Positions 1 to 64,000 of a stretch of DNA of 64,000 bases are shown in pieces. Location of the stretch: NCBI GenBank assembly GCA_010093815.1, contig ML996566.1; one strand, given 5' to 3'. The stretch is from Pseudovirgaria hyperparasitica (Eukaryota). Made by a program: the position numbers and the translations under genes. Position 1 is the stretch's first letter; each line of letters starts with the position of its first letter. The notes under the pieces were generated by a model that was given only the letters and a program-made list of their open reading frames with translations, did not search any database and was not told where the DNA came from.

Positions 1-2141
1 CGCTTGAGAGAGGAACGAATTAAACACTGCTCGATCATTAGCGTCTCAAAGTCTTGTTATCTGCAACTGGTTAAGCACTCACGGGGCATGATCTCTCGGC
101 TTGTTTCTTCACTTCGGCTCAACGGCGCTTTGCCCTTGGGTGGTGATCCAGCTTGGCTTTGTGAGTATCCAGACTTGTCCACGTCGACACCGACTCCAAA
201 TTCAATAGGCCGCATCCCTTTGTAATTAGGAATAGTGACATCAGCCTGTACTTCGAGAAGTTGACGAATTATACTGCGATTACCAATCCTTGCAGCCAGA
301 TTCAAAGCAGTATTTCCGCTCTTGTCTCGGGCATTTACCATTTCACCCATGAAACGCATGAGGCCTATTGGCTTATTACTAGAGCCAACGTCGAAGGAAG
401 CTTGTTGCCCATTTGCTGAATTGCTGCGTACTAGAAATTCCAATAGGGCTTCCAAGTAGTATTTACTCGAAGAGGCCCTTCCTTTAATTGCACACGTAAC
501 TGCTATGTGATGCAGAATGGTGCGGCCCTGGTGGTCCCTGAACTCGATTAGAGGAGATAAGATCTCCAGCGTTTCAGGAAAGCAACTATGATCCAAGCTG
601 TTATTGACCGACACAGCGCTCATTAATGGAGTCTGTCCCGCAGCATTGCCACGGAACATATTGGCACCTTTCGAAACAAGCAGACGCATCAGTGAGACTC
701 GAGCCAGAGTAGCAGCCCAGTGCATTGCGGTGTTCGCGGCATTATCGATTGGCAAATCGAGTTCAGCACCGGACAGGTGACGAAGCGCTGGATGGTCGGC
801 AAAGTCGGTCCTAGATGTGTCTGCAAAGAGATCTGTTAAGTATGCCTGCTTCTCGTCTGTCATCTTATTTTTGGGAGGAGGTAGTGGTGGCAAAGCAGTG
901 GGTGCTTCGCCCTCCACAGGCGGTACTTGTGGCAAAGACATCTGCCCTGTGAACGATTCATTCGGTTCTGTTGGCGAACCATCCCGCATTGCAACATCAC
1001 GTCCACCGTTAGACTGGGCGAATGAATCGCCATGGTCCGATCGCATTCGTTTTCGTGGTGGCTCCTGTGTTTCCATTCCGTCTGCTCCGTAAAGTGCGCT
1101 GGATGTGCCATAAGTAGAATCACCTTGGCCTGTGGCACCGAAGCTTTTTTCGGAGTGTATACTCTGCATACTCTGTTGACTACTGCGAAACGATTCCTGA
1201 CTGGCCATCGGAGGCTGCGACGGTCGTCCCCCTATTGTGCCTGGCCGACGCTGTGAGCTGCCTGGCCGAGGCGTAGGTGAGTTCATTCGTGCGACCTTGT
1301 TCATTGCAGCTAGAGCATTCGATGCCGTGGACGATATGTTTGAGAAGAATGTCCCATCAGAATTTTGGGCTGGCGCGCGTGCTTCCATCGAGGTAGTGTA
1401 GAAACGTTTACGATTCGCCGCCATGGCCTGTTCTTTGGTAGGCGTGTCCATACCTTGGCCGGGAGCGCCGCTCCCGTCTGCACTCACATCATACTCCAGT
1501 AATGGGCGTAATAGCTCTTCGACACCATACTGACGGCAGAATTCTCTCCCCCGCTTGTAATCAATCCACGTCCCTTGGTATTTTCCATAACCGCCCTGGA
1601 CCTTTTCATGGTTTCCGGTCAATATCTCTTTCTCCAAAACTTTGGTTCGCTTTCCCTTGTCTACACCAGCGACTTTGAGGATTTGCGTTGCATTCAGCCA
1701 AGAGTCCGATCGCCTCCTCATAACAGCAATACCGTTGACTTCGAGCTCGTATACTGATACGCCCGAGTAAACAGCCTATTTGCGTCGAAAGTTAGCAAAG
1801 GCTCTAGAATGCGACATCTGCATCGTGTTATGGCGTACTGTGTATATTTGAGCGGGACCACCGTGCTGCGCAGGATTGAAGCCATTCGCTTCCGAGAAGG
1901 AGCGAAATGATCCTGATGGCGCCATCATACCATTGCTCGTGTTCGGATTATTGAACATCAGGTGCTGGGGTGTCTGCTGGCCATTGGAAGTAAAGGACGA
2001 TGCACAGGCGTCGAATGAACCCGACGGGGTAGTCGTGATCTGCATGTTTGCTTCCATGGATGATAGCAAGGTAGGAGATTGCCCAATGGGTATGAACGAC
2101 GACAACGATCCAGGTGAATAATGCTCGAGGGCCGAGCTCAT
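1..2141 (-). CDS. SWI6: APSES (KilA-N) + ankyrin-repeat G1/S transcription factor, Swi6/Cdc10-type subunit of MBF/SBF; 3' end runs off the window
   Basis: APSES domain (AVYSGVSVYELEVNGIAVMRRRSDSWLNATQILKVAG...HEKVQGGYGKYQGTW) and ankyrin repeats (NTAMHWAATLA, GNTALNLAARIG). Introns 1776-1838 (GTACGC..GCTAAC..TAG) and 27-82 (GTGAGT..GCTAAT..CAG). The start codon is uncertain: in-frame ATGs at 2228, 2141 and 2057. The Swi6/Cdc10 rather than Mbp1 call rests on recalled subfamily motifs (DTPTKEQAMAA). Confidence 0.85.
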
Positions 2142-2608
2142 CAATGCCGCGGCACAGTACGCAGTAAGCAGAGCGCAGGTGAATAACGACGGGTATGAGG
2201 GGCGAGGGAGAGGATGAGGAGGATTCATAAAGCGTCACTGCGACTAGAGCAGATGATTGTACTGCGCAAGTCCATTAGGACCGTGCGATGAGGATATTGA
2301 GACGTTCAGGGTAGGCTAGAAGTCTGAGATACGAACGGGGTGGTGGGCGCGTGCGGAGCCAGATGGATAGCATTCATGGTTCGCGTTCGCCGTCAGTCGC
2401 GTTTTCGCACTAATTCAGGTACTTACCGTAAGTAGATTCGCTCATTCTTACTCAGACTAATTAGTTACTGATATCGCTGGTCTACTCCTCTGCTCCGACA
2501 ATTAAGGTGAAAATTATATCGGAGTTTGCCATCCATTGATGATACTATGCTCATACTATCCAGTCTTTTTTACATTTCTCGAAACGAAACTGAGCATAAT
2601 CTCACTCT

Positions 2609-3781
2609 ATGAGTGCAAACCTACCCCCCCGAGCGAAAACGACCCTCCAGTTATATCGAGCTCTTCTTCGGGAAGCAACTTATCTTCCTGACCCAGCTGC
2701 AAGAACATACGTGCACGATCAAGTAGTCAAGCGCTTCCGAAAGAGGCAGTGTATTGAAGATGTTGAAAAGATATCCCACGGATTACAGCAATCGCGGTCC
2801 TGGCTAAGCAAGCTGCAACGCGCGAACCATGGAGACAGTAAAGCACTGGGGCGCGTGCTCATGGACACATATGGAAGGTCTGGAGCTCGGCGGCGGCAGC
2901 TTATGGAGCGTGTCATTAACACTATGAAGCTCGATGCCACAGTCGACGGAACAGAAGAATGCCTCTACAGTGACCGAAAATTTGCATCTCGTGTGAGCAT
3001 CAAACCGAGCAAAAAGGGCTATTCTTTCGCCGTCTCTAAGCGCTTCCCTCTACTCCATGCGTTGATGGCCAGCCCGATGGCCAGGTCAGATGACACCAAA
3101 CCTGTGTTGTCGAAAGCCAGAATCTTTCGAGTACCTGCAAATAACATTTGGGAAAAACCTATACCTCGAAAACGATTAAAGAACTTAGCAAGATCCTGGG
3201 ATGCTCGAGTATTGAGCGCGATATCGCTTCCGCTGCCTGCAGAAGATTACGAACGACTACGTGACATGGCCTCCGGCAAAGTACCATTTGAGGGAGTCCG
3301 AACGCGTCGTCCAGGGATAGTACCAATTCCCCATGACATGAGACAAAAAGAATTTTCTGCGCTTCTAGAATCACAAGTGTCGCTATTGCGACCTTCCACA
3401 CATGATACAATCACTCACCAACAGGACAAACCATTCAACCCAAGCTCGCCATCTTTCCGGTTTGTTGACCTGGCGAACGAAGATATGATAAGAAAGAGTC
3501 TTTTAGATGACGCGATCGGAGCGCAGCGTCTAAACAAGGATTTCAATTGGCTGCGAAATAAACGTAGCACCACCATCACGCCGCGTATGATGCGACGACT
3601 ATGGAAAAAGGTTCTTGCAGTCTCTTGTGCTGCGAAATGGGATGCCGTGGCATCTAGATGGACTATTGAAGGTCATTATGAGCCTAAAGTCTTCACAAGA
3701 CCCGCGGAGCTACAACTAATTCCGTCGATCTCGGATGACATACAGGAGAACAGGAGTCCACAGCAAAACCATAGTTCTTAG
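2609..3781 (+). CDS. LYR-motif (Complex I LYR family) protein, probably mitochondrial
   Basis: Intronless 390-aa ORF with N-terminal LQLYRALLREATYLPD...VVKRF, the LYR-family signature. Confidence 0.75.
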   Translation: MSANLPPRAKTTLQLYRALLREATYLPDPAARTYVHDQVVKRFRKRQCIEDVEKISHGLQQSRSWLSKLQRANHGDSKALGRVLMDTYGRSGARRRQLMERVINTMKLDATVDGTEECLYSDRKFASRVSIKPSKKGYSFAVSKRFPLLHALMASPMARSDDTKPVLSKARIFRVPANNIWEKPIPRKRLKNLARSWDARVLSAISLPLPAEDYERLRDMASGKVPFEGVRTRRPGIVPIPHDMRQKEFSALLESQVSLLRPSTHDTITHQQDKPFNPSSPSFRFVDLANEDMIRKSLLDDAIGAQRLNKDFNWLRNKRSTTITPRMMRRLWKKVLAVSCAAKWDAVASRWTIEGHYEPKVFTRPAELQLIPSISDDIQENRSPQQNHSS

Positions 3782-4230
3782 AGCTTAAACTAGAGCCTTA
3801 ATAAGTTCTGGTACCCAGCAGAAACTGAACTCTCTAATCACCATGAGTAGACCTCAAGATACTAAGCCTACTATGGGCTTAGAAGTCATCAAAGTAAGCA
3901 CCAAGGTAGTTCGATCAATCTTGTGATTCGCACTTTCCCATGACCTACAAGACATGTCCAGGTCTTGAACAAAGTCGCCTACACGACTGCGACCACCAAT
4001 CTCAAGGTTATAGATACATTTGTTGAATTCCAGAATCATTCACCAAGTCACGTCTATCTGAATTGAGGATAGAATGCAGCAATTACAATCTCACATCTCG
4101 TGTTGTCACGTGGTCTGATTACTAGCCATAGTCCACACATGTCATAAGGCGCGGACAAGCGCATTTCGTGCTTCCTCGCCATTCTACTCGCTCCTCTCAG
4201 AACCATCTCTTTAGCGGCAATACTCAAGAT

Positions 4231-4818
4231 ATGTCTTCTGAAGCTCAATTAAGGCATGCCACAAAAGAAGGCAAGTTCAACGACATTGGCTCAGTTCCCG
4301 ATACAGTTGACCTAACGTCCACAATAGATGTGCCCGTGATCCTCAGTCTCATCAATGAGCTAGCAGCATATGAAAATGCTTTGAACGAGGTCAAAGCCAC
4401 GGAAGATAGTCTACTGGAAACTTTGGTGTTTGCACCTTTCAGTCAACAGTCAGAGAAACAATCTTCCCCCACTCCACGGGCAGCAAGGGCTCTTCTAGTT
4501 GTTTCACCAGAGGGCGACGTCGCAGGAATGGCACTGTACTTCTACAATTATAGTACTTGGCACGCTAAACCTGGAATCTATCTCGAGGACTTGTACGTCA
4601 GCCCAAAGTACAGGCGACACGGCTACGGGACTATCCTTCTTAAAGCGTTAGCAAAGGAAGTTGTTGGTATGGGTGGGAAGCGACTCGAGTGGTGGTGTCT
4701 CAAGTGGAACGAGCCATCCTTAAAGTTTTACGAAGGCCTTGGTGCTACACAGATGACCGACTGGATTTCATTGAGAGTGGACGGTGACAAACTGCTCGAA
4801 CTTGCCAATGAGGCCTAA
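4231..4818 (+). CDS. GNAT N-acetyltransferase, SSAT/Ats1-like (diamine acetyltransferase family)
   Basis: Motifs LINELAAYE, ALYFYNYSTWHAKPGIYLEDLYV, RRHGYGTILL (acetyl-CoA binding) and WNEPSLKFYEGLGA. ATG at 4231. A predicted GC-AG intron at 4271-4327 restores MSSEAQLRHATKEDVPVIL. Confidence 0.9.
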   Translation: MSSEAQLRHATKEGKFNDIGSVPDTVDLTSTIDVPVILSLINELAAYENALNEVKATEDSLLETLVFAPFSQQSEKQSSPTPRAARALLVVSPEGDVAGMALYFYNYSTWHAKPGIYLEDLYVSPKYRRHGYGTILLKALAKEVVGMGGKRLEWWCLKWNEPSLKFYEGLGATQMTDWISLRVDGDKLLELANEA

Positions 4819-4989
4819 TTAGATCGCTGTTTGACTCGATAATGAAGCTGTCTATCACGAAGAAAAAAAGTATCTGTTGGCCCTGCCAGGCTCCACCGCA
4901 CTACTCAATGGGACGGGAGCGCATTACTGTGGAAGGATTCGGAAAATAATGTTATTTGAGCCTCCAGTCTCTATCTCTGGCATCTTTCT

Positions 4990-7050
4990 CCAGGACCTTA
5001 CACACGTGAATCGAACCACACAAGCAGCCAAAACACGTGCCTCGGCGTGGCTTCCAGCTTCCAGCTATCGTCGATACCAACTGCGATGATAATCCCCTTC
5101 AGCCTCACTGTATAACGAGTATAGTTCGCCCAATGACCTTCCATCGCAGCAACAGCAACGATGTACATAACCCGGATGAGACTATTCATTCTAGTATCAT
5201 GACGCTATATGATGATAAAAACAGTATTAGTCCAGTGAAGCCTACGATGCATCTGTTCTAGGATGAGAGTATACACTGATGCCTTGGAGACATTTCTCTA
5301 AAGGCTTTGTACAGCACGATATGTAATATACCCGCAATAGCTTCTCTGATTGAAGATCTTTGTGTTTCAGCCTTGTTGGCTCCCATTAAAGTGCTCTTAT
5401 TCATGGTCTCGTAGTTGATCAGTATACACAACAGGGAGTCTCAATCTCGCGCAGATTGGATTTCCCAAAATGACTTGGTCAAGAACACTGTGCTCAAGGC
5501 GAGGGCCAATTAATGCAGACCAGCTAGCATGTGGTAAAAGATGAGGTCGTATTTAAAGGCGGTTAATAGGCTCGTCGGAGTCGAGTCTGCCTACTTGGAA
5601 CCGCTTGTGTCTTGCAATTTGAAGCACTCCGATGACGGTCTCCATTCCTTCATTTTGCACTGGGGGAATGCAATCTAGGAAAACGCTTCCCATAGGAAGG
5701 GCGTTGTTGCAATCCGGCAACTTGACGCCCCAACAATATGCTACTAGCTGGTTTAAAGGGCTTCATGTGAGATTTGCCACCAGCACGAAGTTTCCCGGAA
5801 ACTTCTGAATCCTGTCAGCCATACCGTTTCTAATAGGCCAAGGATTCCCAAGCGAGCGTTGGCACTGACTAAAGTCACGATACAGGCAAAATACAGCATC
5901 TCTAGATCGTGGAATGTTTGCTACTCAGAGGCTTGTTGATCGCTCGAATGGCGCGCCCTTTTGCTACAGAGCACAATTCATGCAGTCTAACTCATTCGCA
6001 TAGTAGGAGTTATGCAGGGCAACGGCCAAACAAGAAGGTCCTGAGAAGGGCTGGATACGAAGGACTACTTCGATTCGATACTTCTCGTGTAATTTGTAAC
6101 AGTTTCTATTGTGTCCAGGAGCACAAAATCAGATTGAACATCCATACAGGCCATCTATCTACAGTGATGCATCAGCTTCCTCATATGGCATGCTTTTATC
6201 ACTAGTAGTAAGCCAAAAGGATCGCGTGCGCCGTCATAGGTCTTGGGATTCCCGGAGAGTCGCCGCATATACGAGCTTTGTAAATTGAGGACTCCAAACT
6301 ATGACTGTTCAGAATAGTTTTACCTGTCGGAATTGAGCTGCTCGAGGGTACCGCGAGAGACACACTCTGACGACGTGAGCTATGGTGTCAGATGTCTACC
6401 ACGAGTGCCCAGAAAGCTTGTTCCAGCTTTTGGCTAGAGAGGTGTCTCAAGCAACCACCATTGGCCCTTCAGCCTCCCCTTCTTATCCATAATCATGCTT
6501 AAACATATCTGGGACCCAAAGATGCTTTCTTAATGGTGAGAGGATTTCTTCATCACAACTCGCCTTGTTGTCTTCCGATCTTGCCCCTTCGATCAGCCCA
6601 TGTGCCCCTGAGCGTACTAGAAACGCATACTGGGTGGTTACTGTAACAATCTCATCCCAGCCTTTCCTGGCATGCCTCTGAGAGAATTGGGTTGAATTGG
6701 TAGTCGAGGGTATGGATAGGATCTTGATACCAGAATAATGTCACCTTCAATCGACAGATACCCTGGACCCGTACTCTGTGGCACAACTTTCGCCCTCTCC
6801 TTTTGATAGAATCTTCCCCTCCTGGTCGTGCGTTGGAAATTTCTACGTCATTAGACACGGCGATGCGCCAATTCAACTCCCGTCAGATACATGACTTTTA
6901 GTCTTAATGAGTTGGATTCGTATTCTGACAACGAGTAAGACCGTAGGTACTCGATAGACCAAACCGCCACATTGTTCACAATAGCAATTACTTACAGACA
7001 AGATAACCAGGGACAGGCGTTACGGTGGCCTACTAGAACTATGTTTATGC
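4990..7050 (-). pseudogene. Possible heavily decayed gene relic, DUF3505/OrsD-like N-terminus of TLH (RecQ-helicase-type) genes
   Basis: Broken reading frames on the minus strand carry weak motifs in colinear order: PVPGYLV..CYCEQCGG (~7020-6965), CHRVRVQ..FWY (~6785-6730), EEILSPLRKHLW (~6550-6515) and NSLIRVMYIVAVAAMEGHWANYTRYTVRLKGII (~5185-5090). One frame runs over 130 codons with a single TAG. Similarity is judged from memory only. Confidence 0.3.
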
Positions 7051-8154
7051 TTCGTATATATTGAATCATTTTAGCAACGCTATAGGGGATGGTGGTTAGT
7101 CATATACCTATATCTTGGGTAATAATTTGAGAGCTTCCAGTTCGAAATAGCTCAGTCTATATAGAAATGCAAGTGGAACTTTTGAGATACATCGTGGGGG
7201 AAAATTCCTCATATATATGAAAGAAACGATATTGGGAAGGAGGAAGAAGAAAGAGAGAAGAAAGACATGCCAACCTAGAAGTTAGCATCCCCAGTCGAAT
7301 TCCTCCTGCTCGGGTCTAAGATCCGTAAAATCCTTATATATATCTCCAATAAAAAATGCCCAAAGGCTTAATCGCACTAGTAATCTACGATGAACAAAGT
7401 ACGCCTTGAAGCTAATTGACACGTCATGACAGGACCACAAGGCTCAACTTTGGCTTGCAGTCTCATTTGAGAGACGCGTTAAAGTAAAGCGACCTATAGA
7501 TGAACAGCAAGCAGACCAAGCAGCAGCAAGCGGCGCATGGTTTGGCACCATCTCCCACCCCTCTGCCTCTCTCGACCCCACTCTCACCATAAATGTATCC
7601 CATATCCCCTACGTATCCAATAGAATGCGCAAGAAAAGGCCGAAAATCCTACTGCTTTCTACGATGAACGCGCTTTTGCCGTCATGCTCCTGTACTAGCC
7701 AATAGAGAGCGATGTCGACAACCGGTTCAGGGTTCTTTGCAAACCATGGTTCAGGCACGGGACAGGGGTTGAGCTATTCCTTTTCTGGAAGTTGAAGAGT
7801 CCTTGGATGTCGAAGTTTGGGTCGGGGGATATTTCACGAAATACAACGGCGAGGAAAAACTATTTTTCTCTTGTCAAGACAAGGTAACCAATTGTGAGTT
7901 GTCCCAAGACTTGACCTACGTCACGCCACATAGCTGTAGATAGTACAAAGTAAGCATTATAAAGATTGTTTCTCGCATTCGTTCTGAGCCATAATCTAGA
8001 GAAATCTATCATACGCAATCCCCAGTAAGCAGACCATAACCCACACTCGGCGTGGTTCAATAGCGTCATGACCCAAAAACCGATTCATGTGCATATTCGA
8101 GATGGGGGTCTACTCCACGCAAATGCACGACTTAGTGACACTTCTAACCATGCT

Positions 8155-10596
8155 CTATTTTTCAGAAGGCTCCTCGACTTCGGTCGGCTGCACCGGCTCA
8201 CTGTCGGCATCCTTCATCTCCTCGTCCTTTGGTGGTGGCTGCTCGGCAGCCTTCTTGGCCTCTTGCTCAGCCCGTTTGGCGGCTGCGGCCTCTTCTTGGG
8301 CTTTCAGTTTGGCCTGTCGCTCTTCTTCAATCTTGTCATTATAGCGCGTGATGATAGTAGCAGCAGACGCCCGAATCTCTTCGGCTTTGCTGATATAGAC
8401 AGCTTTGGACGCGTCCTCTCCGTCTTCATATAGCCAGTCCTGAAAGCAGGTTAGTAAGTCATAGAATGACAAGAGGATAGGAATATTACCTCAGTGGCCT
8501 CTAACTTGGCTTTGACTTTTTGTTTCTCCTCCTCACTTGCAAATTCAGCGTACTGCTCGTCAAGCTTCCCTCTTAACTCATAGATGAAGCTCTCAAGATC
8601 ATTCTTTTGTTGCTCGGTATCGGCGACAAGTTTATCTTCCATGAACATCTGGCTTTCTTTCTCCAATGCAGCGTCTTTCGATGCTTGATCCAGAGACAGG
8701 GTTTGCGCCGTCACAGGTAGCTCACCTTTCCGTACCTGTTTCCTGACCTTCTTTGTCTTGGGCTTTTCGTCAGTCTCCATCTTATCACCCTGATTCAATG
8801 TTAGCTGGGGTAAAGTAACAGGGATGTAAACATCAGAATCAGGAGTATAATCGGATACCTCCGCACGCTTCGTAAACTTCGGATTACGGGGAGAGTCTAC
8901 TGGAGGAGATGTTCTCTGACGCTTCATCGAAGAATCGAAAGTTGAGGACTTGACAGGAATTGAATCGCGCTGGAAAGAACTGGTTGTACGTACTTCGGTC
9001 TTCTCGCCTTCCTTAGGCTCTGGAATGGGCTCCTCAACTTCTTGATCCTCAACGTAATAGCCTTGCTCTACATTGAGAACACCATTGAGGTTCAAACGCG
9101 CTTTAAGTTTACAGATCATGAAGTCGTCTTTAGAATCAGCTTGAACACCTTTGACGGTGAAGTTGCCAATCCAAGGATTTAACTTGCCAGGCAACTGATC
9201 CGGTTTGGCATATTTGGCCTCAAGAGCGAAGGGCTGTTTGCGATAGAATGTGAGGATCTTCGTCGAAGGCATGGTGTTACCCTTGTTGAATACTGTAAGG
9301 CTGGTGTCTTCGTCCGGGATATCGGGAGACTTCTCCCAAGCAAACTCAACGGGGTATGAGACAACATCGTGGATGGAAAAGTCGCGCACACGGAATACGG
9401 GTGATAGGATGGCACAGCTGAAGGCAGAGCCACGCGCAACAGCCTCATCCTGATTGAGGGTGAAGGACAGCGCTTTACCGAAGAAGTTCTGGATGGCTGT
9501 TTTCAGTGCGGGAACACGGGTGCATCCACCGACCATCTCGATGCCGTCAATATCCTCAACTTTAAGCTTTGCGTCCGCCAGGGCCTGCTCGATTGGTCCA
9601 GTAGCGCGTTCAAGAAGTGGTTTGACCAGTTCTTCTAATTCCTCACGCTTTAAGAAGCCTCTGACATCAACGTCATTCATGACCGATTCGATGTTGATCG
9701 GTGCCAACGCATTGGCTGAAAGAATCTTTTTCAGCTTCTCGCAAGCTGCTGCCACTCGCACTTTGGCCTTAGCATTCTCGTTGATATCAATCTTGAACTT
9801 CTCCTTGAACTCTTTGGCAAAATGATCTACAAGTGCCTTGTCGAAGTTCCTGCCGCCAAAGTGGCGGTCCCATGCCGTAGCTTTTACGGTAAGCTCACCC
9901 TTCTTGAACTCTACGATAGCACAGGTGTAGTTGCTATGACCTATGTCGATGAAAGCGACCCTGCGCGGCTTCTCCTCTGGTGGAGGTAAGTCAGTCTTCG
10001 TGATACCATAGCCAAGAGCGGTGGCAGTTGTCTCATTAATGATGCGCAAAAGCTTCAGTCCAGCGATGTCGCAAGCGTCTATCAGAGCCCGTCGCTGGGA
10101 GTCTGTGTACCACGCGGGACAGCTGAGTACGAGGTCGGGATTCGCATTCTTTGTGTCGGCATATGCGGTATTCTTAAGTTTGGTGAGGAACATTGCCACG
10201 AGTTGAGTGGCAGTGAACCTTTGCTTTTGACCCAGGTATGTGACTTCCGCACCGACTTGCCCGTCCATCTCTACCAAAGGCGCACCAACATATTGCTGCT
10301 CAAGCTGGACATCGGGATCGTTGAATGGACGCCCAGCTAATCGGCTAAGTGAGCTAACGGTGTTCTTGAGGTTGGAAATCTCTTGAGTTTTTGCGGGCTC
10401 GCCTAGATATCTGCTCTTTGGGCCGAAGCCTACGAGCGACCTGTCGATGTGTCAGTGAGGGAAAGTGGTATGTAATAGCCTGTACATACGGTGTAGCACG
10501 ATTAGAAACTTCATTTGTGATCACGTCTACACCGCGATTCCTGGCTACGGCTATGACCGTGTTTAACGTCCCCAAATCTATACCAACAACACTCAT
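8155..10596 (-). CDS. hsp88: Hsp110-family chaperone / Hsp70 nucleotide exchange factor (Hsp88/Sse1)
   Basis: [43 protein letters not shown] and [11 protein letters not shown]. Introns 10441-10489, 8790-8993 (in frame, possible alternative donor at 8858) and 8440-8489. Stop TAG at 8155-8157. Confidence 0.97.
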
Positions 10597-11385
10597 TTTC
10601 GAGATGCAATCAGTCGTAAGAAGTAGAAGTGGGAGGATTGCGTTCGGTACGGGTAGAAGATTGAGGCTGTGGTGGGTGTTTTAAGAACTGAAGTGGGTGC
10701 GAGAAGTTGCGATGAGGGATAGGTGTTGACAGAAAAGACTTTGTTCGATAGCTGCGAGGCTGTCCACCGAAATATTCGGAAACCACCAGAAACTACGACT
10801 TGTGCCACACTGTGGCTGGTGCGCAAAGATGCCCCGCGTCGTGCGCCTCTGGCAGATCCGGATGGATGCCCGCTTGTTCAGTGTTTTTGTCTCCCGCTTG
10901 GCAGTCTCAATTTAGAAAAGATTATATGACGGATTTCATTGTGACCTGCTTTTGAGTGCTTGAGCACATCAAGTCATAAATGTCGAGGTGAGCTTCAGCG
11001 CATGGTCCAAGTACTGATATAGTGATAAGGGAACACAATATGCGGGGAGCTGGCCTGAAAGCAATCCGAATACGCTGGACATCGTCTGCTTTTCACGGAA
11101 TTGCCATCTACTCCACCGCGCGGATTATAATCGCATGAAACTCACTGAATCTGTAAAGACGAGCCGTGCGTCCGTGGACAGCTATCCGTACCTTTGGTAC
11201 ACATACACATACCTAGGTACATACCTGGGAAAGAACCTTGCGACCTCAGTTGTCTGCGCCAATCGACAACAGTAAGTTACGTCAGCCACGCCAAGCCGTA
11301 GATCATAACATACAATTACCCAAGAAGCACTGCTAAATAGCCTCCCGTCGCGTTGTTTTGCGCAGGTCAATTCCTTCAGCACCTA

Positions 11386-12681
11386 ATGGATGCAGTCCCG
11401 CAGTACCCTCTATATGGCTCGACATTTAATGTGTACAGCATATCTCCTTTATACCACGGTCGTTCGCAACTGCTCCTCGATGCAAGCTTACGATCGCATG
11501 CGCGACGACTGCGCAATGTGCTAAAGGGAGACACCCTCCGTGGTGTGCACATCGGTGTCGCAGCCACGGATAATGCAATAGCAAACCTCGGACCTCTAGA
11601 AAGCTGTACATGGGATCTGATAGGCGACGAGGCATCATGGGAAGAGACACACGCAAGCGACGAGCACGACGAAATGTCGGACGATCTTGCGCCTGGTGGA
11701 AAACCTATATCTCCAGAAGTAACCCGTGGAATACATATTCAACTGCAGTACTTGCAGACAACGCATACAGGACTACTCCTAAGAAACCCAGCGAGCAAAC
11801 CACCTCCGAATGGGTTCACTTCAATGCCACTTCTACTCCTCCGCATGCCACAGCCCGTCCGCGAAGTCGTGCTAGAATACCTCACCACCACATTCGATAC
11901 CAGAATCTCTCCCCTGAAGTTTCGTTCAGAGTTTCTATTGTCGTCACTCGAGTCTCTCCTCGCCCACATCACCGATCATGAATCGCCAGAGACTATACCA
12001 GACATTGTAAAACCACTTCAGATTCAACTCGCGTTTCCACAATTTACACAGTACGTCAAGCATATCGATATTACAATAGCAAGAGACGACTTGCACGAGT
12101 TTGTTTGCCGAGGGCAACAATTGAACGCCGGCTCCAACGCGCCTCTCACTACAGCGTTGGAGCTTTACCTCTCATCTCACCTAGCCCTCGACACGAAGTA
12201 CATTCGTTCTGGCATATCGAAGGCTATCTGTGGCCTCTTCGCGCTTTCATCAGAGGGCAAATTGAAGCTTTTTGCGCCTGCACCAAGGTCATCCGACACC
12301 TCAGAAGACGAACGCGACACACTTTCACCTTCTGCGTCACAATTGTTTATGCGAGACTTCTACAGCCGCTTGGTTTCCGAAGCTTCAACGCCCCTTCAGC
12401 TACTATCCTCCACAATTCCAGGCGCGAAGGCGAAGGAACCGAGTAGGCCGGCACCTCGCAGGAAGCGTGAAGCGACGACTGATGTAGAGAATGGTGCAAA
12501 GCAGCGGAGACCTCAGGCGCGCGTACAGGATGACGAGCTTGCCGACGCAAACGACGCTCATACCGTGCGCAGCACAAACACACCAGCGAGACTCAGTGTG
12601 CCTGTAGATCCGCCGCCACCATACGAGCTCCATGATCCCGCACGGTCGCAGCGGGCGGGGTCGCAACCAGGACCAGCGTGA
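11386..12681 (+). CDS. fta1: Kinetochore Sim4/CCAN subunit Fta1 (CENP-L)
   Basis: N-terminal PLYGSTFNVYSISPLY and internal MPLLLLRMPQPVREVVLEYLTTTFDTRISPL match recalled CENP-L/Fta1 motifs. First in-frame ATG at 11386. Confidence 0.75.
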   Translation: MDAVPQYPLYGSTFNVYSISPLYHGRSQLLLDASLRSHARRLRNVLKGDTLRGVHIGVAATDNAIANLGPLESCTWDLIGDEASWEETHASDEHDEMSDDLAPGGKPISPEVTRGIHIQLQYLQTTHTGLLLRNPASKPPPNGFTSMPLLLLRMPQPVREVVLEYLTTTFDTRISPLKFRSEFLLSSLESLLAHITDHESPETIPDIVKPLQIQLAFPQFTQYVKHIDITIARDDLHEFVCRGQQLNAGSNAPLTTALELYLSSHLALDTKYIRSGISKAICGLFALSSEGKLKLFAPAPRSSDTSEDERDTLSPSASQLFMRDFYSRLVSEASTPLQLLSSTIPGAKAKEPSRPAPRRKREATTDVENGAKQRRPQARVQDDELADANDAHTVRSTNTPARLSVPVDPPPPYELHDPARSQRAGSQPGPA

Positions 12682-12914
12682 GATATACTATACTCTATAG
12701 GCGTTCGAGATACCCAAAGATACCCAGGCACACGAGGCGTCATTTTGTATATAACCTAAAATAAATCTATACCATTCGTGAAGGCTACTTTGTTACACAT
12801 GCATCGCTGCTGGAGTGATTGAAAAGGGGGAAGCTAGACTAGGTACCTACACTATACATAAGGGCTAAATTGCAGCCCGATCCGCTCTACAAACCCACCC
12901 AAGATAGAGCAAGC

Positions 12915-14601
12915 CTATAATAGCATCTCCAAGGGGTGCTCAATTACTTTCTTAAGCTCTCTCATGAACTCGCCTCCAACTGCGCCATCGACAACCTTGT
13001 GGTCAAAGCTGCCGGTGATGACAATCTGGTCATCCCACTCAACACCGGTTGTGCCGTCCGCATTCTCAACTGGTATTGCTACCTTCTTGGTTGTGCCGAT
13101 AGCCACAATAGTTGCTTGTGGAGGGTTGATAACAGCAGTGAAACGGTCGATTGCGTCATTCATTCCCATATTGGAGATTGTAATGGTACCGCCTTGGTAT
13201 TCCTCGGGTTTAAGCTTGCCATCACGGGCGCGCTTACCGAGATCCTTAATTTGTCCCGAGATCGTGGTGAGGCCAAGAGCACCAACGTTCTTGACGATAG
13301 GTGTCATGAGTCCTACAGGCGTCGCGACAGCGACAGAAACATCAACTGAGTTATGCTGGCGAATCATGGTCTGCCCTCCGTCTTCACGCCACGACGAGTT
13401 AGCTGCAGGGACCTTACGAGCTGCCACGGAGACGGCCTTGACCAGAAAGTCATTTACAGAGAGCTTGTATTCTCCGTTAGCCTCAGCGTTGAGGGCGGCC
13501 CGTAGCTTGAGAAGCTTGCTGACGGAGATTGCGGATGCGACAAAGTAGTGGGGGTTTTCGTTCATAGATTGCTTAAGGCGATTAGCAATCGTCTTGCGCA
13601 TGCTGCTGGCGGGGATGTCCTCGTATGATGCAGCAGGAGCGGCAGCGCCAGTAGCGGCTCCGGCAGCTGGCTTGTACTTTTCGATGTCCTGAACGGTGAT
13701 GCGTCCACCAGGGCCAGAGCCTTTGACTTGGCCGATCGGCACGCCCTTCTCGAGTGCGAGCTTCTTTGCGGCTGGGCTGGCAGTGGACTCACGCTCCAAG
13801 ACCGTTTCGAGTCTACCACCTGTCGAGTCAGACTCTTGTGGCTTGATGGAAGAGGAACCTGATTCAGACGATGGAGGTGCAGTCGATGAGCCCGAATTAG
13901 GGGGCTCCGACGATTCGGAGGCTTCTTCCTTAGGAGCTTCCTTTGGAGCTTCCTTCTCACCACCGGCGTCATCCACGGAGAAGGATTCGAATGCTGAAAC
14001 GTCCTCTCCTTCACCGATCATAATCGCTATTGGCTATATCTGTATTAGTATCGGGTCTTCGAGTTTCTTCGGACAGTATTATAGCTTACGGATCCGACTG
14101 CAACATCCTTCTCGCCTGAATCTTTCAGGATCTTTGCGAGTGTTCCCTCGTCTTGGAATTCGAAGTCCATTTGTGCCTTGTCTGTCTCAATCTCGACCAA
14201 GACATCACCTGGTGCGAGTGAATCGCCGGCCTTCTTCTGCCATGTACCGATGTTTCCCGAAGTCATGGTGGGTGAGAGCGCTGGCATGCTGATAACAGTG
14301 TGCGGAGGAAAAGCTGCAAACGGCTGAAGTTAGCCAACAGATTACAGATAGAGTGTGATTGACAATTGTATACTGACACTTTGAAGCATAATATCTTGCG
14401 AGAGCGGCGAGTGCTGGTGTTCGCTTGCTGTATATTGCCAGATTAGCTCAAATCTGTGAAGCTTCGACAAGAACTAAATGAAATAGCTTACACGACAAAT
14501 TGTGTACTTCTGGAGAATGATTGAGCACCTCCAACAACGATTGAGCTTCGCATGCAAAGCTGCGCCGAGGACCGCGCGAACATAGCTGGCGCTGCAGACA
14601 T
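12915..14601 (-). CDS. LAT1: Pyruvate dehydrogenase E2, dihydrolipoamide acetyltransferase, mitochondrial
   Basis: Mitochondrial presequence ending RYYASKS; lipoyl domain ([16 protein letters not shown]); E3-binding domain ([18 protein letters not shown]); catalytic DHKVVDG. Introns 14428-14491, 14314-14377 and 14034-14089. Confidence 0.97.
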
Positions 14602-15326
14602 GATGACAGGTGCCGCTATGTCGGCAAGAAGAAGTTCTCAACGGATGAACTGGGCGCAAGGTGAGAAAGGAGGGAGGGCACCTGCCTAAGCTGCTTCTAA
14701 GTATATATCAGACAACAGCACCCGTCGAGATGGGGAGAATTGGAGATGGGAGTGTGCGTGAGGTAAATTATCCAGGCAACTCGGTGTAGGTATTAGATGC
14801 AGTTTATTACTTGCCCAACAAGAAAGATGGACAGGGCCACGGTTGGAGCTCCGCCCGATCTTTTCCTTAGCGCCCGCGTGGCAGAGTCCAAAGCCCAACA
14901 ACCTTCAGGAAAAGTATGTATATTTATTCAATTGCCCATGCACATACAGCATTACTCTAGATCAGCTCAACAGTGAGACTACAATGGACCAGATGTCATA
15001 CGAGCTCTACATTGACGATCTAGCATGTGCTCGCATTAATTAGTGCCCGTCGCCAAATCGCTGGTGCTAAATGTGGCCGCTTGACTAAGCTCCAGGGCTG
15101 GGCTGGGACGCCGGGATCCTGGCAGCTTGTACGTACTCAATAATGATATACTGTTTATTCTATGTGACTTTTGACCGGGTTGCTTCTACCTTCAACTATT
15201 CTGTACGATCTTGAAATCATTGGGTCTGTTTTCGGGCACGAATATTTCCGCGCCTGCTAATTATGCAATCCTAAGCATCACCGCCGCGACGACAACTCCT
15301 GAGGCTTACGACGCAAAACAGCCAAC

Positions 15327-18300
15327 ATGGCAGAGGATCAGCCGACTGTAGAAGCTACAGAGCCTATCCGTACGAATGGAGACACAATGATAGACGTATC
15401 GCTTGGACAAGAAAAGAAGGAAGCGGAGTCAAAGGACTCGTCACCAGTCGACTTGCAAGAGATACCCCAAATACAAGCAATAGATACGTCTGTGCGATCC
15501 GATCTCCCATCAGCCATAGCGACACCGGAACAACACCAGATACAAGAACCCGAAACACCGCGGTTCGTCGAGTTTAATAATATCAGCGCAGCGCGACCGA
15601 GGACCGACTCACAGTCTACAACCGCGACTACTGCCACGAGACCTTCGACCAGAAGCTCTCTCGTCTTTGTGACTACTGCGTTAGAAACGATCGCACAATC
15701 AAAGGATGCAAAGAGGAATAAGAAACTGGGGGACTCCACTCAGCAGGCCCTGACGGCAATCAAGGATGGTGGTGACCCGTCTAGGCTGAATCCAGAGATT
15801 CTGTTCTTACCTTTACAACTGGCATCTGAAGCGACTACGTTCTCGATTGTCATCACTGCCCTCGATTGCATCGGCAAACTCATAAGCTATTCCTATTTCT
15901 CGAATCCCGCCGAACAGCCCTCGACCGAAGCCTCCGAAGGCACTCCGCTGATCGAGCGCGCCATTGACACAATATGCGATTGCTTTCAAGGTGAAGCTAC
16001 ACAAGTGGATGTGCAACTACAGATTGTCAAGTCTTTGTTGGCTGCTATACTGAATGACAAGATTGTGGTACACGGCGCCGGCTTGCTCAAGGCTGTTAGA
16101 TTGACGTACAATATCTTTCTCCTAAGTAAGTCCGGTGCGAACCAACAAGTCTCACAAGGTGCATTGACTCAGATGGTTGGTACGGTCTTTGAGAGAGTAA
16201 AGACCCGCTTGCTGATAAAGGAATCCCGCCTGACTTTATCCCGCACATCTTTGGACAAGAGTGCACCTGATATTGGCAAAGACTCCGACGATGTGAACGG
16301 CAGCGTTGGAGGCGTAGATGGCTCGCAAGCGAATGAAGATCAAGAGGAAGATGGAGACGCAGATATGAATGAGGACCCGAGCGATGTACCTGTCGACAAA
16401 CATACTGGTCCCAAGATCACACTGCAAAGCTTTGAAAACAGCATGAATTTCAACGACGAGAGGATACATGACAATGCGCCGACGCTTGTTACAAGGGTCA
16501 AAGCACGACCATCGCGAGCTGCTTCCGGTCAAGAGAGCGTCGTTTCTGGAGCACCACACGATGTAGACGACGACGAGGAAGATGAGATCTACATTCGTGA
16601 TGCATATCTGGTTTTCCGAGCGATGTGCAGACTGAGCACCAAGCCTTTGCCTGTTGAACACGCACAAGATATCCGATCGCCAAGCATGCGGTCAAAGTTG
16701 CTTTCATTGCACATTATTCACACGATTCTCCATAACAACATAGCCGTTTTCATATCCCCCTTCGCAACGATACAAAGCAGTAGCAGTGATGAACCAACAC
16801 CATTCATTCAAGCCATCAAGCAGTATCTCTGTTTGAGCCTAAGTCGCAATGGCGCCAGCTCCATCAGCCGCGTATTCGAGGTTAGTTGTGAGATTTTCTG
16901 GCAAATGCTCAAGTACCTCCGCATCATGTTGAAGAAAGAAATAGAGGTGTTTCTGAAGGAGATATACCTGGCGACTCTAGAAAAGCGCACATCCGCTTTT
17001 TTCCAAAAACAATACATATTAACCATTTTCGGGCGTCTTGCTGAAGACCCACGAGCTCTCGTCGAGGTCTATCTGAATTACGATTGCGATAGGACTGCTC
17101 TAGACAATATGTATCAAAGGGTTGTCGAGAATCTTGCACGAGTTTCGAGCACCCCGGTACTCGTAACAGCTGCGCAACAGCAAATATATCGCGAGAAGCG
17201 AACAAAACAGTCCAATCATGGTTCGGATTGGCAAAGTCGAGGTCTTCTTCCCCCTTCTTTGGCTACTGCTGCAATGCATCCTCCACAAGATATCGACGAA
17301 GGCTACCCGCCGGAGTATGCTATGAAACAAGAGGCTCTCGAATCTCTGGTTCAGATTCTGCGGTCCCTTGTGAATTGGTCTCAGGAGGCAACGACGACAT
17401 CGACTGCGGTACGCGAGAGCGATTCTCGCATTTCAGAAGATTTCCGAGGGTCGGTCGACACCCGGGAAGGCAATCTACCTTCGCCTAGTATCGGTGGAGA
17501 CGACTCTGGAGCACAAACGCCCATGGCAGAGGATGATCCGAACCAAATTGAAAGAGAAAAGCAAAGAAAGACGGCCTTGACAAATGCCGTGAAACAATTC
17601 AACTACAAACCCAAACGCGGTCTCAAGGCACTGCTCAAGGATGGCTTTATTCAATCCAATAGCCCACAGGACATTGCGAAGTTCTTCATGACACATACCA
17701 TTGTCGATAAGAAGGCACTTGGTGAATTTCTTGGTGAAGGCGATCCAGAAAACATTGCAATCATGCATGCATTTGTCGATTTACTGGACTTTACGAAGAC
17801 ACGTTTTGTGGATGCACTTCGGCGATTTTTACAATGTTTCAGACTGCCAGGTGAAGCTCAGAAAATTGACAGATTTATGCTCAAATTTGCAGAACGCTAT
17901 ATCACAGGTAACCCAAACGCATACGCGAATGCAGACACAGCCTATGTTCTGTCTTACTCTGTAATCATGCTTAATGTTGATCAGCACAGCAAGAAGATGA
18001 AGGGCAAAAGGATGACTCCAGAGGATTTCATTAAAAACAATCGCGGTATCAACGATAATGCAGATCTTCCGGAAGACTATCTGCGTGGGATATACGACGA
18101 CATCTCTCACAATGAGATAGTACTGGAAGAAGAGCAAGAAGCTGCTGCCAATGCTGGGCAAATTCCCCCAGCTCAAACAGGAGGCATTGCCGCCGGTCTG
18201 GGTCTCGCAGGAGGCAGGGACCTCCAAAGGGAAGCATACATGCAGGCATCTGAAGAAATGGCCAATAAAACCGAACAGTTGTACAAAAATCTACTACGTG

Positions 18301-21295
18301 CACAACGGCGCGGCGCCGCGAGAGCACCGGTGACCAAGTTCATCCCGGCGACATCTTTTAAGCACGTCGGACCAATGCTTGAAGTTACCTGGATGCCGTT
18401 CCTTACCGCTCTCAGCGCGCAAGCACAGGATACCAACAATCTTGAAATCGTCAGGCTATGCATGGAAGGACTGAAACTTGCCATTCGTCTAGCTTGCGTG
18501 TTTGATCTAGAAAATCCTCGACAGGCTTTCGTCCAATCTCTGTCCAAGTTTACCAATTTGTACAACCTCAGCGAGATGAAAGCGAAGAACGTTGAGGCAT
18601 TGAAAGTACTTCTTGATGTTGCGCAACACGAAGGAGATCACCTGAAAGAGTCCTGGCGAGATATCCTGACCTGTGTTAGCCAGCTTGACAGGTTTCAATT
18701 GATATCAACTGGTGTTGATGAAGGTGTCGTACCCGACGTGTTGAAGGCTAACGTCAACGCGCCATCACGAAAGGCAACCCTTCAAGTGCCCCCGAAAGGT
18801 CGCGGCCGCTCGCAAGGTGGCATTGTGTACGAAACACATATAGCAGAGGAGTCCCGATCGGCAGACATTATTCGTAGCGTCGACCGCATCTTTACGAACA
18901 CTGCAAACCTCTCAGGAGAGGCTATCGTACACTTCGTTCGTGCACTCACGCAAGTGAGTTGGCAAGAAATTCAATCCTCTGGTCAAAGCGAATCACCTCG
19001 CACGTACAGTCTTCAGAAACTAGTTGAGATCAGTGGCTACAACATGACACGTGTGCGTTTCGAGTGGACGAACATTTGGCAGATTCTCGGGGAGCATTTT
19101 AATCAAGTTGGATGTCACAACAACACTAATGTTGTCTACTTCGCTCTGAACGCCCTGCGTCAGTTATCTATGCGCTTCATGGAGATCGAGGAACTACCCG
19201 GCTTCAAATTCCAGAAGGACTTTCTCAAGCCGTTCGAACATATAATTGCTAACTCGAACGTCGTCATGGTCAAAGACATGGTTCTTCGATGCTTGATTCA
19301 GATGATCCAGGCGCGAGGTCAAAATATACGGTCAGGGTGGAAGACGATGTTCGGCGTATTCACCGTGGCGGCGCAAGAACCTTACGGTATGAGGTCCATC
19401 CATATCGTAAACTCCGTGCTAATGATCGGTAGAGGGAATTGTTAATCTTGCATTTGACAACGTTACACAAGTTTACAACAGCAGTTTTGGTGTTGTAATC
19501 TCACAGGGCGCCTTTGCAGATCTGATAGTGTGCCTGACACAGTTCTCCAAAAACCATAAGTTTCAGAAGAAATCACTGTCTGCAATAGAGACGCTCAAGT
19601 CTGCCATTCCGAAAATGCTCCGGACGCCGGAGTGTCCTCTTTCTCATAAGTCGGGGCTCAAGAAGGAAGCGGAGCAAGCAACGGCATTGCCAAAACAGCC
19701 AAGTCGGCAGACCCAGGAAGAAGAGTTCTGGTTTCCCGTTCTCTTCGCTTTCCATGACGTTTTGATGACGGGTGAAGACCTGGAGGTTCGATCCAGGTGA
19801 GTAACTATGACAACAATTAGATTCAATGCTTACATTTGACAGGGCTCTGTCTTATCTTTTCGAGACTCTCATAAGATATGGTGGTAACTTCCCGCAAGAC
19901 TTCTGGGATACCCTTTGGCGTCAGCTACTTTATCCCATCTTTATGGTGTTGAAGTCAAAGTCGGAAATGTCCAAGGTTTTGAATCACGAAGAACTGTCGG
20001 TATGGCTTTCTACAACTATGATACAAGCACTTCGGCATATGATCAACTTGTTCACGCACTTTTTCGAATCACTCGAGTATATGCTCGATCGTTTCCTCGA
20101 CCTGCTTACACTTTGCATCTGCCAAGAAAACGACACCCTTGCGAGAATCGGTAGCAACTGCCTTCAGCAATTAGTACTGCAGAATGTTGACAAATTTGAC
20201 CCGAGTCACTGGAACCAGATTGTGTCTGCATTTGTAGAGCTCTTCGACCGTACCGAGGCGACCGCTCTCTTCTCTGCGGTAACTTCATCGTATGCGCCAC
20301 CTCAAACAATAGTCAACGGTACAAACAAGACCCCGACATTCAAGACACCAGATGAACAGTCGCTATCTGGGCTTAGTTTAGGCGAAATTCCTGCTGACGA
20401 GAAGACGCTTCCGCAATCCGAAAATCCTCTTGGAATAAATGGTCTATCATTACCTCGGCGGGGATCTAGTGTGTCGAAAGAGGAGGTTCCTTCACAGGCT
20501 GCTGGCGGAGACCCTGCAAGCAAGTCGACCACTGAACTCGAAGATTATCGCCCAGAAAGCGAATTACAACAAGCGCCGGTCGTCGTTACAGCTGCTCGTC
20601 GAAGATACTTTAACCAAATCATTACGAAATGCGTGTTGCAGCTCTTGATGATAGAAACTGTTCAAGAGCTGTTCACCAACGATACGGTATATCAGCGGAT
20701 CCCATCAACGGAGTTATTGCAGCTGATGCAAGTGCTCAAAAAGAGTTTCTTCTTTGCGAAAAAGTTTAATGCAGATCGAGAACTACGCACTCGATTATTT
20801 AAAGAAGGATTCATGAAGCAGCCGCCCAATCTACTCAAGCAAGAGTCTGGTTCTGCTGCCGTCTACGTCAGCATATTATTGCGCATGTACCACGATACAT
20901 CAACAGAACGTGCCGCCAACCGCGTGCAGACGGAGTCAGCCTTGGTTCCACTGTGCGAAGACATCGTACAGTCCTACATTGAACTCGATGAGGAGACACA
21001 ACAACGCAACATCCTCACCTGGCGCCCAGTGGTTGTCAACGTTTTAGAGGGGTTCCTAGGCTTTGCTGAAGATGAGTTCAAGAAGTTCACACCAATGTTC
21101 ACCGAGATTGTGGTAGGCCTACTAGGTACGGGAATGGCGCCTGAAGTGCAGAAGGCTGTACAGGCGCTCACAGCACGCTGTTTCGAAGGTCTGGGAGTGA
21201 AGAGCGACTGGGGGTCGTTGGCAGAACGAGGCTCTATCAGTCCCAGGACTGGGACGAGCCCAAATCGCCCAAGAAGGACCAGCCGCAATAAGTGA
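15327..21295 (+). CDS. SEC7: Large Arf guanine nucleotide exchange factor Sec7/BIG
   Basis: DCB, HUS box (YLNYDCD), Sec7 domain (FRLPGEAQKIDRFM) and HDS domains. Introns 19387-19432 and 19797-19842. Confidence 0.97.
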
Positions 21296-21699
21296 GTAAT
21301 ATCTTAAGTGTAATCTTACTATGAGATCGCAAAAGCAGTGGCGTTTGGGGCGAAGGATGACTTCGGTGAAGATCATCCTAAGATTCGTGAGCGTGTATAT
21401 CGTATAGAAGCATAGTTACATAGCTTGCATAAGCTTTTGATCAGTACAATAGTATCATAAAGAGGATAAGACCTAGCTGAGTTCTAGATATGGTTAATGT
21501 CACTGCTCAAGTCACCAGGTTTGCTGGCGGAAGTGGACATCACAATATTGTAACTTCCACAAGTCCTAGGCCCCGTCCATTCCTGGTCTCTGCGTCAATT
21601 TAGCCTGATGAATTTACCACGTCGCAATGATATTGGCGAATAATATAGCCCCACTAATCGTATCGGGATTCTGTATCTGATCCTTATTGATCTCATCAG

Positions 21700-22390
21700 G
21701 GAAGTCCAACGAGAGAAATCCATTTTTCTCTTGTCCACTAGCTTATTAATTACCACCTCTCCTATCGATCCTTACGCAGATCCTGCATCTTTAGTCGGTT
21801 TATTTTATCTACTAAGATAGTGTCATACTCACACATGAAGAGGTTTACTTTTGGCTGAGACTGACTAGAAACTTTCGTAGGACAAATACTAATGAAACGA
21901 ATCAACCAGTCCATCTAAGCTATAATAAACTAGCTCTATATTAGTAGTATAATGAGGGGAGACTTTATATCTTTTTCTCTCTACTTATAACAAGCTTCTG
22001 AAATGCATTTAATCTGAGATATATATTCTAATCCTAAGAATAAGGGTTTTCGACATAATGCCTTGATAGCCCATGTGAATTACATCAATTGGAATATGTA
22101 CGAGATTCTGACCCTCGAAATCAGCGGTAAAATATTGGGCTTGTAAGTATCCTAGAATATGTAACGAACAAGGATACATTCACATAAGATTTCAACGGTT
22201 CTATGTAATTAGATGACGGAGATATTATGCCTTAATAATATACATGAAGTTGATATAACTTTAAATCGATTTCGAAATGTTTAAGAACTCCTTTCCCTAG
22301 ATATCAGACGCTAGAGCATGATTAGTATCATAATGGAATACATCGAGCCTCATATAAGTGTATATACGGATCTATCTACTTAGAATGTCG
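21700..22390. repeat. AT-rich, TpA-rich non-coding tract; possible RIP-degraded repeat relic
   Basis: Visibly AT-rich with many TA dinucleotides and no ORF, in contrast to the flanking genes. No indices were computed. Confidence 0.35.
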
Positions 22391-22865
22391 AAGTACGGTG
22401 TCGGGCCGACGAGATCGGGCTGTTCGGACGGCGCACCAGAACAATGTCATTGAGGGTGACATAAGCAAATCGGAGGTGGTATGCCACCACGAATAGATTA
22501 TGCTAAGAGTAGACTACGTAGTAAAGAGTATTATATCGGAGAGGAGGCTGGCTGTAAGGATATTTGGATCAGAAAACGCGGATGCGCCGAAGTATCTACA
22601 GGTCGCAAAGCCCAAGACAGCGCGGGAGCCAGTACCGCGAGGCTTATCAATAACTGTGGCTAGACCGCAAGGATTGGAATTGGAGATAGATATCCGTAGG
22701 AAGTTGAAAGGATCGACGACGTGGTGTAGGAGTTCGGAACATGGAGTCAAGAGTTAAGCTAGTGCAAATGAACGTCAGATGAAAAGTCGTGTCCGTTTAT
22801 CCATAGTTACATCCATTATGAGGAGTATAATGGCTGCTCCGACCCAACATTGAGTGTGCTTAACA

Positions 22866-22943
22866 GCATCGATGGTTTAGTGGTAAAATCCGGTCTTCCC
22901 ATAGAGTTTGGCCGGGCCCCGGGTTCGATTCCCGGTCGTTGCA
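22866..22943 (+). tRNA. tRNA-Gly(CCC) with a 7-nt intron (22902-22908)
   Basis: Acceptor stem GCATCGA/TCGTTGC (one T-T mismatch). D arm GTTTAGTGGTAAAAT. Anticodon stem CGGTC/GGCCG with loop TT-CCC-A[intron]T. T arm CCGGG-TTCGATT-CCCGG. Discriminator A, followed by a T-rich Pol III terminator (TTTGTTTTT). Confidence 0.9.
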
Positions 22944-22959
22944 TTTGTTTTTGTGTGAT

Positions 22960-23460
22960 TACGATAATCAAATATAAGAGTTCTTATTGGCTGTTAGAAC
23001 GATTATCTATTTCATCAGATAGAGAGTTATATTTAAGTAAACATTATAGGCGTTTAGGGGTAATTTAAAACTTCGACGAATTAATATTATAGTTATATTT
23101 TTAATAGTTACTACTTTACTCTATCTTTCGAACGTGTATAACATTTACTATTATCTACTTATGTTAGTTATAAAATAATCCTATCGCAATATATATAGCT
23201 TACTCTAGTAGTGATATTAGACATGTGTCTTTCTACCTCTATACGAACAATCAAATACCATTTTGAGTTTCATAAGAGTTTCTAAAGAATTCACGTAGAG
23301 TTACATATTCATGTTGATGGAGATCTAATTGAAATTCAATTCTACTACTAGAACTGATAATCCAATTCAGATATACGGTCCTAGTATTGTAATGTTTTAG
23401 TCGAATCCGACCGAGACTTAAAATTCAATTGAATTGGATTGACTCATAGGATGTCTACCC
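22960..23460. repeat. Very AT-rich tract downstream of the tRNA; possible RIP-mutated transposon relic
   Basis: Dense TA dinucleotides and no credible coding frame. Contains an 11-bp inverted repeat AATCCAATTCA (23359-23369) / TGAATTGGATT (23430-23440). Confidence 0.4.
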
Positions 23461-23719
23461 CGTACATGAACGATATGTGTGTGATATCAACAAAGAAGTA
23501 AAGATGCAAGATGTGACTTTGCTATTGGTCAGGCAGAGTATGCAAACGAGGGGAAAGGTAACTCGAGTGCGGGTAGTCTTGGCCTGGAATACTCTCCTTG
23601 CACATTCGACCTACATCTTTCCTCCCTGAACAATGCCTCGAAAAATTTCAAACCTCATTTTAAGTCATCTACAGCCCCTTGTTCCAAGTCTTTCCGAATT
23701 ACCTCAGAGTTTTTGCCCG

Positions 23720-25192
23720 TTACTCTTGCAGAGATTCACCATTCGCAGTCCTGTCACAAATACTTCTCAACACCTCTGCCGCAAATTCGAAATCCTTCAT
23801 CTCCAGATACACTTGCGCACTCAGTCTGCACCATAGTTTGTTCCCATACAGCATCACCGGCATAAACGTCCCGTAGTCGGCCATCATCACCTTCTCGATC
23901 CAATTCCGGGTCATAGCCATAATATCGCCCTCACTCTGAACATTTCCCTTCTCTCGAGCGGCGCAGAAGATATGTTGGGGGGATAGAGGCAGGAGGATGT
24001 TTACCATGCAGCAACGGGAAAGGGAATGTGTGCTGTTGTCGAGGATGTGCGTGCCCAGGACGTGGGCTACGTGTCTACCGCCTTCTAATGCCAGAGTCTG
24101 ACAGTAGTTCCGGATGGCAGACTCCCCTCCGAGGGATCGACGATATGTCAGAGCGGCTGGAACACAAAGATACGGTGATGTGTCGATAGTGCCGACGAAA
24201 TTGAAGGCATTTACGAACGGGGTGTTTGTGGATGTCGGGAGGGGGTTAGAGATAGGAGATGCGCCGGCTTTGGGCTTTGGGATATACCCGTGCGATGTTG
24301 GTAGCGTAGAACGGATGAGGTGTTGATTACGCATGGGCACATAGAAGACGGCGCAGCCTCGCGGGGTGTAGAGCCACCTATTTCGTGTCAACCTGTGTGT
24401 AGTATGGTTGTAGAGAGTGCATGATAGAAGTGAAAACAAAGAGAGACTTACTTGTGGCAATTACTCACAAAGAAGTCCGGGTCTAACGCGGTCATGTCGA
24501 GCTCGATATGCCCAACTCCATGAGCACCATCAATACAGCTCAGAACACCAAGCTTGCGACACTTCGCCGCGAGCAGTTCGAACGGCATCCTGACTCCTGG
24601 TAAACTAACTACCGTGTCGAAGATACAAAGCTTCGGCGTCTTTCCTTCAGCCTTCACACTCTCTACCGTTCTCTCAAACTCCTCGACTAACCACTCATCC
24701 TCCACCGGATACACATAGTCAATTTTTCTGCTCTCGGCCAAGGTTGTGTCCCAGACATACTGCACAGTCTTCTCACAGCTGCCATAGATGGTCGCGAAGT
24801 AGATGATCACATCACCTTCGTCATACACGAGGTTGCGTAAGACTGTGTTGACACCTGTGGTGGAGTTGGGTACGAATACGAGAGTATCAGCTGGCGCGTT
24901 AAGGAGAGGAGCTAGTGCGGAGCGGGACTCGTCGACGAGACGTGTTGCGTCATAGCGGATGAAAGAGTCCGGGCGGGCTTCGGCGGCTTCTTGAAATGAT
25001 CGAAGTGCGGTGGGAACCGGGTGTGGGTGAGTCCCGAAGGACCCTGGACAATGTCAGATACTCATGTAAAACTAGATAGGTGCGGTTACCATGGTTGAGA
25101 TTGATATATTTCTCGTCGAACAGGAAGTCTTTCTTGAGAGCATGTCCGAATTGGATTTTGGCAACATCGTTGCCGGAGCCAAGATTGGTCAT
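23720..25192 (-). CDS. egt2: PLP-dependent class V aminotransferase-fold lyase, Egt2 (hercynylcysteine sulfoxide lyase)/LolT-like
   Basis: YINLNHGSFGTHP, IDGAHGVG, PLP lysine in SNCHKWLYTPRGCA, and RLSAQVYLE. Introns 25044-25089 and 24378-24451. Confidence 0.8.
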
Positions 25193-26099
25193 GACGTTCC
25201 AACGTAGCGCAACGTTGTCGTGTCTTGCCTTGTGAGTAGGTGATGACTAGGGGGCATGTAGATGTATCGCGGGAGCAAGATCAATCTTGTAAATGAAACC
25301 CCAGAGGTGGAAAGGCTTCTCTATACATTCGAGACATAGGAGGTTGAGCACAATACGGAAGACGCGGGGAGAGGCCGTTTAAATATGTCGAGATCTAAAA
25401 ATTGTTAGCAAATAATCATAGGCGAATGAATCACTGTTTTATCAATGACTGGTACGTTCGTAAGACTCATACAAACAAGAATGTCACAAACGGTACCTGT
25501 TATTGCAGTGTCATGACCAAGTTTACGCCTGTTTTGTTGTAGACTAGCGTAAATACCCCATAACGACTATATAAGGAACACAAATTCTGATCCATGATTA
25601 CGTTACAGACAGCATATTAGTTAGTTAGTAACGATCTCGAAGCGCTTAAAAGTAGAAATGAAACTCATTCGTTATGAACGATAGCCATGACAACAAAGCT
25701 GAGGTCGAGAAACGCAATAGGACTAGAATGTTTAGTGTGAGGCACTGGACGAATAAGTATAGAATGTAAGACCTATACAAGTATATTCTGGTGAACATGC
25801 TCTCACAAACCTGTCTACTTACGAGCTTAAAATTTATGTTCCCCATGTTCATTAGCGAATGCTTAACGGATACTGCCACTTATTTACATCTCCTCCCAGT
25901 ATGATATCCACCGGACTAGTCATTCATTCAGACGAAATAGGCGCTCTCATGGTCCATATATCGTAGGACCACTTCATGAATTGCAGAAACTATCACCTGT
26001 AGTATAATTCGCGTCAGGACCATCCTATAACTCCTGTATGCCTCGTGTCATGCAACAAAGTTCAATGAAGGAGCATGTTTCCGAGTCATAGCGAGTCAA

Positions 26100-26480
26100 T
26101 ATTTTCTGGAATGGATAGGTGACGCAGCTTGAATGCCCGAGGAGGTTTGTCTTCGCACTACAAGTAAGGTTTTGCTGATAATTTTCTGAATTTTCTGGCT
26201 AATCATCTCGCAGGCCCTCCAAAATTTACTCAAGGATCATTGGAAGATTCCCCAGCTTCATACAGTCGAATGTCGACAGAAGTAAGCAGACAATGTAGTG
26301 TGCTGCGAGTGGTATGATCAACGCTATATCGGAGACTGCGATTAGGTGTCATCAAAGTTCAATGTGTTCTTCACCGAGCCGCCTGTGGATGACCATCGGC
26401 TTTCAGCACCTGTAGCAACAATGCAAGCGTCTTACAGCACGAGAGACTTTAAATTAACATTAGCGACTTGAACGGATCTC
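26100..26480 (+). pseudogene. Possible spliced gene relic of unknown family
   Basis: A canonical intron at 26164-26213 (GTAAGG..GCTAAT..CAG) joins ECPRRFVFALQ to ALQNLLKDHWKIPQL. The frame then contains several stops. Confidence 0.25.
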
Positions 26481-27230
26481 TGAATAGGGACATACTGAGT
26501 AGTTGTATAGTCACAGTGTTAACGTATGATGGTGGAAGCCATGGATTCACAGGGTCACCACCACAACCCACAGCCTAGCAATGTAGCCAGAGACCAGATA
26601 TCAGCCGATCCTGTTGTTCACAGAGATTTCGCGAAAAAGCTTAGGAACACTCAAGTGCATTCATAGCATAATCTTCAATGTATTAACCACAATTAAGTTG
26701 ATTCCCCTTACTAATGTATGCACGAAGCAGCTTTCGATATCATTAACGCAAAACTCCTATGCCCATGTCCCATGCTCTTGCAGGCACTTCTCGTGCCCGA
26801 CTTCTATAAACCTTCTCTTTTCGTATTGTGAACTTCAAAACGCCCAAAGATAGAATGCAGACGCAAAAGCGTTCACCAGTCTGACAGACGATGTGTCCAC
26901 AGACAGAGCCAGCTTGACGAAGAAATTCGTCAAGTCCAAGCGTTAACATAAATACATGATATAGTGGGATTGAAGATATGGGACCGGGTATATGCAAGTG
27001 TGAACAAATCAGCCTCCGTTGTGTGCAAGCATGCTGATCTAGCGTGTGCGAAGTAGAGATAACCACCGATCTGTCGTGGTTCGTTGTTCGAGATATAATG
27101 AAAAAGTAGGGAACAAACCATGGAAATGGTTAGACATAAGTGTTGGCCGTCGAGTTGCGAGGGCGTGATGAAGTCGTACGATCGAGTCATGCCAGCTATC
27201 GAAAGATACCTTTCAGATGTAGCATTTCTT

Positions 27231-30200
27231 TTAACGGAAGAGACTCTTCAGGTCCTCCAACTTCCTCCTAGACTCTTCCTCGCGACCTGCCTTTCCTCGA
27301 GCTCCTTTTTCACCAAGACTAATCTCAGCGAGCTTCATTTTCTTCCTCTGTAGCTCAAGCATCTTCAGCTCAAAGCTATCATTCATGATGAATCTACGGA
27401 TTATAACCTCCCTCTCTTGTCCTAAGCGATGCACACGATCAACAGCCTGAGCCTCTGCGGCAGGATTATATTGTGGTTCCATGACATAGACGCGAGACGC
27501 TGTTGTCAGGTTAAGACCTAAGCCTCCGGCGCCAATAGAGACAAGGATGACGTGGATTGCAGGGTCTTCCCGGAAGACTCGAAGAGCGATAGTGCGAGCG
27601 GCACGAGACATGCGGCCATCGAGACGGGTATACTGGACCGAGGGGAGGTGTTCCTTGAAGCCAGTTTCGATAAGATCAAGATGACTAGTCCAGCCCGAAA
27701 AGACAACACTGATTGATTATTAGCATACTGAGCTTGAGTCTAGACTTGGCTATATACCTCTTGATAGGTCTCTCTTCTGGATGTGCTGCGCTCCACTGCT
27801 CGTTCTCTATTAGTGACTGAATCAGAGCTTTAGTCTTCGTATGTGGTCCACTATAACGGATCATCTGCTTTGCGAGCTTCGGATTATTTCTCAACTCCTC
27901 TCTCATCTCCTCATCTTCCTTCATCTTGTCCAAGCAGAAGTCGAAGAATGAGTACTTGACGTACTGGTCACAAGTAGGGCAATCCATGTAGCCATCTGAA
28001 GTTAGTTTATCTTGGGCTTTCTTCTGATATAGAGGAAGACACGTGGGACACAAAATGTGAAAACAAGGTGTCATGTGTCCAACTGTGTTCTGCGCCTTTT
28101 CAGCAAGCTCCTCGTCTGGGTTCTCTTCCCCAATTTTGGTGTTGCACATCATGCAGCGATCTTCGTCGGACTCTCGCATCAACTGAAGCATGTCATAAGC
28201 TTGCTTGGGGCTGAGCGCAGGCTTATCTTCGTCCTCGTCGTCGCCAAGATCTATAGCATTGCCGTAAGAGAGACCTTCAGTCAACTTCATGTCTTCGTCA
28301 CTGAGCAGATCGGAGCCATGCGCGCAGATAAGTCGCAGGCGTAGAATCGCGCGGAGGACATGCGCGTATGCTCTTCCACCGATGCCATGTGTGCGGTTGG
28401 CCGTCATTGCCTTGACGCGATTGGCTGAATCTAGAGCGAACCAATCGTACAGAGCTCGCTCATCATCGGAGAAGTCAAGGTGCACAATAAAGTCCTGCCG
28501 ATCAGGAAGATGAATCTTATCCTTGAGCCGCCTCAAGGTGATGGTATCAACAAGCAGTCGCAGCTTCGGAATAATCTCAGGGTCCGCTTGTTTGAACGGA
28601 GTCATTATGTACGTGGTAAAGGAACCCTTTTCATCAAAAGGCCTGATCCTGAGAAACTTGATGAGGGCTCCGAGGTCATCGAGGCGGTTCTGCACTGGCG
28701 TGCCTGTCACAGCCCATCGCCTGTTCGCACTCAGTCCACAGATTGCCAGGGACTGGCCAGTCTGCTGATTACGAATCATGTGTGCTTCATCGAGCACAAT
28801 CCTGAACCAATCGAGCTGCCGCATGGCGTCTCGCTTCTGTCTGCCGCTGGTTCCAAATTCAGTCGCAGCTGTATTGTACGAAGATATGATGATGTCGTAC
28901 TGGGCCAATTCATCGAGATCCTGCGATCTGTTGGGCCCGTGGTATAGGTAATATTTGATTGAATTCTTCTTCAGATGCTGACCAATCTGCTCCTGCCAAT
29001 TGGAGGTTGTGCTCAAGGGTGAAACTAGAAGCGTCGTTTTTACTTTTCGTAGGCCGTCTGAGCCTGGTTCTTGATCGGCCCAGGCTTTAGCTTCTTCTAA
29101 AGTGTCAGTGATCAAGGAAAGGATGCTCAAAGTCTTTCCAAGGCCCATCATGTCAGCCAAAATGCCTCCCAGACAAGGTTTAGGCTGGGAAGCCTGCTCA
29201 TAGCCAGTTATGATGTTATAGAAGACCTTGACACCATCTCTCCGCATCCGAGTTTTCCAGAGTGAACGTTTGTCATCACAGTTCGCGTCACTGCCGGATT
29301 CTCGGTCACGCATGAACCACAAGGCCTGCTTTTGATGGGATAGAAGCTTAGTCGTGATAATGGGATTGGCTTCTTTCTGTGGCAGATCCTCTGACTTTGT
29401 GAGACTATCGAACATACTGAGAACATCGTGACGTATCTCCTCCTGAGTTCGGGTGTAATATCCGGTGCCGGCGTTGATGATCCCACTGACAATTCGTGGG
29501 GTGCTTCCTTCCGAGAGTCTTGTTTTGGCAACTTTAGGGGCTTGTGGGTTGTAGTATACAATGTTGTTATCGAATCTGGGCGGCATACGAAGCCAGATGC
29601 CCTTCCTGCTCAAAAAGGTTCCAAGACTGTCAGCTTTAGACTTTGGGGAGTACAATATGACCAGAAGGTTGAGCTGCGAATGGGTTGGCATGCCCGCAAC
29701 CTCGCCAGGACGTTTCTTTCTGGGTTCAACTTTCGCGTCAATACGGAGTCTACTACCTTGTTTTTGCCCATCCAAAAGAGGCTGTAGTGCGGATGACGTC
29801 TTTGGATCCAGAGTCGCAAATGATTTGCCCTGACCATCGTTGACAAGAATCATAAGATCGTTGCCAGGCCGACGTTGGAATGTGACCTTGATGGCTGGCC
29901 AGGAATCCCGAGATCCTGACGGACCACCTCGCCTTTGGCAGGGTATTTGATGCGCATTGAGATATGACCGCTCGAGCTTTCCCAGACACACCTCTTCATC
30001 ATGTTTTGAGCTAAGGCATACCACTTCATCGTCATCATCCGCTGATGGCACAAATGTTAGTCTACAGTATAAGGGCAAATGTTCTTGAAAGTTACCTGTA
30101 AGATCAATAGTAGAGTCCGTAGTCGCTACTGTCGGAGTGTGAGCTGGAGGTGGCATTGCAAGTCGCGATGCAAGGACAGGTTCTTGCAACTGGTCGCCTT

Positions 30201-30885
30201 CATGACGCTTGTCCTTGATATATTGCCCGAGGATGGTAGCATTACCACTCTCAAAAGTACCTTTCTTCTTCGGTTCATCTCCTGTCGATACTTCCATTCT
30301 TGGCCGCTTGACAGGTCGTTCTTCACGTCGCTCAATGCCATGGGCCTTTTCTATCAATGAAACGTAAGTGCCAGCTGGAGACTCCGAGTCGCGTCCGGCA
30401 TGCACAGGCTTGGCTTTGCGAGATGGTGATTGACTGCTCTGGGTCGTAGCAACAGTTGCTTTAGGGTTGAGTAGTGCTTTAGGGTCGAACAACGGCATTG
30501 ACGTCTGTGTAGCTTCAACATCGACTGTGCCATTTTGACTCACATCACCTTGAACAGTCAGATCGGACTCCAAACTCTCCATGTTTTCATCGCAATGAGG
30601 GTTTGAAACAGAGGGAGGGGTTTTTGAAGGATCTTGCGAAGTGCGAGAGATATCAGAAGCTTCCATGTCTCTCATACTTGTGTCAGACATGATGGAAGAG
30701 CCTAGAAAATGATACGGAAATTGAAGGACTTTTCAGAGGCGAAAGTGAGGTTGAAATTGAAGTTGAGATTGAATAGAGGTGAGAGTGGGAGGCTGTAAGA
30801 AGGAAAAGTAAGTACCTCGTTGTGTTCGTCCGCGTGACTGCGAGTTCTGGTACTGCTTCGGATTCAACAGATAAGCAGGGTTCAT
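27231..30885 (-). CDS. SNF2-family helicase/ATPase with inserted RING finger (Rad5/HLTF/Rad16-like group)
   Basis: GGILADMMGLGKT, IVLDEAH, TGTPVQN, RING (CMMC..PCFHILCPTC..CPTC), GLNLTTAS and QAVDRVHRLGQ. Introns 30702-30815, 30042-30095 (in frame) and 27709-27757. The start MNPAYLLNPK at 30885 is in frame after splicing. Confidence 0.92.
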
Positions 30886-31628
30886 GGTGACGAGGTGTTC
30901 AGCCGAAGTTGAGCAGCACGCGTAGTTGGTGAACTGCGAGAAACTGACGCGGCTTTTGGTTGAAACACTTTTGGTACGTGAAATCACCAAGGTCAGTTTA
31001 TGTCTAGATCCAGGGACTCATAGCAGGGGCGGACAGGGAACGAAAGGGTGAAGCCCGGGCAATGTAAGGAGGTGAGTAAGCACGTAGACGCTCCTCATCG
31101 CACAACGAAAGAATCAACAGATCGGTATCAAAATATGAGGCTTCACATCGAAGGACGACGAGAGACGTCTGATGGGCTGAAGTGAAGGGCTGAAGGGTGA
31201 GGAAAACAGAAGGATGTTCGATGGAATGCACCATGCACAATACATGGATGCAGATGCACTAGTCGGTGTCGATGGCTAGTGGTGTGGCGGCCCCCCAGAT
31301 GACGCAGCCAATCACAGGTGGGAAGCAGGCATCTCGTGACCCAGCGGAGACTGCATAGTTCCCGAGGCTCTCTTGTCTGTTATACTCCTGTCTCAGTGTC
31401 CACGGAGAGAAATGGTGCCTATTCATTTCTTTGTCCGCCATCTGATCTAATGTTTGTCATATGCTCCACGTGAGCATCATGGTCCCGTCGCCGCACTAGC
31501 CCACACATCTATTTCTACAATGTACCCAGATTAGGCCTGTCTATCCAAAACGCCTCGCAATGCTGAATGCAGATTGCCGTGTTGTACAGATCTCGCGTCG
31601 AGACAAGGTGTGATCACTAGAGACCACT

Positions 31629-33992
31629 TCAACACCACGTGAACACTGGGTTTTTGCTCTTCACCGTCTCCAGGCGCTCCACTATCACTCGCCGTTGATT
31701 GGCTTCTCGATCCTCTGTTGCTGCATATCCAAGGTCTCCCTCCACATTGTCATCTGTCTCCAGATACGGCGGCTGTGCCGTGCGACGAGTTGAAAATGAA
31801 AATCGTCTTTGATGTCGACTGCTTCCCAATGCAGGCCCTCTTCGTGGTCCTTCGTAGCTCATACGAGTTCGTGAATGTCCTTGGAATGTCTGATTGCGCT
31901 TGGGCTGTGGCACGACCATCTGGACGCTCGATGATGACAGAGGGTTACGTCGCTGATCTTCGCTTCTTCGAATGTCCATCGAGCTAGACTGTCTCGACAC
32001 GTTGAAAGGATTTCCACCTTCAGCAGTCGGTGAACTCAGCCCCAACAAGTCCTGCGCGGGTGGAGCAGATGCGCCGACCGCACCAATGTCAGCCTCGCTT
32101 CCCGATTCACCGGCCTCTTCTTCTGCTCGACGTCTCATCTCAGCAGATGGCACACGCAGGGGTACGGCAACCGGAATATCGACAAGATCGTCCCAAACAT
32201 GGACTCTAGCTCTACGCGTGAGCTCAAGTGGTCCATGATCCGGTGTTTTGAGCGTTTCAACAACGTTCCAAGCTTGGCCTTTAACGACAGCGATTTGACG
32301 TGCATACATCCTCTCCTTGAAATCGTCATCTTGCGAAAAACAACGGCGCAGCGCAAGCTGCGTTTCACTCCACCACTGCTTCGAGGTCAAAAGAGGGAGA
32401 AAATGCCTTCGTGTAGCTTCAGAGAAAGGCTGTCCGATAAGCGAAACAGGTAAGAATAGCCACCCAAATGGGTAACTTCGCCACTGTAGTGATCATTAGA
32501 ACTGGTTCTGAACATCGGATGTTTAACGTACCGCATCGGGATGTTTCCATGGCCAAGAAAGGCTGTTGTCAATTGCACCAAGCGATACAGTCAGCTCCTC
32601 AGCCTTTCCAGTGCCAGGAGTTCTGCTTCTACTTGGTACCGTCATGCGTTCTCTTCGAGTGTATGGATCGGTCGTGGATGACGCATGGTTTCGGGTGTCG
32701 AGACCGGGAGAGGTCTCCCGCACCTCCCCATTTCCTTTGGGAGGCTCTGCGACAATGCTTGCTTCTTCAGTATGACGGTCAATCCTGATCATCCAATTGT
32801 CCAACCCTCGGTCGGTGTTCCGCATGATATAATCCAGGATCACTAGTCGTTCAAGTTGCTCTCTGAAGGACTGTTGTAGCTTGTCGGTCCAGAAAACGCG
32901 TCGCCGCTGATTCTCTTCCACTGAATCTGAGGGCACACCAGTCACTTCATCCTCGTCTTCGTCATCAGATCGCGAACCTCCTGGTCTACATTCCTCAGCC
33001 CATCTCCGTTTATTAGTCTTTCGCGCATTAGTTCGTAACCCGGAGCTCTGTTGGTCAGGCCACGGATGCTCTTTCAAGAATAGAGTAGCGTCTTTATAGC
33101 CCTTTAGGAAGGCCTGGAAACTGCCAACTTTTGCAGGAAATGCCTTCTTCTTCCGGTAGTATGCCCGGCGGTCCCAGAAGTCATAGTGGAAGGATTTAGA
33201 GGAGAGGGAGACAATATCGGTGTAAGGTACGATATTGGTGCGAAGTTGCGTGTCGAGAACATAGGCTGCTGCTTCTGATACATATGAGAGGTTAGGAATG
33301 AGACATGCCCGCCCAAAGAAGAATGGGAAAAGGTTGCGATGTATCCACTTCGTCCATTTAGGGTTCTTCGAGGCGTATGGCTCCTCGTCTTTAGGTTTGA
33401 AGACTCCAACGACCTTGCCCTGAGCATTGCGTGCGAAGTAGCTCCCAGAACTGCCCTGTGAGATGAGCTTTGGGTGTACACCAAGCTCGATAGCTGTGCG
33501 GACACTTTCCACGACCTCTTCAAATTGTACCCGTGTCAGTCGCTCAGGGTCAGGCTGTTCGTCTTGTAGTAGGGCCTCCGCCGTGACCGGACGTATCCAA
33601 TCGGGAGCTTGGAAGACTGAGTAATGGATCTCCAGCTGCTCTTCTTCTTCTGACTTCCCTTTGATCCGTCTGATCTTGAACTTCTGAGCTATCTCGTCAG
33701 CCCACCTCTCGAGGCGAGCATTGATCGCCTTAATATCTACACCAGAGTTGCTGCGCTGGCGCCCGATAGCCGGACCTCGTCTGTAAGATGGTGAAGCAGG
33801 ACCTGAGCCTTGCATGCGGTGTTGCTGCCGTTTTGGCTGTATAGGCGCATAATGCGAGCTGTTGCTGTTCGAGATCGACGCTTGGGTGCGGTAGGGGTCT
33901 TCTTCGTCGGAATCAACGACGTCGTCATCTTCATCTTCTTCGGCTTGCGCGATGCGTGCATATCCAGACGTTGGAGGGCGCTTCTTTGGCAT
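31629..33992 (-). CDS. LSB6: Type II phosphatidylinositol 4-kinase
   Basis: [57 protein letters not shown] (across intron 32484-32531) and C-terminal NPVFTWC. ATG at 33992. Confidence 0.95.
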
Positions 33993-34497
33993 TGTATAGC
34001 GGGTGAGACTAAGAAGAAAGTGTATACAGCTGGAAGGAGGTGCAGTGCTCGTGGTGCTGCGTCGATGTTGACAGGAGTCCAAAAAGTTAAGGGTACCTAG
34101 CAGGAAGTGGAGTCCCGTCGGGGTTAGTAGCCGCACCGCCCGGCTCAACTTACTGCCTGAGACTTGTTCCAACACTCAGCTTAAAAATAGCTGATCTGAT
34201 TAGCTTCACTCTAGCTATGCAAGCCTTTTTGGGAATTAGAGGTATTCCTCGTGTGCTAGTTGTATGTTTTGTTCTTGACAATTAGCTTCACACTCCGTTT
34301 GCGCTCTCCACATGCGTAAGTCATCAACGTAAGTGGTCGATGGTTATCCAAGATGATGGATCAACTTCAAGCTATTGCATGATTGATTGCGCCACACCAA
34401 TTGCCACGCGGCTTAGATATTAAATGCCAACAACATACACAAGATTCGAGCACGAACCAAGCGTGTTTCGGGTGCTTCGATACCCGCGACCGTTAAG

Positions 34498-35850
34498 ATG
34501 CTGACCTTTACCAACATCTTTCGTCGTTTCGGACTGTCTCCTAACGAACATGAAGCTATCAACACAGGCTTAGTCGAGAAATCCAGTAGACTCCACGGGT
34601 CTCGTAGTGTCCCCCGCGGACCTGAGACTCGAGATTGCTAGTTATCTAGACCGCCATGATGTTTCCCACTTGTCAATGACGAATCGATCGATGCGGGATG
34701 TTTGGCTCGGAATGATTTACGGGCAAGTCTCGATGGTATGGTATTCAGGAGGTGTCGACCTGGACCAAAAAGAAGCAGCTGCGTCGAAGCTTTCCACGAG
34801 CTGATCTGTTGTTGCGAATAAACATGGAAAATCCGTCCGAGCCTCATGGATTGGAGACTTAGACTAACAAGTAGGGGCGGCTGGAATAAGACTCGTATCT
34901 CTGACAGGAGGCGACCCAATATCCAACGGCTTTACGATGTATCATTCTTCCCCCGCGGTCAAGATGGCAGAAGTGGGAGATGGCATTACAAACGAACAAT
35001 ATCAATGTTGTCATTGCACTGCTGATACTAAAATGCACCGAGCTAAAAACTCTTACGTTGGGATGGCAAGTCTTTGATAACGAGTATCTGGACCTAGCCT
35101 TAGGGTCGGACTTGGTTCGTATTCGAATATAACAGTCTTGCAACATCTTCACACCCTCAGGTTGGGCGATTCCATAGAGAATAGCTTTTACTTGGACCTG
35201 ATGCCGTTCGACTTCGATTCTTTCAATCTGCCGTCGCTTTATAGGGTGGAGATGGTTGCACCAAAGCGAGATTCCTAGTTACTAAACTATAAAGGGTTTA
35301 ATAAGCTTGGAAGACATATAACGTCATTTAGGCTTCTAGGATCTAAGGTTTAAGCAGACGAGTGAGAATATCGATGTTTCGTGCCCGAAAAGGGTGGGGG
35401 AAGGCGTTTAGCCATAGCCCTCTTCCTTGTCAAGGACACGTTAAAGGATTTGAAACTTTTCATACTACCATCGTGCCCTCTACCTGAGCTTCAGAGAGCT
35501 GCCTGTAGTGAGTATCGCTTTATCAGGGGGTTGAGAATGCCGGAAACGCTGTATGTGGATCTGCCCATGCTGCTTGGCTGGCATCCGGCCACCAAGCCTG
35601 AGAACCATCACCCTCACTGCAGAGACGACTTTAAGAGTGACTGGCATCAGTGTCACGTCGTGGATCTGATGCGTACCTTCCTTGGGGACCATGGTAGTCT
35701 GGAACAGATACACTCTCTCTCATGCGGAAGCTATGACGGCTGACTTTTATCTTCAACTCGATGACCACCTACTCTCGAGGTTGGAACAAGGAGACGAAGG
35801 ATGAGCTGCAAAGTCTGTGCACGTCGTACGAAGTCGAATGCATTATTAGG
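34498..35850 (+). pseudogene. Disrupted F-box/LRR-like protein gene
   Basis: F-box-like SPADLRLEIASYLDRHDVSHLSMTNRSMRD (34607+), then frame-broken segments WEMALQTNNINVVIALLILKCTELKTLTL (~34975-35060) and ALFLVKDTLKDLKL..TLYVDLPMLLGWHP (35381+). Multiple stops and frameshifts, with no obvious introns that repair them. Confidence 0.6.
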
Positions 35851-36901
35851 ACTGAGATTGAGTTCGGGCACTGTGGTCACCTTGTAGTCAAGTGTGCTTG
35901 CATATATATCCTGAGCAGAGAGCAGAACACGATAATTATACTGCTGGCCCAGGCTGTGCATATTAGCTGCTCCTCCTGCTGCGAGTCCGAGTCCAGACCC
36001 TACGCCTAAATGAGCCAACTAAAGTTACTCACGTGACCGGTCATAGCATGATCCAACCTAAGGCACGGCCACTACAGTAGTACCTACAATACTAGTAGCT
36101 TAGTCACAAATCTCCATCTCTCGGAGCTGTTTCGAATCTCTTAATCCAAGTTCCTATCCCTTGCCTACACATCACAAATCACCGTATAAAGCTATTGCGT
36201 AGCGATAATAGACAGCGGCGTCATTCTATCACCACCGAAGATCGGATCAAGCAATCTCGGTTCATGTCCAAGCTCATCGCCTATCGCTTGTGCTATCGAT
36301 GGTGGCGCGTGGCATCCCTCGGTCTCCCATGCAAAAAGACCACCTTTTCCAGCCCAGTATGATTGCTGGAGCCAAAAGGCAGGCCACTTGAGATCCTGTC
36401 CATAGTAGGCGGCGAATTGGATGCTCTGGCGTCCTTTGACCACTAGATTTTCGTGGAGTTTGGTAGCAATTTCACAGGCACAAGAGTGCCAAGTCGTCCG
36501 AGCTCCCAGAGCTCATTTCGAAAAGTGATCCGCCCTCCTTTCCCCAGCAAAGTCAGCGTGACTGTAGTGGGTCTGAACCATGTGTTTGTTTATTGCTCGG
36601 GTGATCTGATGAGCGAAACTTCGAGGATACGGCTGGTAGCGTGTCGTGCCGTGTCGCTGGCACGAATGGTTGCCACGATTTGTTCTGCTAAGCTGTTGCT
36701 ATTGAAAGGTCTGTCGTCGAAAGTAACGAGACAAGTACCTAGTCAGTACTGCCGCCCCTGAGCAAAATGCCGAACGATGATGTGCACTCATGCGAGAGAC
36801 CCCTCTGCGGAGAATAATATCGTGCAGCAGCTTGCAGCCGAGACTCGTTGTAGACCCGCATACGCAAAGAACCTGGGACGGCGCGTACGTCGAGAGGTGA
36901 G

Positions 36902-36939
36902 TTATCGGTGGCTATCGGTTGCGCGATAGGATGTGATAG
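36902..36939. promoter_or_regulatory. Cluster of four GATA elements about 0.93 kb upstream of areB
   Basis: TTATC (36902), CTATC (36912), GATAG (36925), GATAG (36935): two reverse sites then two forward sites, each pair 10 bp apart. Confidence 0.45.
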
Positions 36940-37868
36940 ACGCCTGGTTCGCTTGTTGCTAGATTATGCTTGCTGCCCCTGAGCTGTCAGCTCGAAAAGA
37001 TGACGATAGGCGCCATCGTTAGTTCACATCAGCAAGTAATTTCGACAGTTTGGGCAACGCCCAGGGTCTTTCGCAATACATCCACATCCTCTTCAGCCTT
37101 GCCCCATCTTGGATATTTTGTGTCGCCGTTGATATCTGCGGCACCAGCCATGGCGGCGTCGATAGAAAACCCTCGCTCAGACCATGCTCCACAAGAATGA
37201 CTTCGCCGAAGCCTCACATCGTGTGTCTCGCATGCCCTCCTAATGGCGGTAATTGCTCGACCAGATCGCTTGACGTGCGTGTCTTGTGCCACCAAGTTTG
37301 CCGTGCCGGCAACGTGATGCAGTGCGGACAATATACAAAATGAGAAGCTTCGCAGCACAGATTGAGCTCGTCGTCGTGCGTTAGGAAGAATGGCGCATGG
37401 CTCCACCTGCAAGCACATACATAGGTCATGGTGCAAATATTTGATCTGTTGGCGGCATCCCTGACAAGAAGGATCAGGATACACTTGGACCCCCCCTATC
37501 CACACTCTACGCTCAAAAGGTATCGCTCCCTGCCCACGGCCCACCTTTTGCCAGATGCCTTAATGTTTCGTTCGCTCGCCCACACACTCTCTTTCTAATA
37601 ATCTACATCTTGAAACTCTTTGCAAGTGTATCTTGCCGTCACTCTTTTGAAATCTACATTCATTCATTCTCTTGGTTGTATAATCTGTTCAGTCATTCTT
37701 TTCCGTCTATTCATTCAAGCCCGACCATTCAGTCTTCAGTACGGATATCGCAGCTGTTCGAATTTCCAGTCTCTACGACCTCATTCCAAGTTAGACTCGC
37801 TATCACAACGTCTATAATATTTCCAAAGACGCGTCGACCCCGAACTTTGTCTTACTATTGACTTTAAT

Positions 37869-39463
37869 ATGGCTTCTCTCGCAGCCCCTTCTTACCTACA
37901 CCTACCCCAGGGCAATGGACTTGAAAGACCACGCTCGGCGCTTCAGGTTCGCGATCTACCTGCCTTCAATTCATTACCATCCAAGGACCATGGCAGACCA
38001 TCGCTGCCATCAATAGGACGCGAGATCCCCCGTCCGTCGTCAACTTCATCGCATCTTTCTTCGTACACTCTCCAAAGGCACAGCAGCGCTCCGATGCTGC
38101 AACTCCCAGCACTCTCAGCTCTGGCCAACCTGGCAACGACATCTCCTTCAGCAGAGGATCCAAGGTGCGTAGATTCTAGAAGACAGTACACAAGAGGTTG
38201 CGGCTGCGGACAGACAAGGACTGGCGAGGAGCAAGCGATGGCATTGTTGTGTTTGCGGCCGCAGATGCATCCCAGTTAAGGTGCAGGGCTTTTAGCGGGC
38301 GCTCCTGCCCGCCAATTGCCAGCCGAGCCCTTGTCTCGCACCCGCAACTTCTTTCTCCTCTCCAATTCGCACCTTTTCGCCCAAATCTCTAACTTTTCTG
38401 TCTGATAGATGCTTCAATGTCCGTCACACTATGAATTATGCTACTGCAGCACCTGCAGCGCCGAGCGGGCAAGCGCAGTCTCCTGTAAGTCTTCTTTGCT
38501 GCTCCTTGATGTTGCTATCGCCCGGAAAACCGTTCTCGCATTCCTTATCAGCTTTATCGCGACCATCTCCGTTCCGATACGAATTGGTGAACTGACCCTC
38601 GTGAACAGCCCATCTGCCAGAACTGTGGTACAGGCACAACTCCGCTATGGCGACGAGATGAGTCTGGCAGCGTACTCTGCAATGCTTGTGGATTGTTCTT
38701 GAAGCTGCACGGGCGTGCGCGACCGATAAGCCTCAAGACAGATGTCATCAAAAGCCGTAATCGTGTCAAGACGAACCCCGGACAAAAGAAGAAGGTAAGC
38801 AACGCGTCAAATACAACGAGGCAGCCAATACTGATACTTCACTCGCTATAGAGCTTCACTGAGCTCAACGGTGGTCTGCCTGCCGCTCATCCTGATCTTC
38901 CTGCCCCCATTCCGTCTGCCCTACCTCGAGGCCCAGGCCACCGCATACCATCTGGTGGCTCTGAGCGGTCGCACTCCCCCCTTTCACGACACGGTACTCC
39001 AGGCTTGCACCACACCAACATCGCACCGCAGCACATGTTCGACGGTGTAACCTTTGACGGTACAAACTTCCACACGTCGTCCCTCGCGAACATAGCCAAC
39101 CTACGCCAGCCCTCTCCTTCGAACTCAGTCGCAAATGGCCAGCTCGACCAGTCCCTCAGTTACGATAGCCTCGTCCTCCAGAACAATGGTCTGAAGACTC
39201 GCGTCAGTGAGCTCGAGGTCATCAACGACCTCTTCCGAGGGCGCGTTGCAGAGCTTGAAAACAGCGAGCAAGACGCCCGACGAAACCTCGACGAGTCGCG
39301 TGCTCGTGAGATTGACCTCAAGCGCAGGGTCGAAGAGATGGAAGCCGAGCTTGCAGACGCCAGGGGCAGCCCTTTGAGACATAAGAGAATGAAAATGTCC
39401 GATCTTGTCGACGAAAAAATGACCTCGACCCCTGTGTCGACGCCACCAACCCAGTCCTCATGA
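37869..39463 (+). CDS. areB: GATA zinc-finger / leucine-zipper nitrogen regulator AreB (Asd-4/NreB; Dal80-like)
   Basis: [54 protein letters not shown] plus the coiled coil [23 protein letters not shown]. Introns 38165-38408, 38485-38608 and 38795-38851 give one continuous frame. Internal ATG at 38431. Confidence 0.92.
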
Positions 39464-39465
39464 GA

Positions 39466-39503
39466 ACTACCACTACTACTACTACTACTACTACCACCAG
39501 CTA
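39466..39503 (+). repeat. (CTA)n/(CCA) trinucleotide microsatellite at the start of the areB 3' UTR
   Basis: ACTACCACTACTACTACTACTACTACTACCACC, directly after the stop codon. Confidence 0.85.
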
Positions 39504-40197
39504 CACCGCCGCGCACACGTCTCAATAATACACGTAAATGACGCCCCATAAAGTGGCACACATCCAACGCACCTTCCACTCCGCACGGATCAATTTCCTT
39601 TCTGTCTCATGCTTGCATCCACGCTCTGTCTATATTCTCCTGAGATATCCACGCGCGCTTCGGCTCGCGCGAAAATTCACACCTTCACACCATTTACACA
39701 TACCACTAATGTCTGGAATCATACATGTACCTTAATAACACCCCTGGTCGGCTCGTCGACCCCTATCACTACCACTACACTTACCACTACACTACCACCA
39801 ACCAATCTCTCCTAGACCTTTCTTGTTGGATCCACAGCTTGTTAGCCTTGGAAATATAGGTTGGCATTTTCTGCATCGCGGAAAAGCGATTGGGAGGGGC
39901 CAATGGTCATTTCTTGGGTTTGTTCCGATGTGATGAACGGATGAGGGAAACGGGGAGAGGAGATGTTAGAGGTCGTGCACGTATACAGTACTCTGTGGAC
40001 CACAACATCAGTATACTCGCATTGGGCAGCTGATACAAAATGCATGGCTTGGCTGGACTGGGCTAGAACACCGAATCTGAACAGCGAATTGGAAACCTAT
40101 AAATGACCAGATTTGACCTTTTTGCATTCACACGTGACATATATTTGTATGCACTTTCTATCTGCGAATTTTCCCCATACTTGTCCCCACTCTAAGC

Positions 40198-42186
40198 CTA
40201 TCGCCCAAAGCCAAACCACCCTCTCTTCTTGGGCGTCTGATCCTGCTCAACCTCCATCTTTCCTTCCTCCGCCCTCTCCTCCACAGCTTTGACCGCCCCT
40301 TGGCCTGGATACACGATATAATTGAAAGCGACATCCAAGAACAGCGGCTTAACGGGTATAGGCTGCAGTTTTGGTGGATACGTGACTAGGTTGCTAAGAT
40401 TAGCACCGCCGACTGGGTATATGTCCAGGCTATCTACCAGCGGACGCAATGACCTGCCAGATGTTGCAGACGATGAGGTTAGCGTTTGTAGATGGACAAG
40501 TGCGCGGTGGCGGATGACGAGGGCGGAAAGCCTGCTGTGTAGGGTCTCAAGATGTGTGCTACTGGGGTCGAGGCGTGGTATGGAAGACGCTGGGGATGCG
40601 TTGTGCGATTTGGATTGTGTGGAGAGGGTGAGGGCGCGGTCGAGGAGGGCGAGCGCGGAGCGGGCGGAACTGGGTGTGCTGAGGAGCATGTGCGACTGTG
40701 CGATGTTGAGGCATCTAGTGGGTATTAGTATGAGATCTCTGGTATCCACGGAGACAGCTTACTTCAGTGCTTGGTAGTATGCGCGCTTGGCGTCTAGTTC
40801 GTCGATGAATGCTGTGTCGCGAGCTGCACCACGGAGTTCTTTGACCGAGTCGATGCTTTGAAGGATAGCGTCGAGAAGGACGACGCGTTCTCTTAGTCGT
40901 GCCAGTCTGCGGCCATTACCCTCGGGCTTGACCGTCCATTGTTTGCCGTCCTTTCGAGGACGTTTAGGCTGGCGCTGATTCTCATTGCTGTCGAAGCTTG
41001 CGCCGTCGTCTATGCCGATGAGCACGCGATTCCGCCCAATACGCCAGCCGATGAGGTCATAGTTGACAGCGAGATTAGTGACACGAAGGTTCTGCATACG
41101 TGAGTCGCCTTCTTCAACGCCTTCTTTCTCGAGCTCTTCGATGGCGTGGCGGGTTGCGTCTACGGCATCTTGGCTGGCGATGAGGATGCCATCATACGCC
41201 CCCCCTTTTTCACGCGACGTTGTGTCTTCAGTGGCGGATGTCAGGAATTGAGAGAGTTCAGTCTCAGCGATGGCCACAGATGCTAGAGCTTGACCAATTG
41301 CTGCGTCGATGATGTTCGCCTTTCGGCCACGCCATGTTATGGTATTTGGGACATCTGTCGCAGCTGTGTTTGCTGTGTTCGAGCTGGGGTCTACCAGCGC
41401 CTCAGGATCCAGCTCCTCAATTGCGGGAACAATACCCGACAACCGGTCTTGAGGAAAGTACTTAATAGCGACAGTAGAGACTGCTACGGTTCGGGGAATG
41501 CTAGATGAGTACGCAGCATATCTAATGCTTGGATCTATTGAGCCTACGAGCACTTCTTTATATGTGTCGTCTCTTGTGCTCTTCAACAAAGCATTATAGA
41601 TCACACGAGCTGTAGCAAAATGATGGAGACACGGCTGCCATCGATCTACAGAGGCTTCGCTATCCTTAATGCCTTCGGATTGTTTCTCGAATTCCTCAGC
41701 GCCGGACAGAGACGATGCATAAGCTTGAGCCTCAAGACGATCCCTTTCAACGGCACCTGTCAACTGGTCGCCGAGCAATACAAGCAGGTCGTTTGCAATT
41801 TTAGAAGCCTTGTGGAGTCGCGAGATTATATGCTTTCTTGTTGAGCCAGTGATCCCTTGTTCTGTGTTGTCTTCGGCATGTGCGGCTTTCATATACATTG
41901 CATGTGCCCATGCTCGTTCTGAGGATAAAAGTAGTAAATGCACGAATCTTCGGTCGATTAGTATGATTGACAGAACATAACCATTTCAAACCCACTCTTG
42001 ATTTGATTGTACATCCCCAGCAGTAATAGGGGCCTTTTTCGAGTACTTGACATTCTTTGGTGTAGCTCGTCCTAACTTTTTACGTAGCGTGCGTATCCGC
42101 CTTGCCAGTTGAGCACGGTAGGTATTGTAATCCCCAATGAGAAGCGCATTATCTCTTTGAGATGTGACAAAGTGTGTAATTTCCAT
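40198..42186 (-). CDS. SRP68: Signal recognition particle subunit SRP68
   Basis: GDYNTYRAQLARRIRTLRKKLG, LLLSSERAWAHAM, C-terminal PPKLQPIPVKPLFLDVAFNYIVYP..GWFGFGR. Introns 41948-41995 (AAG acceptor) and 40715-40762. Confidence 0.95.
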
Positions 42187-42778
42187 AGCCCTCTAAGTGA
42201 CTTATGAATTTGGAGTTACGAATAAAGCAGTGGGGTACTTTGCCGGAGGAGGGGTGGAATGAAACTGAATAGATTTGTGAAAATGAGAGATTCTGAGCAC
42301 AACGTATGCACAGTCCCAGTCAAATTTGATCAGTGCAGGTCTGGGGAAGAGTCAAGCTCCCAGATTAAATGCTTGAGGTGAGTCTCAAAAACTATCCCGC
42401 ATGCACCTCCGCGTCTCATCGGTAGGTGAGGATGGACTGGCGTCGGGACAACTACGGGTTGAAAACCATTCAGGAAGAATGTCTATTGCGTATAGATGGT
42501 GCAGGGCGTCAACCTTAGCTCGCCGCATTCGCCATCACACTTCCGGTTTTTTTCTTTCTCACGCGTGTGTTTCTGCTGTATTTCTTTGTTTTCTCCATCT
42601 TCTCAGTACCTACGCGTAATCGACACTAAATTCTCGGCATGAAGGTTGAATGTGAGCTCTCCGAATTGCTTTCTTGCTCCCATGCGACATTAGAACTGAC
42701 GAATTGTGCAATTGTAGCTAGCACGCAACTCTGGTAGCATAAGGTGAAAGCATTCATTGCTGTTTGATTCCTTGGGGT

Positions 42779-45700
42779 ATGCTCGAGCGGCTCCCGTCAT
42801 GCCTCGAATCCGGCGGACGTCTTCTACGAGCTTCAGAACGTCGCGTTACAACGAAGAGGACGCTTCATTACGCATTTCTGCATCATGGAGTCGGTGACCT
42901 CTCTCTATCCGCCGGGTGGGCAAACCAGGGAGTTTCAGTATCAGGATCAGCACCGACTTCTCCAGACGTCTCCCGGGCGCGGAATGGCATTGAAGCGCAG
43001 TCAAGTCAAAGCTCTTCAATGCTCGATTTCTTATACCCACCGCTTACGAGGGCCTATATGCAAAGCCTATCGCCTTTCCAGTGGACGCAGCGTGAGGACC
43101 GAGGATCAAGAAGAAGAGGGACAAGCAGTAATCGGTATTTCTCCTCTCTGGCCGGGGGCGCAGTCGAAAAGGGAAAGAGTGAAACACAAACAGAAACGCA
43201 GTCCTTTCGTAGCGACCCGCTCAGCGCTCTGAAAAACGTACTTGCTGCCGAACAAAATGAGAGTAACGTCGAATTGGCCTGGCAACTGTACAAATTACTA
43301 GACCCGTCTGACCGCACCGGCACTTTACTTGTGGAGCTTGTAGATTTCTTCTCGGGTTCCACTCGCCTTGTAGAAGCAGATCGCATTCTGTCTATCTTTG
43401 AATCTATTGCCAGGGATCTTCGACGGCCTTCTACATATCGAGCAGCAATAACATCGGCACTCAAGATACGGGTCGCAGGCCGGGCGCTCGATATCCACCA
43501 AGAAGCTGCAGCCCGATCGACCGAACCCAACTTTGGAACGGACATCCTCCTTGCCCGAATGATTTACGATCGACAGTGGGACTTGGCATTTCGCATCTAC
43601 AGCTCTTATACGGAATTCATGAGGCGAAATCCAACATGTACAGCCCCTTCAGTATTTGAGTATGCACAACGAATACCAAGCCTCGAAATCTATCTCGAGC
43701 ATCTCCTGAAACACACTTCGAAATACCAATTACAGTACGCCGCAACTGGGAAAACGCCAATCACACAAGCATTCGTCCGGGGCTGTACCGAGGCTGCCAT
43801 ATCACAACTACCAGCTACTACACCAAAATCTGACCACCACTGGCGTGCGATTTTCAAGCGCCTGCAACGACAAGGGCTCTCGGAGAAGAAATACTATGAG
43901 CACGTCATTCTCCTTGAGATGGAACAGCCGAGGAATACTTGGAACGTATCGAGGTGGATGCTACCGTGGACCCTATACAATCAATATATCACCGAAGCGA
44001 AGAGGAAACCAGTCGGCGATGCATTCGGCCCTTCGGAACGGCTAATTGAAGATGGATTTGTGCCTTCGAAACGATTCATGCATCTTGTGTTGCATCGTTA
44101 CTGCCGATACCACTACGAAAAGCCTCTGACTGAACATGGCCGTGAGAAGGACATCAGGGCGAAGTTTGGAGACGATAAGACGATCATCATTCGACCTGAA
44201 GGATTCAGAGGTATCCGACCTAAAGGATGGGGCTATGATCGTTTGCGAAAGTCAAAATCCAATTGGAACCAAGTCATAACTGGAAAGCGGTTAGCAGATG
44301 ATTGGTGTCATTTCTACGGATCTCTCGACAAGCTCTGTCTGTGGAGGCTCGCCAAACTCTACACCGAGCGCGGCGGCGCCGAAGAAGTACTGGATTACAC
44401 AGCACAACTGGTAAAGCTGTGCGGTAAATTGACCACACGTGATGGACTACGTTTGCTACAAGTATACGAAGCGCAAGCCAATCCAACCGGTGCACAGGAG
44501 CAATTCGACCGCCTGCAAACCGAATTCGGAACGGTTGCGACCCCACAGCACTACCTTCACTTAATCAATGCGTACACACGAGCCGGGGATATGAATGGAG
44601 CATACAATGCATTGGAACAAAATATGTCGTCGTCTCAGAAGCCCTGGGCCGGATCATTTCAAGCAGTTGCAAGGCTTGCTGCTGAAGTTGGCGATGTCAA
44701 CATGGTTTATGACATTTTGAATCATGCACAAAATCTGAAGATCGACACCAGTGTCCGTATGTTTCGCTCGACTTTGATACACGCCCACATCAACGATGGC
44801 AACGTTGAGGCGGCAGAACGCGAAGCTCGAGAATTCACAGAGTCGGTAGCTATTGATTATCCCCGAGAGGAGCTGGCGTTGATCTGGAACCCACTGCTGG
44901 TACACTTTGCGTTGAAGCCCGAGATGACCTCGGTGGCTCGCGTTTATCAAGAGATGCAAAAAAATGAAATACCTCTTGATACTTGGGGCTATGCTGCTAC
45001 GATGCGGTCTTTAGTATCCGTAAGACTTCCTCACCAGGCTTTCAAGATCATGCGTCAAGCCATGCACAAGAAACAATTAAGACCTAAAGCTTTCCATTAT
45101 TGTATCTGTATTCTGGGCTTCATCAACATAAGGAACCCTGAGACAGCGCTTGAGATTTACATGAAAATGCTTAAGCTCGGTATACCCGAGACCTCTTACT
45201 CTAAGGCCCTCTATATCAAGGCTAGATTAGCCTTAGAAAAAAAACAGATCAGACTCGAGGGGTCAGGAATCCTCGCCGATAGGCGACTCCACGAAATCCC
45301 GGGTGATTGGGTCAAAAAAATGGAAGGAGGTCAGCTGTGGTCTATAGACAATTACAGAAACAAGACCCGATCACACCTCACTCAAGAAGAAAGGTTGCAG
45401 GAGTTTCTGAAAGACATCAACGAGGTTATGGATAGCTCTAATCCGCGTGATAATTCACTGCGCGGCCCACGACTGGCAACACCTACAGGTATGGGTCCTC
45501 AGCAAGTTGTCTCTGAAGCCTACTACAAAAGCATCGTAACGATCTACGGGGCACACAACGCCTTTGAACTCGTTCGTGATCTCTTCGATACCTTAATCCA
45601 ATCCGCCGAACCATCAGAGAATCCCGCATACGAGCCGTCCCTTATGGTGCTAGATAGCACCATGGAGGCCTATCGAAGCCAGCAGGATTACAAATCTGTG

Positions 45701-46480
45701 TGGAATTGCTGGCAGCTTATACGCGATTATGCAGACAGACTAATTGGCAGAACCAGCTTGCTCGAGTCTCCTTTGCGCCCAAGCGATGAAACTCAATCCA
45801 TTAACATCGTGGGTAGGCTGACGCGCGACGATGACAATCTACCGCAAGAAGTGGTACGCCTTAGGGATCATGGTGACACGTCCTTGATCACAGTAAACCT
45901 CACCCACTTGGTGGAGTTCATACCACGAATTGTTGAGGAGTCTAAACGGCGGCGCCTCCTGATGAAGAGCGCCGATCGCTACATAGCAAGTCTCATGGAG
46001 CAAAACAAGTTCAATGCCGCCATTATGGAGTTCTTCCGCATTCTTCTCCAAGGATACGTTCTTAGCAACGACTCTTGGAATATGGCCATCGAGATGCTTG
46101 TTCAGACGGGCCGTCCGCGCGAAGCTTTCACACTTTGCGAACAGTATCTCATGCCGCGCTTTGTCCGCTGGTTCCATAAAATTCCTCCCGCATGGGAAGG
46201 CGGTCGCAGCTACAGATTCATGAAGACGCGAAAGGCTGAGCGCACACGTCCTTGGGGACTTCGACCAAAATACCGCACGATGATATTTTTGGCAAAGGCA
46301 CTCATGGATGCAAGGGAGCTGCCGCACACCCATCATCACGAACCCCATCCCTTTGATGAACACTCCCATCCATCTGCAGAAGATCTGACGGAGCTGGCGC
46401 CATTGACTGTTAAGGCTTTGGATGAAATGCCACTGGTCAGTGGCGACGAGCTGCAGATGAAATATTTAGGTATAGAGTAG
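42779..46480 (+). CDS. cya5: Mitochondrial pentatricopeptide-repeat protein, Cya5/Pet309-like COX1 translation factor
   Basis: MLERLPSCLE N-terminus, MLDFLYPP motif, and multiple PPR-like repeats (HYLHLINAYTRAGD, IWNPLLVHFA, FHYCICILGFI). Intronless; ATG at 42779. Confidence 0.8.
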   Translation: MLERLPSCLESGGRLLRASERRVTTKRTLHYAFLHHGVGDLSLSAGWANQGVSVSGSAPTSPDVSRARNGIEAQSSQSSSMLDFLYPPLTRAYMQSLSPFQWTQREDRGSRRRGTSSNRYFSSLAGGAVEKGKSETQTETQSFRSDPLSALKNVLAAEQNESNVELAWQLYKLLDPSDRTGTLLVELVDFFSGSTRLVEADRILSIFESIARDLRRPSTYRAAITSALKIRVAGRALDIHQEAAARSTEPNFGTDILLARMIYDRQWDLAFRIYSSYTEFMRRNPTCTAPSVFEYAQRIPSLEIYLEHLLKHTSKYQLQYAATGKTPITQAFVRGCTEAAISQLPATTPKSDHHWRAIFKRLQRQGLSEKKYYEHVILLEMEQPRNTWNVSRWMLPWTLYNQYITEAKRKPVGDAFGPSERLIEDGFVPSKRFMHLVLHRYCRYHYEKPLTEHGREKDIRAKFGDDKTIIIRPEGFRGIRPKGWGYDRLRKSKSNWNQVITGKRLADDWCHFYGSLDKLCLWRLAKLYTERGGAEEVLDYTAQLVKLCGKLTTRDGLRLLQVYEAQANPTGAQEQFDRLQTEFGTVATPQHYLHLINAYTRAGDMNGAYNALEQNMSSSQKPWAGSFQAVARLAAEVGDVNMVYDILNHAQNLKIDTSVRMFRSTLIHAHINDGNVEAAEREAREFTESVAIDYPREELALIWNPLLVHFALKPEMTSVARVYQEMQKNEIPLDTWGYAATMRSLVSVRLPHQAFKIMRQAMHKKQLRPKAFHYCICILGFINIRNPETALEIYMKMLKLGIPETSYSKALYIKARLALEKKQIRLEGSGILADRRLHEIPGDWVKKMEGGQLWSIDNYRNKTRSHLTQEERLQEFLKDINEVMDSSNPRDNSLRGPRLATPTGMGPQQVVSEAYYKSIVTIYGAHNAFELVRDLFDTLIQSAEPSENPAYEPSLMVLDSTMEAYRSQQDYKSVWNCWQLIRDYADRLIGRTSLLESPLRPSDETQSINIVGRLTRDDDNLPQEVVRLRDHGDTSLITVNLTHLVEFIPRIVEESKRRRLLMKSADRYIASLMEQNKFNAAIMEFFRILLQGYVLSNDSWNMAIEMLVQTGRPREAFTLCEQYLMPRFVRWFHKIPPAWEGGRSYRFMKTRKAERTRPWGLRPKYRTMIFLAKALMDARELPHTHHHEPHPFDEHSHPSAEDLTELAPLTVKALDEMPLVSGDELQMKYLGIE

Positions 46481-46696
46481 GTAGTTGTACATTAAATCAT
46501 CCCCATGAACACTTGTAGATAGAAAAACTTGTATATATGTTCAAACAGGGTATCAAGTGGTGCTCATCGAGCGCTTCACGGTATCTCCCTAATTCAAACG
46601 CCCCGATCCAGTGACACCTACACGGGCTCCTTCTCTTTGCTTTCAGACCGTCCCTCGGAACTTAGTATCAGGTCATACACAGTCACATCCTCTGTC

Positions 46697-47305
46697 TTAT
46701 CCTTCTTCCTCAAGTCTCTGTCCAGCGTCCTCCCTAATAGCGTCCCAACAGTCCTTCTCCTTCTCAGTCGACTCGTCGACCACAGCCACGCGTACCTCGG
46801 TCGTCGGTAACAGGGGCGCAGGCTTCGGCCCACGAATACTCTCCTTCAGCGCGCTCCACACTTGCCACCAACGCGCCTTGTTCGGCACGTAAGCAAACCT
46901 CGTCCAGTCCGGGCTGCGCTTGTTCCAGTCGGGGTTCTCAGCCATCCAAGCGGCGCGGTGATAGCGTGCCGTGATGGATGTGATCAGGCTTACAAGGCTG
47001 TTAGGTATCATTAGTTTCTGCGCGAGGAAGATGAAACGGGAGGAAATCTCTATATCTCGGTTGTAGGATGGCACGGTAGAACAAATGCTGGCGAGGTCGT
47101 AGAGGACATACCTTAACGCAGCAAGCAACAGCACCACCACATGCTTCTGCTCCTTCTTGTCTGTCTGGGTTTTCTCCATCCAGTTTTTACCGTGGACTTT
47201 TGACGTGACGATCTCGTATATACTCAGGATAATACATAGAAGTGTGATGACGAGAGGAAAGCGGGACGCGAACGGGGAGTTTATGATAGGTTTGTATGGA
47301 ATCAT
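46697..47305 (-). CDS. Hypothetical small membrane protein (about 2 TM segments)
   Basis: Hydrophobic FPLVITLLCIILSIYEIV and VVVLLLAALS|LVSLITSITA, joined across a canonical in-frame intron 46998-47111 (GTATGT..CTAAT..CAG). Acidic C-terminus. Confidence 0.6.
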   Translation of the reverse strand: MIPYKPIINSPFASRFPLVITLLCIILSIYEIVTSKVHGKNWMEKTQTDKKEQKHVVVLLLAALRYVLYDLASICSTVPSYNRDIEISSRFIFLAQKLMIPNSLVSLITSITARYHRAAWMAENPDWNKRSPDWTRFAYVPNKARWWQVWSALKESIRGPKPAPLLPTTEVRVAVVDESTEKEKDCWDAIREDAGQRLEEEG

Positions 47306-47557
47306 CGTTGGGCTGAGAATGCTCGTAGCTTGGACAACGAGGGTCAAGGTCGACTAGGGCCTATCAGCAGTCTGGACAGAAATGTAGATTTGGTGAATAA
47401 CAGTAAGGTGTGTTCGTGATAGACCGAGAAAGGGGTTGGTGGGAGATAGATAGTAAGATGATGTACCCCTATGTGAAAATCGAAGTGTCTGAGGTACAAG
47501 ACTTTTTAATTTATTTCCTGAAGCATTATGGATACACAATCCACAACACCACAAGAA

Positions 47558-48001
47558 TCAGATCATGTTGATACCAACGATGACATAGTACGTACCCCAA
47601 GCCCAGCACACAAACCATGTACATCCCATACTCACACAATCACATATACAGAAAAAGAAGCTTAGACTCACGACGAGACACATCCCCCAACTCACTGCAC
47701 CCAATCTCGATACCTCCTTGGAACCCTCCGATCCAGCTCCCAGGATCTCCACCAAACTCAAAGCGATCCCCGTGATCGACAGTGAAGGCAGAAGTAAGAA
47801 ATACAGGATATTGTACAGAAATCTTGCGTTTGCGCTGCAGAAGACCTTATGGCGGCAGCGGAACTGTTGGATAATGGATCGGGTCCTTGCTCGGCATGCT
47901 CTCCCGTGGACGGTACAATTCGACATGGTGCCGCAGCATGTGGGCTTGGTGGTTGAAGTCGCGAGATGGGACATAACAGCAGTGGTATCGTGAGACTGCA
48001 T
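47558..48001 (-). CDS. Hypothetical Cys-rich membrane protein
   Basis: ORF from ATG 48001 with hydrophobic FLLLPSLSITGIALSLVEIL and GMCLVVSL segments. The 3' structure is uncertain (possible GTGAGT donor near 47672). Confidence 0.45.
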   Translation of the reverse strand: MQSHDTTAVMSHLATSTTKPTCCGTMSNCTVHGRACRARTRSIIQQFRCRHKVFCSANARFLYNILYFLLLPSLSITGIALSLVEILGAGSEGSKEVSRLGAVSWGMCLVVSLSFFFCICDCVSMGCTWFVCWAWGTYYVIVGINMI

Positions 48002-48618
48002 TGTATAGGAGATGATGTGAAGAGATTTGAGAGTGCGTTGTGAGATGGAGACTGGAAGATGAGAATTTATATATTTATACAATATTAGCGGCACGATTGG
48101 GAAGATTCGAAGGTCGCATTCTGGGCTAGAGGGTGGGAAACCATGGTTGATCTTCAGTAATGTGGCTGTGTGGCATACGGATGTTTCGGAGGGAGATGTA
48201 CGGAGGCTCACGGATAGCTTGTTGATGTTTTTGCGCGATAGGATTGTCGAGGCGTGGAGATATTCCTCAGTACAACGCCTGGTGTCATTTGATGCGACGA
48301 GGTGGCCATCAAGGTAAGCACACCGAGTAAGCACTCCGGGAGCGGTAGATCTGGTTTGTTGCTATCGCCACTACTATAACAATATGTTGCGTCTGTAAAT
48401 AATTAATAGCAAGTCTCAAAACGTCTGGGACCTATACTTGTGCCATAGGTGGAAACTCCCCAGATGTCTCTTACATTACTGTGCCAACGATGAGGTATCG
48501 TTTCTCCAGCATGAATATGTAATGAAACTTACTCATCAAACACAAGGAGCGTGGCCCTGGGAAGTTCCTTCTAAGCAGATATGCAATGGCAAGCGAAGTA
48601 ATTAATTCTCTACCAAGT

Positions 48619-49931
48619 CTATGCACCGACCTTCGCTGCCTCAATCTCCTCCTTCAAATCATTCAATACTCTTTCTCTCTCCTTCCAATGCCTTTCCAAG
48701 CTCTCGATCTGATCTCGAACAGTATCAATATCTTCCCTGATACTCTTCAAGCTTGCCCCTTCTTTAACACTCCCGATGCCCTCCTCTAGGTCTCGTAGTT
48801 CACGCCTTTTATAATCTAGTAGTTGCTCCAATTCCCGCTTCACAAGGGCCGGTTTTGACGTATCCTCCCTCCTATTGCCTTTACTTCGACCCCTATTGGC
48901 TGCCTCTTCAACCCGCTTCATCTTGTCTTCGATTTCACGTAGTTGTTTCTTCAAGCGAACCTCCTCCCAATCCTCAGTAGTTTTCCCACCGAAATCAGTC
49001 TTCTTGTTATATGCTGCGCCAGCCCGATCTCCAACACCGAGGCGCGTCAAGTATGCATCCCCGAATTTGGCCTTTCGGCCTGTGCTTGTGTCGTCACCAC
49101 TTTGAACAGCCCAGCGGTCTTTGTTCGTTCTTTGTTCGCCTACTCGATCGATATTATACTCGATATTGCCTTTCTCGAAAGTAGCGCGCAGACTAGGAGG
49201 TACGCTCCGCGGAACACGGTATCCCTCGTGTCGGCCATTGAGGATGTGTAGGAAAGCCAGGCAGGCATCTTTACCGATTGCGCCGCGCGCTTGCGGGTTC
49301 ACCAGGTTCCATGCTGATCGTATGTCTGTATCTGGAACGTCGAGTGATTCGTAGAGGTCGGTGAGGGAATTGAATGCGACCTCGCCATTAGCGGAACGGT
49401 TTGCCGTGTATATCTCTTCATATTTGGATTTATCACCGGGTCCCATGTACCAGTCGAAGTCATTCCGAAGGGCACCAGCGTCATCGTCGTCATCGTCAAC
49501 TTGTTCGAATTGCGGTTGTCGTCCGGTGAGTGCGCGTGTTGCTTGTACCAGGTGGGCTTTAGATTCAGGAACGAGCCAGTCAGGTAGCTGTTGAGGTACA
49601 TCGGCGTATTCCTGAAATGACATGATACATCAACATAAGCCTATATTGCATAGCCTGTGAAGAGAGGCTGCGGCGAGGCGAGTAGACTTACTCCATTTAC
49701 GAGATCAAAGATGAGCCTCATAGCTACACAGAATTCTTCAAAGTCTAGTTTTCCATCGTTGTCAACATCCGCGAGGTCCCATATTCTTTCCAGTTGATCA
49801 TCGCGAAGTTGGCTGTTCTTTAAGACTGTCGCTGCCGACGCGCCAACGAGATGTGTTCCACCGTTTGCTAGAGAGCTGAATATTTCCCAGTAGCGATCAA
49901 TTTCCCACTGCTCGATTCGTTTTTGTGCCAT
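48619..49931 (-). CDS. END3: EH-domain endocytosis protein End3
   Basis: [14 protein letters not shown]-hand ([27 protein letters not shown]), intron 49612-49691, second EH ([11 protein letters not shown]) and coiled coil ([12 protein letters not shown]). Confidence 0.95.
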
Positions 49932-50440
49932 TTCATGAAGTAAATACTGACTGCACTGGTGTTTTGTGGCGTGTATGCGGAATGTCGACCGTGCTGCGTA
50001 TGCTCATGTCCGACTGGGGACCCTAAGCCTCAGGTATAATGCAGCCTTGTAGCCTAGCAGGGCAAACGGCTTAATCTCGGGGCCTGCATCGCCGATATTG
50101 GAAATGCTTTGTAGGCGATGTATTTGGCATGTTAATAAGGAGTTGATGAAAGAGTTAAGATGAGAGTGTTGTATTATCGTTAAGACATGCAAAATTGACA
50201 ATTATGTGCAGCCGAAAAAGCAGCGTGCAACAACTTTAATAATTCCCTGCCTTTCATTTTCCCTTGTACATTCACAACGCCAACTAGAGAGAGGAATCAT
50301 ATCAGTAAGATGTCTGTCCGTGCTAAAAGAAAAGAAACTATGACTATTCACATCTTTCCGGGGTAAGCTACCACTGGTGATCATATGCTGCTGACATTGA
50401 GGCGCCCATATATACCCCAACATATACAGGTTGACTTGTT

Positions 50441-53400
50441 TTACATATTTGCTAATTCAGCATCAATCTGGTGGTCGAGGAATGTCTTGCGTTCTCCATT
50501 CAACTGGGTCTGAAGCCTTTGCTCCGCCAAAGCCTTGAGCTGCTTCTTAGTAACAGTGTCAAGGTCAACCTCACCGAGGCATGCTTGAATGGCCTCGATA
50601 ATCTGTGCATCTGACGGCCCGCTTGTCATTGATTGAAAGTTGAGGTTAGAGGCGGGTCTGCTTCCCATACCGGGCCTGCCCATCAAATTGTCCGATGATT
50701 GGAACCCTATTTGACTAGGTCTGTGATGTGCATATGGCGAGTTCTGGGCGTACACATCACTCATGTTCCCCATTGACATGTGGCGTTCGTTTTGCGGGTT
50801 GTCTTGGTATCGATTCAGGGTATATGAGGATTGCCGCTGTTGCATCCCGAATGGATTCGGAGAATGCGATTGTGGGGGCATATGCATCGAGTTGTGGTTG
50901 TTGAAGCCGAGGATCGTCGACGCCGGCTGAACAGATGAGTAGACGGACTGCATGTCGTTCATTTCAAACCCATCATCGTCATATGTGCTTTGAGCGCCTT
51001 TCTCGGCCGTCGCAACAAGGCCGCGTCTGCCCGGTAAATTATTGGCGGTAGCATAGTCGTCCCATCGTTGGAGTGGAATGCTTCGAGGGTCAAATCCTTC
51101 ATCATCAACGGCGATGACTTGTTTGTTGCCTTGTTCACCAATGACGATACGCGTGTTACCCCATGAGAAGTCGTCCTGCTTCCAGAATGAATAGACTGGC
51201 AGAGCGAAAGAATAGATAGGGAACGCGAGGATGTAGATAATCATCCAGCCAACGTGCTGCCATTGTCGCTTCACAATGAAGATAATGGCTTGTAGACCAT
51301 ACACAGCTGCAAGCATTACAATCGAGAAGATAGGGAGTTGACCTTTACCTGTGGCTACCGTATAGATTAAATAGACGATGTATCCACAGGTGGCCGGAAG
51401 AATGATAGTACCGAACAGGTCGATAAAGACGACGAATCTCATACTGAAGCAGCAGAAACCGCACATGTCCTTGAGGAATATGAGTTCGCCCAAATTGTGA
51501 ATTGTCGAGTTGATCCAGCGACGTCTCTGCGATAGAAGGATGCTCCAAGTCTCTGGTGCAGCAGTTTTGGCGTATGCATCGGGAATAAACTTGTAGGAAT
51601 GGCCCGGAAAGTGTTTGGTCATGAGCGTTGTCAGATAACGATCCTCTCCGAGTGATAGCAGATTTTTCTTGTGCAGCGTGTCGACATCGCAGTCACTATA
51701 CTCGTTGATGACCTTGTCAGAAATAATCAGCGGACGACCCTTATCCGCCGTGCGCAATCGGTACATGCAGAAACTGTAAAGTATTAGTGGCCGAGGACGA
51801 AGCGTATGTGTAATTCTGCAGTTATCTTACCATCCAGGTAAACATGTAACACTTCCAAACAAACTTTCGAAGGCCTTCGCCAAGTGATGCGAGATGTAGT
51901 ATTCATATACTTGAATCATCGTCCACCAAGTTCGTTCTTCATTCTCCAAGCTGGTTTCGCCACAGATTCCGGCAATCTTTGCATCATTGGCACAGCTTGC
52001 AACGAGGCGATTCAGGGAGTCTTCCTTGACCATCGTGTCGGCATCGACCATGAAGAGATATTCGTAGAGTTCGGGATCGACACCAATGATGTTATTGATT
52101 TGATGAAACATCTCGAGTTCCAGGGGAGACATGGGAGCGCGATGATGAACCCGATTGAGGAAGCTCATGAGCAGGATCTGGGAGTCCCGCTTTCCACGAT
52201 TACCAGGCTTGGCCTTCCTTTGTTCCGATTCCTTACCGACTTTGACTACAACGATGTAGGGGACAACGTTGCCTTCGTACTCGTACAGTCCAGAATAGAC
52301 CTTACCGTAGTTAAGTTGCTCGCTGCCTTGGCCTACCGACTTGAAGGGAAGAGCGGGAGGATCGACTTTCGGGTCCACACCAAGAATGTCGAGTACAATC
52401 TTCGGTGTTGGTCTATCATTTCCGCCTCCGACAATCATGCCGTCACATATTACACAAATGAGCTTCCGTTTGTTATCATATGCCAGCGCAGTCAAAGAAT
52501 CCAAACCCTTCCGAAGCTGGTCTTCCCCTTCGGTGTAGGCGGGAACCTGACAAATAACAAATTTATCTTGAGCTGCTGGCCGTCTTTTGGATCCAAGTTG
52601 AAGTGCGGCTAAGAACTTGACAAGAATCACAGTACAGAGAATAATAGTGAAAGCCAACAACAGATAGTCGTTTACCTGACACCTCGCAGTTTTCCGGAAG
52701 TCTGTTTCGCCGATGTAGAAGAGGTTCTTAAAGCATTGTAGATGAACACCACTGGTCGTTGAGTTGAATTGATTGTTCCAGTCCTCTGTAATGTCCTGGC
52801 CAGCATTGTCCTTTATTAGCTGTGCGACGTTGTCGTAGACAAAAGTATAATAAGGATTATCATCCATGAGGTCCAGAGTGTGGAAGTAATCCGTCAGATC
52901 GAAAACTTGTCCATCATAGATGAACCAATAATGGTTTTGATTTTTGCCTTCACTCTCGATCTTGGACTTCTCAGTCACTAGCGGTCCTTTGTAGTACTCT
53001 TTCATCTTCGGGAGGAAGTTCTCGCTATACCAGGTCTGGCTAGCAAGTTTACTCGTACGGTCGGATGTCATATTGCCAGATTTGTGGATTCCCTGCGTAT
53101 TGCCGGTCGTAGTATTTGAGATGAGTGTGATCTGATTGTCAGTGACCAGGCCTGGACAGGCAAGAGTCAACGGTGGAATGATGTATGGGTCCATGTCGGC
53201 ACCGGCAAAAGGCTGCATATTCTCAGTAGTCGTCTCAATGTGCGTGTCGGAGTGTTGTTTCCTCCAGAAGTCGCTAATATCGTACACCTTTCCACGATGG
53301 CTTACGTAGAAATCATCGTCACCCTGGTGATAGGAGACCTCCTGGCGATTCCAGACTTTGTCTTTGTTGGGGCAGAGAAGTTTTCCGAAGAAAACAATGT

Positions 53401-55789
53401 AGAAGATAATGGTGGCATTGAGGAGAAAGATGAGCAAGCAGAGCACAAGCTTCTCTCGCCAGGCCATTCTCACATCTGGGCGTTTCATGCGTCCAACCAG
53501 TTTCAGTACAGGTGATGGGATCCAGAACGTGAACGCCCATACGACAAAAACCCAGATCTTCCTGGTCTTCGAGATTGGCTGTTCTGTAACAACGCGGTGC
53601 TCTCCAGTCTCTGGGTCGAACCCCGGATAGTACGACACCCCTTTATTTTCATCGCCCTTATGCCCAAGTCCGTAGTCGCCAGGAGTGTTCCCCTTGATTG
53701 TTGGGGCCAACGTGGGCGCTATGGACTGAGCGCCGAAGACACTTTGGCGACCAGCTAGATTAGCCGAACTATGCTGAGGTTCCAGGAGGTCGTCTCGACT
53801 AGCCTGTGGAGTCGCAAATGGACCTGCTCCCAGATAGCTGTTGTCCATGCCACCGGCTCCGATCATGCCACCGAGCATGGTGGCAGGGGAGGCATCATCC
53901 ATCGGTTTGAGATCTAACATACTTTCGGCTTCCCACCAAGCGGTTTCCCTAATCCAGATGCGTTCGGTCCCGACGATGACTTCACCGTTACTCCAACCTC
54001 GCTCCAGAATCCAATTTTCGATGCCTTCTCTGCCATCCTGACATCCCAAGCGGGAGTAACGCTCGACAAATTCAGTGATGTCGAAGTCCGCTGTGAAGTC
54101 AAGCTGCTTATTTCGCCGATTGGCCCACTCGGGAAGTCGCCATGAGCGCAACTGTGCAGACACTGCACCAGCTGACCATGAGCCTGAGGCGCCTTGAGAC
54201 AAAGCTGATGGAACATCGTCGGTGGGGTGTAACGCAAGTTGGAACCAGACACGGCTGCTACCAAGTACTGTAGATAAATCGAAACGGCCAAGTTTGCCCA
54301 AGACAATTCCTTGGCCATCAATAGGAAAGAGCACACCCTTGAGAAAACAATCGTCTTCCATATCGTACGCAACCTTTTCCAATACCGCCTCTCGTCGTTC
54401 GCGATCATGTTCATGCTCGCGTCCAGCAGCGTTGCTCATAATACCAAGGTCAGGCTCAGATTCAGAGATAGCACTTTGCATTTCTCGGATGACGGATGAT
54501 CCAGCAGGTGTAAATTCCACGCCGTCTTCTTTCAATTCGGCATTGATGCCCTGGGAGTCATCAAAGATGTTCCGTAGTGAGATAGCTTTGCCTAGAGCTT
54601 GATTTGGAATCTCTACAACCGTGATACTCACAGTATCACCGTTCTCAGACTCGGTATCAGGTGTTGGCGGGCCAGCATCGCTATTATCAGAAGAGCCAAG
54701 TTTGATACCCTTGAGTTCTAGCCTAATCGATTCATTTGCTTTGGTGATGACCCAATCAACGAGCGCCTCATAAAGACCGGCAATCAGGACTTCACGGTCA
54801 GTGGTGTCACATTTCCGAAGTAGGATTAGGGGGTCCATGTTCAGGAGTGCAGCAACATCGTTGCATACATCTTCCAGGACATCGGAGTCAACGAGGAAGC
54901 CGACAGTGTCGCCGAGCTTCAGAATACCAGCGAGTGCTGCGATCAGGTCTCGCAGACTACGACCTCTAATGCCGATGGCCTTCAAATTTTCGCGGAAATC
55001 CTCACTCGCGGCTGCATCATCAGCAGTGGGGACATAGGATGGAACATTGTATGTGCCCGATTTGGAGAGCAGTGCGTACTCAGAAGCCGATTTCAGTCCT
55101 AGAATCTCTCTCTCCTGTGGAGAAGCGGAGGGCGAATTGAGATAGTAAAATACATCGAAAGCGCGGAATCCAGGTTCTGACGGAACGCGCAGTAACCCTT
55201 TCTTGGTATCTATGCCAGTTGTCGACAGAGCAATCGAGGCACCCGTAATTGCTCCTGACAAGTCCATAGAAAAGTTCCCAGATAAGGCCGAGTGGCGGGC
55301 ATAGGAATGATTAAGAGGTGTAACGCAATGCGTGAACGCTTTGAGAACATCGAGGGCTGTATAGAAGCTGGTGGGTACCGTGAGCGGAAGAGCCGAGACG
55401 AAAGGAGCAAGTTGTGATGGCGTTGATGGGTGCAATGATCTAGATTGAAGTAGTAAGTAAATGGCCATTCGGCTGAAAGGATCGATTGCCTACCCAAGGA
55501 CAATGCAGCCATCCTCAGCTCTTCTCCTGGCATGTTCCCAGGCTTTGCGACCTAGCTCGACGTCTACAGTGCCTCCGTACCTTCCATCCGGACCCACATT
55601 ACTTGCCGTAATCCAAGTGTTCACCACCAAACTCGTGCTTGACTCTAAATAGTATGGCTGTCCAGAAGTATATGCAGTATGTAGGGCATTAAGTAGTGTC
55701 GTGACAGAGACCTGGCTCGAAATCCCATTGTTTGATCGTGGAGCCGACATGTTCGAGTAAATCGACATACGGCTGTTATAGTTTGCCAT
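50441..55789 (-). CDS. csmB: Chitin synthase with degenerate myosin-motor-like domain (class VII/VI, CsmB/ChsVb)
   Basis: Myosin-like N-terminus lacking a P-loop, cytochrome-b5-like domains, [20 protein letters not shown] and a C-terminal DEK-like domain. Introns 55440-55493 and 51774-51830. ATG at 55789. Confidence 0.95.
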
Positions 55790-57698
55790 AGTGTGCGAGC
55801 GGGCCACACGCCCTGTCTGTTGGAAAAACGCCGAATAAGTGTATCGATGATTCGTATCAGAAGTCTGTTGATGGCTTGTGAAGAGCGTATATGGTTCTGG
55901 TTCAGGCGGGTGAGTGGTTTTAGGGGTGTCGACGACAACGCGAGGCTACACGACCTGGCAACTAGATTCGACAGAAGAAGCGAGTGTGAATTTTAAAATT
56001 GAGCGAGTGTGAGTAAGGAGAGAAGATGAAGCGCAAGACACAAAGTCGAGCAAGAATGAGCAGGAGAGTGGTTGACGAAAGGGTGCGAAGGAGAATATCG
56101 GGGCAACCTTGGAGGAAGCGTCTCCAGCTCTAAGCCCAGCGTGTTTGTGTATGTAATCTATCACCAAAGAAGGCCTAGCCCCTAAACGACCAGAAACGCT
56201 GCTTATCACGTGACGTGTTCCAAGCTCGATCGGATTCTTCCAGCACGGAACCTCTGGCTTTTACACACACTTTCTTTCCAAAAGAGGTTTTAACGATTAA
56301 ATATTTAAGAAGGTCCTCCGAGTCCTTCCGGTCTTCTGAATGCTACTTAGAGTTGATGAGTGCCAGAACGTTATACGTAGACGTTGACTTGCGTCAGTAG
56401 TATAGTAGGTGGCCGCGAGCATGCTTCAGGGGGTAAGCAACTAGCATCGTATTGCATGCATGTTGCCTGGGTCCCCTTGACCGACCAATTGCAGAACACC
56501 AATGGCGCAAATCCTGTTGATCAATATTGAACTGCTGGCCTCAAGGACGTCCCCTGCTTGCAGATGGGTTATCCAGCTCCCGTCCAACCTGAGCCTCGAT
56601 TATCAATAGATAAAAGCTATTTTTGGTGTGGCACAACGGCCTGAAGTCTCATCCGTTTTACAAGAACAGGACTTGGTTCAATGCAGCTACGTCGAAGTAC
56701 TATCGAATGGTTGCACCGCCTCCCTTCGACCGGAGAAATGTGGATGCCAAAACAGTGAAGCTCCGAAATCGAGAAGTCAGAAAGAAAAGGAATTTCGTGC
56801 TTCATTTCCCATGTCCGACAGCAGCGTAGAATTGTTGATGAGCTACACAGGAGAGATAACCGAATGGACCCGCTTATGCCCCAGGTCCACTAATGCTGGT
56901 GATTGAAGTTTATACAAAAATTGCTGAGATGATGAAAACCGCGATGGTCGAGACTGAGTATGTTGTTGTGTTACACTGCCTGCCTGTTGTTGGCGGTTAC
57001 AGGCGTGCTGCGGTGAGAACCTCGGGCTGGCACAGTTGCCATCGCGCTATCGATAGATAATATTTACTGCGCACTTTTCGCCACCAAGACGCTCTTCGAT
57101 CTCATTTACGCCTCTGATAGGCCAGGTTTGGCTCTCGCGAGCCGTAGAACGGGACGCAGAGAGGCAACCGTCAGATGGGATGAGTGACGTTCAATCATAT
57201 CATAACGTGATTATTACTTCTGGATCGACAGCAGGGCCATATTGAGGACTTTCAGATGCAGCAAAAGTTGTATGTGTGTATACTATGGAATGCCTCAGTT
57301 ATGGAGTACTGTGGTCGTGGTGGCGCAAATGACAACCTTGTTTGGTGCATCTCTGTACATAGTTTGACACGTGATGAGTCGCACTAGCGATCCGTCCGCT
57401 CACTGCTTACTGCCTTCGAAAAGTCCATCTTCTACTACTACTGTCTACCTGGTTATTTAGGACCACCACTTCTTGCCTCAACAATCACATCTCGGGCTTG
57501 TTACATGTGTAATAAATCCTTTGTCTTCTGACATACCTTCGTTTCATGGGATTCCTTTTTCCTTAACACACTCGTTGATCTCCTCGCGCTCGTTTCGTGT
57601 CTACCCCTGTTTGAGCCTCAGCACGACCACTCGATCTACCAACATCTTCGACTGGTATCAACACTCGCTACGCGTTCCTTAGGGACGCTCAATCAATT
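55790..57698. promoter_or_regulatory. Shared bidirectional promoter of csmB/csmA
   Basis: Head-to-head start codons 1.9 kb apart. CACGTG E-boxes at 56207-56212 and 57368-57373, and an Rlm1-like CTATTTTTGG at about 56617. Confidence 0.6.
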
Positions 57699-60600
57699 AT
57701 GGCTCACCATTCGTACACGGGCAACTCGCCTCAGTTTGCACAGTCTTCACTACCACTACTTCCTGCACATCTTCAATCCGACACTCAGCTTACGGCACAT
57801 CTTGCGAGTCGATTCCATGCCCACTTACCGACATCTCAGCTTTCCTCTCAGGCTATTATAGCTCTTAATACATACTCCGGATCGGCAAAAGGAATCGATG
57901 GCACCAAAGATGGCAGTGCCATGGCAGCTGCGGAGGACCTCGCTGCACGCGCCTTCAAGCGACTAGGACATCGTAGTGAAAGCCAGGCTATAGTATTCCT
58001 GTAGGCATTGTGCAGCATGTGCTTGTATATGGAACCGCACTGACAAGATACAGCGGAGAATCTGGCTCGGGCAAAACAACGATCCGATCTCACTTGTTAA
58101 CAGCACTGCTATCCTACTCGGCCACGCCTCTGTCCCAAAAGCTTTCATACGCAGCCTTTGTCTTTGACTCATTGACTACAACAAAATCACTTACCACGCC
58201 CACAGCGTCGAAATCCGGTCTACTGTTCGAACTCCAGTACGATACGACCACATCAATGCATCCTACACTGATTGGAGGGAAGGTTCTAGATCATCGCCTA
58301 GAAAGAAGTCGAATCACTGCTGTACCCACAGGGGAACGCAACTTTCACATCCTATACTACCTCTTGGCTGGGACAAGTGCAGCCGAAAAAGCACACCTCG
58401 GTCTCGATGGCACGTTACAATCTAATGAACCTGGGTCACGTTTGTCCAATGGTGCCGGAAAACGGTGGAGATACTTAGGACATCCAACACAGCTCAGAGT
58501 TGGCGTGAACGATACCGAAGGATTTCAACATTTCAAAACAGCTCTGCGAAAACTTGAATTTCCTCGCAGTGAAATCGCTGAAATTTGCCAAATTCTGGCC
58601 AGCATTCTTCACATTGGACAATTAGAGTTTCACAGTAGCCAATCTACTACGCCTAATGCCGACGACAGCGGCGGCTATTCTCATGAAGGAGGTGAAGAAG
58701 TTACCATGGTCAAGAATAAGGAGACTCTCAAGACGGTGGCAGCATTCCTTGGTGTAAGTGCTCAAGATCTCGAGCGTAGTTTCGGGCACAAAACGAAAAC
58801 CCTCCACAAAGAGCGCGTGACAGTCATGCTTGATCCGAAAGGTGCTCGAGCAAATGCCGACGAATTCGCTCGAACACTTTACTCCCTTCTTGTGGCATAC
58901 GTAATCGAACAGACGAACGAGAAGATATGCGCGCTTGAGGAATCTGTAGCCAACACTGTCTCAATAGTTGACTTTCCAGGTTTCTCTCAAGTCTCCTCGA
59001 CCGGATCCACACTCGACCAGCTTCTGAATAATGTTGCTACAGAGTCTCACTACAATTTCTGTCTGCAAAGTTTCTTCGAACGTAATAGCGATATGCTTGA
59101 AAGCGAGGACATTTCAGTGCCTGCTACGAGCTACTTCGACAACACGGATGCGGTGAAGGGTCTCATGAAACACGGCAATGGTCTTCTCAGCATCTTAGAC
59201 GACCAGATGCGTAGGGGCAAAACGGACGCGGAATTTTTAGAAAGCGTTAAGAAGCGTTTCAACGGCAAAAATCCTGCAATAACTGGGGGTGACATCATGG
59301 CTACAATGCCTGGAAGTAATTTCGCAACGCACAACGCCTCGGCTTCTTTCACCGTCAAGCACTTCTCCGGCGAAGTTGACTACCCTGTCGACGGTCTCCT
59401 TGAGGAGAATGCTGAGGTCATCTCCGGAGACTTGCTCAATCTTATAAACTCCACTCGTATTCCATTCATTGGAGAGCTTTTCGGCCAGGCTGCGCTCAAT
59501 ACGGTCGTCCACCCGAAGGAAAAGTCATCGGTGATGCAGGCTTCAGTCAGCTCTAAACCAACACGAATGCCCAGCATGGCCAGACGTAAAATTGACAAGC
59601 TGTCGAAGCTCGGTAATCGCAAAGTTAGCGGTGGCGAATCGGACGGCGGTAGCGACCTCGATGCTCGAAGCATATCAAAGAACGGTCGTACAAAAGATGT
59701 ATCTGCTGGGAAGCAACAAGGTGCTGCTGCTCAGTTCTTGTCTTCCCTAGACGTTATTACAAAGTCTTTGTCTCGGCCCAGCGTCAATCCTTATTTTGTC
59801 TTCTGTCTGAAGCCCAATGACCGTCGGATTGCAAATCAGTTTGACAGCAAATGCGTGCGTATGCAGATGCAGACCTTTGGGATTGCCGAGATCAGTCAAC
59901 GTCTACGAAATGCAGACTACAGCGTCTTTGTACCATTTGCTGAATTCCTTGGACTTTGCGAAAGCGACGCTATGCTTGTAGGCAGCGAGAAGGAGCAGGT
60001 GGAGATGATTCTCGATGACAAACGGTGGGCGGCGAACGAAGCCAAAGCTGGCACGACCGGCGTTTTCCTAAGCGAGAAATGCTGGCTTGAAATTGCTAAT
60101 GTCCCAGCATTTGGGACTACTAGCACTCGTCACGCCGGTGCAGATATTGAAGAGGATCAGTCTGGCTTTCTTACTCCTGGTGACGGCGCGCGCTCTGGAT
60201 ATAGTGATTCACACGTTAGGCTCGTTGGAAATTCTCAGTCTGGAGGTCCATACACGGATGACAAAGCTGGTGGCTACTTCGGTAGCAGAGACATTGATGT
60301 CAAGTCCGAAGCTGGTATATCTGCTGTGCATAGCGGAGATATGTTCAAGAATCTCGAGACTCGCGAGCAAATGGCCGAAAAAGGAGCAGAGACCAAGAAG
60401 ATGGAAGAGATTGATGTTGCACACGTCAGTGGCAGCCGCAAACGCTGGTTGTTTGTCGTCTACATGTTGACCTTCTTCATCCCCGATTTTCTGATCAAAT
60501 GGATTGGACGCATGCCGCGCAAGGACATCCGCATTGCTTGGCGCGAGAAACTCACAATCAACATTCTCATATGGATCAGCTGCGCAGCGGTCATGTTTCT

Positions 60601-63398
60601 CATGATTGGATTTCCTATGCTGATTTGCCCAACCCAACACGTCTTCTCTACTGCCGAACTGACGTCGAAGGATGGCAAGGATGGTCATGATGCTTATGTA
60701 TCAATTCGAGGTGTTGTCTACGATCTCGGCGACTTCATACCTGTCCACTATCCATCCATCGTTCCTGATTCGGCGCTCGAGAAATACGCTGGCAAAGATG
60801 CAACCAACATTTTCCCCGTTCAAGTTAGCGCTCTTTGCGACGGAAAAGATGGCTCGATTGATGAAGCTGTCCAGCTCAGCTATCAAAATTACAACTACAC
60901 CGGAACAAATTCTGCAACTAGCTCAGACGATACCAACGCTAAGTATCACGATTTCCGATACCAGACGAACGATACCAGGAAGGACTGGTGGTGGGAACAA
61001 CAAGTCTATCTCAAGGCTAATTACTACAAAGGACGCATTGGTTTTAGCCCAGAATACTTGAGGACTCTCGCAGATAGTGGGAACTCTATCGCGTATATCA
61101 ACGAACGTATCTACGATTTCACAGCATATATTCCTGGTGGCCGTGCTCCGAAGTATCCTGTAGGCACCGAGCCTTCCAATCCACCACCAGATTCTGATTT
61201 CATGGACCAGCAAGTCGTCAACTTGTTTCAACAACGATCTGGAATGGATGTCACAAAGTATTGGGACAACCTGAACATCGATGCGGCCCTAAAGAATCGC
61301 ATGAAAGTTTGTCTGGATAATCTGTTCTACGTCGGTCAGCTCGATACCAGAAACTCGACACAGTGTAAATTTGCGACTTACCTACTTTTGGCCATCTCTT
61401 TATTGCTGGTCACCGTCATAGGTTTCAAATTCCTGGCTGCTCTGCAGTTCTCGAGGAAGAACGTTCCTGAGAACCTCGATAAATTCGTCATCTGCACTAT
61501 CCCAGCATATACCGAGGACGAGGACTCTCTACGTCGCGCTATCGACTCCGCCGCCCGTATGAAGTACGATGATAAACGTAAACTTCTGGTCGTTATCTGT
61601 GACGGTATGATTATTGGACAGGGAAACGACCGACCCACGCCCCGGATCGTACTAGATATCCTTGGCGTTTCCGAATCTGTCGATCCAGAGCCTTTGAGCT
61701 TCGAAAGTTTGGGCGAAGGCATGAAGCAGCATAACATGGGCAAGGTCTACTCTGGTCTTTATGAGGTTCAAGGACATATCGTCCCATTTCTCGTCATCGT
61801 CAAGATTGGAAAGCCGTCAGAAGTCTCTCGCCCCGGTAACCGTGGCAAACGTGACTCACAGATGGTTTTGATGCGTTTCTTGAATCGTGTTCACTACAAC
61901 CTCGCGATGTCACCTCTCGAGCTGGAAATGCATCATCAGATCCGGAATATTATTGGCGTAAATCCGACCTTTTACGAATTTCTGCTCCAGATAGATGCAG
62001 ACACTGTCGTTGCTGCGGACTCGGCTACTCGATTTGTTGCCAACTTTTTACACGACACTCGCTTGATAGGCGTTTGCGGTGAGACCGAGTTGACCAATGC
62101 CAAGTCTTCCATGGTCACTATGATTCAGGTTTACGAATACTTCATTTCCCACAATCTGACGAAAGCATTTGAGAGTTTGTTCGGTTCAGTCACCTGTCTA
62201 CCAGGTTGCTTCACCATGTATCGCATCCGTGCGGCCGAAACAGGCAAGCCTCTCTTCGTCAGCAAAGAAGTCGTTGACGCCTATGCTGAGATTCGTGTGG
62301 ATACTTTGCATATGAAAAATCTGTTGCACTTGGGCGAGGATCGGTATCTCACGACCTTACTCCTCAAATTTCATCCAAAATATAAAACCAAGTACAACAG
62401 CCGCGCCCACGCTTGGACCATTGCACCGGACAGCTGGAAGGTATTCATGTCTCAACGTCGTCGTTGGATCAACTCTACCGTTCACAATCTAATGGAACTC
62501 ATTCCCATGCAACAGCTGTGTGGTTTCTGTTGTTTCTCTATGCGGTTCATCGTCTTCCTGGATCTGGTCTCGACAATCATTCAGCCTGTTATTGTTGCCT
62601 ACCTTGTCTATCTAATCGTCCTAGTAGCAAGAGGTGGTACATCGGTAGTTCCCATCACATCCCTGCTTCTCTTAGGTGCGATCTATGGTTTGCAAGCAGT
62701 CATCTTTATTTTGCGCAGGAAGTGGGAAATGATTGGATGGATGATCATCTACATCCTAGCCACCCCGGTCTTCGCGTGTGCGCTTCCTCTATACTCATTC
62801 TGGCATATGGACGACTTCTCCTGGGGCAACACTCGTATCGTCACCGGAGAGAAGGGTCAGAAGATCGTTGTGTCAGACGAAGGCAAGTTCGACCCTGCGA
62901 GTATTCCACATAAGAAATGGGAAGAATACCAGGCCGAGCTCTGGGACGCGCAAACGTCCCGTGACGACCGCTCCGAGATCTCAGGTGTGTCGTACGGCAC
63001 TAAGCATTACGCCGCCTCTGAGCACGGTGGCTTCTATTCGCCGAATAGACCAATGTCCACAATGGATATGCCACCAATGCCACGTCAAGTCAGCCGACTC
63101 AGCCTCGCCCCTAGTGGCTTTGGTGGCTACCAGGAGTCAAACATGGATCTATCTGAACTAGCGGGTAATCTACCTAGCGATGATGCCATCCTCGCTGAAA
63201 TTCGAGATATTCTGCGGACAGCTGATCTGATGAACGTCACTAAGAAGAGCATCAAGCAAGAGTTGGAGAGAAGGTAAGCATGACAAGCCCTCCTATGACT
63301 TCAGAATCTAACTCATATTCAGATTTGGTGTCGACATGAATGCTAAGCGCGCATACATTGGTAGCGCGACCGAAGCAGTGCTATCTGGCCAGCTATGA
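57699..63398 (+). CDS. csmA: Class V myosin-motor chitin synthase (CsmA/ChsV)
   Basis: P-loop [26 protein letters not shown], cytochrome-b5-like domains, LGEDRYL, QRRRW and DEK-C. Introns 58001-58053 and 63274-63322. Stop TGA at 63396-63398. Confidence 0.97.
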
Positions 63399-63709
63399 GA
63401 TCCTATCTAATGTACGCTTTCGAATATCATTGGAAATATTGTAGTGAGCAAATATATGATCATTCTCTTTGTACGTTCACGACTTGATTAGAAATGAAAG
63501 AGGCCCGAATCATTACCTCTTTCTTTGTTATCAATTCTTGATTTCTCTCACTAGCGTTACGATATAAGATCGGTGTGAGATATTCCCTGGCGCGCGATTT
63601 TTTCAGAGCATGTAATATAGGGGCCGCGTGTATGTAACGTATGCATACACTGCCGCAGCTGGGATCACTAGCGTATAATATGCAATATATGATTGTTTGG
63701 AGGAGTCTT

Positions 63710-64000
63710 TCATCGTCTCATTCCCCTCGAGGACCGGTCGTCCCTTCGATCACCCCTGTCCCTCGTACTCCCTCTATCTCTATCTCTATCCTTATCTCTC
63801 TCCCGCTCGCGATCTCGCTCTCGTTCTCGCTCACGCTCACGATCTCGCTCTCCGTCCCGATCGCTACTGCTCACTGGCACCTCAACAACATACTCTTCCT
63901 CTTCGACGCGGAAATACCGCTCTACCATCTCCCTTTCGTCGCGCGCCCGAACCGGGCCTAGCATGAACCGCACCGTCCCACTCGTCCCCCGGACGCCTGT
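63710..64000 (-). CDS. 3' end of an unidentified gene with an RD/RE-repeat tail (partial)
   Basis: Frame open from the window edge: TGVRGTSGTVRFMLGPVRARDEREMVERYFRVEEEE..DRERERERERDRERERDKDRDRDR..RR*. Convergent with csmA. Confidence 0.55.
   Translation of the reverse strand, partial: TGVRGTSGTVRFMLGPVRARDEREMVERYFRVEEEEYVVEVPVSSSDRDGERDRERERERERDRERERDKDRDRDRGSTRDRGDRRDDRSSRGMRR

What the first reader, a model, noticed from the sequence alone, without database searches (positions are those of the whole stretch)
8790..8993. Hsp110 (hsp88) intron hides an in-frame NLS-like module with a second splice donor: candidate splice-controlled nuclear isoform
Seen in sequence: this intron is 204 nt, against about 46-80 nt for most introns in the window. 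It is a multiple of 3 and has no stop. It has a distal donor GAA|GTACGT (8993), an internal donor GAG|GTATCC (8858), and one branch point/acceptor (GCTAAC..CAG, 8790). Using the internal donor removes a normal-sized 69-nt intron and keeps frame. That adds 45 aa ([45 protein letters not shown]) to the acidic loop of the substrate-binding domain. The insert carries KRQR and KFTKR basic clusters (mono/bipartite NLS-like) around two SP sites. Established knowledge: mammalian Hsp105 alpha and beta differ by alternative splicing in this loop region and differ in nuclear localisation. Inference: three in-frame isoforms (+0, +45, +68 aa) could switch this fungal Hsp110 between cytosol and nucleus, possibly tuned by proline-directed phosphorylation.
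Basis: partly seen in the sequence, partly recalled or inferred. Interest (0 to 1): 0.8.

Follow-up and report, generated by a model that had tools for sequence, protein, structure and literature searches.

The report
Conserved translatable intron in fungal Hsp110
A long intron in a fungal Hsp110 chaperone gene is normally spliced out, yet evolution has kept it readable as protein with a nuclear-import-like motif across three fungal classes, which suggests a second, probably nuclear, form of the chaperone.

Summary
Positions 8790-8993 (minus strand) are a 204-nt phase-0 GT-AG intron of an Hsp110/Sse1-type gene (Hsp88). It has no in-frame stop and encodes KRQR and KFTKR. Contigs from 3 runs in 2 studies join exactly across it, so the main mRNA is spliced. 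The deposited 780-aa model reads through it.

Comparison with other fungi gives the key result. In 37 of 42 distinct orthologous introns from metagenome loci, the length is divisible by three and the frame is stop-free (2.9 expected). Median length is 147 nt, against 52-53 nt for the gene's other two introns, which are open in 0 of 25 and 1 of 30 clusters. K-R-x-K/R, usually A-A-K-R-x-K/R, occurs in frame 0 in 29 of 38 open introns and never in the other two forward frames. Its codons vary synonymously. Carriers span Dothideomycetes, Leotiomycetes and Lecanoromycetes.

Best reading: a conserved exitron-like intron whose retained form adds an NLS-like peptide to the acidic loop. Retention, translation and nuclear import are all inferred. 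The internal donor at 8858, the +45-aa isoform and SP-site tuning find no support. New member of a known kind; interest 0.65.

The parts
10490..10596 (-). Exon 1 of the Hsp88 (Hsp110/Sse1-type) gene, ATG at 10596-10594
   Evidence: Sequence; contigs of X3 and X4 join 10490 to 10440; N-terminus matches the orthologues' MSVVGIDLG...
10441..10489 (-). Intron 1, 49 nt, phase 2, GTATGT..CAG, not frame-preserving
   Evidence: Skipped in contigs of X3 and X4. Orthologous intron 1: 8 of 25 clusters divisible by three, 0 open
8994..10440 (-). Exon 2: nucleotide-binding domain and most of the beta-sandwich substrate-binding domain, ending in the acidic loop (..[14 protein letters not shown])
   Evidence: ORF; aligned to Sse1 chain 3c7n_A residues 40-515, E 9.1e-179
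8790..8993 (-). Intron 2, the finding: 204 nt, phase 0, stop-free in frame, encodes 68 aa. Removed in the dominant mRNA. Proposed retainable (exitron-like) intron
   Evidence: Conservation of frame, openness and motif in orthologues:
8988..8993 (-). Donor GTACGT (read in frame as V-R)
   Evidence: Junction. GTACGT is the donor in 16 of 43 orthologous clusters
8913..8924 (-). AAG CGT CAG AGA = K-R-Q-R, the copy of the conserved K-R-x-K/R motif (classical monopartite NLS-like core)
   Evidence: Motif in frame 0 in 29 of 38 open clusters, 0 in frames +1 and +2. KRSR at the aligned place in the nearest relative P0003
8865..8879 (-). K-F-T-K-R, second basic cluster. Not conserved outside the nearest relatives
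   Evidence: Aligned residues in P0003 are KHPRH and in P0004 SKRSN
8853..8858 (-). Most likely a chance in-frame GT
   Evidence: No contig uses it. Non-consensus at +5 and +6; one of 5 in-frame internal GTs
8800..8804 (-). Branch-point consensus CTAAC, 11 nt upstream of the acceptor G; read in frame as L-T
   Evidence: CTAAC or CTGAC at the same place in orthologues, giving the conserved 'LT'
8790..8792 (-). Acceptor CAG (read in frame as Q)
   Evidence: Acceptors at this site: CAG 35, AAG 6, TAG 2, with TAG only in frame-broken introns. The control introns have TAG in 16 of 55
8490..8789 (-). Exon 3: last beta-strands and start of the helical lid, including the constitutive basic stretch [14 protein letters not shown]
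   Evidence: aligned to Sse1 chain residues 518-611
8440..8489 (-). Intron 3, 50 nt, phase 0, GTAATA..CAG, not frame-preserving
   Evidence: Skipped in contigs of X3 and X4. Orthologous intron 3: 12 of 30 clusters divisible by three, 1 open
8155..8439 (-). Exon 4 with stop TAG at 8157-8155. The spliced CDS totals 2139 nt = 712 aa
   Evidence: The deposited 780-aa model minus 68 aa gives 712

Best explanation
Positions 8790-8993 are a genuine phase-0 intron of the Hsp110/Sse1-type chaperone gene (Hsp88) of Pseudovirgaria hyperparasitica. The name comes from the 100%-identical deposited protein. The dominant mRNA lacks the intron and encodes a 712-aa protein. The intron is also a conserved translatable intron of the exitron kind. 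In Dothideomycetes, Leotiomycetes and Lecanoromycetes the orthologous intron has four unusual properties. It is about three times longer than the gene's other introns. Its length stays divisible by three. It has no in-frame stop and avoids TAG acceptors. It encodes a short basic motif, usually A-A-K-R-x-K/R, inside an otherwise freely drifting peptide. That peptide sits in the acidic loop of the beta-sandwich domain. Most likely mechanism: a fraction of transcripts keeps the intron and is translated into a longer Hsp110. Its extra loop carries a classical monopartite NLS-like motif that lets importin carry the chaperone into the nucleus. The ratio of the two forms would be set by how efficiently this long intron is spliced, possibly lowered under heat or other stress. 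Shown here: the splicing, and the conservation of frame, openness and motif at the protein level. Inferred: retention in this organism, translation of the long form, nuclear import, and stress control. The internal GT at 8858 plays no part in this reading.
For: (1) Splicing. Contigs of X3 (depth 949), X4 (depth 2387; same sample as X3) and X1 (another study, depth 2.2) join 8994 to 8789 with 0 other differences. X3 and X4 also skip the other two GT-AG introns.
(2) Frame. Of 80 metagenome loci, 66 have an intron at this site, forming 42 clusters at 97% identity. 37 of the 42 are divisible by three and stop-free, against 2.88 expected. Grouped into 23 mutually unalignable intron families (22 from the metagenome loci plus the window's own), 18 are all open and 5 are broken. 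The binomial P is 3.9e-17 at p = 0.07.
(3) Internal controls in the same genes. Intron 1: 8 of 25 clusters divisible by three, 0 open, median 53 nt. Intron 3: 12 of 30 divisible by three, 1 open, median 52 nt. This intron: 39 of 43 divisible by three, 38 open, median 147 nt.
(4) Acceptor. TAG occurs in 0 of 38 open introns, against 16 of 55 in the control introns.
(5) Motif. KR.[KR] is present in frame 0 in 29 of 38 open clusters. It is present in 0 in frames +1 and +2, and in 1, 3 and 1 in the reverse frames. Shuffles give a mean of 0.54 and a maximum of 4. K and R codons vary synonymously (AAA/AAG; CGA/CGT/CGG/CGC/AGA). 'AA' precedes the motif in 16 of 29. In 29 Leotiomycete-type inserts, the only columns at least 80% conserved are V-S (donor), K-R-x-R-L, and L-T (branch point).
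(6) The motifs resemble proven NLSs listed in Table 1 of PMC2817886: c-Myc PAAKRVKLD, polyoma VSRKRPRP, HDV PPAKRAR.
(7) Intron-blind sample. 120 proteins were ranked on the upstream exon only: 84 have an open insert, 32 have none, and 4 are broken or end in the intron (not deduplicated).
(8) Deposited isoforms. In Clarireedia jacksonii a 713-aa model and a 748-aa 'variant 4' on one contig differ only by the 35-aa insert. Blumeria hordei has 711-aa and 744-aa models that differ by a 33-aa insert.
(9) Spread. The open-plus-motif state lies on both halves of the exon tree, next to named Dothideomycetes, Leotiomycetes and Lecanoromycetes.
(10) Position. The site falls between Sse1 chain residues 515 and 518, in the acidic loop.
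Against: No contig of the window's organism retains the intron. Contigs drop minor forms, so this is silence rather than absence.
Among unnamed contig-derived proteins, none has this insert together with both other intron sites joined. Only deposited gene models do: 9 and 27, of which P0270 is a repeat expansion and not the intron. Whether 'variant 4' rests on transcripts is not known from my calls.
Most of the insert evolves nearly neutrally. pN/pS is 0.73, 0.67 and 0.77 in groups A, C and G, and 1.2-1.4 in three two-sequence groups. Only group B is clearly coding-like, at 0.41.
9 of 38 open clusters lack KR.[KR]. Across all fetched proteins only 91 of 159 distinct inserts have it. The lichen-type inserts carry a different conserved motif.
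5 of 23 families lost the frame, and 14 of 80 loci have no intron here, two of them on contigs of 185 kb and 37 kb. The feature is therefore dispensable in some lineages.
Sampling is not neutral. The loci are the best 80 of 311 matches to a query that contains the insert, and both protein samples are the hits nearest to the queries.
The window's own motif (SSMKRQRTS) lacks the A-A context.
NLS function, importin binding and any stress control are untested.
Confidence: 0.6

Rival explanations
1. Fail-safe intron. The frame is kept open so that mRNA left unspliced when stress blocks splicing still yields a working chaperone with a harmless loop insert. The basic motif has some role other than localisation, or none.
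For: The insert lies in a loop that tolerates length variation: inserts run from 14 to 101 aa and the bulk of the sequence is near neutral. The gene is a heat-shock chaperone. That heat shock inhibits splicing is established knowledge (recalled).
Against: Introns 1 and 3 of the same genes are not kept open (0 of 25 and 1 of 30), so a fully unspliced mRNA would still be broken. This reading does not explain the protein-level conservation of A-A-K-R-x-K/R with synonymous codon change.
Confidence: 0.2
2. Besides full removal and full retention, the internal donor at 8858 is used and removes 69 nt, giving a +45-aa form that keeps both basic clusters.
For: GAG|GTATCC is in frame and shares the branch point and acceptor. 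The nearest relative's read-through ORF has the same five residues, AEVSD, at this place (P0003), so a GT stands there too.
Against: No contig joins 8859 to 8789. The hexamer lacks G at +5 and T at +6; 42 of 43 donors at this site are GTACGT, GTGAGT or GTAAGT. Only 2 of 43 orthologous introns hold any internal GT[AG]NG[TC]. There are 5 in-frame internal GTs, so one at a plausible distance is expected by chance.
Confidence: 0.07
3. Ordinary constitutive intron. The open frame and the basic clusters are chance, and the deposited read-through models are annotation errors.
For: Only the spliced form is seen in contigs. For this one intron the chance of being open is about 0.017, which is not negligible across a whole genome.
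Against: 37 of 42 orthologous clusters are open against 2.9 expected. 18 of 23 unalignable families are open. The motif is present in 29 of 38, against 0.54 in shuffles. The control introns behave as chance predicts.
Confidence: 0.03
4. The conserved element works at the RNA or DNA level, for example as a splicing enhancer or a structure, and not as a peptide.
For: Introns can carry conserved regulatory RNA elements. The motif lies in the middle of a long intron.
Against: The K and R codons change synonymously between lineages: eight different K-R codon pairs among 30 motif copies. Frame, absence of stops and avoidance of TAG acceptors are constraints on translation, not on RNA.
Confidence: 0.05
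5. The segment is constitutive coding sequence in most species, as many deposited models have it, and its removal in this organism is the exception.
For: 9 named models and up to 27 include the insert.
Against: All 43 clusters keep a donor, and all 38 open ones a CTAAC or CTGAC branch point and an AG acceptor. Spliced forms are seen in distant lineages. These include this organism, locus L077 next to L012 in the tree, and the spliced Cenococcum model next to read-through locus L005. Full-length proteins without the insert also come from unnamed contigs of 2.4-2.9 kb.
Confidence: 0.05

Closest known systems
Mammalian Hsp105 alpha / Hsp105 beta (HSPH1) splice isoforms
   Same: Same protein family (Hsp110). 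Two forms arise by alternative splicing and differ by about 43 aa. One is cytoplasmic, and the other is nuclear and heat-inducible (passage in PMC4771732).
   Different: The mammalian beta form is the shorter one and is the nuclear one; here the longer form would carry the NLS-like motif. In mammals the event is described as an alternatively spliced form, whereas here it would be retention of a whole intron. I could not test whether the two segments occupy the same place in the fold, because no full-length Hsp105 sequence was at hand. There is no experimental evidence for the fungal case.
Exitrons (in-frame, stop-free introns inside coding exons, alternatively retained; first described in Arabidopsis and human, recalled)
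   Same: Canonical splice sites, coding sequence on both sides, length divisible by three, no stop, and protein-level constraint on the intron sequence.
   Different: Retention in mRNA is not yet shown for this organism. The term is hardly used for fungi: 24 papers hold 'exitron' and 'fungi', and none of the 12 listed is about a fungal gene by title or abstract. Conservation of one such intron across three classes of fungi is unusual.
Dual targeting of fungal housekeeping enzymes by alternative splicing or stop-codon readthrough (cryptic peroxisomal targeting signals)
   Same: Alternative RNA processing adds a short targeting signal to a minor share of an abundant cytosolic protein, and this is conserved across fungi (search listing, including the abstract of PMC4207609; the original splicing work is recalled).
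   Different: Those signals are C-terminal PTS1 tripeptides for peroxisomes. Here the signal is an internal basic motif for a presumed nuclear destination.
Ancient SKI7/HBS1 alternative splicing in fungi
   Same: A rare case of a fungal alternative splicing event conserved over very long times (abstract of PMC3597508, listing).
   Different: It yields two proteins with separate functions through alternative splice sites, not a localisation variant through intron retention.
Classical monopartite NLSs (c-Myc PAAKRVKLD, polyoma large T VSRKRPRP, HDV antigen PPAKRAR)
   Same: The orthologous inserts read EPAAKR[RHF]KPS, RAAKRPRLG, ERPAKRAKIE and PVKRRKLSS, close to these proven signals (Table 1 of PMC2817886).
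   Different: The likeness was judged by eye against that table, with no predictor and no binding test. The window's own copy (SSMKRQRTS) is a weaker match.

Membership tests
Hsp110 / Sse1 subfamily of the Hsp70 superfamily | Hsp70-type nucleotide-binding domain | tested here: met
   PF00012 is precomputed for the identical deposited protein and all listed relatives. Residues 5-350 match many Hsp70 NBD structures.
Hsp110 / Sse1 subfamily of the Hsp70 superfamily | Closest solved relative is an Hsp110, with both the beta-sandwich and the helical lid aligned | tested here: met
   Sse1 (3c7n_A) at E 9.1e-179. Query 5-482 aligns to chain 40-515 and query 561-654 to chain 518-611. Canonical Hsp70s score about 1e-70.
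Hsp110 / Sse1 subfamily of the Hsp70 superfamily | Acidic loop inserted in the beta-sandwich domain | tested here: met
   [19 protein letters not shown] aligns with Sse1 EDIEVEEPIPLPEDA. The intron sits at its end.
Hsp110 / Sse1 subfamily of the Hsp70 superfamily | Nucleotide-exchange activity on Hsp70 | not testable with these tools
   Biochemical property.
Exitron (retainable in-frame intron within coding sequence) | Canonical splice signals and real splicing | tested here: met
   GTACGT, CTAAC and CAG are present. Contigs of 3 runs join across it.
Exitron (retainable in-frame intron within coding sequence) | Length divisible by three and no in-frame stop | tested here: met
   204 nt = 68 sense codons. 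The same holds in 37 of 42 orthologous clusters.
Exitron (retainable in-frame intron within coding sequence) | Protein-level constraint on the intron sequence | tested here: met
   The motif is confined to frame 0 with synonymous codon variation, and TAG acceptors are avoided. Control introns show none of this. Bulk pN/pS is only weakly below 1.
Exitron (retainable in-frame intron within coding sequence) | Both spliced and retained mRNAs exist, and the retained one is translated | tested here: inconclusive
   Only the spliced form is seen in contigs of this organism. The deposited model reads through. Paired deposited models exist in Clarireedia jacksonii and Blumeria hordei, but their transcript basis is unknown. 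Translation is not testable.
Classical monopartite NLS | Core K-K/R-X-K/R in an exposed, disordered segment | tested here: met
   KRQR at 8924-8913. The segment lies in the loop between Sse1 chain residues 515 and 518. Model residues 507-602 are coil with pLDDT below 50, but the whole model is poor, with mean pLDDT 53.7.
Classical monopartite NLS | Binds importin-alpha and suffices for nuclear import | not testable with these tools
   No fungal importin-alpha reference is allowed in complex prediction, and no localisation assay is possible.
Hsp105 alpha/beta-type isoform pair | The alternative segment lies at the same place in the protein | not tested
   The only Hsp105 chain found (6gfa_A, 381 aa) covers the NBD alone.
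Hsp105 alpha/beta-type isoform pair | The isoforms differ in nuclear versus cytoplasmic location | not testable with these tools
   Needs microscopy or fractionation.
Repeated intron element (introner-like) | The intron sequence recurs elsewhere | tested here: not met
   blastn of the intron against the 64-kb window finds only itself and matches of 17 nt or less. No whole genome was held, so this was tested on the window only.

The most novel reading that the evidence does not exclude
An ancient splicing-gated localisation switch. Since before the split of Dothideomycetes, Leotiomycetes and Lecanoromycetes, the Hsp110 gene has carried a deliberately long, retention-prone, translatable intron. 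When splicing of this intron slows, for instance under heat stress, cells make an NLS-bearing Hsp110 that takes Hsp70 nucleotide-exchange and disaggregation capacity into the nucleus. This would be a convergent counterpart of the heat-induced nuclear Hsp105 beta of mammals, built by intron retention and with the opposite polarity.
Probability: 0.3. Interest if true: 0.8.

Novelty: new member of a known kind. Interest (0 to 1): 0.65.

Why it matters
Intron retention in filamentous fungi is mostly treated as noise or as a route to mRNA decay. An intron whose reading frame and a short peptide motif have been kept across three classes would be one of the clearest cases of a functional, protein-coding retained intron in fungi. 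It would also suggest how an abundant cytosolic co-chaperone of Hsp70 is supplied to the nucleus. That would parallel the mammalian Hsp105 alpha/beta pair and is directly testable with RT-PCR, tagged isoforms and point mutants.

There is a practical side as well. Public gene models for this orthologue are inconsistent. The window's own species is deposited as the 780-aa read-through form, while RNA-derived contigs show the 712-aa form as the main product. Many Leotiomycete and lichen models include the insert while their neighbours do not.

Tried and rejected
- Run search: no RNA holder listed. The library kind of X3 and X4 is not on record, and X1 and X2 are 'RNA?' by guess. I infer that X3, X4 and X1 are RNA-derived only because their contigs remove GT-AG introns exactly. 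X2 covers only 9588-9845 and says nothing about the intron.
- Whole genome: none is held. Intron-length statistics and repeat searches beyond the window were therefore not possible.
- Earlier findings of this scan: nothing by place or by words.
- Repeat or introner idea: the intron has no other copy in the window.
- Phospho-tuning idea: [ST]P within 12 aa of the motif occurs in 16 of 29 clusters against 13.0 expected, so there is no enrichment.
- Bipartite NLS with the downstream KPKTRKVKK stretch: by eye the spacing ranges from about 23 to about 40 aa between groups, so I dropped this idea.
- Retention-only transcripts among unnamed contig-derived proteins: none found.
- Loci lacking intron 1 but keeping this intron (L002, L007, L010, L032, L050) could be intron-1 loss or partly processed RNA. 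I could not tell which.
- Structure model of the 780-aa form: poor (mean pLDDT 53.7, pTM 0.28). I used it only for the remark that residues 507-602 are coil. No fold search was run.
- Heat-shock element TTCnnGAAnnTTC with up to 1 mismatch: 23 matches in the window against 20.3 expected, and none between 10600 and 11340.
- Literature: four searches found no description of this event. They were 'exitron'+'fungi', 'Hsp88'+'intron retention', Hsp110/intron retention/fungal/NLS, and Sse1/alternative splicing/retained intron/Hsp110.
- The Trichophyton paper (PMC6830096, passages) mentions hsp88-like only for expression.
- The main texts of the Sclerotinia paper (PMC7749757) and the Cladosporium paper (PMC11694984) hold none of my terms.
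- The Sclerotinia supplements list two HSP70-family genes with two isoforms each. I could not tell whether either is the Hsp88 orthologue or what the event is. I did not open the Cladosporium supplements.
- Complex prediction was not used, because no fungal importin-alpha can be given as a reference.
Full report
OBSERVATION. The gene lies on the minus strand.
- The intron runs from the G of GAA|GTACGT at 8993 to the G of CAG at 8790, which is 204 nt or 68 codons.
- Frame 0 has no stop; frames +1 and +2 have 4 and 3.
- The encoded peptide is the one quoted, with KRQR at 8924-8913 and KFTKR at 8879-8865.
- CTAAC lies at 8804-8800.
- An in-frame GTATCC starts at 8858.
For this intron alone the chance of an open frame is about 0.017: 0.05 of 5000 shuffles were stop-free, times 1/3 for length. 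KR.[KR] appears in 0.011 of shuffles.

THE GENE.
- The read-through ORF (P0001) is 100% identical over residues 440-600 to a deposited 780-aa protein named 'putative heat shock protein Hsp88 [Pseudovirgaria hyperparasitica]'. This species is a Dothideomycete of the order Acrospermales.
- The closest solved structure is yeast Sse1, at E 9.1e-179. Canonical Hsp70s score about 1e-70. The gene is therefore an Hsp110/Sse1-type co-chaperone.
- The intron site falls between Sse1 chain residues 515 and 518, at the end of the acidic loop of the beta-sandwich domain.
- The spliced CDS is 10596-10490, 10440-8994, 8789-8490 and 8439-8155. That is 2139 nt or 712 aa, which equals 780 minus 68.

RNA EVIDENCE.
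- One contig each from runs X3 (depth 949) and X4 (depth 2387; same sample) lies on the region with 0 differences. Each skips exactly three GT-AG introns: 49 nt, 204 nt and 50 nt.
- A 243-nt contig from X1, a different study, shows the same 204-nt skip.
- The library kinds are not on record. I infer RNA origin from the exact intron removal.
- No contig uses 8858 or retains the intron. Contigs drop minor forms, so this does not exclude either event.
- The deposited model, which reads through the intron, is therefore not the main product.

COMPARATIVE EVIDENCE, DNA.
- An alignment of 18 relatives (A1) already showed many proteins with an insert at this site. The insert begins with V (the GTN donor read in frame) and ends in L-T....Q (CTAAC and CAG read in frame).
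- I fetched 80 fungal Hsp88 loci from metagenome contigs, the best 80 of 311 confirmed matches, and located the site with flanking anchors.
- 66 loci have an intron here and 14 have none.
- At 97% identity the 66 form 42 clusters. 37 of the 42 are divisible by three and stop-free, where shuffling predicts 2.88.
- The five broken ones are L062, L067, L068 (with L069, L070, L074), L071 and L079.
- After the splice signals are removed, the 43 cluster representatives (the window included) fall into 23 families that blastn cannot align to each other. 18 families are entirely open and 5 are broken (P = 3.9e-17 at p = 0.07).
- The same genes supply the control. Intron 1 is divisible by three in 8 of 25 clusters and open in 0. 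Intron 3 is divisible by three in 12 of 30 and open in 1. Both have medians of 52-53 nt.
- This intron is divisible by three in 39 of 43 clusters, open in 38, and has a median of 147 nt. The window's 204 nt is the longest.
- Acceptors are CAG 35, AAG 6 and TAG 2, with TAG only in broken introns. The control introns use TAG in 16 of 55.
- Lengths within related groups differ by multiples of three, for example 132, 147, 150 and 153 nt.

THE MOTIF.
- K-R-x-K/R occurs in frame 0 in 29 of 38 open clusters. It occurs in none in frames +1 and +2, and in 1, 3 and 1 in the reverse frames. Shuffles give a mean of 0.54 and a maximum of 4.
- The codons vary synonymously, with eight different K-R codon pairs, so the constraint is on the peptide.
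- 'AA' precedes the motif in 16 of 29. Typical readings are EPAAKR[RHF]KPS, RAAKRPRLG, ESKRPKI, PVKRRKLSS and NPKRRRKSS.
- These are close to proven NLSs listed in Table 1 of PMC2817886: c-Myc PAAKRVKLD, polyoma VSRKRPRP, HDV PPAKRAR.
- Outside the motif the peptide drifts. pN/pS is 0.41 in group B, where variable sites by codon position are 16, 6 and 21. It is 0.67-0.77 in groups A, C and G, and above 1 in three two-sequence groups.
- In 29 Leotiomycete-type inserts the only columns at least 80% conserved are V-S, K-R-x-R-L and L-T.
- The picture is a short linear motif in a disordered linker.

COMPARATIVE EVIDENCE, PROTEINS.
- I took a second sample that cannot see the intron: 120 proteins ranked on the upstream exon alone. 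It gave 79 open inserts, 30 without an insert, and 11 that my downstream anchor missed.
- By inspection those 11 split into 5 more open, 2 without an insert, and 4 broken or ending in the intron (not deduplicated).
- Over all fetched proteins, 174 carry an insert and 159 of the inserts are distinct. They are 14-101 aa long, and 91 have KR.[KR].
- Named carriers include Mytilinidion, Lophium, Bathelium, Trypethelium, Pycnora, Acarospora, Clarireedia, Botrytis, Sclerotinia, Monilinia, Blumeria and many lichen fungi.
- In Clarireedia jacksonii the 713-aa model and the 748-aa 'variant 4', from one contig, differ only by the 35-aa insert with 0 mismatches. Blumeria hordei has 711-aa and 744-aa models that differ by a 33-aa insert.
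- Whether these variants rest on transcripts is not stated in any output I saw.
- Among unnamed contig-derived proteins none combines the insert with both other introns removed.

SPREAD.
- A FastTree of exon-2 translations was built from 75 rows; rows with under 250 aa were dropped. It separates a Lecanoromycete-plus-Leotiomycete half from a Dothideomycete half.
- The open-plus-motif state occurs in both halves.
- At least 11 changes among the open, broken and none states are needed. Broken or absent introns are nested among open ones, which looks like repeated loss.
- L077 has all three sites joined and sits next to L012, which has an open 111-nt intron. This shows the spliced form in that group.

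- The internal GT at 8858 is one of 12 internal GTs, 5 of them in frame.
- Its hexamer GTATCC lacks the +5 G and +6 T found in 42 of 43 donors at this site. Only 2 of 43 orthologous introns have any internal consensus donor.
- One point in its favour: the nearest relative's ORF (P0003) shares AEVSD at this place. I could not see its DNA.
- [ST]P near the motif is not enriched.
- The second cluster, KFTKR, is not conserved beyond the nearest relatives.

MECHANISM AND RIVALS.
- The data require selection on a translated, intron-containing mRNA.
- The simplest account is an exitron-like intron whose retained form adds an NLS-like peptide to a tolerant loop.
- The length of the intron, and in Leotiomycetes its weak AAG acceptor, would make it retention-prone. 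Control by stress is a guess, modelled on Hsp105 beta.
- A pure 'fail-safe against splicing block' reading does not explain the motif, or why introns 1 and 3 are not kept open.
- An RNA-level element does not fit the synonymous variation.
- Chance is excluded by the controls.

KNOWN OR NEW.
- Mammalian Hsp105 alpha/beta is the family precedent, with the opposite polarity.
- Exitrons and fungal dual targeting by alternative RNA processing are the mechanistic precedents.
- Four full-text searches and passages of three fungal splicing papers gave no description of this event.
- Supplements of one paper were inconclusive.

LIMITS.
- Both samples favour relatives of the query, and the loci are the top 80 of 311.
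- Even if every unseen locus were broken, the open families would still far exceed chance, but the true frequency is uncertain.
- Sordariomycetes and Eurotiomycetes were not clearly sampled.
- The structure model is poor.
- Retention, translation and nuclear import are inferred, not shown.

Noticed in passing
window 8790-8993 (deposited model of the same gene): The deposited 780-aa protein of this species reads through the intron, while contigs show the 712-aa form as the main product. Models of the orthologue in other species are inconsistent in the same way.
   Followed up: yes
window 10597-11500: The X3 and X4 contigs run without a gap from the Hsp88 5' region across the whole spacer into the divergent neighbour (ORF from 11341 on the plus strand), and the records continue 2.3-3.1 kb further. 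The two divergent genes may have overlapping or abutting transcripts.
   Followed up: no
L027, L029, L033, L035, L073; proteins P0294, P0298, P0303, P0306, P0309: Lichen-type (Lecanoromycete) inserts mostly lack K-R-x-K/R. They share another conserved stretch, roughly K-[LV]-K-G-[LI]-F-K-D-x-Y-A-x-x-K-R-[TS]-F. This is a second, unexplained conserved peptide in the same intron.
   Followed up: partly
L012, L014, L017, L019, L023, L076: Six of 43 clusters, grouping with the Leotiomycetes, use an AAG acceptor (read as K) rather than CAG. The spliced relative L077 has the same exon junction.
   Followed up: partly
L002, L007, L010, L032, L050: These loci lack intron 1 (its site is contiguous) but keep the in-frame intron. 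L002, L007 and L010 also keep intron 3. This could be loss of intron 1 or partly processed transcripts; it is undecided.
   Followed up: no
proteins P0142, P0175, P0200: A group of short (24-aa) in-frame open inserts encodes hydrophobic peptides (for example ...ILLFILQFILLTYFQ) with no basic motif. The frame is open but the motif is gone.
   Followed up: no
window 8895-8924 versus P0004 and P0003: The window's [13 protein letters not shown] resembles KRADVSPPTESPA in P0004, and its AEVSD is identical in P0003. This is clade-specific conservation beyond the core motif.
   Followed up: no
L068-L070, L074: A 164-nt intron with two stops and a broken frame lies in a clade whose neighbours keep open 144-153-nt introns. 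This looks like a recent loss of the coding constraint.
   Followed up: partly
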